Origin: Botryllus schlosseri
Taxonomy: Eukaryota
DNA length: 64,000 bases
Assembly (NCBI GenBank): GCA_051294905.1
Contig: CM119371.1
Location: forward strand, 28,398,001 to 28,462,000
Reading direction: 5' to 3'
Made by a program: the position numbers and the translations under genes. The first letter of the stretch is position 1; every line of letters starts with the position of its first letter. The notes below the pieces were generated by a model. That model made no database searches and had not been told where the DNA came from. It saw only the letters and a program-made list of their open reading frames with translations. Positions 1 through 64,000 of the stretch are shown here, in pieces.

Positions 1-1433
1 ATATCACAAAATGCATCCATTATTCTAGCAATCCCAACGGATAGTTTGATGGCATGGAAGGCTACGAATGTTGAGGAGAGAAATTTAAGTTCACTTCAGT
101 GTGACAAACGGTCAATTTTAAATAGTTCAAATCACATTGACGAGGTAAAGCATGGTAGGGGTTTTAATGTTCGAGGTTCGAGCATAACCAACAGGGATAG
201 CATAATAGCTAGAAAACTTTACTACATACGGAACCACCTTTATTATTCGATGAAATAAACCAAATAACATTGATGGAAAATAAGGTTGGTTCCTGTGTGG
301 GTGATATATGGGAAATCTGAGCTCCTCTATAAGTGGGTTTCTCATTTTTCAAGATGATTTGATATCAAAAACTCATCAAGTAAACCTTCCCCGAGTTCAA
401 ATTGATAGGTACAATTAGAAGAGACTTATTGCAATCTACCTGGGATTGGTATGGTATAACCACGCATCTTTATGGATGGAAATCCCGCTTGGTTTCGATG
501 CGGGTTACATGTTACTAACCCATTCCGATCATCCATCCCACCTAACCACTTAAATTCCACCTGGATACCAAGTGGGCGTGCTAGCTGGGACCATGACTAC
601 CACAAACAACATTAGGGTTAAGTACATAGTAAATGTTGACAGTGCAAGTCTTCTCGCTTCGACGAACTTACCCGTAAGCTCCACTCTGGCACGCTGGGCA
701 GTGCGCACACACAGATACATAAACATACAGTCACTGAAATTTGACGTAGTAAGCAAGTAGTGGGCAATAGCGGCAGACTGATCGGCCGCGGACCACATTA
801 TCATGTAAGACGGGAAGCTGCCCGCGGGCCGGACAAAATGCCGTCGCGGGCCGGATCCGGCCCTGCCTTAGCCGTTTTCTAAGCCTCTCGGTCTTGGCAG
901 TGTATGTACCATTACACGTCAATTTCAGCATTTCAAAATGTTTTCTGAGCTGTCTTCCGAAATCTCAAATCAAGTCGCGGGACGCAAAATATGACCTCAC
1001 GGGCCTCGTGTTGGTAACCCCTGATCTAGAATATACAGATATCTCTGGTTACTATGCGTCATACCATTCACAAACTTGCAGATATTTTCCTGGTTCGTGT
1101 ATTCTGCAATTTGCCAATCGAAATTGCGATTTTATGTTAGTCAACTATGTAACTTTTCAACTATAAGCGACGAATGTCCAATTACGGCCACTTTTAATAT
1201 CATACCGTCGCGCATATTTGTGTTTGTAGTTTGTGGCTCAAAGTTGGCGTCAGTCGCGACGCTATCGTGAACCCGCATATAGCAGTTTTGTCTTGAATAT
1301 GAACGACGATCATGATGTTTGTGTGCAACCAGATCTGTGGATGGCAGGAATTTCATCTGACAAGACAGTGGGTGATTGCTGCTGTAATGTAATCGATTTC
1401 AATTACATATTGCGATATGAGATATGACTAGAT

Positions 1434-1836
1434 CAGTGGTTCCTAACCTTCTTAGACTCGTCGCCCCCTTATCCAGCTCGAAACAAATCCCCCCCCCCCA
1501 CCCCCGCCATATTTACGGATCCGAAAAAGAGGACATATAGGCTCAACATGAAATTTATTCACCTAATTCTCATCGCTGATGAAGTGACCAAAAAAAACAT
1601 TTTCTGAGTATGTGCTTGAAAAACTGGTTTCCGTTGAGTTTAACCTCTTCGTTTAGTCATATGCAGAATAAGCCGTCTTCACTTGTATTTTTGACCTTGT
1701 TGATTAAATATATCTCACTGTATATTCTATCATTTTCGCCCCACAGTCGCTCCCATTGGTATTGCCGCCCTCTTGTTTCGCAAACTCACCCACGTGGGGG
1801 ATAGGGGGGTGATACCGCCTACGTTAGGAACCACTG
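1434..1836. mobile_element. hAT MITE (CAGTGGTT ends)
   Basis: CAGTGGTTCCTAAC...GTTAGGAACCACTG; imperfect TSD GACTAGAT/TCCTAGAT; empty paralogous site near 13190-13205. Confidence 0.75.
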
Positions 1837-3331
1837 TCCTAGATAGAGGTTTTGCAATGTAAATAACAATGAGACAATGACCACTTAGTTTAGGCACTAT
1901 GCATAACAATGCTCTTTGCGGCAAACCCAGGCAATGTCCTGCTCTTATCCTCCAACAGGTGATCACCTTGGCTAGCTTGACAGGTCAGTAGATATTTTGT
2001 GTCCACTATTCAACTGCAATGTTTGTCGACTGTCGAGACACGAATTGCCAGTATAACTTGTTTAATAAACTCGAAATAGTGAAGACTTGACTTGGTAATC
2101 TTTGTCGCTTTAGGTATTACGATGATACGATCTTGATCGCCCTATTGAAGCTGGTGATTAGGCAGGCGATAGCAGGTACGAGTAGTAAATGATTGCAAGT
2201 ACAGAGTCACAACTTTGCACGCTAATCGGTGGTGTCTGCAGTTCACTGACTATCCATAATTGCGGAGAAACCGTGGTGAGTATATTTGTATATTCATATC
2301 GTTCATATTAGAAGTACGGTGAAGTAAATTTAAGTCCACTTCGTTCATACTTGCTTACAATTGGTTTGACAGATTCTGAGCGAGAAACCGTTTTCATCCC
2401 GAAACGTCTTTTGTCAATTGACCACGGGAGGGGTGGGTAGCCATCATGAAAGAGGGAAGAGACATTACGAAAAGGCAAGCCCCATTGGGAACAAAGGTCA
2501 CGTCGCAATTGCTAAATAGAAGTTTAGGGTGTGAAGGCACTCGTCGTGAAAAGGATAAAATCGCTATCATTTACTTTACATTACACTTGGGCTACACACA
2601 CCGATCTTGTTCAAGTAGGTATGCAAACAAAACAACTGGCACATGAAACCCGTTACGGTAGAAGCACTTTGTTAATGATGGCTATAGTCCTATGGGGCAA
2701 GTTTTGTTGCACTCAAATCGTGAGAAAGTTGCACTTACTTTTAACAAAAGTTGCAGTAAAAAATTTTATTTATAAAATACGAACAGTCAATCAACACTGC
2801 ACTATAAAAGCAAATGTTCTAACTGACAACTAACACTCTAACCTCATTCAAACTTCAAACTGCAGTTACGGAAGCATTGCTTCACGGCAATCTCTCGTCG
2901 GTCTTTCCTCACGCACGACCAATAAAAATGCGAACGGACAGAGTAACAGCTAGCATTCCATACAAGTCGTTCTTAAACTGGGGTCCTCGAGATAACTTTT
3001 TCGGACCGCGAAGCAAGTTCCAAACGATAGACATGATCCAGAAAAAACGAATCTTTCTGTTATAAAAGTTTTCACACAGCTTATTTTTAAACCAAATTCG
3101 AAGGTGGCCTAAAATTATACCGGAAGAGTATTTTGTGCAGAGTTATTCAATTTGAAATTTTAGTCACGCATGGATTTAGTGTCACTTCATTTCTTGATTT
3201 TAATGTGTGCATACCCACTCCCGAACAAAATAATCATATCTTGCAGAAATAATTCTAACTGTATTTATGAGAGTATCGCTGGAGGTCGTTTAGATACTTG
3301 CATACATGTGCCATCTCTGGGTCCTTTAAAT

Positions 3332-4277
3332 CACTGGTTACCAACCTTTCTCAGCTCGCGACCAACTATTCATGTAAATTTCATTAAGCGACCCACCAGA
3401 CCCTGTTTCGCCATTATGGTTATAGCCACTGCTCGTGGGCGCCAGTTTTAATGTTTTCAGTGCGTTATAGTTATTTGGTCGTGGGTAACGTGAACATTTT
3501 CCGGATTTCATGGTGGAAGTCGGTGAATGAGATCGGCAATTGCATATATTTTCCTACTGTAAACATTTTGTCCTCTCTCAGCCCAAGTGATCATATTTAC
3601 CAGTCGAGCTTTGTGAGGTAGTGTGTCTGAAAAGTTCGAGCAGCAAATTCATTATCCATTATCAGTAATTACATCTTCGGTGGGCCCGTTGTTATTAATT
3701 ACTTTTTTGCATGTTTTATTTCGTGACCACGCGTCTGTTATATATAAATGATATTGGAATCGCCCGAATGTTCCAGCGAATAAAATATAAGAAGAAATTA
3801 TTGCGTGTGACGCAGATTCCAAATTGGCATTTCGTCGCAGAGCGAATGGTATTTTCTGTCGGTCGCAGTTGTCCTGTGGGGTTCAGATTGCCAGGACTGC
3901 AATATTTGTGTCGTGGCAACTGTTTGCTGAATATAGCGATAAATCGGGCAGGATTTCTACATTTCCTGATCAACGTTAGCAAAGCCATTGGAGGAGAGAA
4001 TCAATTACAATTCTCAGGCATACACAATAACGCACTGTCCAATTTCACGCTACAATCAAATTACCTGTTACAAAAATCCGGCTGACGAATTATTGTTAGC
4101 ACGGGAACATGGCTCGAGGCGCTTATTGACGCAAAAAATTATTTAGAGAGAAACGTATATATGGTCACCTAAACTTGAGAAGATAAAGTGTTTAGAATAT
4201 TTGACAAATTGAATAGGAGACTGCAGCATTTGGAGATGCTTCGCGACCTACCTGAAATAGCTTCGCGGGAAGCACTG
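3332..4277. mobile_element. hAT non-autonomous element
   Basis: Degenerate TIRs; 8-bp TSD CTTTAAAT at 3324-3331 and 4278-4285. Confidence 0.7.
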
Positions 4278-6125
4278 CTTTAAATCAGCATTTCAATCAA
4301 AGTTACAATATGGCATGATCTGCTGGAGGCTGCCAGTGTTAGGACACTGACGTCACTGCAAACACTTCCGCATCAGGTCCTCCGTATCAAAACCAGGGCC
4401 TCAAAGTTGCATGAAAAGGAGATAACAGTTGCAATATAAAATTCTTACAAACAGCTTAAAACATCATACTACATCAATCCCGAGTATTTATGGAGCTTGC
4501 AAAAGTTGCAAAAACTCGTCGTACTAATGACCTATAACTTTTTGGGAGCAATACATTTATTTATGAGTCATAAGCGTTTGCAAACGGTCTAAGCCTATGC
4601 CGTATCCGGATTTATGATTGCTACTGGAGTGTTGGCACTACCTCGTGGTTATAGTCGGATTGCAGTGCAGATTATGAAGAGGAGCTATTGATAGCCTAAT
4701 TAATAGAACGTGTACTTTGTTTGTCATGGACCTTATACACGAGTTTAATGTCAATTTTTCCCCTGGTTTGAACTTGAACTAGTGTGTAAGATGGTATAAT
4801 TCGAAGACAATGCCGTTGTAAGCTTCCATGGTTGGCAAAACGATATCCATGTTCATTTCAATTTGTGGTTTTGCATAAGCACAATATCTTAACATATCCG
4901 AGATTATATTGTTGAATGACATGCAGACTGAAATGAGTTAACCATCATTAAATCTACCGTAAATATGCGAACAACAAAAGGAGCAACGGCCGCGAACCCG
5001 ATTACCGATGGTGCTACATTGGCAGAGGAAATGGTTTTTGTTGCCATTGTTCTATCGGCAGCTTATGTCAGCGTGCAACTCGTGCATGCATTGTCGCATA
5101 GAATAGATATAGCACAATGCAGTAGCTTTATCTAGTACAGGGCCGGATAACCTTTGGTGAAGGTTTTGAGTGGGCTGCGAGTTTATTTTCTAAATTAGTA
5201 ATATCATAAAGATGGGTTGCTCAGATTGTGAATTTGCAAGGCCAACCAAAAATTTGATTTGTCAGGCCGCAACACTTGCGATGTGACGACTAGAATATCA
5301 GTTCCGACGCATGGGCCAGTTACATTTTTTGTAGATCTTCGTTCATTACAATAAAGCAGAATATTCTGGGCGGATCGATCTATTGTAAATTTTTTCTTCC
5401 CGCTTACCGCAATATCTTGTCACTCGATCTCTTGCCTTTAATATTGTTACTCCCTGAAAATGTAAGAACGATCAGTGTACCAGATTGAGTATATCTATAT
5501 TCACAAATAAGAGAGAAAGCGTCGTCTAACATGCGACCTTGCGTTTGCGCTCGCAGAAAGACCGTCGACGCTGAAACCTAGGCACAAAATGATTGGCGCA
5601 TGTTGGCCAAAGCTTTCTATATTTTCGCGCTTCGCGCGGATAGTGGCACGCGCAGTGGTTCGTCGCTCGCATGTGGCCCTTCGACCGAAAAGGTTGGCCA
5701 CCCCTGATCTAGTAGATCATGCAGGACGTGCTTTCCAAATACAATCGACCCGTACGGAAAGAGATACGGCAGCACGTCGCACGGTTACGGAGTAGCACTT
5801 TCAAAAACAGTTTAGTCGTGATATTCATTCTATGAGGAACAACCACGCCATAGTCAAAATCGCATCAAGGCGTTGGCTATTAGGTTAGTTGGCAGGTCAC
5901 AAGTGTAGTAGTGTGGTGAGTGTTTCGATAATATTTTTGTAATGTCCAGGGAATTATAATTATATTTTGCGCTACTGAATGTGATCCGGCGTCATCCATG
6001 CCTAGCATATATTTCAAAGTTGAGATGATCATTAAATTAAGTATCACTGAGCTATCGTATGGTTGCCATACGTCCGGATGTCCGTAATGTTAGTCTTAAA
6101 CTGCGTTCGAAGGGAAATACTAGAA

Positions 6126-6934
6126 CAGTGGTTCTCAACCTTTATATCTTTGCGGACCCCTTTTGTACCGCCACGTAAACCTACCCCCGCGGGCCCGACG
6201 GTTTTAGTTCAAATCTAGCTCAATTATCATGTAACCGTCAACTGTCTTGTGAAACATTAACTGAATGCTAGTAATAAACAGCGATAAAATGACTTTTCTT
6301 CAAAATAACCGCATACTATTTATGTAGCAATTTGGAAGACTTATTATTTCAAAGTGAATTCTGTAGCTGTATTTTCGAAATCTGCGGTCGTGTCTTGAAA
6401 ATCTGCGTCGTCGATTTGATATGACCGAGTGCCGGAAATCCACAAACATATGTGGTGGTGAATGTAGTGATTACGCGTACCGCTGCCGTCGACACCTTTG
6501 GGTGTGATCACAATCACAACATATGGCACCAAAATCGAGAAACATATTTCGAAGAACATATAAATTCCAGCCTATAGTCATTTCAGCAGCTCATCTTAAG
6601 TTATTCGGGAATTGTGGTTATGTATATCACTGGATTTTTGCAAACAAAATTGTTCCGCCACCTCAGCAAAGCATCTCTAAACAGCAATATATTTGTATAA
6701 GTAGGCTGTTGGCAATTTCACAATTGAGATGAGTTTGCACAGTAGAATATTTTATCTCGGAGGGCCATTTTTTTGCAGTCGAGTCTTTGAGTTTTAGCTG
6801 TTATGAAGCGAAACTACCTCGTGATTTGTCTAATTCAAAATGAATTATAAATTAGGTTATCAACCATTTTGCAAATTTGGACGTTTCGCGGACCCCATGA
6901 AAGGTCTCCGCGGACCCCCGGCCGAGAACGACTG
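6126..6934. mobile_element. hAT non-autonomous element
   Basis: CAGTGGTTCTCAACC...GGCCGAGAACGACTG; TSD TACTAGAA; related inverted copy at 50481-51302. Confidence 0.85.
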
Positions 6935-7438
6935 TACTAGAATATGCCTAAAACTGACGTGCTGAAGTTTGGAGGCTATTTCCACTTTGACGCCAACAGT
7001 TATATATCAACATTGCTTAGGTTACAAAACGTAGATGCCTTCATGTGGAAATTGATATTCAGGTAGATCCGCATTACTGTGGCGAGGGAAACTACATAAC
7101 ATTCATGCAATGTAGATTCAGCGCGATAGTAACATATTGTTTCGAAAATAGCAGCTATTCTCATCAACTTTTTCAGACTTCTTACTTGAGTAGTTCTCAT
7201 ACCGCTAACTCCTACTTCTACTACAGGCAATTTTGGCTTGCTATAAATACCGTTACTTCTACTTCTGATTAGAAATTGAAGCTGTTAAAGTTCTACTACA
7301 TGATGAAATCTTTTCAAAATTTTCGCTCGCAGCAATATACCAAATTAGTCGCGATTTTATGTGTAACGATATTTGATAAAAGGATGGTATATTGAATTTC
7401 ATGAACACCACAGCTAAAGTTTTGTCTCCAAGTCCGAA

Positions 7439-8995
7439 ATGACCCATTCCCGACATCGTAACGGTTGCGGTGATCATATTTGCGAGGTATGCGGAAAAGG
7501 CTTCATCATCAAGTCCTGTCTGACAAGACACATGAAAATTCACGCCGTGTCAAAGGATTTTCAGTGCGAAATATGCGGTAAAAGCTTTTCACGAAGTGAT
7601 TACTTAATCCGACATCATTTGTCCCATGTAGCAAAGAAAGATCATAAGTGCGACATATGCGGGCGATCATTCAATTTTAAATCACAATTGACAGATCACG
7701 TGAAAATTCACACCGGGATAAAAGCGTTTGAGTGCGGAATATGCGGTAAAGGCTTCACAAGTAAGGATTATTCGGAAAAACATTATTTGACTCATACTGG
7801 ACGGAAAAATTACGATGAGTGTCAGATATGCGGCAAAGGTTTCGTGCTGAAATCTCATCTGAGACTTCATTATGCGATTCATACTGAGACGAACGATTAC
7901 GAGTGTGATATATGCGGAAAGGGTTTCCGACAACATCGTCACTTGAGAAGTCATTATTTAATTCATGCTGGAACGGAAAAGTACAATTGTCGGGTATGCA
8001 AAAAAGGTTTCAAAACAAGATCCATACTGAAAAGTCATTATTTGATTCACGCCGGGATAAAGGCGTTTGAGTGCGGAATATGCGGGAAAGGCTTCATAAG
8101 GAAGGGTGAGTTCAAAACACATTATTTGAGTCATACTGGAATGAAAAATGACCATGAGTGTCAGATATGCGGCAAAGCTTTCGGGAAGAAATCTCATCTG
8201 AAACGTCATTATTCGATTCATACTGAGGCGAACGATTACGAGTGTGATATATGCGGAAAGGGTTTCCGACGACATTGTCACCTGAGAAGTCATTATTCGA
8301 TTCATACTGAGGCGAACGATTACGAGTGTGATATATGCGGAAAGGGTTTCCGACGACATTGTCAGCTGAGAAGTCATTATTCAATTCATACGAAAGCGAA
8401 AAAGTACAACTGCCAGGTATGCGAAAAAGGTTTCAAAACAAGATCCCGACTCAAACGTCATTATTTGATTCACGCCAGAGATAAGCTACATAAGTGCGAA
8501 ATCTGCGGGAAAGCATTTCGTCGGAATTCAACCCTTAATGGACACGTGCAGGTGATACACTGGAAAATTAATGACTATGAGTGCGATATATGCGGGAAAG
8601 CTTTTATGCAAGAGACTCAACTAAGGTATCATTATGCCGCCCACATGGACATAATGAAATACCAGTGCGAGGTATGTGGGAAACGATTCATCCTCAAATC
8701 TATTATGGAAAGACACATGAACATGCACGTCGGATTGAAAGAGTTTGAGTGCGGAGTATGTGCGAAAGTCTTTCGACGAAAGTCTACCCTTACAACTCAC
8801 TATTCTGTCCACATGGAAAAGCATTACCCGTGTGCAGTATGTGGGAAAATATTCAATGTCAAATCCTACTTGATAAGCCACAGCCAGATTCACTCGGGAG
8901 TTAAAGAGCATGAGTGCGATATCTGTGGCATGGCATTCGCTGCAAATTTTTCTCTTGAGCGTCACGTCCAAATCCACGGAGGCAACAGAAAGTAA
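7439..8995 (+). CDS. Poly-C2H2 zinc-finger protein (ZF1), 518 aa, 18 fingers
   Basis: Uninterrupted ORF of tandem CxxC-x12-HxxxH units with atypical linkers (HTEANDYEC, HVGLKEFEC). ATG context GAAATG is shared with paralogs at 31655 and 61558. Upstream coding exons cannot be excluded. Confidence 0.9.
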   Translation: MTHSRHRNGCGDHICEVCGKGFIIKSCLTRHMKIHAVSKDFQCEICGKSFSRSDYLIRHHLSHVAKKDHKCDICGRSFNFKSQLTDHVKIHTGIKAFECGICGKGFTSKDYSEKHYLTHTGRKNYDECQICGKGFVLKSHLRLHYAIHTETNDYECDICGKGFRQHRHLRSHYLIHAGTEKYNCRVCKKGFKTRSILKSHYLIHAGIKAFECGICGKGFIRKGEFKTHYLSHTGMKNDHECQICGKAFGKKSHLKRHYSIHTEANDYECDICGKGFRRHCHLRSHYSIHTEANDYECDICGKGFRRHCQLRSHYSIHTKAKKYNCQVCEKGFKTRSRLKRHYLIHARDKLHKCEICGKAFRRNSTLNGHVQVIHWKINDYECDICGKAFMQETQLRYHYAAHMDIMKYQCEVCGKRFILKSIMERHMNMHVGLKEFECGVCAKVFRRKSTLTTHYSVHMEKHYPCAVCGKIFNVKSYLISHSQIHSGVKEHECDICGMAFAANFSLERHVQIHGGNRK

Positions 8996-9794
8996 ATGCG
9001 ACAATCCATGGAACAATTCACAGACGGATCGTTGAAGTAGAAATCATCATCGCTACCAGAAATTCCGTTCGTTGCATCCGTGGAAACGTTATGATAGGTG
9101 GAAATGATATCACGGCTTCTCATATGATATCTTGGGAACATCAAATTAGTATGCTGCAAAATTGACTTCCGTCGCAGCCTCGAATGCATAGAAGACTAAT
9201 AAACATTAATGCGACGCAAGGTGAGGCGAGTCAAAAGTAGACCCTTCCGGAATCCTTTTTAAGTGGTCTTGATGACCTGGACAACGAAATTGCTCCCATT
9301 TAAACTCCAGAAATCGGAATACATATGCTTGCGAAGGAAGATGGATTTTCTTTTTTACTATAAATTGGATATTACATGATATTGTGAAGAGCAAAGGAAT
9401 TTTACGCGTAACGCTTGCTAATAGTCATTGAGCGTTCGCTTTCGAGGATTGCACACGTTTTATTCAAGACATGGGGCTCTATGCTTCTGTACTAGTTTTT
9501 ACTCTTTGTGGTGGAAGCTATACTTCAGGACGGAGAAGTACACGAGTCGCACGCTGCTATTTGGCTGGTTCGACGCTGCATTCAAAATAGTGGTTTCTCT
9601 CGTTGTATTGAACGCGGAAACTCTTATACTTTAAACATAAATTATGCTCTTTCACTCACTTTCAATATTCTAAAGTCGCTGATAACCGCTTCCGAGTTCG
9701 TAAGCTTTCTGTCGCGACGGCAATGCAATCAATCAGCATACATGGGGCAGTCTTTATTCATTATTAACTGAAGAGCTTCTTGGAGGTACAGAAC

Positions 9795-10068
9795 TTCAAT
9801 ATACAATTGAATAGTATATTCATATTGAAATGAACCCGAATATTTTCGGGTGACACTCGTCAGGGGTAATCGTCAGCAACTATGAGAGGATTGGAAGGAA
9901 CATTGTATATCAACAATCGTATTGCAAAATATGACGTCACCAGCATGAAAGAAGGAGCGTTCAATGTACTATTTTTAGGAGGTACGCGAACTCATTTGAC
10001 AGAGTTTTTGTTGGCGTAATTTGATAAAAGTCGACTCCAAGGCACACAAATGGAATTGTGAACGACCC
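9795..10068 (+). repeat. Dispersed ~275-bp repeat, second copy at ~59095-59375
   Basis: High identity (TGACACTCGTCAGGGGTAATCGTCAGCAACTA...CCAAGGCACACAAATGGAATTGTGAACG). Confidence 0.85.
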
Positions 10069-10142
10069 CACCCAACTGATCAAATTGGTTACGATGCTTG
10101 TTTATTGTTTTTTGTCTATTCCGCTACATGCACGGGCTAACG

Positions 10143-12803
10143 CAGTGGTTCTCAACCGGTGTGCCGCGGCACATTATAGTTAGTGTGCCAATTGAACTGC
10201 TCAGGAGTGCCGCGAGCAAATGTGGTAAACTATGTCGAAGTATAACAAAAAATCCAATTTTTGAGTATGTCATTGTTGCTTTTTCTATTGAATTTACCCG
10301 AGACACTCGATGTACAATCCGATGCAGTGAACAGATATAAGGATGTCGAGACGACTATAGTTACGGTATCTCAATCTAGTATCGCAATCTGGCGTTTCCA
10401 TTAGGTCATGGATTGAGCCTTTCTCTGGGCTTTTTATTGTAAATATGCTCTGAGCACAGAGGAGCGGAGAATCTCATAAATCTGCGACGCTTCGTAAGTT
10501 GCTACTGCATTGCCATGAATCAAACTGGGGCCTCCACGGTCAATGGGTGTGATACGCCAGTTTGCCCACATGTAGTAGCATTTAGGACGGTGATAACTAA
10601 ACTCGGGCAATTGGACCGTAATATTGAAGTGTGGCCGAAGGCGTTCAGCTTTTACTCGTCACCCCCATCAGAACCGGAGACAGAACAGGGACATGACGCA
10701 GGTTGATGACCTTTTTCTGTTTCTATTTGTAGTAGTATTTTGCCATGTCTTCGTCATCGATGATCAATTGATCATTTCACACCATATCGATATTACTCAT
10801 TTTGATTCCGGAGATGCCAACTAATAGCACGGCCCACTTTTTAAAAGACACGGCTTTTACAGATCGGAAGACGATTAAGAGCCTATATAAACCTCCAACA
10901 CCTAGGAAGGCATTTCCATCATCGAGAAATGAACTCATTTGGAAGTGATGTTCACGTTTGCAAATTAGAATTGCCAAGGTAGCCTTCACATTGCGATTGT
11001 TAGGTAGCGTGCCAGCACTGCAGGTAAAAAGTAGGCTCAGGGCGCAACGTTTTGTTTCAGGCGACAAATTTGAGAATTGAGAAGTAAAGATGATCAAATT
11101 ATATCAGTTAACAAATTTCCCCGCCACTGAGGTTTATGATCCTGGTTTGTTGAAACTGCAATTGAACTGCGGGTGGCGCCAGTAACACTATCGAGGTATT
11201 GCTATCCTCACCGGTGCTATTACACGATCTGCGTGGAAATGCGTTTGACATCCATGTATAATACACCTCTACGCCTCTGTATTTGTTAATGGCGACTTGC
11301 GATCGTGATTGGACTCTTCGATGCGACGGTTAATTACACCGACAATGCGGTAGTGGGCAGACTTTATTTGCCAAGCCAATCTTAAGAAATTAAGCTCAAC
11401 CTGAAATTTAAACGAGATCTCAGCAGGTCAGTTACGTGGTAACAGAGGTAATAGCTTAGGGTTGCCATACGTCCGGAATTTCCCTGTAAAATCTGCGTCC
11501 GGGAGGAAATTCTAAAATATGCCTAAATGTCCGGAATTTTGAAGGCTTGAAGTAGGCTCAAAATACCTTCGTAAATCAACATAAATAATATTATTTTAAA
11601 GCAGATTTATGTCATTTGAAATTTTTCTTCGCACTGCGCGCGATTTAATACCAAGCGCATATTAAGCTTAATATGGGACGACGCACCACCCTCGCTAAAA
11701 TGCAATCAAAAATAGTTAAAAATACCCATTATTTGCTGAAATAAGTGTAATAACAATTATAAGATAACGGTATATTCCTGGAGTTGTTTGAGGCTGTTTA
11801 GGGCTTTAGTCAAAGACAGTTGTTCTAAATCTGGGGATCGCGAAGCGAAGATGATGGACGTCATCAGCTTCCAAAATAGGCCTTGAGTAAGTCCGGGCAA
11901 GCTGGAACCCACTAGTGTATTTTATAGTAATGTATGGGAGAACCAATATGATAAACAGATTTCATCACATATTTTAACAAGCAGATGCATATAGAAAGCC
12001 CGCAAGAAGTCACGTCGATTACGTTATCGTGGGCCCGAGATTAGTGCCTTTTGGGCGCATGGGGACAGAAAAAATGTTGTTTCGGACCTGGTTACAACAT
12101 ACAGCCAGATAGGCCTAAATGTGCCGACCTAACAGTATAGCAGGGCTGTCAACCACACAACCGGCAGACCGGATAAGGTCCACCAGACGATTGCATCCGG
12201 CCCGTGAAGAGATCTGTTGCAGACCCAAGCAATCACCAGAGCTCACATTAAAAAGGGCCTCATTCAAAACTTATGTTCCACTCAACTCCTGTATACATTC
12301 GATGGGCGAAGCTTTGCTAGTGTGACGTCGTAATGACTGACAATATATTCACATTTCATTGTACAATCCGCTAGTGGGCGCTGAAAAGTGTCCGTAACCC
12401 TATATAGCTGATAATTGAAAATCTCACACGGAAGCGGGGAAAGTTCTTTTTACGGCTTGCAATAAAATTGAAAAAACATGTTTGGGAAGAATGGAAAACG
12501 ATTTCCATGTCTAATGATAGGCTACCATACGCAGACGTATTTGTGACATGTCCGCAGAGATTGAAGAAAACTTAATATCTTCTTTGAAGCAGAGAAAAGC
12601 TTACTTGAGTGCTCCAAAAAGGTAGAAGTACTTCGTCAGTGACCACCTCTGTAAGACTGTGGTTGCTGCTATAGTGCTATACGCATTCTGGTAGTTTTCC
12701 TGTGCCGTGAGCCAAAAGAGTTCAGAACCACTGTGCTAGTGTGCCGCGAACTATTCTTCATTTTAAAAGTGTGCCGCGAGGTCAAAAAGGTTGAAAACCA
12801 CTG
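10143..12803. mobile_element. hAT non-autonomous element with nested insertions
   Basis: CAGTGGTTCTCAACC...GGTTGAAAACCACTG; TSD GGCTAACG (10135-10142, 12804-12811); GTGTGCCGCG subterminal motifs. Confidence 0.8.
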
Positions 12804-13379
12804 GGCTAACGTGTAGCTCTTTTCCTTGTTACATGTTGTTCTTCATTTTGAGATAGTGATTTTATATTTGTTTTTTTTCTATGTAACTTATTAACACTCG
12901 ACGGCTTCTGTGTCGTTTCACCAATCGCCCACTATCAATATCTTACCGTTGCGAATATATCAGAGATCGTCACCTCTCACACGCGACGCCAACGAGAGGC
13001 CGCATGCTGCAGTATTTTTTACTGTCAGCTGCTCGAATCTTGTATCGAATGTGAATAAAGAACATTATGCTTGTGTGCGGCCCGCTATGTGACCGGTAAT
13101 TGCTCTGATGAGACTAATTGCTGCGTTCCGGACATTGGGCTTTTACTGCTTTAATGTAATCGATTACGATTACAAATCGCGATGTGAGATATTACTAGAT
13201 AGATGTGAACACTGAACAAGGTGAAAGACGATTAGAGAATGGTCAATCAGCCCTCGTACATGACGGGACTCTTTGCGGCAACACCGAGCAAAACGCGGCT
13301 ATGAGTCTCTTGCAGGTGGTCACCCCTGCTTGCCTGAAATACGAGTAACATGCTAAACTGTCGCTTTTCATTGTGTCGC

Positions 13380-15270
13380 ATGCTCAACCAGTTGTCATTT
13401 AGGACACTTGTTCCCATAATGCGGTGTTGATTGACTGTTGGTATTTTATAAATAAAACTTTTTACTGCGAGTTTTATTAAAATTGAGTGCAACTTTCTCA
13501 CGATTTGAGTGCAACAAAAACTTGCCCTATAGGACTATAGCTATCAGTAACAATAGAGTGCTTGTACCGTAACAGGTTTCATGTGCTAGTTTTTTGTTTG
13601 CGTACTTACTTCAACAAGTTCTACATACTGGAGTATTGAGTAATCTCCTGAAGCGTAGTGTTTTGATGCACTTCAGCGACGCGTTGAAACGCGGTTAATG
13701 GGATTCATAAACAAGATCGGTGTGTGTAGCCCAAAGTAAATTATCCGATTTTATCCTTTTCACGGCGAGCGCTGTTACACCCTAATTTTCGATTTGGCAA
13801 TTGCGACGTGACCTTTGTTCACCGATTTGGTTTGCCTTTCTGTAATGTCTCTTCCCTATTTTCATGAGGGATACACCCGTGGTCAATTGAAAAAAACTTT
13901 TCGGGATACAAAATGGGTTCTCGCTCAAAATTTGTCTAGCTAATTGTAAGCAGGTATGAACGAAGTAGGGATGGTGTGAACCTCTGAAAGGTTTAGGTAC
14001 GTGTGAACGCGAACCTTTTTGAAAGGTTCTGTGTGAACGGGAACGTGAACCTCGTGGCGTAACGTGACGTCACATTGCTAATTCCAACCCTATACTTCAG
14101 TGAAGTGATAGCCTCTATTAATGTACAGTGTACACGATACCTAGCGATGACTCGGGCCACATAATGCCACATTGCTGAAGTAGGCTACATATTGACGTTT
14201 TAAACGTCGCCGAACTAGGACAATCAAATGATATAATCTACCCATAAAATCAATATCTTCCGTCGCTTCGCAAACAATTTCGACGAGAACTTGCTTACGC
14301 TTTACCGGTCTAGGCCAGAATGGACAATGTATTCGGTGTCTGAGTATTGCTACGCTTATATTGAGCAGAGTGTAAAACGGGTGTCTATATACTTGCTACC
14401 GATACCGATATTACCCCATTAACTAGTTATACAGCAGCCACCAACACCCCAATCGCACTGATTTGGTTTTTATGATACGAGAAACATATGAAATCAAGAT
14501 TGACCCCGTACGACTGCTAGATTTTTTTTACATCAGACAAGGATATTAAATTCATTGATTGGTTGAATAAGCATCATTCGCTGACTGCCTACATTTAGTG
14601 CATTTCGCTCTTGATGTTGTGTGATTGCGGGTCAAGCTAACAGTAGAGAGTCACTAAATATTTAGAGCAAACTTTTGCAACAAAGCAAGTAATATTGTTG
14701 AGGTTGGCAAGGTGCATGCCTGTTCGGTGTTGATTGTTTATGATACCAGCGCCATGCATAAAGTGGTACGAAGATGAAATGCAAAGAATTTCTACCAAAG
14801 ATGTAATAATGACGTGAAAATGGTAATCTATGAAAAAGGGTCATAGTGCAGAGCCTACCAAGGTTCGTTTGTGATCGTCAACCTCTAAATTTCTGAGGTT
14901 CACACACAGAACGGGAACATGAACCTCACGTTCAGACCATCCCTAGAACGAAGTCGACTATAATTCACTACAGCGTATTTCTACTAATGCTATCAAATCT
15001 GCGCTGGGTCGGCATCACGTGACCGTAATATTAACGATATCCATAAACAAATATACTCGCCATGGCTTCCCTGCAATTATGGATCGCCAGTGCACTGCAG
15101 ACACCACCAACTAGGGCGCAAAGCTGTGACTTTGTACTTGCAATCATTTACTTCTCTGCACCTGCTATCACTTCCCAAAGTGACAACGATGGTCCAGAAC
15201 AAGTCTTCACTATTTACAATTTATTCAACAAATTATACCAGCACAAAATATCTACTGACCTTTCAAGCTC
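13380..15270 (-). repeat. Inverted duplicate of ~2040-2830
   Basis: Reverse-complement matches (e.g. TGCAACTTTCTCACGATTTGAGTGCAACAAAA); carries the 13966-14945 insertion absent from the first copy. Confidence 0.85.
13966..14945. mobile_element. hAT-like non-autonomous element (TAGGGATGG ends)
   Basis: TIR TAGGGATGGT.TGAAC; TSD GAACGAAG (13958-13965, 14946-14953). Empty site in the paralogous block near 2338-2345; a second copy starts at ~63177 and runs off the window. Confidence 0.85.
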
Positions 15271-15348
15271 GCGGAAGTGACCACAGGCTAAGAGCAACAC
15301 TACGAGCAGGGTGTGTTTGTCTTTGTGGTATTCTTGGTGTTTGTCGAC

Positions 15349-18300
15349 AGTAGTTAGTATGATCGGTCGTGAGGTGGGTGGGGCTCTTATGGGCCCGCTG
15401 GTGACTCGCCGCGAAACTCGTGTTGGTGATTCGCCCTTTTCGACCCCCCCTATCGCTGGTGAGTCGCCATTTGGTCTTATGGTTGCGGCCGTGATTCGCC
15501 CTTTCAGGTATAGGCTGCGTCGGTGACTCGCCGCGAAAACTCGTGTTGGTGACTCGCCTTTTTTACTATAGGCGGTGGCGGTGATTCGCCTGTCATGTAT
15601 TCTTACGCGGTCTCTGGTGACTCGCCATGTGTTCTTATGGGTGCGGTCATGAATCGCCCTTTCAGGTATAGGCTGCGTCGGTGATTCGCCGTGGAAACTC
15701 GTGGTCGTGACTCGCCTTTTTTACTATGGGTGGTGGTGGTGATTCGCCTGTCATGTATTCTTACGGGATCTGTGGTGATTCGCCATGTGTTCTTATGGGT
15801 GCGGTCGTGAATCGCCCTTTCGGGTATAGGCATCTCTCGCCCGGTGTTGAATATGTATCAAGTAAATAGTCATGTGATTGATCCTTAGTTAATGTGTATA
15901 TTCCAAATTATGGCGAGTACGACAATGATATATCGTTATTCTTATGGACGCGGCGATGATTCGTACTTTCGGGTATAGACTGCGGGCGGAATGTCGTACT
16001 TTCAACAAAAAAGGCGTGAAAATAGTTTGCAAAATCTATGAATTACTCTCATGGTAATGTTTGAGTAATTAGATTACCCCAGAGCCGGCGCAGACGGTGA
16101 TTCGAATACCAACAATAACCACGCTCACAAACTAACACTTCAAATAGGTGTGAAATATATAACAAACCCCGCAATCACTGACAAGATAATGTCTCGGACA
16201 TAACCATCTTTCGCGACTTGGTGTTACAGGCATATCGATCACTCACGCGGTGAAATTTTAGTAAGCAGTTTACCACAGAGCCCGCGTAGACGGCGATACC
16301 AACAATAGCCGCGTTCACAAACTAACACTTCAAAAAGGTGCGAAATAGGTTGCAAATCCCACGATCACTCACGAGATAACACCTAAGACAGAGCCAGCCC
16401 TCACCAACTTGTTGTTACATACATTCCAATCGCCACAATGTAATATTTTGATAATCGGTATGTCACAGGAACCGGATTTCACTGGTAAAATTTAATAAGT
16501 AACGGATAACAGAGCCGTCACAGACGATGATTCGAATACCGACAAATTCTCACTTATTTCTGATCCCACCCTAATCCTTTGCGAAGTTGACGCTTAGTCG
16601 AAAAGGTGTGAAATAATTGTAAAACCCTACGTCGCTGACGGGATAATGCATCAGGCATAGCGATCTAGTTATAGCATGGGTCGGAATCCATTCGCGGGAT
16701 GTACTAGGTAAATTGAGATAATCCAAAACCGAATATTTTGACTTTGGCGTAGTGTGAATTGAAATAGGATTGACAGACATGGCTATCAACTTTCCCACAG
16801 TCCCATATTGATATTATACGCACATTGATTCGAAACAAGTAATGGAACATTGCAACTCTATTCGCGATCCGACTTTTCGTTTGTCAAAGCGACATTTTTA
16901 ACATCTTACCATACTCAAAAGAATTATTTACAACATTAACAAGTGTTCAAAATCTAGTTTTCACTTACTTGATTATACCACTGCAACTCACAAATTTGAA
17001 TTAATTCATCCTGGTTGTATTCGTATGATCGGTCTTTTTTATTCAATTGTAAAGGTCGTTACTATTCTGAAGACAAAGTAAGCTATTTACTAATCGACAC
17101 ATAAATGACTTGACATAAACATATTATATTTTGAGTATACGAGATTTGAATGTCTGAACAATAACTGAGAAATAATTTATCACAATAAAATACGTATATT
17201 ACAGCGTAAAAGATGTTTGAATGTCAGCAACTCTGTACGGTCATAGTTACTACCACTAATTTACCCGACCAACTCGTCATGATCATTCCTGAAATCAACA
17301 CAAATATGACCACTGACTTGAGTTAACCACAAAACAGCATCAAGTTTTAAATCCACTTGTAGCTTACGGATTATTTGAATGCTGGTTATGTTTTGTTGTA
17401 ATTGAGTTCACGGAAATAGTATTACGTCTCGACATCTGACCATCTTACCATATTCAAAGAATCAACCACGAAAACATTGTCAAGTAAATCCGTTAACCGA
17501 CCAACTCAACAGTATCAATATGAAAAACAGCCAAACATACACGAATCCATACAAGCACTAAAACCTAAAATCCATAACAAGCCTGGTTGTATTCATATCC
17601 CTACATGTCTTTTTTATTCAACTTGAAAAGTCGTTACTATTCTGTAAGACAAAGAAATTACTATGCGGTATATTTTGTAAGATAAAAGTAATTACTTCTC
17701 GGTGCCCGCGACTTGAGATTAACATAATATGTTTGAGTATGCGAGATTTGAAAGTATGCCCAACATGTTGAGAATTCATTTCTTACAATCGAACGCAGGT
17801 GTTATATTGAAAATTATCATGATGTAAACATAAGGATTGACACATTGATTTGACATATGTAATAGTTGATCATGACTTGACTATTAAATTATTTGCGTTA
17901 ATTAGACCCGGCGTTGTGGTAAAGATTATTGTGACAGCAACAAACTTTTCAGTACCATTGTTATTAACATATTGAGTTGTAAACTATGTGTGTCTAAAAT
18001 GTTCTCGATTGGAAAATTATTCAGCCTTGGTACAAACCACGCAGAGTATTGTGGATATCAGGAAATATTTTACAAATGTCTGCATTAAACAAGACTAAAG
18101 ATGAAACAACAATTTCCTTTGTTGAACAATAACCGGAGCAATACTTTATTGTCGGTGAGAATTGAAACACTTTCGCGCATTACCTGGTGTCAAGATATCA
18201 CACTAGGTGAATTGACATACCACCATTTGATTAATGCTTAATCCGTTCGCATCATTTCACACTCACTTTGATCATTACAAAAGTAAATTGGAATATGTTT

Positions 18301-20569
18301 GCTAGGCACCACCTATTCAACTATACTTGAGTAATACAGAAACCTCTCAGCATTAATAAAATCGAAATGTGCGCTACACTGAAATCTACAAAAATGTGTT
18401 TGTATTGCTGTTCGTAGTAGCGATATCCATTTGAACCTCCATCATCTAACCAAACTACTGAGAGTCGTTGTCAATTTACATGACGTTCACTGATTACATA
18501 CTAGAACTATTTGTGCAGCGCACACGATCAGAGAAATTGGACATTTTTCCATTGCCATTCGTCAAAGTAAATGTCGTCACAATAATCAGTCACTAAAAGA
18601 CCATATACTTGTATGTGATTGAATCGCCGACAATTAACTCGGTAAATCAAACCCCTGAGAAATTTTCACTCAGTCATTGGATAGGAAACAGCGTCGCTTA
18701 ATCGGTGTGAGTCGTTTTTTCTAAATACTAATCATATCTGTCCAGCCAAGAACAATTTTCACTCACTTGGGTAACGAAACCAGTGTCCAATATCAATACA
18801 AGATATTTTCGTCACACAAAAATAATCAACTTCACTCGATATTCCCGTACTACGAAACTGTACAAAGGTTACATGCTTTTGTATGACATGGAATCAATAC
18901 CGATCGAAGTAACCGTATTGGAGATAACTTTTAAACAAACACACTCTACGTGGTTAACATTCTCGTCGATTCTATTGTGATTAATGTATACTTCATGTGA
19001 TCTGGATTCATTTCGATATGGCTAAACATTCAACCTCGACGGATACGAATTGTCACACACTCAAGTAATATCATATCAAATAGTTATTTACAAGACACAG
19101 AAATTTGTTTTGGTCGTTTCGACTTTATTACTGGAGATACTCATCACTTCGCTTAATACAATCTAGATTTAAACTCCATCGAACCTTTGGTGTCTATCGT
19201 TTTGCTGGATACGAATTATGTTAGTCTAAGAGTACACAATTTTCACTATCTTGGGTTATGAACTCAGTGTGTTAGCGATCATTCAATATTTTGTAGTATC
19301 AACTAGCTACTTCGTAGGATACGAATGATCATCCTCACAACTCTTACAAAAGTACGAAGGATATTTACATCACACAAAGTAATCGACTTTACTCGATATC
19401 CTCACACTACGAAACTGAATGGTTATGGTTTGACTCTACAAACTGTTCCGATGTCACAAGAACTTTTTCATACGAATGGTTACGTATCTAAATATTCAAA
19501 TAATCCAACACACGACTATAGCACTTACAGAAATATCATAGTTCTTGTAACAAAGTTGTATAAGTATAATGTTTATCGTAAGTCCTACATAGCCATGATA
19601 TCCGTCCGAGTTTGACTTTTAGAAAACATTATACCGACATCGCGACATCTTTCAAAATTAAAACCACGGTGACTGCTTCAGAGACCTACCAATGAAATTG
19701 CAGTATTACAGTTACTTCCACAAAAGAGTATGTATTCGACTTACTTACCACAAATCTAACGCACAAAACAATTTACTTTACTAACGAGAAGCACCGAGCC
19801 TCACATCAAAACAACTAGAAAGTGGAACTATATATTAAAAAACGTCGCTAACCTTTGTGCGCCAGCTGTAAATCACACAAGCAACATGTTTCAAGATTCT
19901 GGTTATTGAAAAACGTTAAAGTGTTTCTCCTGCACCAAGTCGTTATGTTGACGAAAGCGTATATTGTAATACCATGATCGATTTGCATTCGTTGGTCACA
20001 AACTGTCACTACTCTAAATAATTATTTTTCACTCAAACACAAAAGCATACTTGTCGCCAATCGTTTTCATCAAGCACGAGTTCAAGAAACCTGCTACGAC
20101 ATGAATTGTTATTTTGATGTTGTGTAAATAGGTAATAATTTATTTTAGTAACACTACATCAACATCATCGAGTTGTGCGAATAGATTTACATGTGGTTTT
20201 AATCGAAGTACACAGCACGGTCTAATGTAGATTCATCTCTATTGTACAGCAACTCGGTAATCGAAATGCATTAACATTTAAACAACGATCTTGGTTCGTC
20301 ACGCGAAAAATATCTTTACTGTCGCAACACTCTGATACTCTGCACAAGATGTGTAAATCCTTTTCACACTCATAATAATACACTAACGGGATACCGATGT
20401 CAAGCAACAACGTTTAACAACATCACTGACACTGAACATACGATACCTACCCAAGTAAAAATATCATTTTCACCAGGAGGTCAGTCGTTACTTGTGTACA
20501 ATTACCATTTTCCCTTGGGAGTTTAGCGTTACCCGAGTAACAAAACCATTTTCACTTGGAAATATATGT
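15349..20569 (+). repeat. Left inverted arm (5221 bp)
   Basis: Reverse complement of 22350-27568. Mirrored short ORFs confirm the register (e.g. 19325+23592 = 18783+24134 = 42917, shifting to 42919 after a 2-bp TA indel near 19830). Confidence 0.97.
15400..15831 (+). repeat. Subterminal GC-rich array of GTGA(C/T/G/A)TCGCC motifs in ~158-bp higher-order units (mirrored at 27086-27517)
   Basis: About 14 motif copies spaced ~25-37 bp apart; unit 15491-15649 is repeated at ~15650-15806. Confidence 0.85.
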
Positions 20570-22068
20570 GATTGTGATCAGTCTTTCAGTCACGATCAAT
20601 GGATGTCGCTACTCCCACATAACGACTCCAGATAAATATCATGCAAATGTCGGACTGATATTGTGATCCAATAAGGTATGTTTCTGTGGAATGAAGACTG
20701 CAATCGTACACCACAATAGAACACTACCTCGTGATTTCACACGCAATCATAAAACACACTTTCGTAAGGGTCTAGCTCGTCCGGTGACATTTCGAAACGG
20801 TCATCGCTACAAGAGATCGGGTTGGTCTCGTCATATCGGTAGCATTTTGACACTGTCATCACCACAAGGCTATTGAGGTCGATTCTGTTGGTCATGTCGA
20901 AGAACATGTCAATCCGTTTTAGAATGTACCGTTTTTCAACTCCCCACACTATAGTGTTACGACACAGACAAGAAGCGTCGGTGGAAATGATAAAACACGG
21001 AAGGCATACTTTGGTGTTATTTGATATGGATTTTACACCAGACGAACCTCACATTCGAGCGATGTATTGGAATGGCGATTGTATTATTGATGTCCAGGGA
21101 AAAGAAATGTATCGATTTATCGGTTTCGTACATATCCAACAAAAACCAGGGTATATGATTGTGCATGGTTCGCATATTTGACTGTGATCACAATATTGGT
21201 ATGTACTGTACAGTTCACTTTCACTATCGTGCGAATACCCATGTTACGGTTTCTATGTTTGTGTGTCTGTATGTCATGCTTCAGATTGACTCAGAGTCAT
21301 TGCAATGTGGCTTATTGGTATACCGTTGTTATCGAGTGACATTCGATCTACATCAAAATTACCGGCTATGATAATGTCTGTGGATCGATGTTTGTATACC
21401 AACACATTGCATGCAATGTCACACACCTCCATTTACGCGTATACTGGTGTGGGCAAACAAGCGCGACGTATGTCTGGATGGTATTTTGTCGTGGAAACAC
21501 AGGGTGTAACATGTTTACTTTGAATATTGTTCATTGGTTTATCGATTCACAGTTGATATCCGGATCCGGTTACGTACTTTATCAGGGTTTCCGATTTCAA
21601 ACTGAATGTCGAGACATACATTGACCAATAAAGACACAATATAGTAAACATGTGGGAGGAAAACTCGACCTGGAGTTGGGTGACATAAATCCAACCGTTT
21701 TCCGAGCACCGTTATCCACATACCAATCATCGTCAAGGAGGTGTTTTATTCAGACATTTTGACTCTGGAAAATCCAAAGCACGAACCCGGACATCACGGA
21801 CATATCAGAAACCCCTTTATTCGCCAATTCCGAAAACATACATGTCGATGTACAACAGCACATTGTTATTGTATGTGAGTAACCAATGATTTTGATGAGA
21901 TGCATCAGAGCAAGTGAATATTTGATTACACAAATGTATCGGAGTCGTTGTTGGTGTATATTTTGTCACTGTCTGCTGTAACAATATACAAAAAATATCA
22001 AATTGACCGGTGTAGTTGTCAGTTTTCAAAACGAAAATGGTATTGGTACTCAGGTAAATGATAGTTTT

Positions 22069-22389
22069 CCAAACGAAAAGGGTTTGTTGCCTGGGGAGAA
22101 AAGGGTTTGTTGCTCAGTGAAAATGGTTTGTTGCTCGGGGAAAAAATATATTCCCAAGTGAAAAAGGTTTGTTACCCAGAGAAAAAATATATTTCCAAGT
22201 GAAAAAGGTTTGTTACCAAGAGAAAAAATATATTTCCAAGTGAAAAAGGTTTGTTATCCAGGACAAAAATATATTTCCAAGTGAAAAGGGGTTTGTTACC
22301 CAGGGAAAAAATATATTTCCAAGTGAAAAACGTTTGTTGTTGAGGGAAAACATATATTTCCAAGTGAAAATGGTTTTGTTACTCGGGTA
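22069..22389 (+). repeat. ~41-bp tandem repeat (AAAAAATATATTTCCAAGTGAAAAAGGTTTGTTACCCAGAG), about six copies plus shorter degenerate units
   Basis: Units start near 22141, 22182, 22223, 22265, 22306 and 22347. Confidence 0.9.
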
Positions 22390-25300
22390 ACGCTAAACTC
22401 CCAAGGGAAAATGGTAATTGTACACAAGTAACGACTGACCTCCTGGTGAAAATGATATTTTTACTTGGGTAGGTATCGTATGTTCAGTGTCAGTGATGTT
22501 GTTAAACGTTGTTGCTTGACATCGGTATCCCGTTAGTGTATTATTATGAGTGTGAAAAGGATTTACACATCTTGTGCAGAGTATCAGATTGTTGCGACAG
22601 TAAAGATATTTTTCGCGTGACGAACCAAGATCGTTGTTTAAATGTTAATGCATTTCGATTACCGAGTTGCTGTACAATAGAGATGAATCTACATTAGACC
22701 GTGCTGTGTACTTCGATTAAAACCACATGTAAATCTATTCGCACAACTCGATGATGTTGATGTAGTGTTACTAAAATAAATTATTACCTATTTACACAAC
22801 ATCAAAATAACAATTCATGCCGTAGCAGGTTTCTTGAACTCGTGCTTGATGAAAACGATTGGCGACAAGTATGCTTTTGTGTTTGAGTGAAAAATAATTA
22901 TTTAGAGTAGTGACAGTTTGTGACCAACGAATGCAAATCGATCATGGTATTACAATATACGCTTTCGTCAACATAACGACTTGGTGCAGGAGAAACACTT
23001 TAACGTTTTTCAATAACCAGAATCTTGAAACATGTTGCTTGTGTGATTTACAGCTGGCGCACAAAGGTTAGCGACGTTTTTTAATATAGTTCCACTTTCT
23101 AGTTGTTTTGATGTGAGGCTCGGTGCTTCTCGTTAGTAAAGTAAATTGTTTTGTGCGTTAGATTTGTGGTAAGTAAGTCGAATACATACTCTTTTGTGGA
23201 AGTAACTGTAATACTGCAATTTCATTGGTAGGTCTCTGAAGCAGTCACCGTGGTTTTAATTTTGAAAGATGTCGCGATGTCGGTATAATGTTTTCTAAAA
23301 GTCAAACTCGGACGGATATCATGGCTATGTAGGACTTACGATAAACATTATACTTATACAACTTTGTTACAAGAACTATGATATTTCTGTAAGTGCTATA
23401 GTCGTGTGTTGGATTATTTGAATATTTAGATACGTAACCATTCGTATGAAAAAGTTCTTGTGACATCGGAACAGTTTGTAGAGTCAAACCATAACCATTC
23501 AGTTTCGTAGTGTGAGGATATCGAGTAAAGTCGATTACTTTGTGTGATGTAAATATCCTTCGTACTTTTGTAAGAGTTGTGAGGATGATCATTCGTATCC
23601 TACGAAGTAGCTAGTTGATACTACAAAATATTGAATGATCGCTAACACACTGAGTTCATAACCCAAGATAGTGAAAATTGTGTACTCTTAGACTAACATA
23701 ATTCGTATCCAGCAAAACGATAGACACCAAAGGTTCGATGGAGTTTAAATCTAGATTGTATTAAGCGAAGTGATGAGTATCTCCAGTAATAAAGTCGAAA
23801 CGACCAAAACAAATTTCTGTGTCTTGTAAATAACTATTTGATATGATATTACTTGAGTGTGTGACAATTCGTATCCGTCGAGGTTGAATGTTTAGCCATA
23901 TCGAAATGAATCCAGATCACATGAAGTATACATTAATCACAATAGAATCGACGAGAATGTTAACCACGTAGAGTGTGTTTGTTTAAAAGTTATCTCCAAT
24001 ACGGTTACTTCGATCGGTATTGATTCCATGTCATACAAAAGCATGTAACCTTTGTACAGTTTCGTAGTACGGGAATATCGAGTGAAGTTGATTATTTTTG
24101 TGTGACGAAAATATCTTGTATTGATATTGGACACTGGTTTCGTTACCCAAGTGAGTGAAAATTGTTCTTGGCTGGACAGATATGATTAGTATTTAGAAAA
24201 AACGACTCACACCGATTAAGCGACGCTGTTTCCTATCCAATGACTGAGTGAAAATTTCTCAGGGGTTTGATTTACCGAGTTAATTGTCGGCGATTCAATC
24301 ACATACAAGTATATGGTCTTTTAGTGACTGATTATTGTGACGACATTTACTTTGACGAATGGCAATGGAAAAATGTCCAATTTCTCTGATCGTGTGCGCT
24401 GCACAAATAGTTCTAGTATGTAATCAGTGAACGTCATGTAAATTGACAACGACTCTCAGTAGTTTGGTTAGATGATGGAGGTTCAAATCGATATCGCTAC
24501 TACGAACAGCAATACAAACACATTTTTGTAGATTTCAGTGTAGCGCACATTTCGATTTTATTAATGCTGAGAGGTTTCTGTATTACTCAAGTATAGTTGA
24601 ATAGGTGGTGCCTAGCAAACATATTCCAATTTACTTTTGTAATGATCAAAGTGAGTGTGAAATGATGCGAACGGATTAAGCATTAATCAAATGGTGGTAT
24701 GTCAATTCACCTAGTGTGATATCTTGACACCAGGTAATGCGCGAAAGTGTTTCAATTCTCACCGACAATAAAGTATTGCTCCGGTTATTGTTCAACAAAG
24801 GAAATTGTTGTTTCATCTTTAGTCTTGTTTAATGCAGACATTTGTAAAATATTTCCTGATATCCACAATACTCTGCGTGGTTTGTACCAAGGCTGAATAA
24901 TTTTCCAATCGAGAACATTTTAGACACACATAGTTTACAACTCAATATGTTAATAACAATGGTACTGAAAAGTTTGTTGCTGTCACAATAATCTTTACCA
25001 CAACGCCGGGTCTAATTAACGCAAATAATTTAATAGTCAAGTCATGATCAACTATTACATATGTCAAATCAATGTGTCAATCCTTATGTTTACATCATGA
25101 TAATTTTCAATATAACACCTGCGTTCGATTGTAAGAAATGAATTCTCAACATGTTGGGCATACTTTCAAATCTCGCATACTCAAACATATTATGTTAATC
25201 TCAAGTCGCGGGCACCGAGAAGTAATTACTTTTATCTTACAAAATATACCGCATAGTAATTTCTTTGTCTTACAGAATAGTAACGACTTTTCAAGTTGAA

Positions 25301-27568
25301 TAAAAAAGACATGTAGGGATATGAATACAACCAGGCTTGTTATGGATTTTAGGTTTTAGTGCTTGTATGGATTCGTGTATGTTTGGCTGTTTTTCATATT
25401 GATACTGTTGAGTTGGTCGGTTAACGGATTTACTTGACAATGTTTTCGTGGTTGATTCTTTGAATATGGTAAGATGGTCAGATGTCGAGACGTAATACTA
25501 TTTCCGTGAACTCAATTACAACAAAACATAACCAGCATTCAAATAATCCGTAAGCTACAAGTGGATTTAAAACTTGATGCTGTTTTGTGGTTAACTCAAG
25601 TCAGTGGTCATATTTGTGTTGATTTCAGGAATGATCATGACGAGTTGGTCGGGTAAATTAGTGGTAGTAACTATGACCGTACAGAGTTGCTGACATTCAA
25701 ACATCTTTTACGCTGTAATATACGTATTTTATTGTGATAAATTATTTCTCAGTTATTGTTCAGACATTCAAATCTCGTATACTCAAAATATAATATGTTT
25801 ATGTCAAGTCATTTATGTGTCGATTAGTAAATAGCTTACTTTGTCTTCAGAATAGTAACGACCTTTACAATTGAATAAAAAAGACCGATCATACGAATAC
25901 AACCAGGATGAATTAATTCAAATTTGTGAGTTGCAGTGGTATAATCAAGTAAGTGAAAACTAGATTTTGAACACTTGTTAATGTTGTAAATAATTCTTTT
26001 GAGTATGGTAAGATGTTAAAAATGTCGCTTTGACAAACGAAAAGTCGGATCGCGAATAGAGTTGCAATGTTCCATTACTTGTTTCGAATCAATGTGCGTA
26101 TAATATCAATATGGGACTGTGGGAAAGTTGATAGCCATGTTTGTCAATCCTATTTCAATTCACACTACGCCAAAGTCAAAATATTCGGTTTTGGATTATC
26201 TCAATTTACCTAGTACATCCCGCGAATGGATTCCGACCCATGCTATAACTAGATCGCTATGTCTGATGCATTATCCCGTCAGCGACGTAGGGTTTTACAA
26301 TTATTTCACACCTTTTCGACTAAGCGTCAACTTCGCAAAGGATTAGGGTGGGATCAGAAATAAGTGAGAATTTGTCGGTATTCGAATCATCGTCTGTGAC
26401 GGCTCTGTTATCCGTTACTTATTAAATTTTACCAGTGAAATCCGGTTCCTGTGACATACCGATTATCAAAATATTACATTGTGGCGATTGGAATGTATGT
26501 AACAACAAGTTGGTGAGGGCTGGCTCTGTCTTAGGTGTTATCTCGTGAGTGATCGTGGGATTTGCAACCTATTTCGCACCTTTTTGAAGTGTTAGTTTGT
26601 GAACGCGGCTATTGTTGGTATCGCCGTCTACGCGGGCTCTGTGGTAAACTGCTTACTAAAATTTCACCGCGTGAGTGATCGATATGCCTGTAACACCAAG
26701 TCGCGAAAGATGGTTATGTCCGAGACATTATCTTGTCAGTGATTGCGGGGTTTGTTATATATTTCACACCTATTTGAAGTGTTAGTTTGTGAGCGTGGTT
26801 ATTGTTGGTATTCGAATCACCGTCTGCGCCGGCTCTGGGGTAATCTAATTACTCAAACATTACCATGAGAGTAATTCCTAGATTTTGCAAACTATTTTCA
26901 CGCCTTTTTTGTTGAAAGTACGACATTCCGCCCGCAGTCTATACCCGAAAGTACGAATCATCGCCGCGTCCATAAGAATAACGATATATCATTGTCATAC
27001 TCGCCATAATTTGGAATATACACATTAACTAAGGATCAATCACATGACTATTTACTTGATACATATTCAACACCGGGCGAGAGATGCCTATACCCGAAAG
27101 GGCGATTCACGACCGCACCCATAAGAACACATGGCGAATCACCACAGATCCCGTAAGAATACATGACAGGCGAATCACCACCACCACCCATAGTAAAAAA
27201 GGCGAGTCACGACCACGAGTTTCCACGGCGAATCACCGACGCAGCCTATACCTGAAAGGGCGATTCATGACCGCACCCATAAGAACACATGGCGAGTCAC
27301 CAGAGACCGCGTAAGAATACATGACAGGCGAATCACCGCCACCGCCTATAGTAAAAAAGGCGAGTCACCAACACGAGTTTTCGCGGCGAGTCACCGACGC
27401 AGCCTATACCTGAAAGGGCGAATCACGGCCGCAACCATAAGACCAAATGGCGACTCACCAGCGATAGGGGGGGTCGAAAAGGGCGAATCACCAACACGAG
27501 TTTCGCGGCGAGTCACCAGCGGGCCCATAAGAGCCCCACCCACCTCACGACCGATCATACTAACTACT
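22350..27568 (-). repeat. Right inverted arm (5219 bp)
   Basis: Mirror of 15349-20569. By eye about seven substitutions and one 2-bp indel (not an exhaustive count). Confidence 0.97.
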
Positions 27569-27771
27569 GTCGACTACTATGGGCATTTACACCAGGCCGA
27601 TATTCTCCATGTTTCCTGTAACTGCCGACCCACTCCAGGCTTTTTGTAAGACACCGCGTACGCTCACGTACATTTAGGTATTGGAATTCTGAAGTGGACC
27701 TCGGTTGGACTCGAACCCGCACCCGTTGGTGTTGTAGCCACGGATTATACCACCGCGCTATCTCGCCACGT
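27569..27771 (-). mobile_element. tRNA-derived SINE, 5' part; its 3' tail lies at 15313-15348, split off by the Polinton-like insertion
   Basis: Minus strand carries A box TAGCGCGGTGG and B box GGTTCGAGTCC. TACGAGCAGGGT flanks the whole at 15301-15312 and 27772-27783. The body matches the uninterrupted copy near 55300-55490. Confidence 0.85.
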
Positions 27772-30272
27772 TACGAGCAGGGTCAAAATCAGGGTGACGT
27801 GAGATTTACGAACCATTGCGCGGGTCACTTGAATGTTGATGCCCTTTTTTAGTCGCCCGGTAGGAGCGAACCAGATTACGTTACGGTGAAAACAAAACGC
27901 ATCGAAAGCGATTACAATTGTGTCATGAAAAGTCAGTGTTTAGTATTGTAATAACCACTCATAACCGCGCGAAACTCCAAAATATTTCAAAGTTAATAAA
28001 CGAAATCGGTTAATAAAAATGTCCCTTGCATGCGGGTCACCCCTATATACCTCTCGGCTCATTTGGCAAGTACGGGAGTACTCGGCTTTTAGACATAGAT
28101 ATATCTAAGATTTCGGCGAAGATGCGTCAATCTTTTTGTGAAAAGGTTAAGTTTGCCGACGATCCTTCAGCGAGTGCATATGCGAAGTCGAATATTGGAC
28201 GACACGTTCTCTCATCATTGCGAATACAGTTAGACTCAATTCAATACACTGGGCGTATTTTTAATGTTCATGATGGGGTATCAATATTAAAAGCAAGAAA
28301 TCGAGTGAACTCGCGCGAAGGGAGGCCAAGAAAGCCAAGTCGAATATATCTGCCACGAAATATTCTACTCAATCGTCATACACAGATATCTACGAAAATT
28401 GTGACTGCCTCCTGGCCACGACAATGCGTCGGAACTGATAATTTAGTCATCAACATTCCAAATTTCGAGGTGAGGCTAATGACATTATTGGTTCACCTTG
28501 CAAGTTCGCAATAAATAACCCCGCAAATGCATTTTTTGATATAACTTATTTCGATAATTACCTTGCTGGGCACTCAAAACCTTCTCGCGGGCCATCGCGG
28601 CTTATTCTGCGTATGATGCAAAAGTTGACTAAACAAAGAGTTCGACTCAATGGAAAGTAGACGCGGGTACCTGATTTCCGAGCTCATACTCGCAAAATTG
28701 ATTTTTTTTATGGTCAATTAATCAGAAAAATTTGGATCGATCTGGAAAAGGGGGCGATGAGTCGAAATAAGGTTGGGAAACACTCATCTAGTCATATCTC
28801 ATAACGTAATCTGTAATTGTAATCGATTACACTAAATCAGTAATTGCCCATTGTATGGAACAGAGCACTCGGTTCTCCGACGTCATTCCGGCAACAGAAC
28901 TGACCGCAAACAAGAATCATTTTCGTCGTTCATATTGAAGAAAAAATTCGTGCAATTGGTATTGAAACATATATTGGTACATACGGGTTCACGTTAGCGT
29001 TTCGACTGACGCCAACTTTGAGCCACAAACCACAAACTCCGAGACAAGTATTCGCGACGGTAAGATATTGATAGTGGCCGTAATAGGACATTCGTCGTTG
29101 TGAGTTGAAAAGTTACATAGTCGACGAACATAAAATCGCCATTTCGATTGACGAGCAAAAGAAGGGACACACGAAACCAGGCAAATAAACGCACGTTAGC
29201 TGGTGGTTGACGCAGAGTAAACTACGCATAAAAAAGCATCTGCTCGCCAGGTGATTTCATCCGGCCCGCGAAGCCATTATGATTAAATTGAAAATGCATG
29301 TATTATCCAGCACATTTCTCACAAATGTTGAGATTTCTAGTAGGAAGTACTTTCACTAAATAGTTCTTCAAGGTAGCACATGTCGAGACTGTTTATATGC
29401 CACATTATAACCACCCGATTGCTCCGTTGTGCTCTGTTTCTATTCACCATTAGGAGCAGGTCGCTGACATTGACCCCCAATTCCGACAAGGCAAGAAAGT
29501 GCGAGTTCATTTCACTGCTAAAAAACTAGTTATTCAAAAAAGCGAAAATGTCAAGAACCCTGATACGCAGATTACATGGAAAGTATAATAGAGGTCTCCA
29601 GCCTCGAGAGAAACCCGAATTGCAATGTAATAATATGAAGCAAATTTCAACGTCCGCGTTTACAGTTAAATCTTTTGCGTTCCTAAGAACGCATACGCAA
29701 GGTCGATGTCAATATATCACTAAAACGAAGGGAGCATATAGACGGATGCCCCCTTATATCATCGTTAGTCACGGTTATTCAGCCGCCCAATCATCGTTTT
29801 TTTGCCAATTCTATTGTTTCCACATAACAGGTGCAGCTAGAACAGAACCCTTATGATCCATGTAATATACTATTGTGTACGCCGGGTAATGAAGTATTCA
29901 AATGGAAAATAAGACCATGGATTTAGAGGTATTTTTGTATTGAGGAATTTTGGTGCGGCCCGCGAGTGATCTGAAGTAATGAATCCGGTAGGCGACGTTA
30001 GTTGAGTTTGACACCCCTGGTCTAAATACATACTCTTGAATCGCCCTGCTGCATTATAATAATGTTTATCGATCTCTTTTGTATTCGATGCAGCGACCAA
30101 CGTCAATACCGCAGCAGAAAAATCATTGTTACCAAGATATCATATTATATGCCATGATATCACTTCCACTTATCAAAACGTTTCCACGCACGTAACAGAT
30201 AAACTTCTGGTTGCGACAACAATTTCTACTACAGCGATCCGCCTTTGATTTGCCCCACGTATCGTCGCATCC

Positions 30273-31655
30273 TTACTTTCCGTCGCTTTCGTGGATTCGT
30301 AAGTGACGCACGAGAGAACTCTTTATACCGAATGTCCTTCCGCATATATCGCACTCATGCTCTTTTACTCCCGAGTGAATCTTGCTGTGGATTCTCAAGT
30401 AGGATTTGACATTGAATATTTTCCCGCATATTTCACACGGGTATTTTGCTTCCGTGTGGACGGAATAGTGATGTCTGAGGTTAGTCCTTTGTCGAAAGAC
30501 TTTACCGCATGTATCGCAATCATACCTTTTCGCATTTAAATGGGCCGACTCCGTGTGTGTCTGAGTGTTACACTTCGAACTAAATGCTTTACCACAAATC
30601 TCACATTGGAACTCTTTAAATCCGACATGGTACTTCATGTGCGCTCTTAAATGAGATTCGCTGGCGAATCTTTTCGCACATACATCGCACACAAACTCTT
30701 TCAATCCGACGTGAATGTTCATGTGTCTTCGCATATTGGATTTGAGATCGAATCGTTTCCCACATACCTCGCATTGATATTTTATGTCCATATGTGCGGC
30801 ATTATGATATCTTAGTTGATTCTCTTGCAAAAAAGCTTTCCCGCATACATCGCACTCATATTCTTTCATATTCAAGTGTATCACCTTCACGTGTCTCTTA
30901 AGGTTCGACTTCCAACGAAATGCTTCCCCGCAAATCTCGCACTTATGTCTCTTATCTCCGGCGTGAATCAAATAATGACTTTCCAGTTGAGATCCGGTTT
31001 TGAATCCTTTTCCGCATATTCGGCACTCGTAATCTTTTGCTGCAGTATGAACGGCAAAATGACTTTTCAGGTCACATTTCTTTCGGAAATCTTTGCCGCA
31101 TACCTGACACACGTAATCTTTAGTCTTAGTGTGAATCAAGTAATGATTGTCCAGTTTACATTTCTGTCCGAAACTTTTGCCGCATATATGGCACTCGTAC
31201 TCTTTTGCCTTGGTATGAATCAAGTGATGTCTTTTCAGATTACATTTCTCTTCGAATTCTTTGTCGCATATACGACACTCGTACTCTTTCGCTCCAGTAT
31301 GACTCAAATAATGTGTTTTCAAATGGTCCTTTCTAGTGAAACCTTTCCCGCAAATTTCGCACTCACACTCTTTCACCCCAGCGTGAATTTTCATGTGGTT
31401 TCTCAAGTTTGATTTGAAATTGAATGATCTCCCGCATATGTCGCAATTATGACCTTCCTTTTTCGCGTGGCACGCGAGATGATGTATTAGGTAAGGCCTT
31501 TGCACAAAGTTTTTTCCGCATATGTCGCACTCAAACTCCTTCGAAGTGGCGTGAATTTTCATGTGCCTTGTCAGATAAGATTTGATGATGAATCCCATTC
31601 CACATACCTCGCAAATATTATCATTGCAGGCGATACGATGCTGGGATCGGGCCAT
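30273..31655 (-). CDS. Poly-C2H2 zinc-finger protein (ZF2), 460 aa, 16 fingers
   Basis: Tandem C2H2 array. The N-terminus MARSQHRIACNDNICEVCGMGFIIKSYLTRHMKIH aligns with the ZF1 N-terminus, and the C-terminal fingers (KYPC.ICGKIFNVKSYL) are shared. Confidence 0.9.
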   Translation of the reverse strand: MARSQHRIACNDNICEVCGMGFIIKSYLTRHMKIHATSKEFECDICGKNFVQRPYLIHHLACHAKKEGHNCDICGRSFNFKSNLRNHMKIHAGVKECECEICGKGFTRKDHLKTHYLSHTGAKEYECRICDKEFEEKCNLKRHHLIHTKAKEYECHICGKSFGQKCKLDNHYLIHTKTKDYVCQVCGKDFRKKCDLKSHFAVHTAAKDYECRICGKGFKTGSQLESHYLIHAGDKRHKCEICGEAFRWKSNLKRHVKVIHLNMKEYECDVCGKAFLQENQLRYHNAAHMDIKYQCEVCGKRFDLKSNMRRHMNIHVGLKEFVCDVCAKRFASESHLRAHMKYHVGFKEFQCEICGKAFSSKCNTQTHTESAHLNAKRYDCDTCGKVFRQRTNLRHHYSVHTEAKYPCEICGKIFNVKSYLRIHSKIHSGVKEHECDICGRTFGIKSSLVRHLRIHESDGK

Positions 31656-33041
31656 TTCTAGCTTTGCGAGTACACTTTGCGACTTTAGCTGCGATGAGAA
31701 TACAATTCCATCTATCGGTCTTTCAGCAAATATCGTGAAAAAATTAGTGTATTGCTGCGTTCTAAAATTTTCAAAAGATTACATCATGAAAAGATATGCT
31801 TTTTTCGAATCACAAAACTTCAGTATTCGTTATAACAGAGCTAGAGGTAGGCAGAGCATTTTCTGCTATTACTCAACTGGAAGTACAACTAGAATACTGT
31901 CCAATTCTGATCAATTACAAGCGGAAGTACCGCGATTTTCAGAGAGTGTCAACACTACATGTGGTAAAAGTAGAAACCATTGCAGGACTACACTGTTATG
32001 AAGCAATTATACGGTCGGCGGTCACCATGATCAGAACACCCATTCCGTACCAATGATCTATATCTACTTGCTATAACTGTCGAACCGATGACAATGTCGA
32101 GGGTACAGCCACTCCATATCGTATACGTCGACTCTATTGGGTGCGAATCGTCCGTAGGCTCATACTATACATGTTTTTCGAAAGAATTCACACATTTATG
32201 GCATAATCATACAACGTTTGGAACAAAACACAACTAATTTTTTAAGGCATTTGTTTGAAACGCAGTTTGTTTTAAATGCAGCCTTAACTACAATTAAAAC
32301 TACTCACTTTTCAAAACTCGCAAATATATAAGGAATTACCAACGACCTTTAAAAATCTCTAGCTAACTAATTAAAGCACGACTGACTACATCATGATTCT
32401 TAACCACTTTTTTCCCAGGAGCCGCAGGGATTCCATGATCAAGTCTCAGGGGATCCCTGGAGGTCGCGGCACGCGCTAAACTCAGACATATGATTTGCGA
32501 AGACAAGCCCGTTTTGACCAACATTGACTGCAAGCAATTATGCTCGATCAGCATTTGAATTGTGACTGTTTTATTGGTACGTCGCGTGCAGTGGCGTAAG
32601 AAGGGAAGGTCGTGGTTCGAAATCGGAACTGGAGTCTGAACGATATGATGGCGCTTACTTTCCTAATGCGAAGCCGCGAGACTATATGAACTATAGTCTC
32701 TAAAAGGAAGAGCAGGTGCCATACTGATTAGTAGGGCGATTTTTTACCTAAAAACAGAAGATTTTGACCTGAAAAAAATTGACATTTTCTTACCCCAAAA
32801 AACTTAATTTTGCCCAAATTTTTACCTCGCGTATGCAAATTAGATGTTTTAGCACATGATTTTAAAATTGTACCACTTTTCCTCATTTGTGGTTGGAACT
32901 GTCTGTCCTTGCGAAGTAGTTTGGCCTGAAATAATGTTATTGACTTGATATCTGACAAATATTTACATGAAAAAACTTGATTTTAACGAAATCTGACCCT
33001 ATGAAGAATTCCAGTAGTTACATCAGGTATTATGGTATGAA

Positions 33042-33350
33042 TTATTTAAATTTGTTGTGGTACAACGAAAGATACGTTCCTACTTTCTCGGGTAGAAAGT
33101 GTATTTCATTGCTAAGTAGCTTGCCAAAAATGGAGAAAGAACGTTGAACTGCAGCATTTAATTGCTGATAACACTCTAGTTTTGCGTACACTGCTGCTGA
33201 AAAACCGCGTTTCTTCATTCTGACAATGTTGTCTATATCATAATTTTTCATCATGTGCTTTTTGATGTAAGAATCATGCAATGGTTAAGCAGTCCTGTTT
33301 CAATTAGGATATTGTGGTACTTTGAGTATAACACCACGTCAACCTATTTG
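33042..33350 (-). pseudogene. hAT transposase C-terminal fragment
   Basis: NAAVQRSFSIFGKLLSNEIHFLPEKVGTYLSLYHN resembles the hAT dimerisation motif (xxAxVERSFS...). Confidence 0.6.
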
Positions 33351-36300
33351 TTTCATTTGACCGTTTATGATTCACAGGGAACAGACAATGGGCTGTCTGC
33401 AACGGAAGGCCTATAACGTAGGCTTCACGCAGTATCTCCCACACATATTTAGCGCTGCTAAACCACGCACAAGTAACTGCCTCTGTCGATATTTATCAGA
33501 AAAAATAGAGAATGGAATGTGAAAAGTCAGAAAGCTAATTTGATGCAATACATACTCCGACTCCCCTACACATCTATATGAGATGCAATTCAAGCCTGCG
33601 TCAATGGTTGGCGAGTAACAGGAACTGATAAACTCTATACAAATTCGATATAAATCATGCAAGAGGTTTGGTTGAGGTGAGCACTGACCACAATGAGCAA
33701 TCTATAGAACAGAGATAGATACTTTGCTATTGGATTATTTTCCTACTATTTTACGTCAACGTAAGCAGTAGCTTCGATCATTTCGTTTGCGGCTCAGTAT
33801 AGCGCACAAATATTGATTGGCGCTCTCACCCACCACACCAAGTCATCGTGAAAAATCAGTACATAATGCAAGACACCGTGCTTTTGATCGACACCAATTA
33901 CTCGATGAATTGATATTGACTAGTAAATTTAGTTCCGAGTCACGAGTCAATCCACATTTCTGAAACGCCAAGTCAGGTCAAGTCATGCGAAAAAGGTTAC
34001 TCGAGTCATCCCAACACTGATGACATAGCAGGGTTGCAAAACCCGAGAGTGAAAGTGGTCCGAGCCAAAAGATCAAGTTACAGGCGCATGAAAATGAGAG
34101 ACCGATGGGGAAAGACCTCGGTGCAGACTGCAGAAGTCGTCAGCAATATTACAAAGACCTATAAAGACACTGGTAATAACTGAAGTTACTGTCCTGGTGC
34201 AAATTACCTTATAGGCGATGAGCGCCACTTTTATACGTGCGAATTAAACAAACAAGTACGAAATGTTAAAGTAGGGTTAACCTATTTTGGAAACCTGAAA
34301 AGAGGACACTTTTTCAAAATTTTCAGACTTGCAATATCGGAGGAAAATCCAGAATAAGTTGTAAATTTTCCCCCTTCGTGGTCGGTTGACTAACAAAAAG
34401 GCATACTTTCTGGCTCAACTCCCGAATTACGGTTTTTCTTTCACCCTATCCGTTGGTTGACTAAAAAATGGTCTGTAAAAAAGGGGCAAAATCACAAAAA
34501 AAGAGAACATTTGGGCGTCCCCCGAGGACACTTTCAAAAAAGTCCAAAAAGAGGACAAATCCTCTCAAAAGAGGACTCATGGTAACCCTATGTTAAGATC
34601 CATACTGCCCGATGCAGCTCAATAATTTTCGTTTAACAGGAATATCAGACATAGAATCAGCATTGCAAAAGTGTCGAGTTTGAAATGGGAGGGGTTCCGA
34701 TCTCAGACCCCACCCGCTGGCTACGCCAATGTTAGTATCGATGACTATGAGCTGAAAATGGCTGCAAAAACACGATACAACAGAACACCGGTATCACGGG
34801 TGACAACAAACGATGACACCTGTTTTCTAGTTTTTCGGTAACTAATATTATTTTTAAATACGCAACTAGAACTAGAACCACTTACTTTTCAAAATATGCA
34901 GCTACAACTAGAACTACCGGCACTTACTTTTTGAAATCTACAACCGGAACAGAACTAGACCTACGCAAATTTCAAACTCCGTAACTAGAAGTAGAACGCC
35001 TCACGTTTAGAAATGCGCAATTAAAACTAGAACTACTTAATAAACCGTTACTTAGTGGACAGTCATGACAGACGATTAACTAAATGACTAGTTAGTACAA
35101 GGCTGTCTACATCGCATATTCGTTATGTAATTTCCCCCGTTACAGTAATCTACTTGAATGAAAGTATAGAGTATGCATCTCGATTTGCGCTGCCGTGTGA
35201 TAGTTGAGTAATCCCTAAACTCGTGGTGACATCCCTTTAGATGGCAACTCTTCGATCACAACTTCGAAATTTCAACTAGACATGTATGATGTTGGATCAT
35301 ATTCAGGAGTGCATATTGTAACTATAATGCCTTGGACTATGGGTGGCATTTAAAACAAAAATAAATTTAAAAGAAACATGTTTAAAACATGTTAAGTCAT
35401 GACGTCACGGATATTCAATTGTGACAACATAGTGGATTTACAATTGAAAATATAGGGTAAATATACCTTCTTTGACGAACTATCTACGTAATAAAGCTGT
35501 TGAACTGACTATTTTGAGGATTCCAACCATCCCATATCGTATACATCGGCAATATCCGGTGGTAATTATCCGTAGGCTCATACAACAGGATTTTTGGAAA
35601 GTATTTACACAATTATGACATGATTTTACAACTTAAAAAAAAAATTAAAGGGCCATTGAAACATGTTTTAAACGAAGTGTCTTGAACAATGATTTCTTCT
35701 AAATACAACCATACTTATACCTTGGTAATTGTTTTGGTATTCGAAACGTTTCGAACGTTCAGTCAGTTTACAGCGGTCCAACTTGCCGCGCGGTCAGCTT
35801 GCGCATTAGGATTTCACAATTCACCGGCCGACAATTTATATTCACGTCACATCGAAATGAGTTTTCCAACACCGGGTGTGCGTGTCACTTTGAGAAATCA
35901 TGGAGGCGAGGAAAATCAATTTTGATTCGTGGTTGTGCTAATTGAAATCTGCCAACGTTTTTTCATTGAGCAACGATCAACAGAGCCCTTCCTGGCTCGC
36001 TTCAAGAGTTGATTGGGATAGGGATATTCAGCGCTCCGTAAATGCTTATCGGGCTTGCAATATTACATTGAGCATCTGTTACGTGAGTTACGTGTGCACT
36101 GTGCACCTGTGCAAAGCATGCCAATTTGCGTTCACGCTTATACATTAGGCCAGGGATGGGCAATTACTTTTAGCCGCTGGTCAAATGAGAAGTATAAAAT
36201 ACGTTGGCGGGCCTAGTGAATTTTTTTAGCTAAATTCTGCACCGCATTTTAATTTTATTTCTAAATAGTGAAAAATTTCGCACCCCCTCCCTATCATGAT

Positions 36301-36790
36301 ATCACAAAAAGAGCTACCAGAATGCCAGGAATCTCAATGGATATTTTGATGGCGTGGAAGGTGATGGCTATTGATGAGAAAATTCTGACCTTTCAAAGTC
36401 GGACAGCACAGAGCAATAACAATGAGCTATGGGTAAATGACGCGGATTTTTTAAAATTTAACCTCGGTTTCGCGCCCCTTCAGATGTTTTCACGCCCCCT
36501 CTCCCGGTTCAAGAATCACTACATGAAATCGATTTGGGATAGTAAAAGGCTTATTGTCTTGGACACTTCTTCTCGAGCAGTGTGCAGATGTAATAGCCAT
36601 GTCTGTCTGCGTGTTTTTGTCATGAGACCGACTTCAATTAAAATCCCTAATCTCGGTGACATGCTCGGCTAAAACTAAGGGGTTTATCTTTGACCCCAGT
36701 ATACAAATATGTAGTGTTCAAAACCTTCTTTGAATTTCAGTTTTCCGCTTCCTTTTTTGACAAGGCTGTTCGATCTTCATCCTTTATGAG

Positions 36791-38386
36791 CAGGCCTGTT
36801 TATTTTTGGATATTGGGTTTTATTTTTGGAGATTCTCCAAAAATAAGATTTGAAAACATCCAAAAATAAGCTTTTTTGGATGATGTTTTTTCAAGTTTTT
36901 TAGTGAAATGCATGGGTCATAGCAGTGTAAATACTGTTGAAACAACCAGGAAACTCACATACACACTTAAAAACAGCATGTGTGTGCGGGAGGGGATCTC
37001 CGAAACGCTAAGAGTACTTCCACTCACTGGAAGGATCAGAGGCGACACGACAAGGGTTGAAAAGGCGGCATGGTATGAAATCGTGCGAGAGTGGTGCGGG
37101 CGGGACCTTGTAACGCAGGCCGAATACCGCCACCTCTACAACAATAACTTATTCGTCCACACGATGATGGGACTGAATCGCTACCTCCAACGGCAACAGG
37201 ACTTGATCCAGGAAAAGAAAAGTATGTGCCCCAAGTTTGTAGACACATGTTGGTTGTCAATTAAGAATATGACCACTTGGTTGACTAGACACCGTACCAA
37301 ACTCCTCGGGGTTATAAACGATAAAAGTCCAGCCTGTGCACTTTCGCTGCAGTAGTGGATCCAACTAATCGTCCTCGAGCGCATGGCCACAGAGCTGAGC
37401 ACTACCGTCACAAAGATTCATGGACTTGGCCATCTGATCGTGGAGCATCAGGATGAGCTCCATCGCCTGGTCGAACGCCTTCGAGCTCGGTGCCCAGCTA
37501 AGGACTGGGACAATGACACCCGCGGCCAGGAAGGTCCTCTGGTCAGAGGGTGCTGGGCTATCAAGTTCACTGAGTCACGCAATTTCGTGGAGGATCAGAG
37601 TGTGCACTGCGCAGTCCTCGACCTTCTCGAGAATATCGACGAAGAAGAGAAGCAGTCCACGTTCGAGGCAGCCAGGAGCCTTATAGCTGGGCTCATCGAC
37701 GGCATAAAGAAAATTGAAGTTGCCGACAATGAAAGGGTTCTGCCCTGTCTACCACACCAAGTGGTGCAACCTCGTATGCAGGACAGAACAAGCACTTCTT
37801 GCTCTTTTAGATTCTAATAATATAAACAAGAGAGATACATATATATAAGCTACTTTATTTGCAGCTCAGTGAATTGATCGACAAACACCGGGGTGGGCTG
37901 TTGAACAAGTGGATACCTGAGTAGATACAGAATATCGAAGACCAATTCCAATCCGTGTCTGTCCGATACAAAATGGACGTCTCTTTCGAGCGCATTATTG
38001 ACGAGCGACAGTTCTTTGGACCCACATGGCTCGATGTTTCCCAAAACTGCGACGGTCGAAGCCGATTTCTAGAAAATCAACTGGGAGAAATGTCTCTACC
38101 GGGCGTCACCCACTGATTTTTATTTGGAGGGCATTCCCCAGGCCAAAGACTTTGTGATGAAAGTATTAGAAAGTTAGATCAAGATCACTGATGATGTCGA
38201 TTGTTGAAGAACATGAATAGGCCTACATGATAATAACATACTTTCGGTGAAGTTTTCCATGTAGTATTAGGGCTGAAAACACCTTCATTTCTTATTTTTG
38301 GAGATTCTCCAAAAATAAAATTTGAAAACATCCAAAACTAAGCTATTTTTGTTATTTTTGGAGAAATCCAAAAATAAACAGGCCTG
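36791..38386 (+). mobile_element. hAT DNA transposon (internally deleted), 1596 bp
   Basis: 21-bp TIRs CAGGCCTGTTTATTTTTGGAT; 8-bp TSD TTTATGAG (36783-36790, 38387-38394); subterminal TTATTTTTGGA/TCCAAAAATAA repeats. Confidence 0.9.
37140..38178 (+). pseudogene. Decayed hAT transposase, C-terminal half
   Basis: Reads ...RYLQRQQDLIQEKKSMCPKFVDTCWLS...LPCLPHQVV...LSELIDKHR...GSMFPKTATVEADF*KINWEK...DFYLEGI. The last block matches the hAT C-terminal dimerisation motif. In-frame stops are present. Confidence 0.7.
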
Positions 38387-40540
38387 TTTATGAGTGATTA
38401 AGACGAGACATATAGTAATCGCGAGCACTGATCGACTTGCTTTACAAATTAGGTATTTGGAAACATATCACGTAACAATTGAAACATAGACCGTATATTG
38501 CGTAATGTCACAATGGCAACAAAGAGGGTTTGAACTAAACTATATGGAAAGAGTGATTTCTTGTGACTTTAATTGCTACTCATACTTTGCTACATTGACT
38601 TTATTTTGAATCTAGATTACGCATGCAAGGTACGTAATCAGCGTAATCGTGGCGTATTAACGAACAGGCTTCAAAGTAAACGAATTTCCTGTCCAGTCGA
38701 TACAGCCTACGGTTTTAGTCCACGCATCAAAATTCAAAAAGCAGGATTTTTATTTCAATTCCTAGCATGCTTTCGCTGGCCGCACAGAATAGCTTCGCGG
38801 GCCGCACTTTAGACCCTGGTCTGCATTAGGCTGGCCAACAAATATGGTTTAATCTTGTCAGGCAGATTGCTTGGCAGATTATAATCATCTCTACCCGCGC
38901 ATTTCCGAACATGCTGTCTGGATTATTTCGATTTTGTGTGATGTCGACATACATGTGCAAAGCTATATTCCCTGGCCTCGTTGCCATTGGCAGTTACGTG
39001 ACCGAAGTCATTTGCCTTCGTGCTGGTAAAATTAAGCTAACACACGAATAACAATTGCTTCTTCTTTTGAGGCTTGCCGGTTGCAGGGCAGATTACAAAT
39101 ATCTTGTACAAACTGTTGGATTTTGAACATTCGCTACTAGAACTAAAGCTATGATCACTTTTAAAACAGCGTAGCTAAACTAACTAAAACACAACTAGCT
39201 AGATTCAATTCTAAAGTAGCCATATTATTTTTATTTTATCGGAATCGCATCAGCCTTCCATGTGAGCATCATTACAAGTTACAAATGTATGGGGTTTGGG
39301 CCTCCAAAACTGACTCTCTCTCTCTGTACTCGATTTTGCCCAGCCCTACTCACAACACGATACCGCACTTGCGACTCGATAACGCTAGCCAGCTGATTAA
39401 GCGACGGACTACTATGGCGAGGTTATTACTCACGCAAGGAATGGAATATCTGTCGAAGTGCAACTGTGCAAGCAATCCATGCGACGCGCTGCCATATCCG
39501 TTTCCTTATTGCTGCAGCTATTGATTTATTGCGTAAGAAACTGCAGCTTAACGCTATACGACAAACCCTACACGAGTTTTACTTGTATGCCGAGCCGCCA
39601 GAACTGCACTGTCGAGCGCTTATATGTAATATGTATACTTATACAAAACATTTCTTGTTCCAAAGTAATACCGTCGGTGCGGGTTCGCTGCCGCTGTTCA
39701 TTGTTATTCGCATCGTTATTCGTTCCGGCAAATTTCATGATGATTGACTAATATCAGTCCCTACCTATGAGGCAAGCATATCATTCGTCCATATACTCTG
39801 GAACAATTTTATAATATTGTGCCTATGCAGAACAACATATTGGCATGCATGGTGATTCGATTTTGACCACCTTGGAAACTAGGAACGGTATTGTATACAT
39901 AGGATAGGCCTACTGTCTAACAAACTGGTTGCCAACCAGGGTAGATATGGCGACTTACTGAAATCGTGTACAAGGTCCGTGGCAAACAAGGTATGTCCTA
40001 GTGAGCTATCAATAGCCTTGCTTCGCAATCTGCACCGCGATCTGACGACAGCTACTACGCGGTACTATGGTAGTGATCGGGAACTCAGATACGGCTTTGA
40101 CCAGCCGTCGACCCCTAAAAGCTAGTGGTCAGCAGTAACAAATAACTTCTACGTTTTTGTATTACTCAATCCGGTTTCATTTACTTGTTTCATTTTCTCA
40201 AGTAGTTTTCTTTCCATTTACTTCAACAAGGTATACATATTTGATGCAGTCAAGTGAAACGGGTTTTTTTGATTTACTTCAACGAGGCGTTGCTTCGAAG
40301 TTGAGAGGATTCATAAACAAGATAAATTGGTGAAATGCAGTGGTTATTAACCTTTAGTAAACCGCGGAACACTTACGCTAGTCTGCAAGCCTTCGCATAA
40401 CCCAAAATTTTCGCGGGTTTTGAAATCTTCAATCTGTAACAATATGCATCTATAACTACACATCTGATACGTTACTAGTTATTACAGATGTACAAAATGA
40501 AATGCGCAGCAACAGGGTGCTAAACGAACGAAACCATTAA

Positions 40541-41969
40541 CCCTATCTCCGCGGTCGGCCTCGAGTCCAAATTTTACCGCTCTCACGAAAAAGATCATAA
40601 AATCCGAACAGTGGGACTTGAACCATTACCCAATATATCGTTGTAAGCAGGAAACAGCTGCCTAACCAACTGAGCTACTCGGATTGATCAGCTGGGAGAG
40701 CTGAAAGCGCTATCAGAAGAAGTGTTTCAGGTTTTGAAAAATTAGAAGAGAATTTTGTTAGTGAATTTGCCACTACGTCATACATAGACGCTCTCGGGGT
40801 GAAATCATCGCCTGACTGATTTCACAGCAATATCACCTTTCTAAAATGTCCTGAGTGAGCTTCATACCGTAACACAGTCGAGTGTGAAGGCCGTTTATGT
40901 AACACGTGCTCAACGTCGCGCATCTTGCAAACGAGGCTCACACACGCGGCGCGCGTTGTTTTGATAGTCTGGCCGTCACAATATCATTGTATATAATCGG
41001 TAATTGCCTATCAATCAGTTGTACGATTTATTGCTATGCGTTGAAATAAACCTTGCTCTTTGAACAACAACAGATGAATCCATGGTGGTTGAATTGACAG
41101 GTAGTGATAACCTGCAACTCCTCCATGCTTCCTCAGGCACAGCTATGCCGTCAATATGGTTTATTGTGTATCGCATGCGCATCGCGGCATATATATTCAA
41201 GTAAAACGATATATTTACGTTTGGCACAATACAATATATTTCAATCATAAGTGGAATACTGACAAACTACACTGCTCAAGGATAACATATATAAAACGGA
41301 TGATTCAACTGTCTGTATGATGTTGGTATTACAGGCGCGAATACCGTACACTCGCGCCAACTTCCACACCCATGTCTGCAGTGGTTAGCACTGGCTTCGC
41401 GTAACTTATATACGATCAACCTTCGTGATACTGATCTTGTTGAAGTGTTATGGACTGCATCTAACTATGTGTGTGACATTCAACTGTGTAAGACAATCGT
41501 AAGTGAATGTATATGGCCTTATGTGCCAATGCTCATACGTGCGCGGCATTTTTCACGTAACAGAACATTTCTATATTTCTCACCAATTTGAAGCGTGTTC
41601 TATCCAACTATTATGGTTGAAATGAACTCTTGCGATCAACAGCTACTCTAAAACGACAACTGTGTCTGCTTACGACGTGTAGAACGGAAGATGTAAGGAA
41701 TTATAAGATTAGCGTTCATTCAGGCGAACTGAGCTACACATTGTATTTTGCGGGAAACGTTTTTCTGTATTCAATCTGCATTTTGAACAGGTTATGCCAT
41801 AAGGCAATGGTTTATATATAGCTGGTCGTATGCGTATCGACAATCGCTATTTCTAGACGATCATTGTAACCGTTTACGACCCCTACAACGCAAGATGTCG
41901 TTAATTGATTGAAGCGTGTTTGTGAAAAACTGTGCATGGATCCTATAGGATCCACCCGCGGCGAAAGGG
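40541..41969 (+). mobile_element. Decayed piggyBac-type element
   Basis: TTAA at 40537-40540 and 41970-41973; imperfect 14-bp TIRs CCCTATCTCCGCGG / CCCTTTCGCCGCGG. The paralogous block near 50390-50410 has a single TTAA. A DESMV-like catalytic remnant lies at 41073, and a tRNA-like SINE head at ~40605-40685(-). Confidence 0.8.
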
Positions 41970-42687
41970 TTAAAATGTAATTTTAACAGGAAACGAAGAA
42001 ATGATAATGAATATTTATTGAAAATCTGTGGTTCCCCGTCCGATACCAATTTAGAAACGCGAGGCTTCGCCTTGCAAACTAACAACGTATTGTTTGGCCA
42101 AAACACAACAGCGAGATAGCGACTGGCTCATTGCTACTGAGCTTTACATTTCCGAAGGTCAGGGTTTCGAATACAAACCTCAACCTCCCCTGCGCACGGG
42201 ACAGCACACAACGTAGGCTACTACCACAACAAGAACAGTCACAATTCGGCTACAAATCAGGCCAAACGGCATACAACTAATAATGGTCAAGATATGCGTA
42301 TCATCACAAATCATATGCATACGTAGAGCGTGTATCTTGTCCTCCGCGGAACCCCTGAGACTGGTGCATAGAACTCCTAGTATTCCGTGGATTACTGAGG
42401 TAAAGAACCACTGATGTAATGCAACGTGAATGTTCCCAATTTGATCCTTTTCATGACGAGCGCTGGTACACCCTAACTTTTGATTTGATAATTCTGACTG
42501 ATCTTGGTTCACCAATTTTGCTTGCCGTTCTATATTGTCTTTTCCGAGCGAGATAACATAACGGTCATAGTTCCGGCTTCTTGGCCGGGTTAGACCTAAG
42601 ACTCGAAAACAAGGATCAACGGCTATGCTGTCAGGCGCACTTCGTCAACACCACGGAATTTAACGTTAACGATATCAGTACGCAAAG

Positions 42688-42711
42688 ACTCTCTCTCTCT
42701 CTCTCTCTCTT

Positions 42712-42748
<37 letters not shown>

Positions 42749-42756
42749 CTCTCTCA
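42688..42756. repeat. (CT)n microsatellite
   Basis: Imperfect CT run; a shorter (AG)n lies at the paralogous position ~49154-49168. Confidence 0.95.
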
Positions 42757-42899
42757 CTCAGTTCTGGACAGCCAGTTTAGATACATCTCATTAGGATTCA
42801 AAGCTTGCACTTTTTCCCGCGAGTATTTACGTCTCGATACCTGCAAATCGCAAGTCTTATCTCCAGCGTCAAGATGGAGATCGAAATCATATCATAATG

Positions 42900-43341
42900 T
42901 AGGCTTACCATATTTTGGAAATCTAAAAAGAGGACACTTTCTCAGAAATTTGCAACTTGCGAAACCGGAGTAGAATTCTCAAAAACCGGTGAATTTGTCC
43001 CACTTTGTGATCGGTTGACTAAGAAAAAAGGTCATCTTTTCCGCTCAGAGCTCAAAATACCGTTTTTCACTCCACATTGCCAGGTGGATGACTAAAAAAA
43101 AAAGGTCATCTTTTCGTTCAGAGCTAAATTCACCGTTTTTCACTCCGAAATACCCGCCGGAGCTTCACTTCTATGCTAATTTGCGGCATATCACTCGCAA
43201 TTTGCTCTAAATCTGACCTAAATTTTCAAAAAAGAGGACAAAATCTCAGAAAAGAGGACAAAAGGGCGTCCTCCGAGGACACTTTCAAAAAAGTCAAAAA
43301 AGAGGACAAATCCTCTTAAAAGAGGACGTATGGTAAGCCTA
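42900..43341. mobile_element. hAT MITE (TAGG(C/G)TTACCA ends, GAGGACA motifs)
   Basis: TIR TAGGCTTACCAT; TSD TCATAATG; related copy at ~34272-34590. Confidence 0.8.
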
Positions 43342-43739
43342 TCATAATGCGACCCAAGCAACAAGAATGGCCCAGAGAGTGTCTTTACCATTCTGGCGAT
43401 ACGCATCTCAACGCATTGAACCAAGATGATCTATACTTGGACACTTGAGCATGCGTCACTTCAGCATGTAACTTTAAAACCCCAAAACTTACCTTAACCC
43501 GAAACATAGCCCTGCAATAACCCCTTTGGCCTTTATACATCCTAACCCAAAGCCAAATCCGCAATTCAACCCACATGCTCAATTCTTATGCTTATGTTTC
43601 GCATGCCCATTGCCCAATTGTCGCGTGCCGAAGTGTCGCTTTCTATAATATCGCATGTTGATATGTCCACGGACCCAACTAGAAATCTAGCCTCATTCAA
43701 TCAGGTATGGAAGCATTATATACTGCGAAACAATATATC

Positions 43740-45300
43740 ATCGGCCTTCACCCACGCAAGACCAATAAAATGGTGAATGGAGATAGTAACAGGTAACATT
43801 TCATACAAGTGGTTCTCAGACTGGGGTACACGAGACAATTTTTTAGGACCGCGAAACAAGTTCCAAAAAATTCACATGATCCAGAAAAAATTCTTTGTAT
43901 TATAAATTTTTTCAGGCAACTCATTTTTCAGATCAAATTCGAAGGTGGCCTAAGATTATACCAAAAGTCATCGTGTTTTGGTGCAGAGTTATTCCATATG
44001 AAATTTTAGTCGCGCATGGCTAGGTTTAGAACCACTTCATTTCTTGATTTTGTTGTGTGTATGTAGGCCTACCCACTCCCGAAAAAATAGTCATAACTTA
44101 CAGAAATAAGTCTAACTGTATTCGCAATAATGAGAGTATCGCTAGAGATCGTTTAGATACCTGCATACATGCGCCACTCTGGGTCCTTCTGATACTCTTA
44201 AAATCAGTGGTTTCCAACCTTTTCACCTCGCGACCCACTTTTCATGTAAATTTCGTTGCGCAACCCACCCAACCCCATTTTGCAATTAAGGTTTTAACCA
44301 CTGCTCGTGGGCGCTAGTTTTTATGTTTCAGTGCGTTATAGTTATTTGTTCGCACGTATCGCGAACATTTTCCGCACTTCATGGTAAAATTCGGTGAATT
44401 AGATTGGCAATTGCTTAGGCTAATATAAACATTTTGTCTGATGCCTCCTGCCTTTTAGCGGGCGATAAATATATTTATGAGTCATAAGCGTTTGCAAACG
44501 GTCTGAGCCGTATCTGGGTTTCTGATTACTACCGTGGTACTGCCTCGTGGTTATCGTCGAATTGCAGTGCGGAATACGAAGTGAGGCTATCGATAGCTTA
44601 ATAGGACATACCTTGTTTGCCATGGAACTTATCCACGAGTTTGGTGAGTCACAATTTTGCCCCTGGTTTGGACTAGTGTGGTAGATAGTACCCTTTGGAA
44701 ACAATATAGTTATAAGCTTCCATAGTTGGCATAATGGAATCCATGTGCATTTCAATTTGTTGTTTTGCATAACCACAATATCATACCATATCCTAGATTA
44801 TATCGTTGAATGACATGCTGACTGAATTGAGTCAACCATCATTAAATCATCCGTAAATATGCGAAAACAAAAGGAGTGATGGCTGCGGATCCGATTACTG
44901 ACGGTGTTACATTGACAGAGGAAATGGCTTTTGTTGTCATTGTTTTATCGACAGTTTATGACGGCGCGCGAATGGAAGGATGCAGCGTGGACGGCGCATT
45001 AAACAAGTAAAACTAGTGCATTGTTTATAGCATAGAATAGATATTGCGCAACGCAGTAGCTTCATCTTAGCAGATCGTGTAAGACGTGGTTTCAAAATAC
45101 GATCGAGCAGTACAGAGACAGATATGGCAGCACGTCACATGGTTACAGTTGCACTGTCTGATATGGTATGGTCATGATATTTATTCCATGAGGAACAACC
45201 ACGCCACAGTCGAAATCGCAACTAGGTATTGATTATTAGGTTGGTCGGCAATCTTTGGCAGGTCGCAATTGTAGTGGTGTGGTGAGTGTTTTGATTTCGA
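43740..45300 (+). repeat. Direct duplicate of parts of 2900-5930
   Basis: Shared text such as CAAATTCGAAGGTGGCCTAA, GAGTCATAAGCGTTTGCAAACGGTCT, ATGAGGAACAACCACGCCA in the same order. Confidence 0.85.
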
Positions 45301-45459
45301 TTTCTGGTTGGAACTATCAGTCCCTGCGAAATAGTTTAGCCTGACAAAACTCTTTTGGCTTCGAAACTGACAAATTTTTACATGAAAAAACTTTATTTTA
45401 ACGAGATCTGGACCGATGAAGAATTCCAGTGGTTACATCACGCATTATGTTAGAAATAA

Positions 45460-45750
45460 TTCAAATTCATTGAAGTTCAACGAAAGATACTTTCCTACAT
45501 TTTCGGGTAGGAATTGTCTGTCCTTACCAAGAAGCTTGCCAAGAGTGGAGAAAAAAACGTTCAACAGCAGCATTTGTTGGCTGGTGACACACTGTCTTGC
45601 TTCATTCTAACAATGCTGTCTACGTCACAGTTTTTCATCATGCGCTTCTCCATATAAAAACCAGGCAATGTCCAAGCAGTCTTGCTTCAGTTAGGATATT
45701 GCGGCACGTAGACCACAACACCCATGCCACGCCTAGCGACAATTGTCGTC
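45460..45750 (-). pseudogene. Second copy of the same hAT transposase C-terminal fragment
   Basis: Minus strand reads QPTNAAVERF(F)STLGKLLGKDRQFLPENVGKYLSLNFN; nucleotide similarity to 32900-33350. Confidence 0.6.
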
Positions 45751-47519
45751 TGATTATATTGGTGTTCAGGCTGTATTGCTACCTTGTCAATTAATGTTGG
45801 CAAAGCCTTGTTAGACTAACGAAAATGCAGAAATACACATTCGTCAACACCTATATTTGTGAAAATATGTTTTTAGTACTCGATCGTTCATATCAAATAG
45901 TAGTCGCGCGGACCTATTTCATGAAATACAGCTGCAGATTTTGCTACTGTCTGCCAAATTTCGACATAAATAGTGCGGTGTTATGTTGAATAAACGTCAT
46001 TTTGTTGCTGTTTATCACTAGCCTACAGTTGGCATTTGCGCAAGACAGATGATGCACGATAATTGAGCTAAATTTGAACTAAAACTTCGGGTGTCCGTGG
46101 GGTCCGTTACGGTCCACAAGGGCTCCGTGAAGTCAAAAAGGTTGATAGCAACTAGTCTAATTGGTCGCGTCGATTCGCCTGACTACTAATTACTAGCTAC
46201 AAATTACTACGGCGTTTGAGCATTTTGTTCGAGGTGGCCGCCACCCCAAATCCGATGAGTTGGCGCCTGTGCTCAGGGGTATGTAGAACTATTGTTCTAC
46301 TATGTCACGGGTCACCAACACGGCCCGCATAAGTTAGCGCATATGGCTATGAGACGTCGCAGCACGGTAGTAATGCATATCGACTGTCTGTAAATCGCAT
46401 CACTTTAACCAGTGGTTCTCCACTGCTAGTCGCCAGACCTGTACGAGTCTGCGTCAACTTTTTAGTCGGGTCCAATAACTTAAGATTAATTTGTTCACAA
46501 TCGCAAAATGTAAGAGGTGGAAGGTTTGTTCAATAATTACAGAACTAAAACACCGGCTTCTTTTTATACGTCGTCACAATGTTGCAATTGATGCACCAAT
46601 CTGTTTTAAATTAGCTATAAACAAGTCTATCAAGACCAGTAATATGAGGCTTTTTCATTGAAGCTGACCAGTTTCCAGCTACTTAATCATTGTGGTATAT
46701 ATTTTCATTATTTAGCAATGACTATATCAAAACTCTCAGACCCTTCGTAAGATGTTAACGCGAAAAAAGCATTACTCTGCATTCAGGCAGGCCTGGAACA
46801 CGATGTTTGGTTATGGCGAAGTGTCAAAATTTGCCCCCGTCAATACTGTTATTAAAAGAATGGCCGAAATTTAGACATTAGCTGTTGCTTCTTCCTCATG
46901 TATTTCGTAACTCACCATGCCATGAAATAATCTTAAAGCCTTATCTGCCAACCAACATACCAATGCGCTTTCAGAATCACCGCCGTAAGCAGACTCCTTG
47001 ATCGTTTAATCTAAGCCAGTCACGAGCTGTGGTTTCGTGATTACTATAGGGCAAGTTTTTGTTGCAGTTAAATCCGTGAAAGTTGCATTTATTTTTGACA
47101 AAAGTTGCAGTAAAAAGTTGCATTTATTTTTTCACAAAAGTTGCACTAAAAGACCACCTTTTGCTCGGTTGACTAAAAATAGGTCAACTTCCCGCCATAG
47201 AATGAGACATTACAAAGGAGCATTTTTGAGATTTTTGAAATTTTGAAAAATCATAATGGCCATCGTATCAGCATATGCATTATGCATCGACAACTTCCAG
47301 CAAATGCAGAATAGAGTGTTCCGGAACATTTTGCATTTTCCTTAAATGTAGCGCTGCAAGAAATGTGTATCGATTACCTCATAACAATGTGTCCGGTTAC
47401 AGATCATTACAATACTGAAATGTATTCGCCTATTCGAGTAAACGCAACCTATCGATATATCATATGTTGGTAGTTGATGTGTGTTGCTTGAGGAAGTGTA
47501 TTACATGTAACCTAAAAGA

Positions 47520-48281
47520 ATGTCTAGAAAGACTTGTTGGATCTGTGGGAAATCCGTCAATTGTCATGGCGAAATTAAAGCTCATCTGCAATCCCACATT
47601 GAAGAGAGAAAAAATGAATGTGATATCTGTGGGAAAGCCTTCACTGCGATGCCTACGATGAAAGCACATCGAACAACTCACACTGTTTTGAAAAACCATG
47701 AATGCGATATCTGTGGAAAAAAGTTTACTAGGATCAGCCATTTGAAAATACATATGAAGACACATACTGCAGTGAAAAACCATGAATGTGACATCTGTGG
47801 CAGAAGGTTTACTCAGATCGGTGACTTGAATACTCATTGGAATACACATACTGGATTGAAAAGCTATGCATGTGAGATCTGTGGCAAAGCGTTTTCCCGG
47901 ATCGACACCTTACGAACACACGCGAATACACATACTGCAGGTAAAAACTATGAATGTGACATGTGTGGGAAGACTTTCGCTAGGAAAGATGGTTTAGCAA
48001 CACACATGCATGTTCACATTGGAGTTAAAGACTATGCTTGCGAGGTTTGTGGAAAAGCGTTTCTCAAGATCGGTTACTTGAAAGCCCATAGAAATGTACA
48101 TACGGGTGTGACAAACTATGAATGTGAGGTGTGTGGAAAGACCTTCGCTTGGAATGGATATTTAGCGAAACACGTTGATATTCACACAGGAGTCAGAAAG
48201 TATGAATGTGAGATTTGCGGGAAATCATTTACATTCCTCAGGTCATTGAAAATACATGGGTATGTGCATGTTGAAGTCTGA
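47520..48281 (+). CDS. Poly-C2H2 zinc-finger protein (ZF3), 253 aa, 9 fingers, more distant subfamily
   Basis: Nine tandem C2H2 fingers with HTAVKNHEC/HTGVRKYEC linkers; N-terminus differs from ZF1/2/4. Confidence 0.85.
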   Translation: MSRKTCWICGKSVNCHGEIKAHLQSHIEERKNECDICGKAFTAMPTMKAHRTTHTVLKNHECDICGKKFTRISHLKIHMKTHTAVKNHECDICGRRFTQIGDLNTHWNTHTGLKSYACEICGKAFSRIDTLRTHANTHTAGKNYECDMCGKTFARKDGLATHMHVHIGVKDYACEVCGKAFLKIGYLKAHRNVHTGVTNYECEVCGKTFAWNGYLAKHVDIHTGVRKYECEICGKSFTFLRSLKIHGYVHVEV

Positions 48282-50480
48282 AATAGGTCATCAGATCTTT
48301 CAGACAAACTTGTTCTCAAGGAAATAAATAAAAAAAACTATGACTTTGTGATCGAAGGAAAAGCTCTGTTTCTGGAATTAGGTTATTTCTGGTACTTCCT
48401 TCACTGTCAGAACTTCGTTTCTGCGTTTGCTTCAGAGAACGATGCTATGCTTTGCTTTGCAATGATTTGCATTACCGCAATAAAACTTGTGCTCTGCAAG
48501 AGAAAGATATTTGATTTTGACCAAGGAACTGTGACAGGCGTAAAAAAAGTAATTTACAGAAAAGCTTGAAGAATAGCAATTAAGATATATTCGATCCGTG
48601 GAAAAGCTTCAATACTAATGGAGGAATGAAAACTCAACTGCGATTCAAGATTGAAAAAAAAAAGAAATGTAGAATTTCAGACCTGCGGGAAAGACTTTAT
48701 CGCAATGGTCGGGAACTCTTTTGGTAATGAAATTTGGCTATTTGATGAATTTCTAGTTTGGCACTTCATTCATATCCTATTTAATAATATTGCCGGAATT
48801 TTTTGATAAATTTTCCTCTCGGCCGGTATCATTATTTTTGTGGTCGCTGCAAAAAGTATGTATGATTTCAAAGCAGTGGCTTATCCAAGTGATCCCCCTG
48901 CTAGCCTGAAATCTGAGTAAATCATGTTTAGATGAGTATTGCCAGAATCGTATTTAATAAATTCTAAAGACGATGTCTGGCCATTCTGGTCCCTTAGTTC
49001 GTATTATGATCTGATTTCGATATCCTTGACGCTGGAGATAAGACTTGTGATTTGCAGGTATCGAGACGAAAATACTCGCGGAAAAAAAGTTACAGCTTTT
49101 TGAATCCTAATGGGTGTGGACTGAACTGGCTATCCATAAGTGTGCGGAAAACGCAGAGAGAGAGAGAGTGTGTGTTTGTGTACTGATATCGTTAAGGTTA
49201 AATTTCCGTGATGTTGACCAAGTGCACAATTGGTAGCATCGCGAATACGGTGTAGTAAATTATTGCTTCCCGCTCATTCTTGCTATCAATTAGTTTGGCT
49301 GATTCTGAGTGAAACACATTTTTTATCCGGAAACGTCTTTAACCCCTCAGTAGCAACAAATATGGGGTATCCATGATGAAGATATGTAGAGAGAGAGAGA
49401 GTTCTGGTGTATTTTTTCCTGCACCATCGAGATATTTTGACGAGGGAGATGCGATACGACATTTAAGTAAGGACATCTAGCTAGAGGAAAGAGAGAGAGA
49501 AACTTTGTTCGTCATATAAATCGACATCACACAACAAATATGCAACACAGTGAAATAAGACATGCATGCTAGACGAGAAGTTCTATTTGAGAAAGTCTTC
49601 AGAGCCGAGCCACCCCGGACAGTAGCTTATTCCAAACATTGACACCAATAAAACCGATTGAATTTTGCACTAGACTGGTAGAGTGGTGTTGCGCAGACAG
49701 AGACTATATAGTCTGCACCACCGTTTTTCGCCTGCATGCTATCCGAGCATGCTGAGCGCCTGACGGAATAGCCGTGGACCCTAGTTTTCGAGTCTTACGT
49801 CTGAAGACGAATCACCATTATGTTATCTCGTTTGGAAGAAACATTACAAAACGGAGAGCAAATTTGCTGAACAAAGATCAGTCACAGTTGTCAAATCGAA
49901 AATTAAGGTGTAACAGGGCTCGTCATGATAAGGATAACATTGGGAACATTCACGTTGCATTACACTTACATTTCATCAGTGGTTCTTTACAGCGGTAATC
50001 CACCGAATACTGGGAGTTTCATGAGCCAGTCTCAGGGGTTCCGCGGAGGACAAGATACAGGCTCAACGTGTGTATATGATTTCTGATGATACGCATATCT
50101 TGACCATCATTGGTTGCAAACCATTAGGTCCGATTCGTTGCCGAATTGGGACTGTTTTTGTTGTGGTAGTACGTTGTGTGCTGTGACGTGCGCAGGGAAG
50201 GTTGAGGTTTGTATTCCAAACCCTGACCTTCAGAAATGCCAAGCTCATTTTCAATTAGACAGTCGCTATCTCTCAAAAAATACGTTGTTGTTAGTTCGCA
50301 AGGCGACGCCTCGCGTTTCGGAATTGGTATCTGATGGGAAACCACAGATTTTGAAAAAAAATTCATCATCATTTCTTCGTTTCTTGTGAAAATTACATTT
50401 TAATGGTTTCGTTCTTTTAACACTCTGTTGCTGGACATTTCATTTTGTACGCCAGTCATTACTATCGTAATGCATTAGAT

Positions 50481-51302
50481 CAGTGTTTCTCAACCGGGGG
50501 TTCGCGGACACTACCAGGGGGTCCGCGAAGCCTCTAAATTTGCAAATTGAATAATATCCTAATTTATATTTTTTTATTTTAGCGGAATCACGAGGCAGTT
50601 TGTGGCTCATTACGGCTAAAAATTAATGATTCGCATCAACAGAAAGGCCGTCTTCGATTAAATATTCTACTGTGAAAACTCATTTTAATAGCTAATAGCC
50701 AACTGATACAAACATATCGATTTTTCGAGACGTTTTGTTGAGGATAGTGGAAACAAATAGAAGTTGGAGTTGTAAGATCGAGAAGGGTGACAGGTGACTT
50801 CGAAATGTTTTTAAAAATCCATTATCACCTTAGATATACATAGCCGCTATTCCATAATAACTTCAAGATGAGCTGCTAGATAGAAAAGACTAGGCTGGAC
50901 GTTATATGTTCGTTAAAAAATCTGCTTCCTTATTTTGGTGCTATTGCCACATATGTTGCGACCATACTTACAGGTATCATTGTAAACGTTCCCCGTTAAT
51001 ATTACATCCGCCACCGCCTATCTTTGTGGAATTGTGGAATTTCAAGACGTGACCACGTATTAAAGAAATGCAGCTGCAGAATGAGCTTTGAAATAAAATA
51101 ACTCCACCCAATTTTTACATAAATATTATGATGTTATTATCAAGAAAGGTCATTTTGTTGGTGTGTATAACAGCCTGTACAGTTATATTGGCATAAGAAA
51201 TATGACGGTTGGACGATAATAGTGCTAAATAAAAAAAAACGTGGAGGTCCGCGGGGATTCATGTGGAACCTCACGTGGAGCCAAAAAGGTTGATAACCAC
51301 TG
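50481..51302. mobile_element. hAT non-autonomous element
   Basis: CAGTGTTTCTCAACC...GGTTGATAACCACTG; TSD CATTAGAT. Confidence 0.85.
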
Positions 51303-53284
51303 CATTAGATTATGGTTATACATGTATATTGTTATAGATTGAAGTTTTTATGACCCGCGGAAATTTGGGGTTCCGCGAAGGCTTGCTGATCAGCGTAACT
51401 GTTCCGCGGATTACAAACGTTTAATAACCACTGCAATACATAATTGAACTTGCTGATGAATCCTCTCAACTTCGAAGCAACGCCTCATTGAAGTACATCA
51501 AAAAACTACGTTTCACTTGATTACAGCAAGTATGCATAACTTGTTGAAGTATATGCAAACAAAACTACTTGAGCAAGTGAAACAAGTAAATGAAACCTGA
51601 TTGAGTAATACGGAAAAGTAGAAGTATTTTGTCACCGATGACCACTATAAGCTTTTAGGGGTCGATGAAGATATTTGTTTTAGCTTGATAACGGGGGATG
51701 ACTGAGAACGTCTTCAAATGGCTGGTTTAGGCACTATCTGAGTTTCCGATCACTACCGTAGTCAGGGTTGTATTTAAAACAAATTGTTGTTTAAAACACT
51801 TTGTTTAAAACACGTTTTGAACAGTGTTTTAAACAAAGGTCTTTTTTTTATTGTGTTTTTAAGTTGCAAAAAAACATGTTGTATGAGCCTACGCACGACG
51901 ATTACTACCAGATATAGCCGACGTATACGATATGGAATGGTTAGAACCCTCGAAATAGTCGGTTCAACAACTATAGTATGCTACGTAGATATAGATCATT
52001 GGTACGGAAAGAATGTTCTGATGATGATGACCGCCGACCGTAAAAATGCTGCATAACGATGTAGTCCTGGTTAAGGATATTTTTAGTCCGTACATGACAG
52101 GGGTTCGAAGCCTATTTCGTTAAAGGAGCTATACTTACCTTATATTTTAATTGTGAATATCAATCCACTATGACGTTACAATTTAATGTGCGTGACGTCA
52201 TGGCTTAGAAAAAACATGTTTTTAACAAGGGCCTTGTTTTAAACACGTTTGTTTTAAATTGATATTTGTTTTAAACACAACCCTGCCTAAGAGTAGTACT
52301 GTATAGTAGCTATCGCCGAATGGAGGTGCAGCTTACGAAGTAAGGCTATTGATAGCTAAATAGGAGATGCCTTGTTTGCCATGGACCTTGTACACGAGTT
52401 CAGTAAGTCGTCATTTCACCCCTGGTTGGGAACCAGTGTATCGGACAGTAGTCTCATCCTATGGATACAATACCCTTTTTAAGTTTACATGGTGGGCAAA
52501 ACAGAATCCATAGGCATATCAATTTGTTGTTGTGCATAGGCACAATATTATAAAATCCTCCCAGAGTATACTGATGAATAATATGTTTTCCTCATAGGTA
52601 GGGGCGCAATGAGTCAATCGTTATCAAATTTGCCGTAACGAATATCGATACGAACAACAATGAGCCATGGCTGCGAGCAGCTGGCCTGTCGAGTCGCAGG
52701 TGCGGTAGTGTGTTGTGGTTTCGTCACTCATGAGTGGTTTGATGTCATTTCTCTCATTCTCATGGACATTACAGTCACATTATGCGCTACTCGGCTACTG
52801 AATAATATCCGGAATCATTCATGTCTAGTTGAAATTTCAAATTTGAGATTGAGGAGTTGATTTTCAAATGCTAAGTCACTAGGAGTTACAATTACTGCCA
52901 TTGCTATACTAGCAGCGTAAATCCATGTACATTGTACAATGTACCAGGACCAGCACTACTTACAAAACCACAAATATTGCAATATGTAGTTGAATATGTT
53001 CGATCGACAGATAGAGCCAGGAACACCTATATATAAAGTTTATGTAGTAGGACTATGTTGCTTTCAAGTTCAAGTTCAAATTTATGCATAAAATTTCAAC
53101 CCCAAGGCATTTCGCATTTTCCGAGTCGGAAATAGGTTGACCTGCGGTTGGTTTTCTTTAAGTTTATTTTATGGTCAATAACTGGGATTTCGCGGAGTTG
53201 ACGGAAATAATATTGTGGGCTGTCTACTCATGCACTTTGTGTAGGCCTATTTGGTCACTGGTCACAGCACCCAGCTTAGCCGTA

Positions 53285-53900
53285 GACGACGAGTAAGAGA
53301 TATTAGAAGACATAATAAACGGAATGATTTCCATGTCGTGCAAGTTTGTATATAAATGATCGATCAAAGTCCTTGAATTACTAGCTATTCTAGTGGTAGC
53401 TTGGATATCATACGACAAAGACCGATTGATTTGACGGCATTGGAATGTGTGCCCGTGCCGCCTCCTTCGTATTTTCGAAGATCTATATTAATATCTCCCA
53501 CAATGAAAAAAATCTTTTTGCCACTGTTGACTTTGTCCATCGAGTGTTTTAACGCTTTCGTGAATTGCCACAACAGCCACGCTTAATGATTTATAAATTC
53601 CAATTGACCGATCAATTTCCAGCCACAACTCCTCGCAACCTTTGACATTCAGATTGTAGTGCGTACAACTCTCTTACGGAATTTATTCTTCAATGTAAAT
53701 TCCAACACGTCCGTACGATTTCGGTGCCGGGGTACACTCAAAGTTGTAGCCCGATATATGAACGTTCCGAGTTGGTTCATTCGAAAAGAGTATTTCTGAT
53801 ACTGCTACAACAGTAAGTAAGTTCAGTTTAGTAAAAAGTTCATTTAGTCGATCACGACGACAGGATTGTATCTCTTTAATATTTGTACCAAGGAAACTTA
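53285..53900 (-). pseudogene. LINE (CR1/L2-like) AP-endonuclease remnant
   Basis: Frameshifted motifs VAVSE, ISGYNF, CEELWLEI, FFIVGDINIDL, TRIASNSRTLIDHLYTN, typical of non-LTR APE domains. Confidence 0.75.
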
Positions 53901-54837
53901 TCTGTTTGTATTTGAGGGCTTGTAGAAGTGATGCTGTTTTTGTTATAGTTTGAATTACACTTATTAATAAGCGGGAAGCTGTTGTTATTCATGATTCCGA
54001 GTTGACCCAGATCCCACGTCGGAATGTTATAGCTAAGTGTGCGGTCGCGTTTTTTATTTCGGATTCACGCAACGCCGAGTTAATCCAATTACGCCGGCCT
54101 AATCCGCTGGGACGCGAACGCTTACAATAACATCAGCAGCATGAATTGAAGAGTTATCACAAACCGTTATTAGTTGCCAATATCAGGTAACGTCAGACCA
54201 GGTTGCTGTTAATAATTGTCCGCAGATTGGCAAGATATTGTAGTCAATGACAATCCCCGATACGGAAATTTTAATACAAAATTGATAAGTCGTATTTCGT
54301 ATTTCCTGATGCTATTTCCATCCTGTCTTTTCATTATATCGCAGTCTTGCGTTATTTTGAAACGATGAAATTCTAATAATGAACTGAACTGAACGTCATG
54401 AATACCATAAATACCAAAACAATTAACATCTGGCAGCCGGCACACAGCGGTGCTACGGCTGGATAGCGCTCGCTTCGACGATTACTGATCGATCAACGCC
54501 GTGTAGCTACAATAGTTTGTTATCGAAAGTCCCGAATAGCTCTTTATTCAATGTTATTCTGATAGACAACGATATAGCAACGGTACAGTTTGATCAGATC
54601 AGCAAATGTGCACTGCGTTAGAGAAAGTGAGAAGTAGCGTATTCATTATTTCATTAAAATTGAGATCTGATATCGTGGCGAACTAGCCGTCAAGTAGCTG
54701 ACACTGACAGATGTCGCAGTGATTCTCATCTCAGCATTTGAATAACGGTAGCATGATTCGTAGGATGGAGCCAACATCATAGTTTCTTGAAGAAATGTTT
54801 GGGGCCAATGAAAATTGTCTTCCCTTACGCATCTCAA

Positions 54838-54960
54838 AATATGGTAATCCTGCGTAAAGTCTTTTTGCTGACATAGAGGAGCATTACACGCTGCATAATG
54901 GTAACGACATAGTCGAAATGCATAAAGTCTACGGACCCGCTTGCAGGTCATATCATCACA
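54838..54960 (-). pseudogene. Possible piggyBac C-terminal cysteine-rich domain remnant
   Basis: CRYHYAACNAPLCQQKDFTQDYH resembles the RYxCxxCxVPLC...FxxYH end of piggyBac transposases. Confidence 0.4.
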
Positions 54961-55274
54961 GTCTCAGATATTGCAGATAGCGTCCTAGCGAACACAGCTG
55001 CTTTTGAAGTTTATCGTATATAAAACTTTTTTTATGATTGTCATGTTCCAGTTTTGTGTTATTTTATATGTAAACTTCGATTGGCATGCTTTTCAGACGG
55101 GCGATGTTCATTTGTCGTGCGTCAGCTGATTATTAATATCCTCTGAAAATCAGTCTTTAACTGTTTTCCTTTTGCTCGTAATAGTTCATAATCGCTGTCT
55201 GAGAGGAAGTGTCACAAAATCAAAGCGTATAGAGCTTTGATTAAAAATTTATAGAGTTATAGACCTCTCTATAC

Positions 55275-55487
55275 TTGACTTCAGAATTACGACACCTTGA
55301 TGTTGGAGGTTTACCTAGGCTCCTCCTCGCCACATCATCCGCGTAAGCGGTGTCTTACAAAAAGCCTAGAGGTGGGCCGTGCTATAAGTCGGCAGTTACG
55401 GAAAATAATGAACAATATCGACCTGGTGTAAATGACCTTAGTAGTCGACAAACACCATTAATACCACAAACATACAAACAAACAGAT
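55275..55487 (+). mobile_element. SINE body and tail, same family as the split SINE (empty GTCGAC site)
   Basis: GCGGTGTCTTACAAAAAGCCT...CCTGGTGTAAATG...AGTAGTCGACAAACACC...ACAAACAAACA with a single GTCGAC at 55444-55449. Other diverged copies at ~10705-10905(-), ~59970-60140(-) and a head at ~61335-61415(-). Confidence 0.75.
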
Positions 55488-55605
55488 GTGTATACGGAAA
55501 CCATGTTTATCGGACCAACCTGGACGTAACTCTGTTGTGCTATTTTCTTACATCGATTTTGTTTACATCAACTATTAGCCCATCCACATGCTCAGCTCTG
55601 TAGAT

Positions 55606-56778
55606 CAATGGTTCCCAACCTTTTTGTTTTCATTCCCCACTTCGGATTTTTTCCTAGCCTTCATTCCCCACCAGGACCATAACAGCACTTTGTCACCCCC
55701 GCCAAAAACGTTGGTCTTGGGCCCCCAGAGCCCCGCTGAGCCTGTACTCTATTTCCCTGCAACTTATCAGCTACATTGGGTCTACTGTTTAGTGCGTTGC
55801 CTTATTTCTACTAATTGCGCGAAGCGCGAAAAATTCATATAATTTATGTTTGAATTGGCCAATATGATCGGAAATTGCATATATTTTGCTATCAATTTTT
55901 ATTCCCTCTCTGCTCACGTAATTATATTTACCGGTAGAGCTGAGTGAGGTGTTTTGGAAAAGGTAGGACCCTGAAGAATTGAACATCTTCGGGCGTACCC
56001 GTTGATATATTGACTTCGCTATTTCGTGGCCTCCTACATCTGCTATATCAAAAGATACGGAAGTCGACAAAACTAAAAGGCACACACGATTTCAAATTGG
56101 TATTGCTTTACTGGCAAATAACTTTTCCCTGCGGGATGGCATTTGTCCTGTGGGGTTCAGATCGCCAGGACAGGAGCATTCGGCGCCAGCGATTTAGCCA
56201 ATTAAACATATATGTATATTGTATATATATCGATGTTTCGGGTACCCAATAATCCGATATTTCGCAATATTAAATCGCGCACCAAGCGCGAATTTTTTTT
56301 TGAAAAAGTGACATGGGGGGAGGGTTTCGGGTGCGGCAGTTACGGTCCTGTTCCCCACTACCCAGCACTTTTGTCATTACAGAGCAGCTATTTGCTGGTT
56401 TGACTACACAAGACACACAACCACACCAGTACGCAAGACAATCGCCTATAACTGCAACATAAAACGTATTGTGAACCGATACCAGTAACGCTCAAAATTT
56501 TGCCAAAGCGTTACTTCAAGTCAAACTAGTCGTGCTGGATGCGTTTGTGACGTCTTTATCGGCTATTCCGAGTTAAAAATGAGGTTTTGTGTACAATACG
56601 CAATATAATTTTCGATACATACATTCCAGAGCAGTTAACTGGTAATGGTAATTGCGCATGTGTCTCCATGAATATGTAGACTGGCATGTATATAATTTTG
56701 AACAAATGCGTCTATTCCCCACCAGAAACTATTGAATTCCCCACCAGTGAGGAATTCCCCACCGTTTGGGAACCACTG
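55606..56778. mobile_element. hAT non-autonomous element
   Basis: CAATGGTTCCCAAC...GTTTGGGAACCACTG; TSD CTGTAGAT; ATTCCCCACCAG subterminal motifs. Confidence 0.8.
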
Positions 56779-57410
56779 CTGTAGATGCTTAATGCTTTCT
56801 AATAGAAATTGGTATTTAAGTATAGATCCTCATCACTGCCGCGAAGAAAATTGCATAAAATAACTACTCATAGTTGTTTCGGTACCCTCCTATCTTTTCA
56901 TTGCATCGCAATCTTGTGGTGTATTGATTAGATATTTTTTAAATGATGTCGATGATGATAACAACTATGCGATGTAAACTCTGTATGATCGTAACAGATT
57001 ATTTCGAAAATAGTAGCTATTTACATGGCCATTAGTTAATCTGTAGTTTTGGCATTCTCTGAAAATCAGTACTATACTTGTCATCAATTAGAAATTACCG
57101 GTTTATAGTTGTAGGGCTACTTCTAGTTAAGTGCTAGCAATAACTACTTTGGCCTCCTCGGATTGTGTTGCAGCGAAATATGATCTTCTGTGGTGACGAA
57201 GGGTATTTTCATGCTGAAATAATTTGAAACTTTGGGCGCGATAAATAATGAAAGGCTTATGTATCAGTCAATCAGACCTTGTTATTTAAAACTGCTGGTA
57301 AATCTTGACAATTACACGTTCGAATGAAAACCGTGTATGCATATTGAGCCAACCTGGACCATGTTCAGATGTGGTTAGTCATGAAATCCGTTAAGATTAG
57401 TGAATTAGCC

Positions 57411-59036
57411 CAGTGGTTCTCAACCGCCGGTCCGCGGACCGGTGCCGGTCCGCGACGACATTCCTGCCGGTCCGCGAGGTATATTACAATTTTATACTTT
57501 AATTTCAAGATGCAATGCTGAAAGCTTGTCCTTTGATAAAATAAATAAAACATCTAATTTTAAACTGATTTATTACTTCGTGAGGTGACATTAGGGCGGG
57601 AAACATGTTCGATTTGACTTAAAGTTCAAGACGTTTCATTTGACGACATGCGAGCGACAAATACATAACAGATACGAGCTCACTCATCGCTAAGCAGCGC
57701 AGTTTGATCATTGGTTTTCGATTCATTTATTTTGTGCAGGACCGTAACTGGGGCACCCCAAACTGCTCAATTGGAGAGGGGCCGAGCTTGAAAAGGGCCC
57801 AAAATTATTTCGCAAATGAACATGAATCATAACGTTATATTTGAAACTTTTTCCAGCATTTTTCAATTTCTTTTCGGGCTTTGCACGATTTAGTGTCCCT
57901 AAATGTCTTTCTTATTAGGTGCCCTTCTCCGAGAAATACGCATGATTTATAGGCATTTCGGCGTCAGCCATTACAGCACCACGACGTATCCATACATAAT
58001 GAAGTTTAAGTTATCATATGGGACTCCGAAATTTTGACCAAAAATTCGACCGCGAGAAGACCGCCTCAGTCTTGAATGATCGAAAATTTTCGCTATTGTC
58101 GCGATAAGACAGAGATATGGTATTCTTTTTCGCCTGCACCATCGAGATGCTTTGACGACGGAGTTGCGATACGGCCCCATGAGGTCATCTAGTCTGCGCC
58201 CCCGTTTTTTTCTCTCCTCCATGCTATCCGTGATTGCTGAGCGCCTAGCAGGATAGCTGCGGATACCAATTTTCGAGTCTTTGGTATGACCCGGCCGGGG
58301 ATCGAACCCACGACCTACCGCTCGAGAAGCCGGACGCATAACCATTACACTATCTCGCTACGTAAACTCTCTGCTTACGCTGAGTAGAATGGATGTGATC
58401 ACAAGTACAGGTGAAAACATCCACCCAAGTGTAGGGTCTTGGGGCGAAGCCCCCGGAAGTGTGGCTTATTTCCCTGTGGGGGATCCAAGACCAACGTTTT
58501 TGGGGGTGGACTGACGAAGTGCTTTTTCGGCCCGGATTTGCGGATGGCCGGTATAGCTGCTGTAATGTGTTTTCTTACGGCACGCATTGTATTCGTAGTT
58601 GCCAGAGTAGCCTGCGGCTGGTGGCAGTGGGAAAAAGCAAGGTAGCACGACAAGGTGCTTGGTTCGACTCCGATACGCTTCTTCTCTTGATATTGTCAAA
58701 GAGAAGAATATTATTGGAGTTGGCGTGGCCGTTTAAACCCACGGCCTTCGGCGCGAATGACTGTAAACGACTCTCGGCGGTAGCACGTTTATCTGGACAA
58801 GGCAAATTTACCTCGAGTCGGCAGACTCACTACCGTAAAATCACATGGATGCCATCATGAATATAATTAAATACGATCAAAACCCTCGAAATGTCACCCT
58901 CTAACATCATATAATTGCAAAAAACGGTTGCATACTTTACATTTTGGCTTCATTACAATTTTGACAGTTCACCGGTCCGCCAGACATTTTTTGAAATTTT
59001 ACCGGTCCGCGAGGTGAAAAAGGTTGAGAACCACTG
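57411..59036. mobile_element. hAT non-autonomous element with nested SINE
   Basis: CAGTGGTTCTCAACC...GGTTGAGAACCACTG; TSD AATTAGCC; CCGGTCCGC subterminal motifs. Confidence 0.85.
58060..58362 (-). mobile_element. tRNA-derived SINE with a core resembling Meta/MESC-type SINEs
   Basis: Minus strand: GTAGCGAGATAGTGTAATGG...GGTTCGATCCCCGGCCGGGTCATACCAAAGACTCGAAAATTGGTATCCGCAGCTATCCTGCTAGGCGCTCAGCA. A/B boxes are seen directly; the core assignment is from memory and the 3' end is approximate. Confidence 0.65.
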
Positions 59037-61557
59037 AATTAGCCTACTCAGTAGGAGTTGTTCATTTTGACTATAGTAGCCCAATCGCGTGCTCAAGTTT
59101 ATACAATTAAATAGTATATTCATATTGAAATGAACCCGAATATTTTCGGCTGACACTCGTCAGGGGTAATCGTCAGCAACTAGTAGAGAATTGGAAAGAA
59201 CATTGTATATCAACAATCGTATCACAAAATATGACGTCACCAGCATGAAATTTCGAATGAGAGAGCGTTCAATGTACTATTTTTAGGTGATACACGAACT
59301 CCTTTTGTTCACAGAGTTTTGGTTGGTGTATTTTGATAAAAGTTGATTCCAAGGCACACAAATGGAATTGTGAACGGCCTCGACCTACGATTCGAGTTTA
59401 TATAGAATATTCCCCCGCCACTTCCAACAGATTTCAAACAAATTCACCTATGTTTCGTGTTGTTGATGAAGCTGCTTCCGTGTAGAAAATAGTATTTCGA
59501 TAGATTAGCATCACTGTCACAAGAGTAATTGCATAACAACCATGCGATGTAGACTCTGTGTGATGGCATCGAATTGTTTGAAAACAGCAGCAATTTCCGT
59601 GGTCATTAGTCCAGAGGTGGTCAAAGTAGTCACTCTCGCTACTCAAGTAGAAGTATAAGCAACGCCGTAATTTTTTACTGAAGTTTAAGGAGAAGTATTC
59701 TAAGCCTAGTTTTGCCTAGAAAACTGAAAACTGTCTAGCTCTAGCAGATGCACAAATAGCCTAAAATAATAACCACTTTAAGAAGCAGTGCAGGTAAACA
59801 GATTCTACTTGAAGCACATCGAATGTAGAAGCACTTCGTTACTGCCTACCTATGCATTGGTCATTCTGCGCTGATCGTGAAGATGCATATATAATATACC
59901 TTCAGACTACTTACTTACACGTGTCTACTTGACCGCATGTGGCTCTGTTCTATCGAATAGTGATCTTGTCGTTTGTTCTTGTAGTTGTTGTGGTATTCAT
60001 GGTTCTTGTCGACTACTTTAGTGCAATATGCCAACTTCCATCATTTTTATTCAGTATAGCTGCGGACTTGTAGCACGGCAAACTTCAAGATTTTTATAAC
60101 ACACCGCCTACACGGATGGAACGGTGACGAGGAGTCTATATATCAGGGGTCACCTTGCACGCGGCCCGCGACCTGATTTGAAATTTCGGAAGAATGCTTA
60201 GTAAAGCATTTTAAAATTCTGAAATTGGAGATTGGAGATTGGAGATTGTTTCCAAGCAAACAACTAATGTCAATATCGATTCTTTAGTCCAGTGGGGGGC
60301 AACCTTCTGCAGTAGAAGACAAATTATATGCCCCCGTCGATACTTCATTATATTACAGTGGTTCCCAACCTGAGGGCGCGTCACCCTTGGGGGCGTGAAA
60401 GCTCTGAAGGGGACCCAAAAAAGCGGTCAACTGAAAAAAGAATTCGCGCATTGCGCGATTTACCTCCAATTCGTGCGTGTTTCTCCATATATACACCGAA
60501 TTTCATATTTTTCAATTCTCTCATCAACAGTTAGCCTTCCATGCCATGAACAATCTGTTGGGGTTGCTAGCATCCGGGTTGGATTTTGTGATATGACAAT
60601 AAGGGGCGCGGAATTTTACACCATCATTAAGGGGGGCGTGTCTAAAAAAAGGTTGGGAACCACTTAATTAGGATGTGTTGGCTGCTGTCCATATGCGAAT
60701 TGAATTTACGAATTGATATCCTAATTAATGAGAGGTTTGAAGTATTCTTGAAATCTTCTTCGCTCTATGCGCGGTCCAATGCGAGTTGTTTCTCGATTTT
60801 AATATAGTATTATAGTGGCCTTTGTAATCTAAGTCCCAAAGTACAGATGCGCACAGCAGAGGAAAATGAAGTGCCCCATCAAGAATTACCAATTTGTAAT
60901 CGTTTTCTCGTCATCACGAAGGAAATCTATTTCTGGTAGGCGTAAATTTGGGTGAATCCAAAATCTATCCACTATTCCGACAATCCTGATGGGAGGTCAA
61001 GACACAACAGCATGCGACAAAGAGAACTAATGGCAATTGGCCCAATCAAAGATGCAGCACCGCAGCATTAATAACTTCCCTACATTTTCGAAGACATCCC
61101 CTGCATCAACTCTACCGGTGAATCTGATCACATGGGCTGAGAAAGGACGAATATTTGATAGTAATAAGTGAAACTATACTTATATTATTGACGAAATACA
61201 ATCATGGATAACAAACAATTTTCGCGCTTGCGCAACTACGAAACGCGCATACGAATTTCGAAATGTGGTATGCGACCCATTTTAAGTTGGCGACCCCTGG
61301 TCTAAATAAATCTCCAACTCTTGGTTAGGAATTCTGGAGTCCAGCTCGGTCGGACTCGAAACCGCAATCCATTGGTGTTAAAAATGTGGGTTATATCACA
61401 ATGAAATCTCGCTACCTATAGAGATCTTATGTGACTTCAAAAGAGACTTTTCATGTAATCTTATGTTCATTTTAGAACGCTGCATTAGACAGGATTACAT
61501 TATATTAAATTATAGAAGCAGTGCAGTTAATAACAAATTTTTTTGGCCAAGTTGGAA

Positions 61558-62844
61558 ATGACCCATTCTCAAAGTCATAATGACCGCAATGAAAATAAAT
61601 GCAAGGTTTGCGGAGAAGGATTCATCAACCGGTCTAGCTTGGGACTACATATGAAATTTCACGCTGCACTCAACGACTTTGAGTGCTACATATGCGGAAA
61701 ATCATTCGTCACCAAATATTGCATGAAAATGCACATGAAAATTCACTCCGTTTCGAAAGAGTTTGAGTGCGACATATGTGGAAAAAGCTTTTTGCAAAAG
61801 TCATGCCTGAAAACTCATTTTACGCGCCACACGGGAAAGAAGGACTATAAGTGCGACATATGCGGGATGACATTCAGCAGCAACTCCGAAATGAGAGGAC
61901 ACGAAAAAATTCATTCCGCAGTAAAACAGTTTGAGTGCGAAATCTGCGGGAATGGCTTCGTAAGCAAGTCTACTTTTAGGGCACATTATTTGCGTCACAA
62001 AGGAGCGGCGAAAGATCACGAGTGTCAAATATGCGGGAAAGGTTTCGAAATAAAATCGAACCTGGAAAAACATTATTTGATTCACACCGGAGAAAAAGAA
62101 CACAAGTGCGACATCTGTGGGAAAGCTTTTCGTAGGAAGTCGCACATTAGGGAGCACATGAAGAGGATACACTCAAATACGAGAGAATATGAGTGCGATA
62201 TATGCGGGGAAGCTTTTGTGCACGAGTCTCACCTGAAATATCACTATTCCGTCCACATGGGACCAGGATACCTTTGTGAAGTATGTGGGAAACCGTTTGT
62301 TATCGAATCCAAGATGAGAAGACACATGAATAGTATGCACTTCAGATTGAAAGAGTTTGAGTGCGACATATGTGCGAGACCATTCGCCGCGAAATCCGTC
62401 ATGAGAAGACACATGAAACTTCACGCCGGATTGAAGGAGTGTGAATGTGAGATTTGTGGTAAAGCATTCCATTCGAAGTGGCACGCACAGAGACACACAG
62501 CGTCGGCTCACTTAGAAGCGAAAGGATATGAGTGCGACACATGCGGCAGTGTCTTTCGACATAAGTCTAACCTCGGAGCTCACTATTTCATCCACATGGA
62601 AAAGAAGTACCCGTGTGCAATCTGTGGGAAACTATTCAATGTCAAATCCTCATTGAAAAAACACACCAAGATTCACTTGGGAGTAAAAGACTATGAGTGC
62701 GAGATTTGCGGAAAGACATTTGGTTCAAGGAGTTGTATTGTCCGTCACTTCCGAGTTCACGGAATCGACAGGAAGAAAGGATGCGATGAGTCCGTAAAAC
62801 ATTTCAGAGGCGGGTCTCTTAAAAAAAATCACTTATCTAGATGA
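61558..62844 (+). CDS. Poly-C2H2 zinc-finger protein (ZF4), ~428 aa, 14 fingers plus degenerate tail
   Basis: ATG at 61558 (GAAATGACCCATTC, matching the ZF1 start context); the ORF track's TTG start at 61543 is not used. Paralogous to ZF1/ZF2. Confidence 0.9.
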   Translation: MTHSQSHNDRNENKCKVCGEGFINRSSLGLHMKFHAALNDFECYICGKSFVTKYCMKMHMKIHSVSKEFECDICGKSFLQKSCLKTHFTRHTGKKDYKCDICGMTFSSNSEMRGHEKIHSAVKQFECEICGNGFVSKSTFRAHYLRHKGAAKDHECQICGKGFEIKSNLEKHYLIHTGEKEHKCDICGKAFRRKSHIREHMKRIHSNTREYECDICGEAFVHESHLKYHYSVHMGPGYLCEVCGKPFVIESKMRRHMNSMHFRLKEFECDICARPFAAKSVMRRHMKLHAGLKECECEICGKAFHSKWHAQRHTASAHLEAKGYECDTCGSVFRHKSNLGAHYFIHMEKKYPCAICGKLFNVKSSLKKHTKIHLGVKDYECEICGKTFGSRSCIVRHFRVHGIDRKKGCDESVKHFRGGSLKKNHLSR

Positions 62845-63176
62845 CATGGTCCTAGACAATTGAATTAGTCACATTCAGTCGACTGAAATTGGAATCTGAC
62901 AGAACTACAATGACCGTGTTCTTTTCAAACGTACATTGGGGATTAGCCTACATGATATTAACAATAGCAATGGAATTCCACGCTCACGCTCGCTGATAGT
63001 CAGTAAGCGTTGCTTATGAGGATTTATCGACGATTCGTGCTTCTAGTTGTTTTTCCTATTTGTGATTCAGAACCATTCCGCATCGTCAGACTTTACAAAC
63101 TACTTGATTTTCAAATAGCGCAACCAAAACTAGAACTACTCGCTTTTCAAAACCCGCAACTAGAATTAGAACTAAC

Positions 63177-64000
63177 GAGGGGTGGTGTGAACCTCAGAAA
63201 GGTTCTGGTTCGTGTGAACGCGAACCTTTTTGAAAGGTTCTGTGTGAACGAAAACGTGAACCTCATGACGTCACGTGACGTCATATTGCTAATTCCAACC
63301 CTACATTTCAGTGAGAGTCTACCTAGCGACGACTCGGGCCACATAGTGCCACAATGGTGAAGTAAGTATTGACGTTTCAATCGTCGCCAAATGTATCAAC
63401 TGGAACAATCAAATGATATAATAATCCCATAAAATCGATCTCTTCCGTCGATTTGCCAACAATCTCGACGAGGACTTGCCAGGGAATATAAGCTTACGCC
63501 TTGACGGTATAGAGGTCAGACCGGACTATGAATTCGGCGTATGAGTATTGCTACGTTGATATTGAGCGGAGTGTCAAATGATTTTGCTATCGATATTGCC
63601 CCATTAACAAGTTATACAGCAGTAGCCAACTCCACATTCGTTCGTAGCCAACATATGAAATCAAGATTGACTCCATACGCCTACCAGATTTTTTACATCC
63701 AACAACGATGTCAATTTCATTGATTGATTGAATAAGAGTCATTCACTGACTACCTACAAGCAGTGTATTTCGCTCTTGATGTTGTGTGATTGCGAGTCAA
63801 GCTCACATCAGAGAGTCACTTAATATTCGAGCAAACTTTTGAAACAAAATAAGAAAATTTTTTGAGATTGTTTACTGTAAAATTTTTTATGCTGCCCGCG
63901 CCAGGCAGATAGTGGTCCGCAATTGAAATGCAATAAATTGCAACCAAAGATGGTATAATGAAGTGAAAATTGTAATATATGAAAAAGGTTCACAGTGCAG
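63177..64000 (+). mobile_element. Second copy of the 13966-14945 element (cut by window end)
   Basis: Collinear similarity, e.g. GTGTGAACGCGAACCTTTTTGAAAGGTTCTGTGTGAACG. Confidence 0.8.

Follow-up and report, generated by a model that had tools for sequence, protein, structure and literature searches.

The element at positions 15349-27568 of the DNA analysed here (the window: 64,000 nucleotides of Botryllus schlosseri contig CM119371.1, assembly GCA_051294905.1) is one copy of a family of palindromes, 13-14.7 kb long and several hundred strong, that are probably satellites replicated and integrated by a helper Polinton and equipped with a gene of their own, ORF91. Far from a one-off defective genome, the family is old, perpetuates itself and comprises three types of loop.

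The focal copy and its target site

The focal element is 12,220 bp long, starts with AGTAGT, ends with ACTACT and lies between two copies of a 6-bp target-site duplication (TSD), GTCGAC, at 15343-15348 and 27569-27574. Its left arm (15349-20569, forward strand, 5,221 bp) and the paired part of its right arm (22350-27568, reverse strand, 5,219 bp, running out to the terminal ACTACT) differ by seven substitutions and one 2-bp indel, an identity of 99.83%. Termini, TSD and two nearly identical arms of about 5.2 kb had all been given in a preliminary description of the sequence, and stand. Because GTCGAC is itself palindromic, each flank adds 6 bp to the inverted match; comparison with other copies of the family sets AGTAGT as the true end. 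The left terminal region (15349-15984, forward), with the AGTAGT motif and 158-bp repeats at 15452-15831, is common to this copy and a coding Polinton of the same genome. The left arm is non-coding and consists in part of old direct duplications; in the full arm of 6,281 bp, such decayed duplications make up about 2,270 bp (0 hits in five shuffles).

Paralogous empty sites occur in the window itself (55341-55483) and at a second locus, L101. At both, the left and right flank sequences join with one 6-bp overlap, a single GTCGAC; the focal insertion interrupts an older repeat. In contigs of another study the left flank runs on into letters resembling the start of the right flank, and these contigs may be paralogues; short-read contigs reach over the left junction with just 24 and 17 element-side bases, below the bridging threshold.

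The unpaired middle measures 1,780 bp, the length reported earlier for the spacer, but does not represent the native loop, being composed of about 720 bp of loop (20570-21287, forward, the remnant of a subtype A loop) and 1,062 bp of inner right arm (21288-22349, reverse) lacking a left mate; relatives have a loop of about 0.93 kb, and their arms include the sequence of 21288-22349. A deletion of about 1.3 kb, private to this copy, has removed inner left arm and about 0.2 kb of loop, so that the left arm is truncated at its inner end; the junction (20569-20570) occurs once in the genome, and without the deletion the copy would measure about 13.5 kb.

The inner right arm is the most conserved part of the family. 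It holds an AATAAA at 21627, downstream of ORF91, and a 41-bp tandem array at 22030-22415 extends from it into the paired arm; the array, found in every subtype examined and not in the helper, is a candidate cis-element. A z of -5.4 in the focal copy and low z in three subtype A copies suggested that the inner arm forms a conserved structure, as RNA or as DNA; as a family-wide feature this was dropped, with low z in only one of seven other copies and three of 57 pairs covarying. An Rfam search returned no match.

The palindrome family, its loop gene and its probable helper

The 496-Mb host assembly (219 contigs) contains 882 forward and 898 reverse matches to a degenerate 20-bp motif of the ends, compared with 0 and 1 for a control. 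This amounts to about 890 end pairs, several-fold more copies than the helper has; at about 13.6 kb each, they would occupy an estimated order of 2% of the genome. From the first 100 listed motif matches, 30 end pairs, all on C1, were taken regardless of content, with four known pairs set aside (the focal copy, two palindromes and one helper) and five large nested or composite pairs omitted. Twenty of the 30 are at least 75% palindrome, four are palindromes with large insertions, four are partial or rearranged, and two are coding Polintons. Of the 30 elements, 28 are flanked by a perfect 6-bp TSD of their own, one by a mismatched TSD and one by none. Further copies at different TSDs, for which the preliminary description had advised looking, are thus plentiful. 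Copies picked by end or loop similarity gave the same picture, with arms of 5.95-6.9 kb, and census and sample together indicate that the family has multiplied without Polinton core genes. The third subtype has a loop of about 335 bp without ORF91; 40 full-length matches at 98-100% were found among those scored, and all ten copies sampled have a TSD, with lengths of 12,773-14,593 bp. Its centre is only about 0.4 kb shorter than that of subtype A.

Inverted repeats of this size invite the suspicion of fold-back reads or mis-resolved repeats, and two copies do hold 100.0% identical direct duplications of 7.3-7.6 kb, which may be misassemblies. The flanks, however, are not inverted, resolved indels and insertions set the arms apart, paralogous empty sites exist, and family sequence is present in short-read contigs from several studies; because nearly all sampled elements have their own perfect TSD, an assembly artefact is very unlikely, close to negligible.

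The element had also been called gene-less, and the longest stop-to-stop frame wholly within it is 112 aa. That label fails on ORF91 (20906-21181, forward, 91 aa), which is conserved and, to judge from sequence comparison, is a gene kept under purifying selection. Variation in the loop tracks codon position. A tblastn search hits 56 other loci, 51 of which have a full ATG-to-stop frame; genome-wide, six of the best-scored 150 of 1,188 candidates have an internal stop. Mean dN/dS over non-independent pairs is 0.34 for 780 pairs within subtype A, 0.20 for 55 within B and 0.30 for 440 between the two; between the focal copy and one B copy, 50.8 changes fall on 215.5 nonsynonymous sites and 33.2 on 57.5 synonymous sites. 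All 52 sequences picked for an open ORF91 frame have stops in the other five frames. Across 42 copies with 861 ORFs, only ORF91 and a frame antisense to it hold a fixed length across subtypes, and six-frame scans of unspliced frames gave no convincing second gene in the inner arm. Of 36 loci examined, 26 have an AATAAA beyond the stop, at a distance of about 400-560 bp in 25 of them. In an RNA run sampled at 6%, 106 reads were placed, 0 of them in the bin spanning most of ORF91, which speaks neither for nor against expression. Since the short-loop subtype has multiplied without it, ORF91 is selected but dispensable in cis.

The ORF91 proteins of subtypes A and B are about 58% identical. The gene is absent from the helper and from two other Polinton families of the genome, and it appears to have no homologue outside the palindrome family in the databases searched: a protein search gave a single match, 85% identical, and nothing among longer proteins; Pfam gave nothing below an E of 0.07; PDB and viral contigs gave none. 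The predicted structure is all-beta with a pLDDT of 39.8, and a fold search with so poor a model, which found no match at E<=0.001, is uninformative. The best Atlas score, 0.85, is a lead at most. That ORF91 acts on the helper machinery, favouring the satellite, is a guess, made with neither homologue nor fold as a guide.

An integrase- and pPolB-coding element with the same ends, which the preliminary description had proposed to look for, does exist in this genome. Nine measured copies of this helper Polinton span 14.1-17.3 kb (median 16.2 kb), and four compared copies are 95-97% identical in DNA; 92 of 113 scored genome matches to its integrase are at least 91% identical. Among its ORFs hmmscan detects, above the cut-off, an rve integrase with a chromo domain and a PF03175 pPolB, and, weakly, an A32-like ATPase; a genome-wide PF03175 search, silent for its control as well, gave 0 matches and is in view of this detection a false negative. 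A 423-aa stretch, modelled at a pLDDT of 93, matches double-jelly-roll capsid proteins (E 7e-17), among them those of iridovirus, PBCV-1, Sputnik and mavirus, and on this model the helper encodes a capsid protein of that fold. A 188-aa ORF, unmatched in Pfam, is by its motifs a putative adenain-like protease, and the resemblance of a 217-aa ORF to OB-fold proteins is a lead. The helper's terminal inverted repeats (TIRs) measure about 0.55-1.1 kb (one of six end pairs had none in the stretches fetched), and not about 5 kb; the focal element is therefore not a plain internal deletion of a 5-kb-TIR element.

As first described, then, the element is non-autonomous and was integrated as one unit, and the shared ends and TSD suggest mobilisation in trans by the Polinton helper. 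The analogy with copy-back or snap-back genomes, taken literally, would make it such a derivative of the present helper; neither this nor a recent internal deletion of the helper is supported. Ends that are 90-96% identical to the helper's, and pieces of helper left-end or right-end genes (0.2-0.7 kb) in both arms of some relatives, would accord with it. However, the focal copy matches the helper at 96% over the first 323 bp and stops matching at about 630 bp; past that point neither arm nor loop has a helper match in DNA or protein, the 11 helper proteins giving no tblastn hit. Nor does it match the second Polinton family of the genome (TIRs of about 290 bp) or the third, and ORF91, diverged between subtypes, is missing from all three Polinton families. 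A recent defective genome is largely refuted, with a very slim chance left to it.

Arm homogenisation, replication and length

Within a copy, a median of 5.5 substitutions separates the arms (n=34), about 0.1%; between copies, in a rough alignment, median arm identity is 78%, and none of 595 pairs exceeds 98%. The copies are also mosaics: over the middle arm the focal one reaches about 99% identity with a few relatives, and it departs from each of them elsewhere. Arms that are near-identical within a copy, and some 20% apart and mosaic between copies, evolve in concert. Clusters of four or more contain 189 of the 374 substitutions between arms. In two of five one-arm patches tested, another copy was clearly a better match than the mate arm; the patch in L035 is 100% identical to L044/45 and 92.6% to its mate. 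Patches and mosaicism together indicate that recombination brings new sequence into a single arm and that, as a rule, the mate receives a copy of it before the next insertion. Arm differences are only mildly enriched toward the loop (chi-square over deciles, p=0.027; inner versus outer half, p=0.07).

One way to understand this pattern, and the one we favour, places homogenisation outside the chromosome. That is, the helper pPolB would prime at the AGTAGT ends, displacing one strand; the displaced strand would fold into a hairpin with a stem of about 6.3 kb, re-forming the terminal origin; a change in either arm, be it a tract gained from another copy or from the helper, would pass to its mate when the paired arms are repaired or recombine; finally, the helper integrase would insert the duplex, making the 6-bp duplication. 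Concerted arms fit the panhandle, or homology-restoring, model for protein-primed genomes, a model that is popular and that, in the part of the source consulted, is said to lack direct evidence even in model viruses (PMC11886824).

A second perspective dispenses with polymerase and capsid: the helper integrase alone would cut and paste the palindromes in the manner of foldback elements, and chromosomal gene conversion would homogenise the arms. Just the ends and the TSD link palindrome to helper, and one-arm patches and one-arm deletions could form in place. Yet one-arm insertions and deletions stay uncorrected in many chromosomal copies, whereas major differences between lineages occur in both arms. 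Cut-and-paste, moreover, normally favours short derivatives, and in the two shortened copies with tested junctions, the focal one included, each junction is unique in the genome. We consider integrase-only movement unlikely.

Element length bears on the last step of the helper-replication model. The 35 uninterrupted copies measure 12,888-14,741 bp (median 13,646, sd 480), which puts intact palindromes at 79-91% of the median for the helper. Packaging in helper capsids, holding the palindromes near the helper's length, is the weakest step, and we advance it tentatively; intact lengths hint at such a size filter. In adenovirus, a genome smaller than 75% of wild type undergoes rearrangement, and vectors of 15 kb get packaged as direct and inverted dimers, according to the sections consulted of PMC4189039; intact Mavericks have a constrained size, in the portion seen of PMC8097293.

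Similar lengths could come from shared ancestry alone. One may accept replication by the helper pPolB and attribute palindrome and length to history or to a replication advantage, self-annealing protecting the displaced strand; this departs from the favoured explanation in the size step alone. A test for compensation among segment lengths gave a variance ratio of 0.80 (p=0.13, three anchors only), the short-loop centre falls so little below that of subtype A, and the arms of some lineages hold the helper's OB-fold-like ORF, which points to single-strand handling. Against this, three subtypes with indel-rich arms some 20% divergent have in common a median of about 13.65 kb, and although faster replication would be expected of shorter palindromes, no multiplied one was found. 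History or replication advantage in place of packaging seems to us quite unlikely. Short TSD-flanked copies of 3.3, 7.3 and 8.5 kb do exist (the junction was checked in one of the three); with these and the compensation test, packaging remains something we infer. If all steps hold, the family would be a naturally occurring satellite virus that depends on an animal Polinton, with an inverted-dimer genome, non-coding padding to fill the capsid, arms homogenised outside the chromosome and a loop protein that hijacks the helper, a possibility we find somewhat doubtful.

Relation to known systems and significance

We regard the family as probable satellites of a helper Polinton, marked by giant arms that evolve in concert and by an orphan gene. 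A survey of vertebrate Polinton/Maverick elements gives, in the part consulted, TIRs of 46-1,447 bp (mean 402), sizes of 12.7-24.6 kb and (AGT)2//(ACT)2 ends (PMC8097293). The palindromes share these ends and the 6-bp TSD, and their overall size is near that range; they differ in arm length (5.2 kb in the focal copy, 6-6.9 kb in relatives), and the focal element has no integrase, pPolB, ATPase, protease or capsid genes, whereas autonomous Polintons encode capsid proteins (PMC4028283, as far as consulted).

Gene-depleted Polintons also have helper-type ends, have lost the core genes and are still mobile. Kapitonov and Jurka reportedly found non-autonomous Polintons in zebrafish in 2006. The present family differs in being about 93% palindrome with an interior unrelated to the helper, in having its own selected orphan gene and in outnumbering the helper several-fold. 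Butterflies have cargo-carrying Polintons without polB and elements with gene-bearing TIRs of about 2 kb (10.1101/2025.02.07.637071, seen in part), the latter about the longest Polinton TIRs in the portions of the literature searched. No giant palindromic non-autonomous Polintons are described in the literature searched, and an earlier description elsewhere is possible.

Other systems share single features with the palindromes. Copy-back defective genomes have the hairpin form and the inverted end duplication, but are made of helper sequence, whereas the focal element owes the helper about 630 bp only. Foldback and Galileo of Drosophila also have long inverted arms, with internal repeats; they differ in a TSD of 7-10 bp and a cut-and-paste transposase partner, where the palindromes have 6 bp and a Polinton. 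Phage satellites, such as P4 and the PICIs, combine helper dependence with a small gene of their own, as here, where an effect on the helper is a guess. Helper-dependent adenovirus vectors are alike in protein-primed ends, non-coding filler and inverted dimers, and the palindromes likewise approach the length of their helper; these, however, are laboratory constructs with shown packaging, while the palindromes are natural, integrating and heritable, and are known from genome sequence. The formation of vectors by recombination between inverted repeats is named in a reference title within PMC13027316.

The issue addressed is whether animal Polintons replicate extrachromosomally and form virions; Polinton particles have not been observed so far, according to the abstract of PMC8097293. 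Surveys seeded with integrase or polymerase genes overlook a family such as this, and with it ORF91, a selected orphan inside a seemingly gene-less element. Hundreds of natural helper-dependent copies provide a population-scale readout, in which arm homogenisation tests the panhandle model and a length floor tests packaging. If the satellite-virus reading is true, the way the lengths are distributed would show from the genome that Polintons travel as particles.

Helper genes and a transposase fragment in family copies

Genes from the ends of the helper, the coding Polinton with the same ends as the palindromes, are present in the arms of several palindrome lineages. Among sequences fetched from the genome, palindrome copies carry an OB-fold-like ORF (L055, L157, L199, L201, L203 and L209) or pieces of a protease-like ORF (L039, L041, L061, L082, L084 and L086); the OB-fold-like ORF, of 217 aa, is found whole or in part in four of the 10 short-loop copies. 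A 20-kb copy on contig C4 contains a fragment of a MULE-type transposase (L042:4512-5003).

Nested and two-loop copies

At G000:C1:16768420-16810257, three end pairs lie nested one within another, delimiting elements of ~13.1-14.7 kb each by subtraction of end-motif coordinates, the innermost alone having been inspected. Two further copies, at G000:C11:19810176-19831040 (L071-L073) and C2:28391982-28413504 (L088-L090), have two loops apiece; within a single TSD pair, both contain a direct duplication of 7.3-7.6 kb, 100.0% identical, reflecting either misassembly or genuine arm-to-arm duplication. Elsewhere among the genomic loop matches, more pairs lie on the same strand, spaced 7-10 kb.

Inner right arm and surroundings of the focal element

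A 44-bp block (window 21737-21780) shows almost no variation across subtypes A and B, and lies outside the portion common with the subtype lacking ORF91, the 91-aa loop ORF; it is possibly linked to ORF91 expression. The element itself sits in a region rich in zinc fingers and repeats: a long, unbroken C2H2 ORF of 17 fingers (7418-8995, + strand) has similar counterparts at 30273-31778, 47511-48281 and 61534-62844, with 84-bp periodicity in the ORFs at 7418-8995, 30273-31778 and 47511-48281.

Related families and species

At least two more Polinton families (in L123-L130) have the same gene set as the helper, with integrases ~66% and ~53% identical to its own. Because a second organism label accounts for ~0.4 of sampled words in sequencing runs X12 and X13, and X12 contigs match the palindromes' terminal motif, the palindrome family may reach into a related species.
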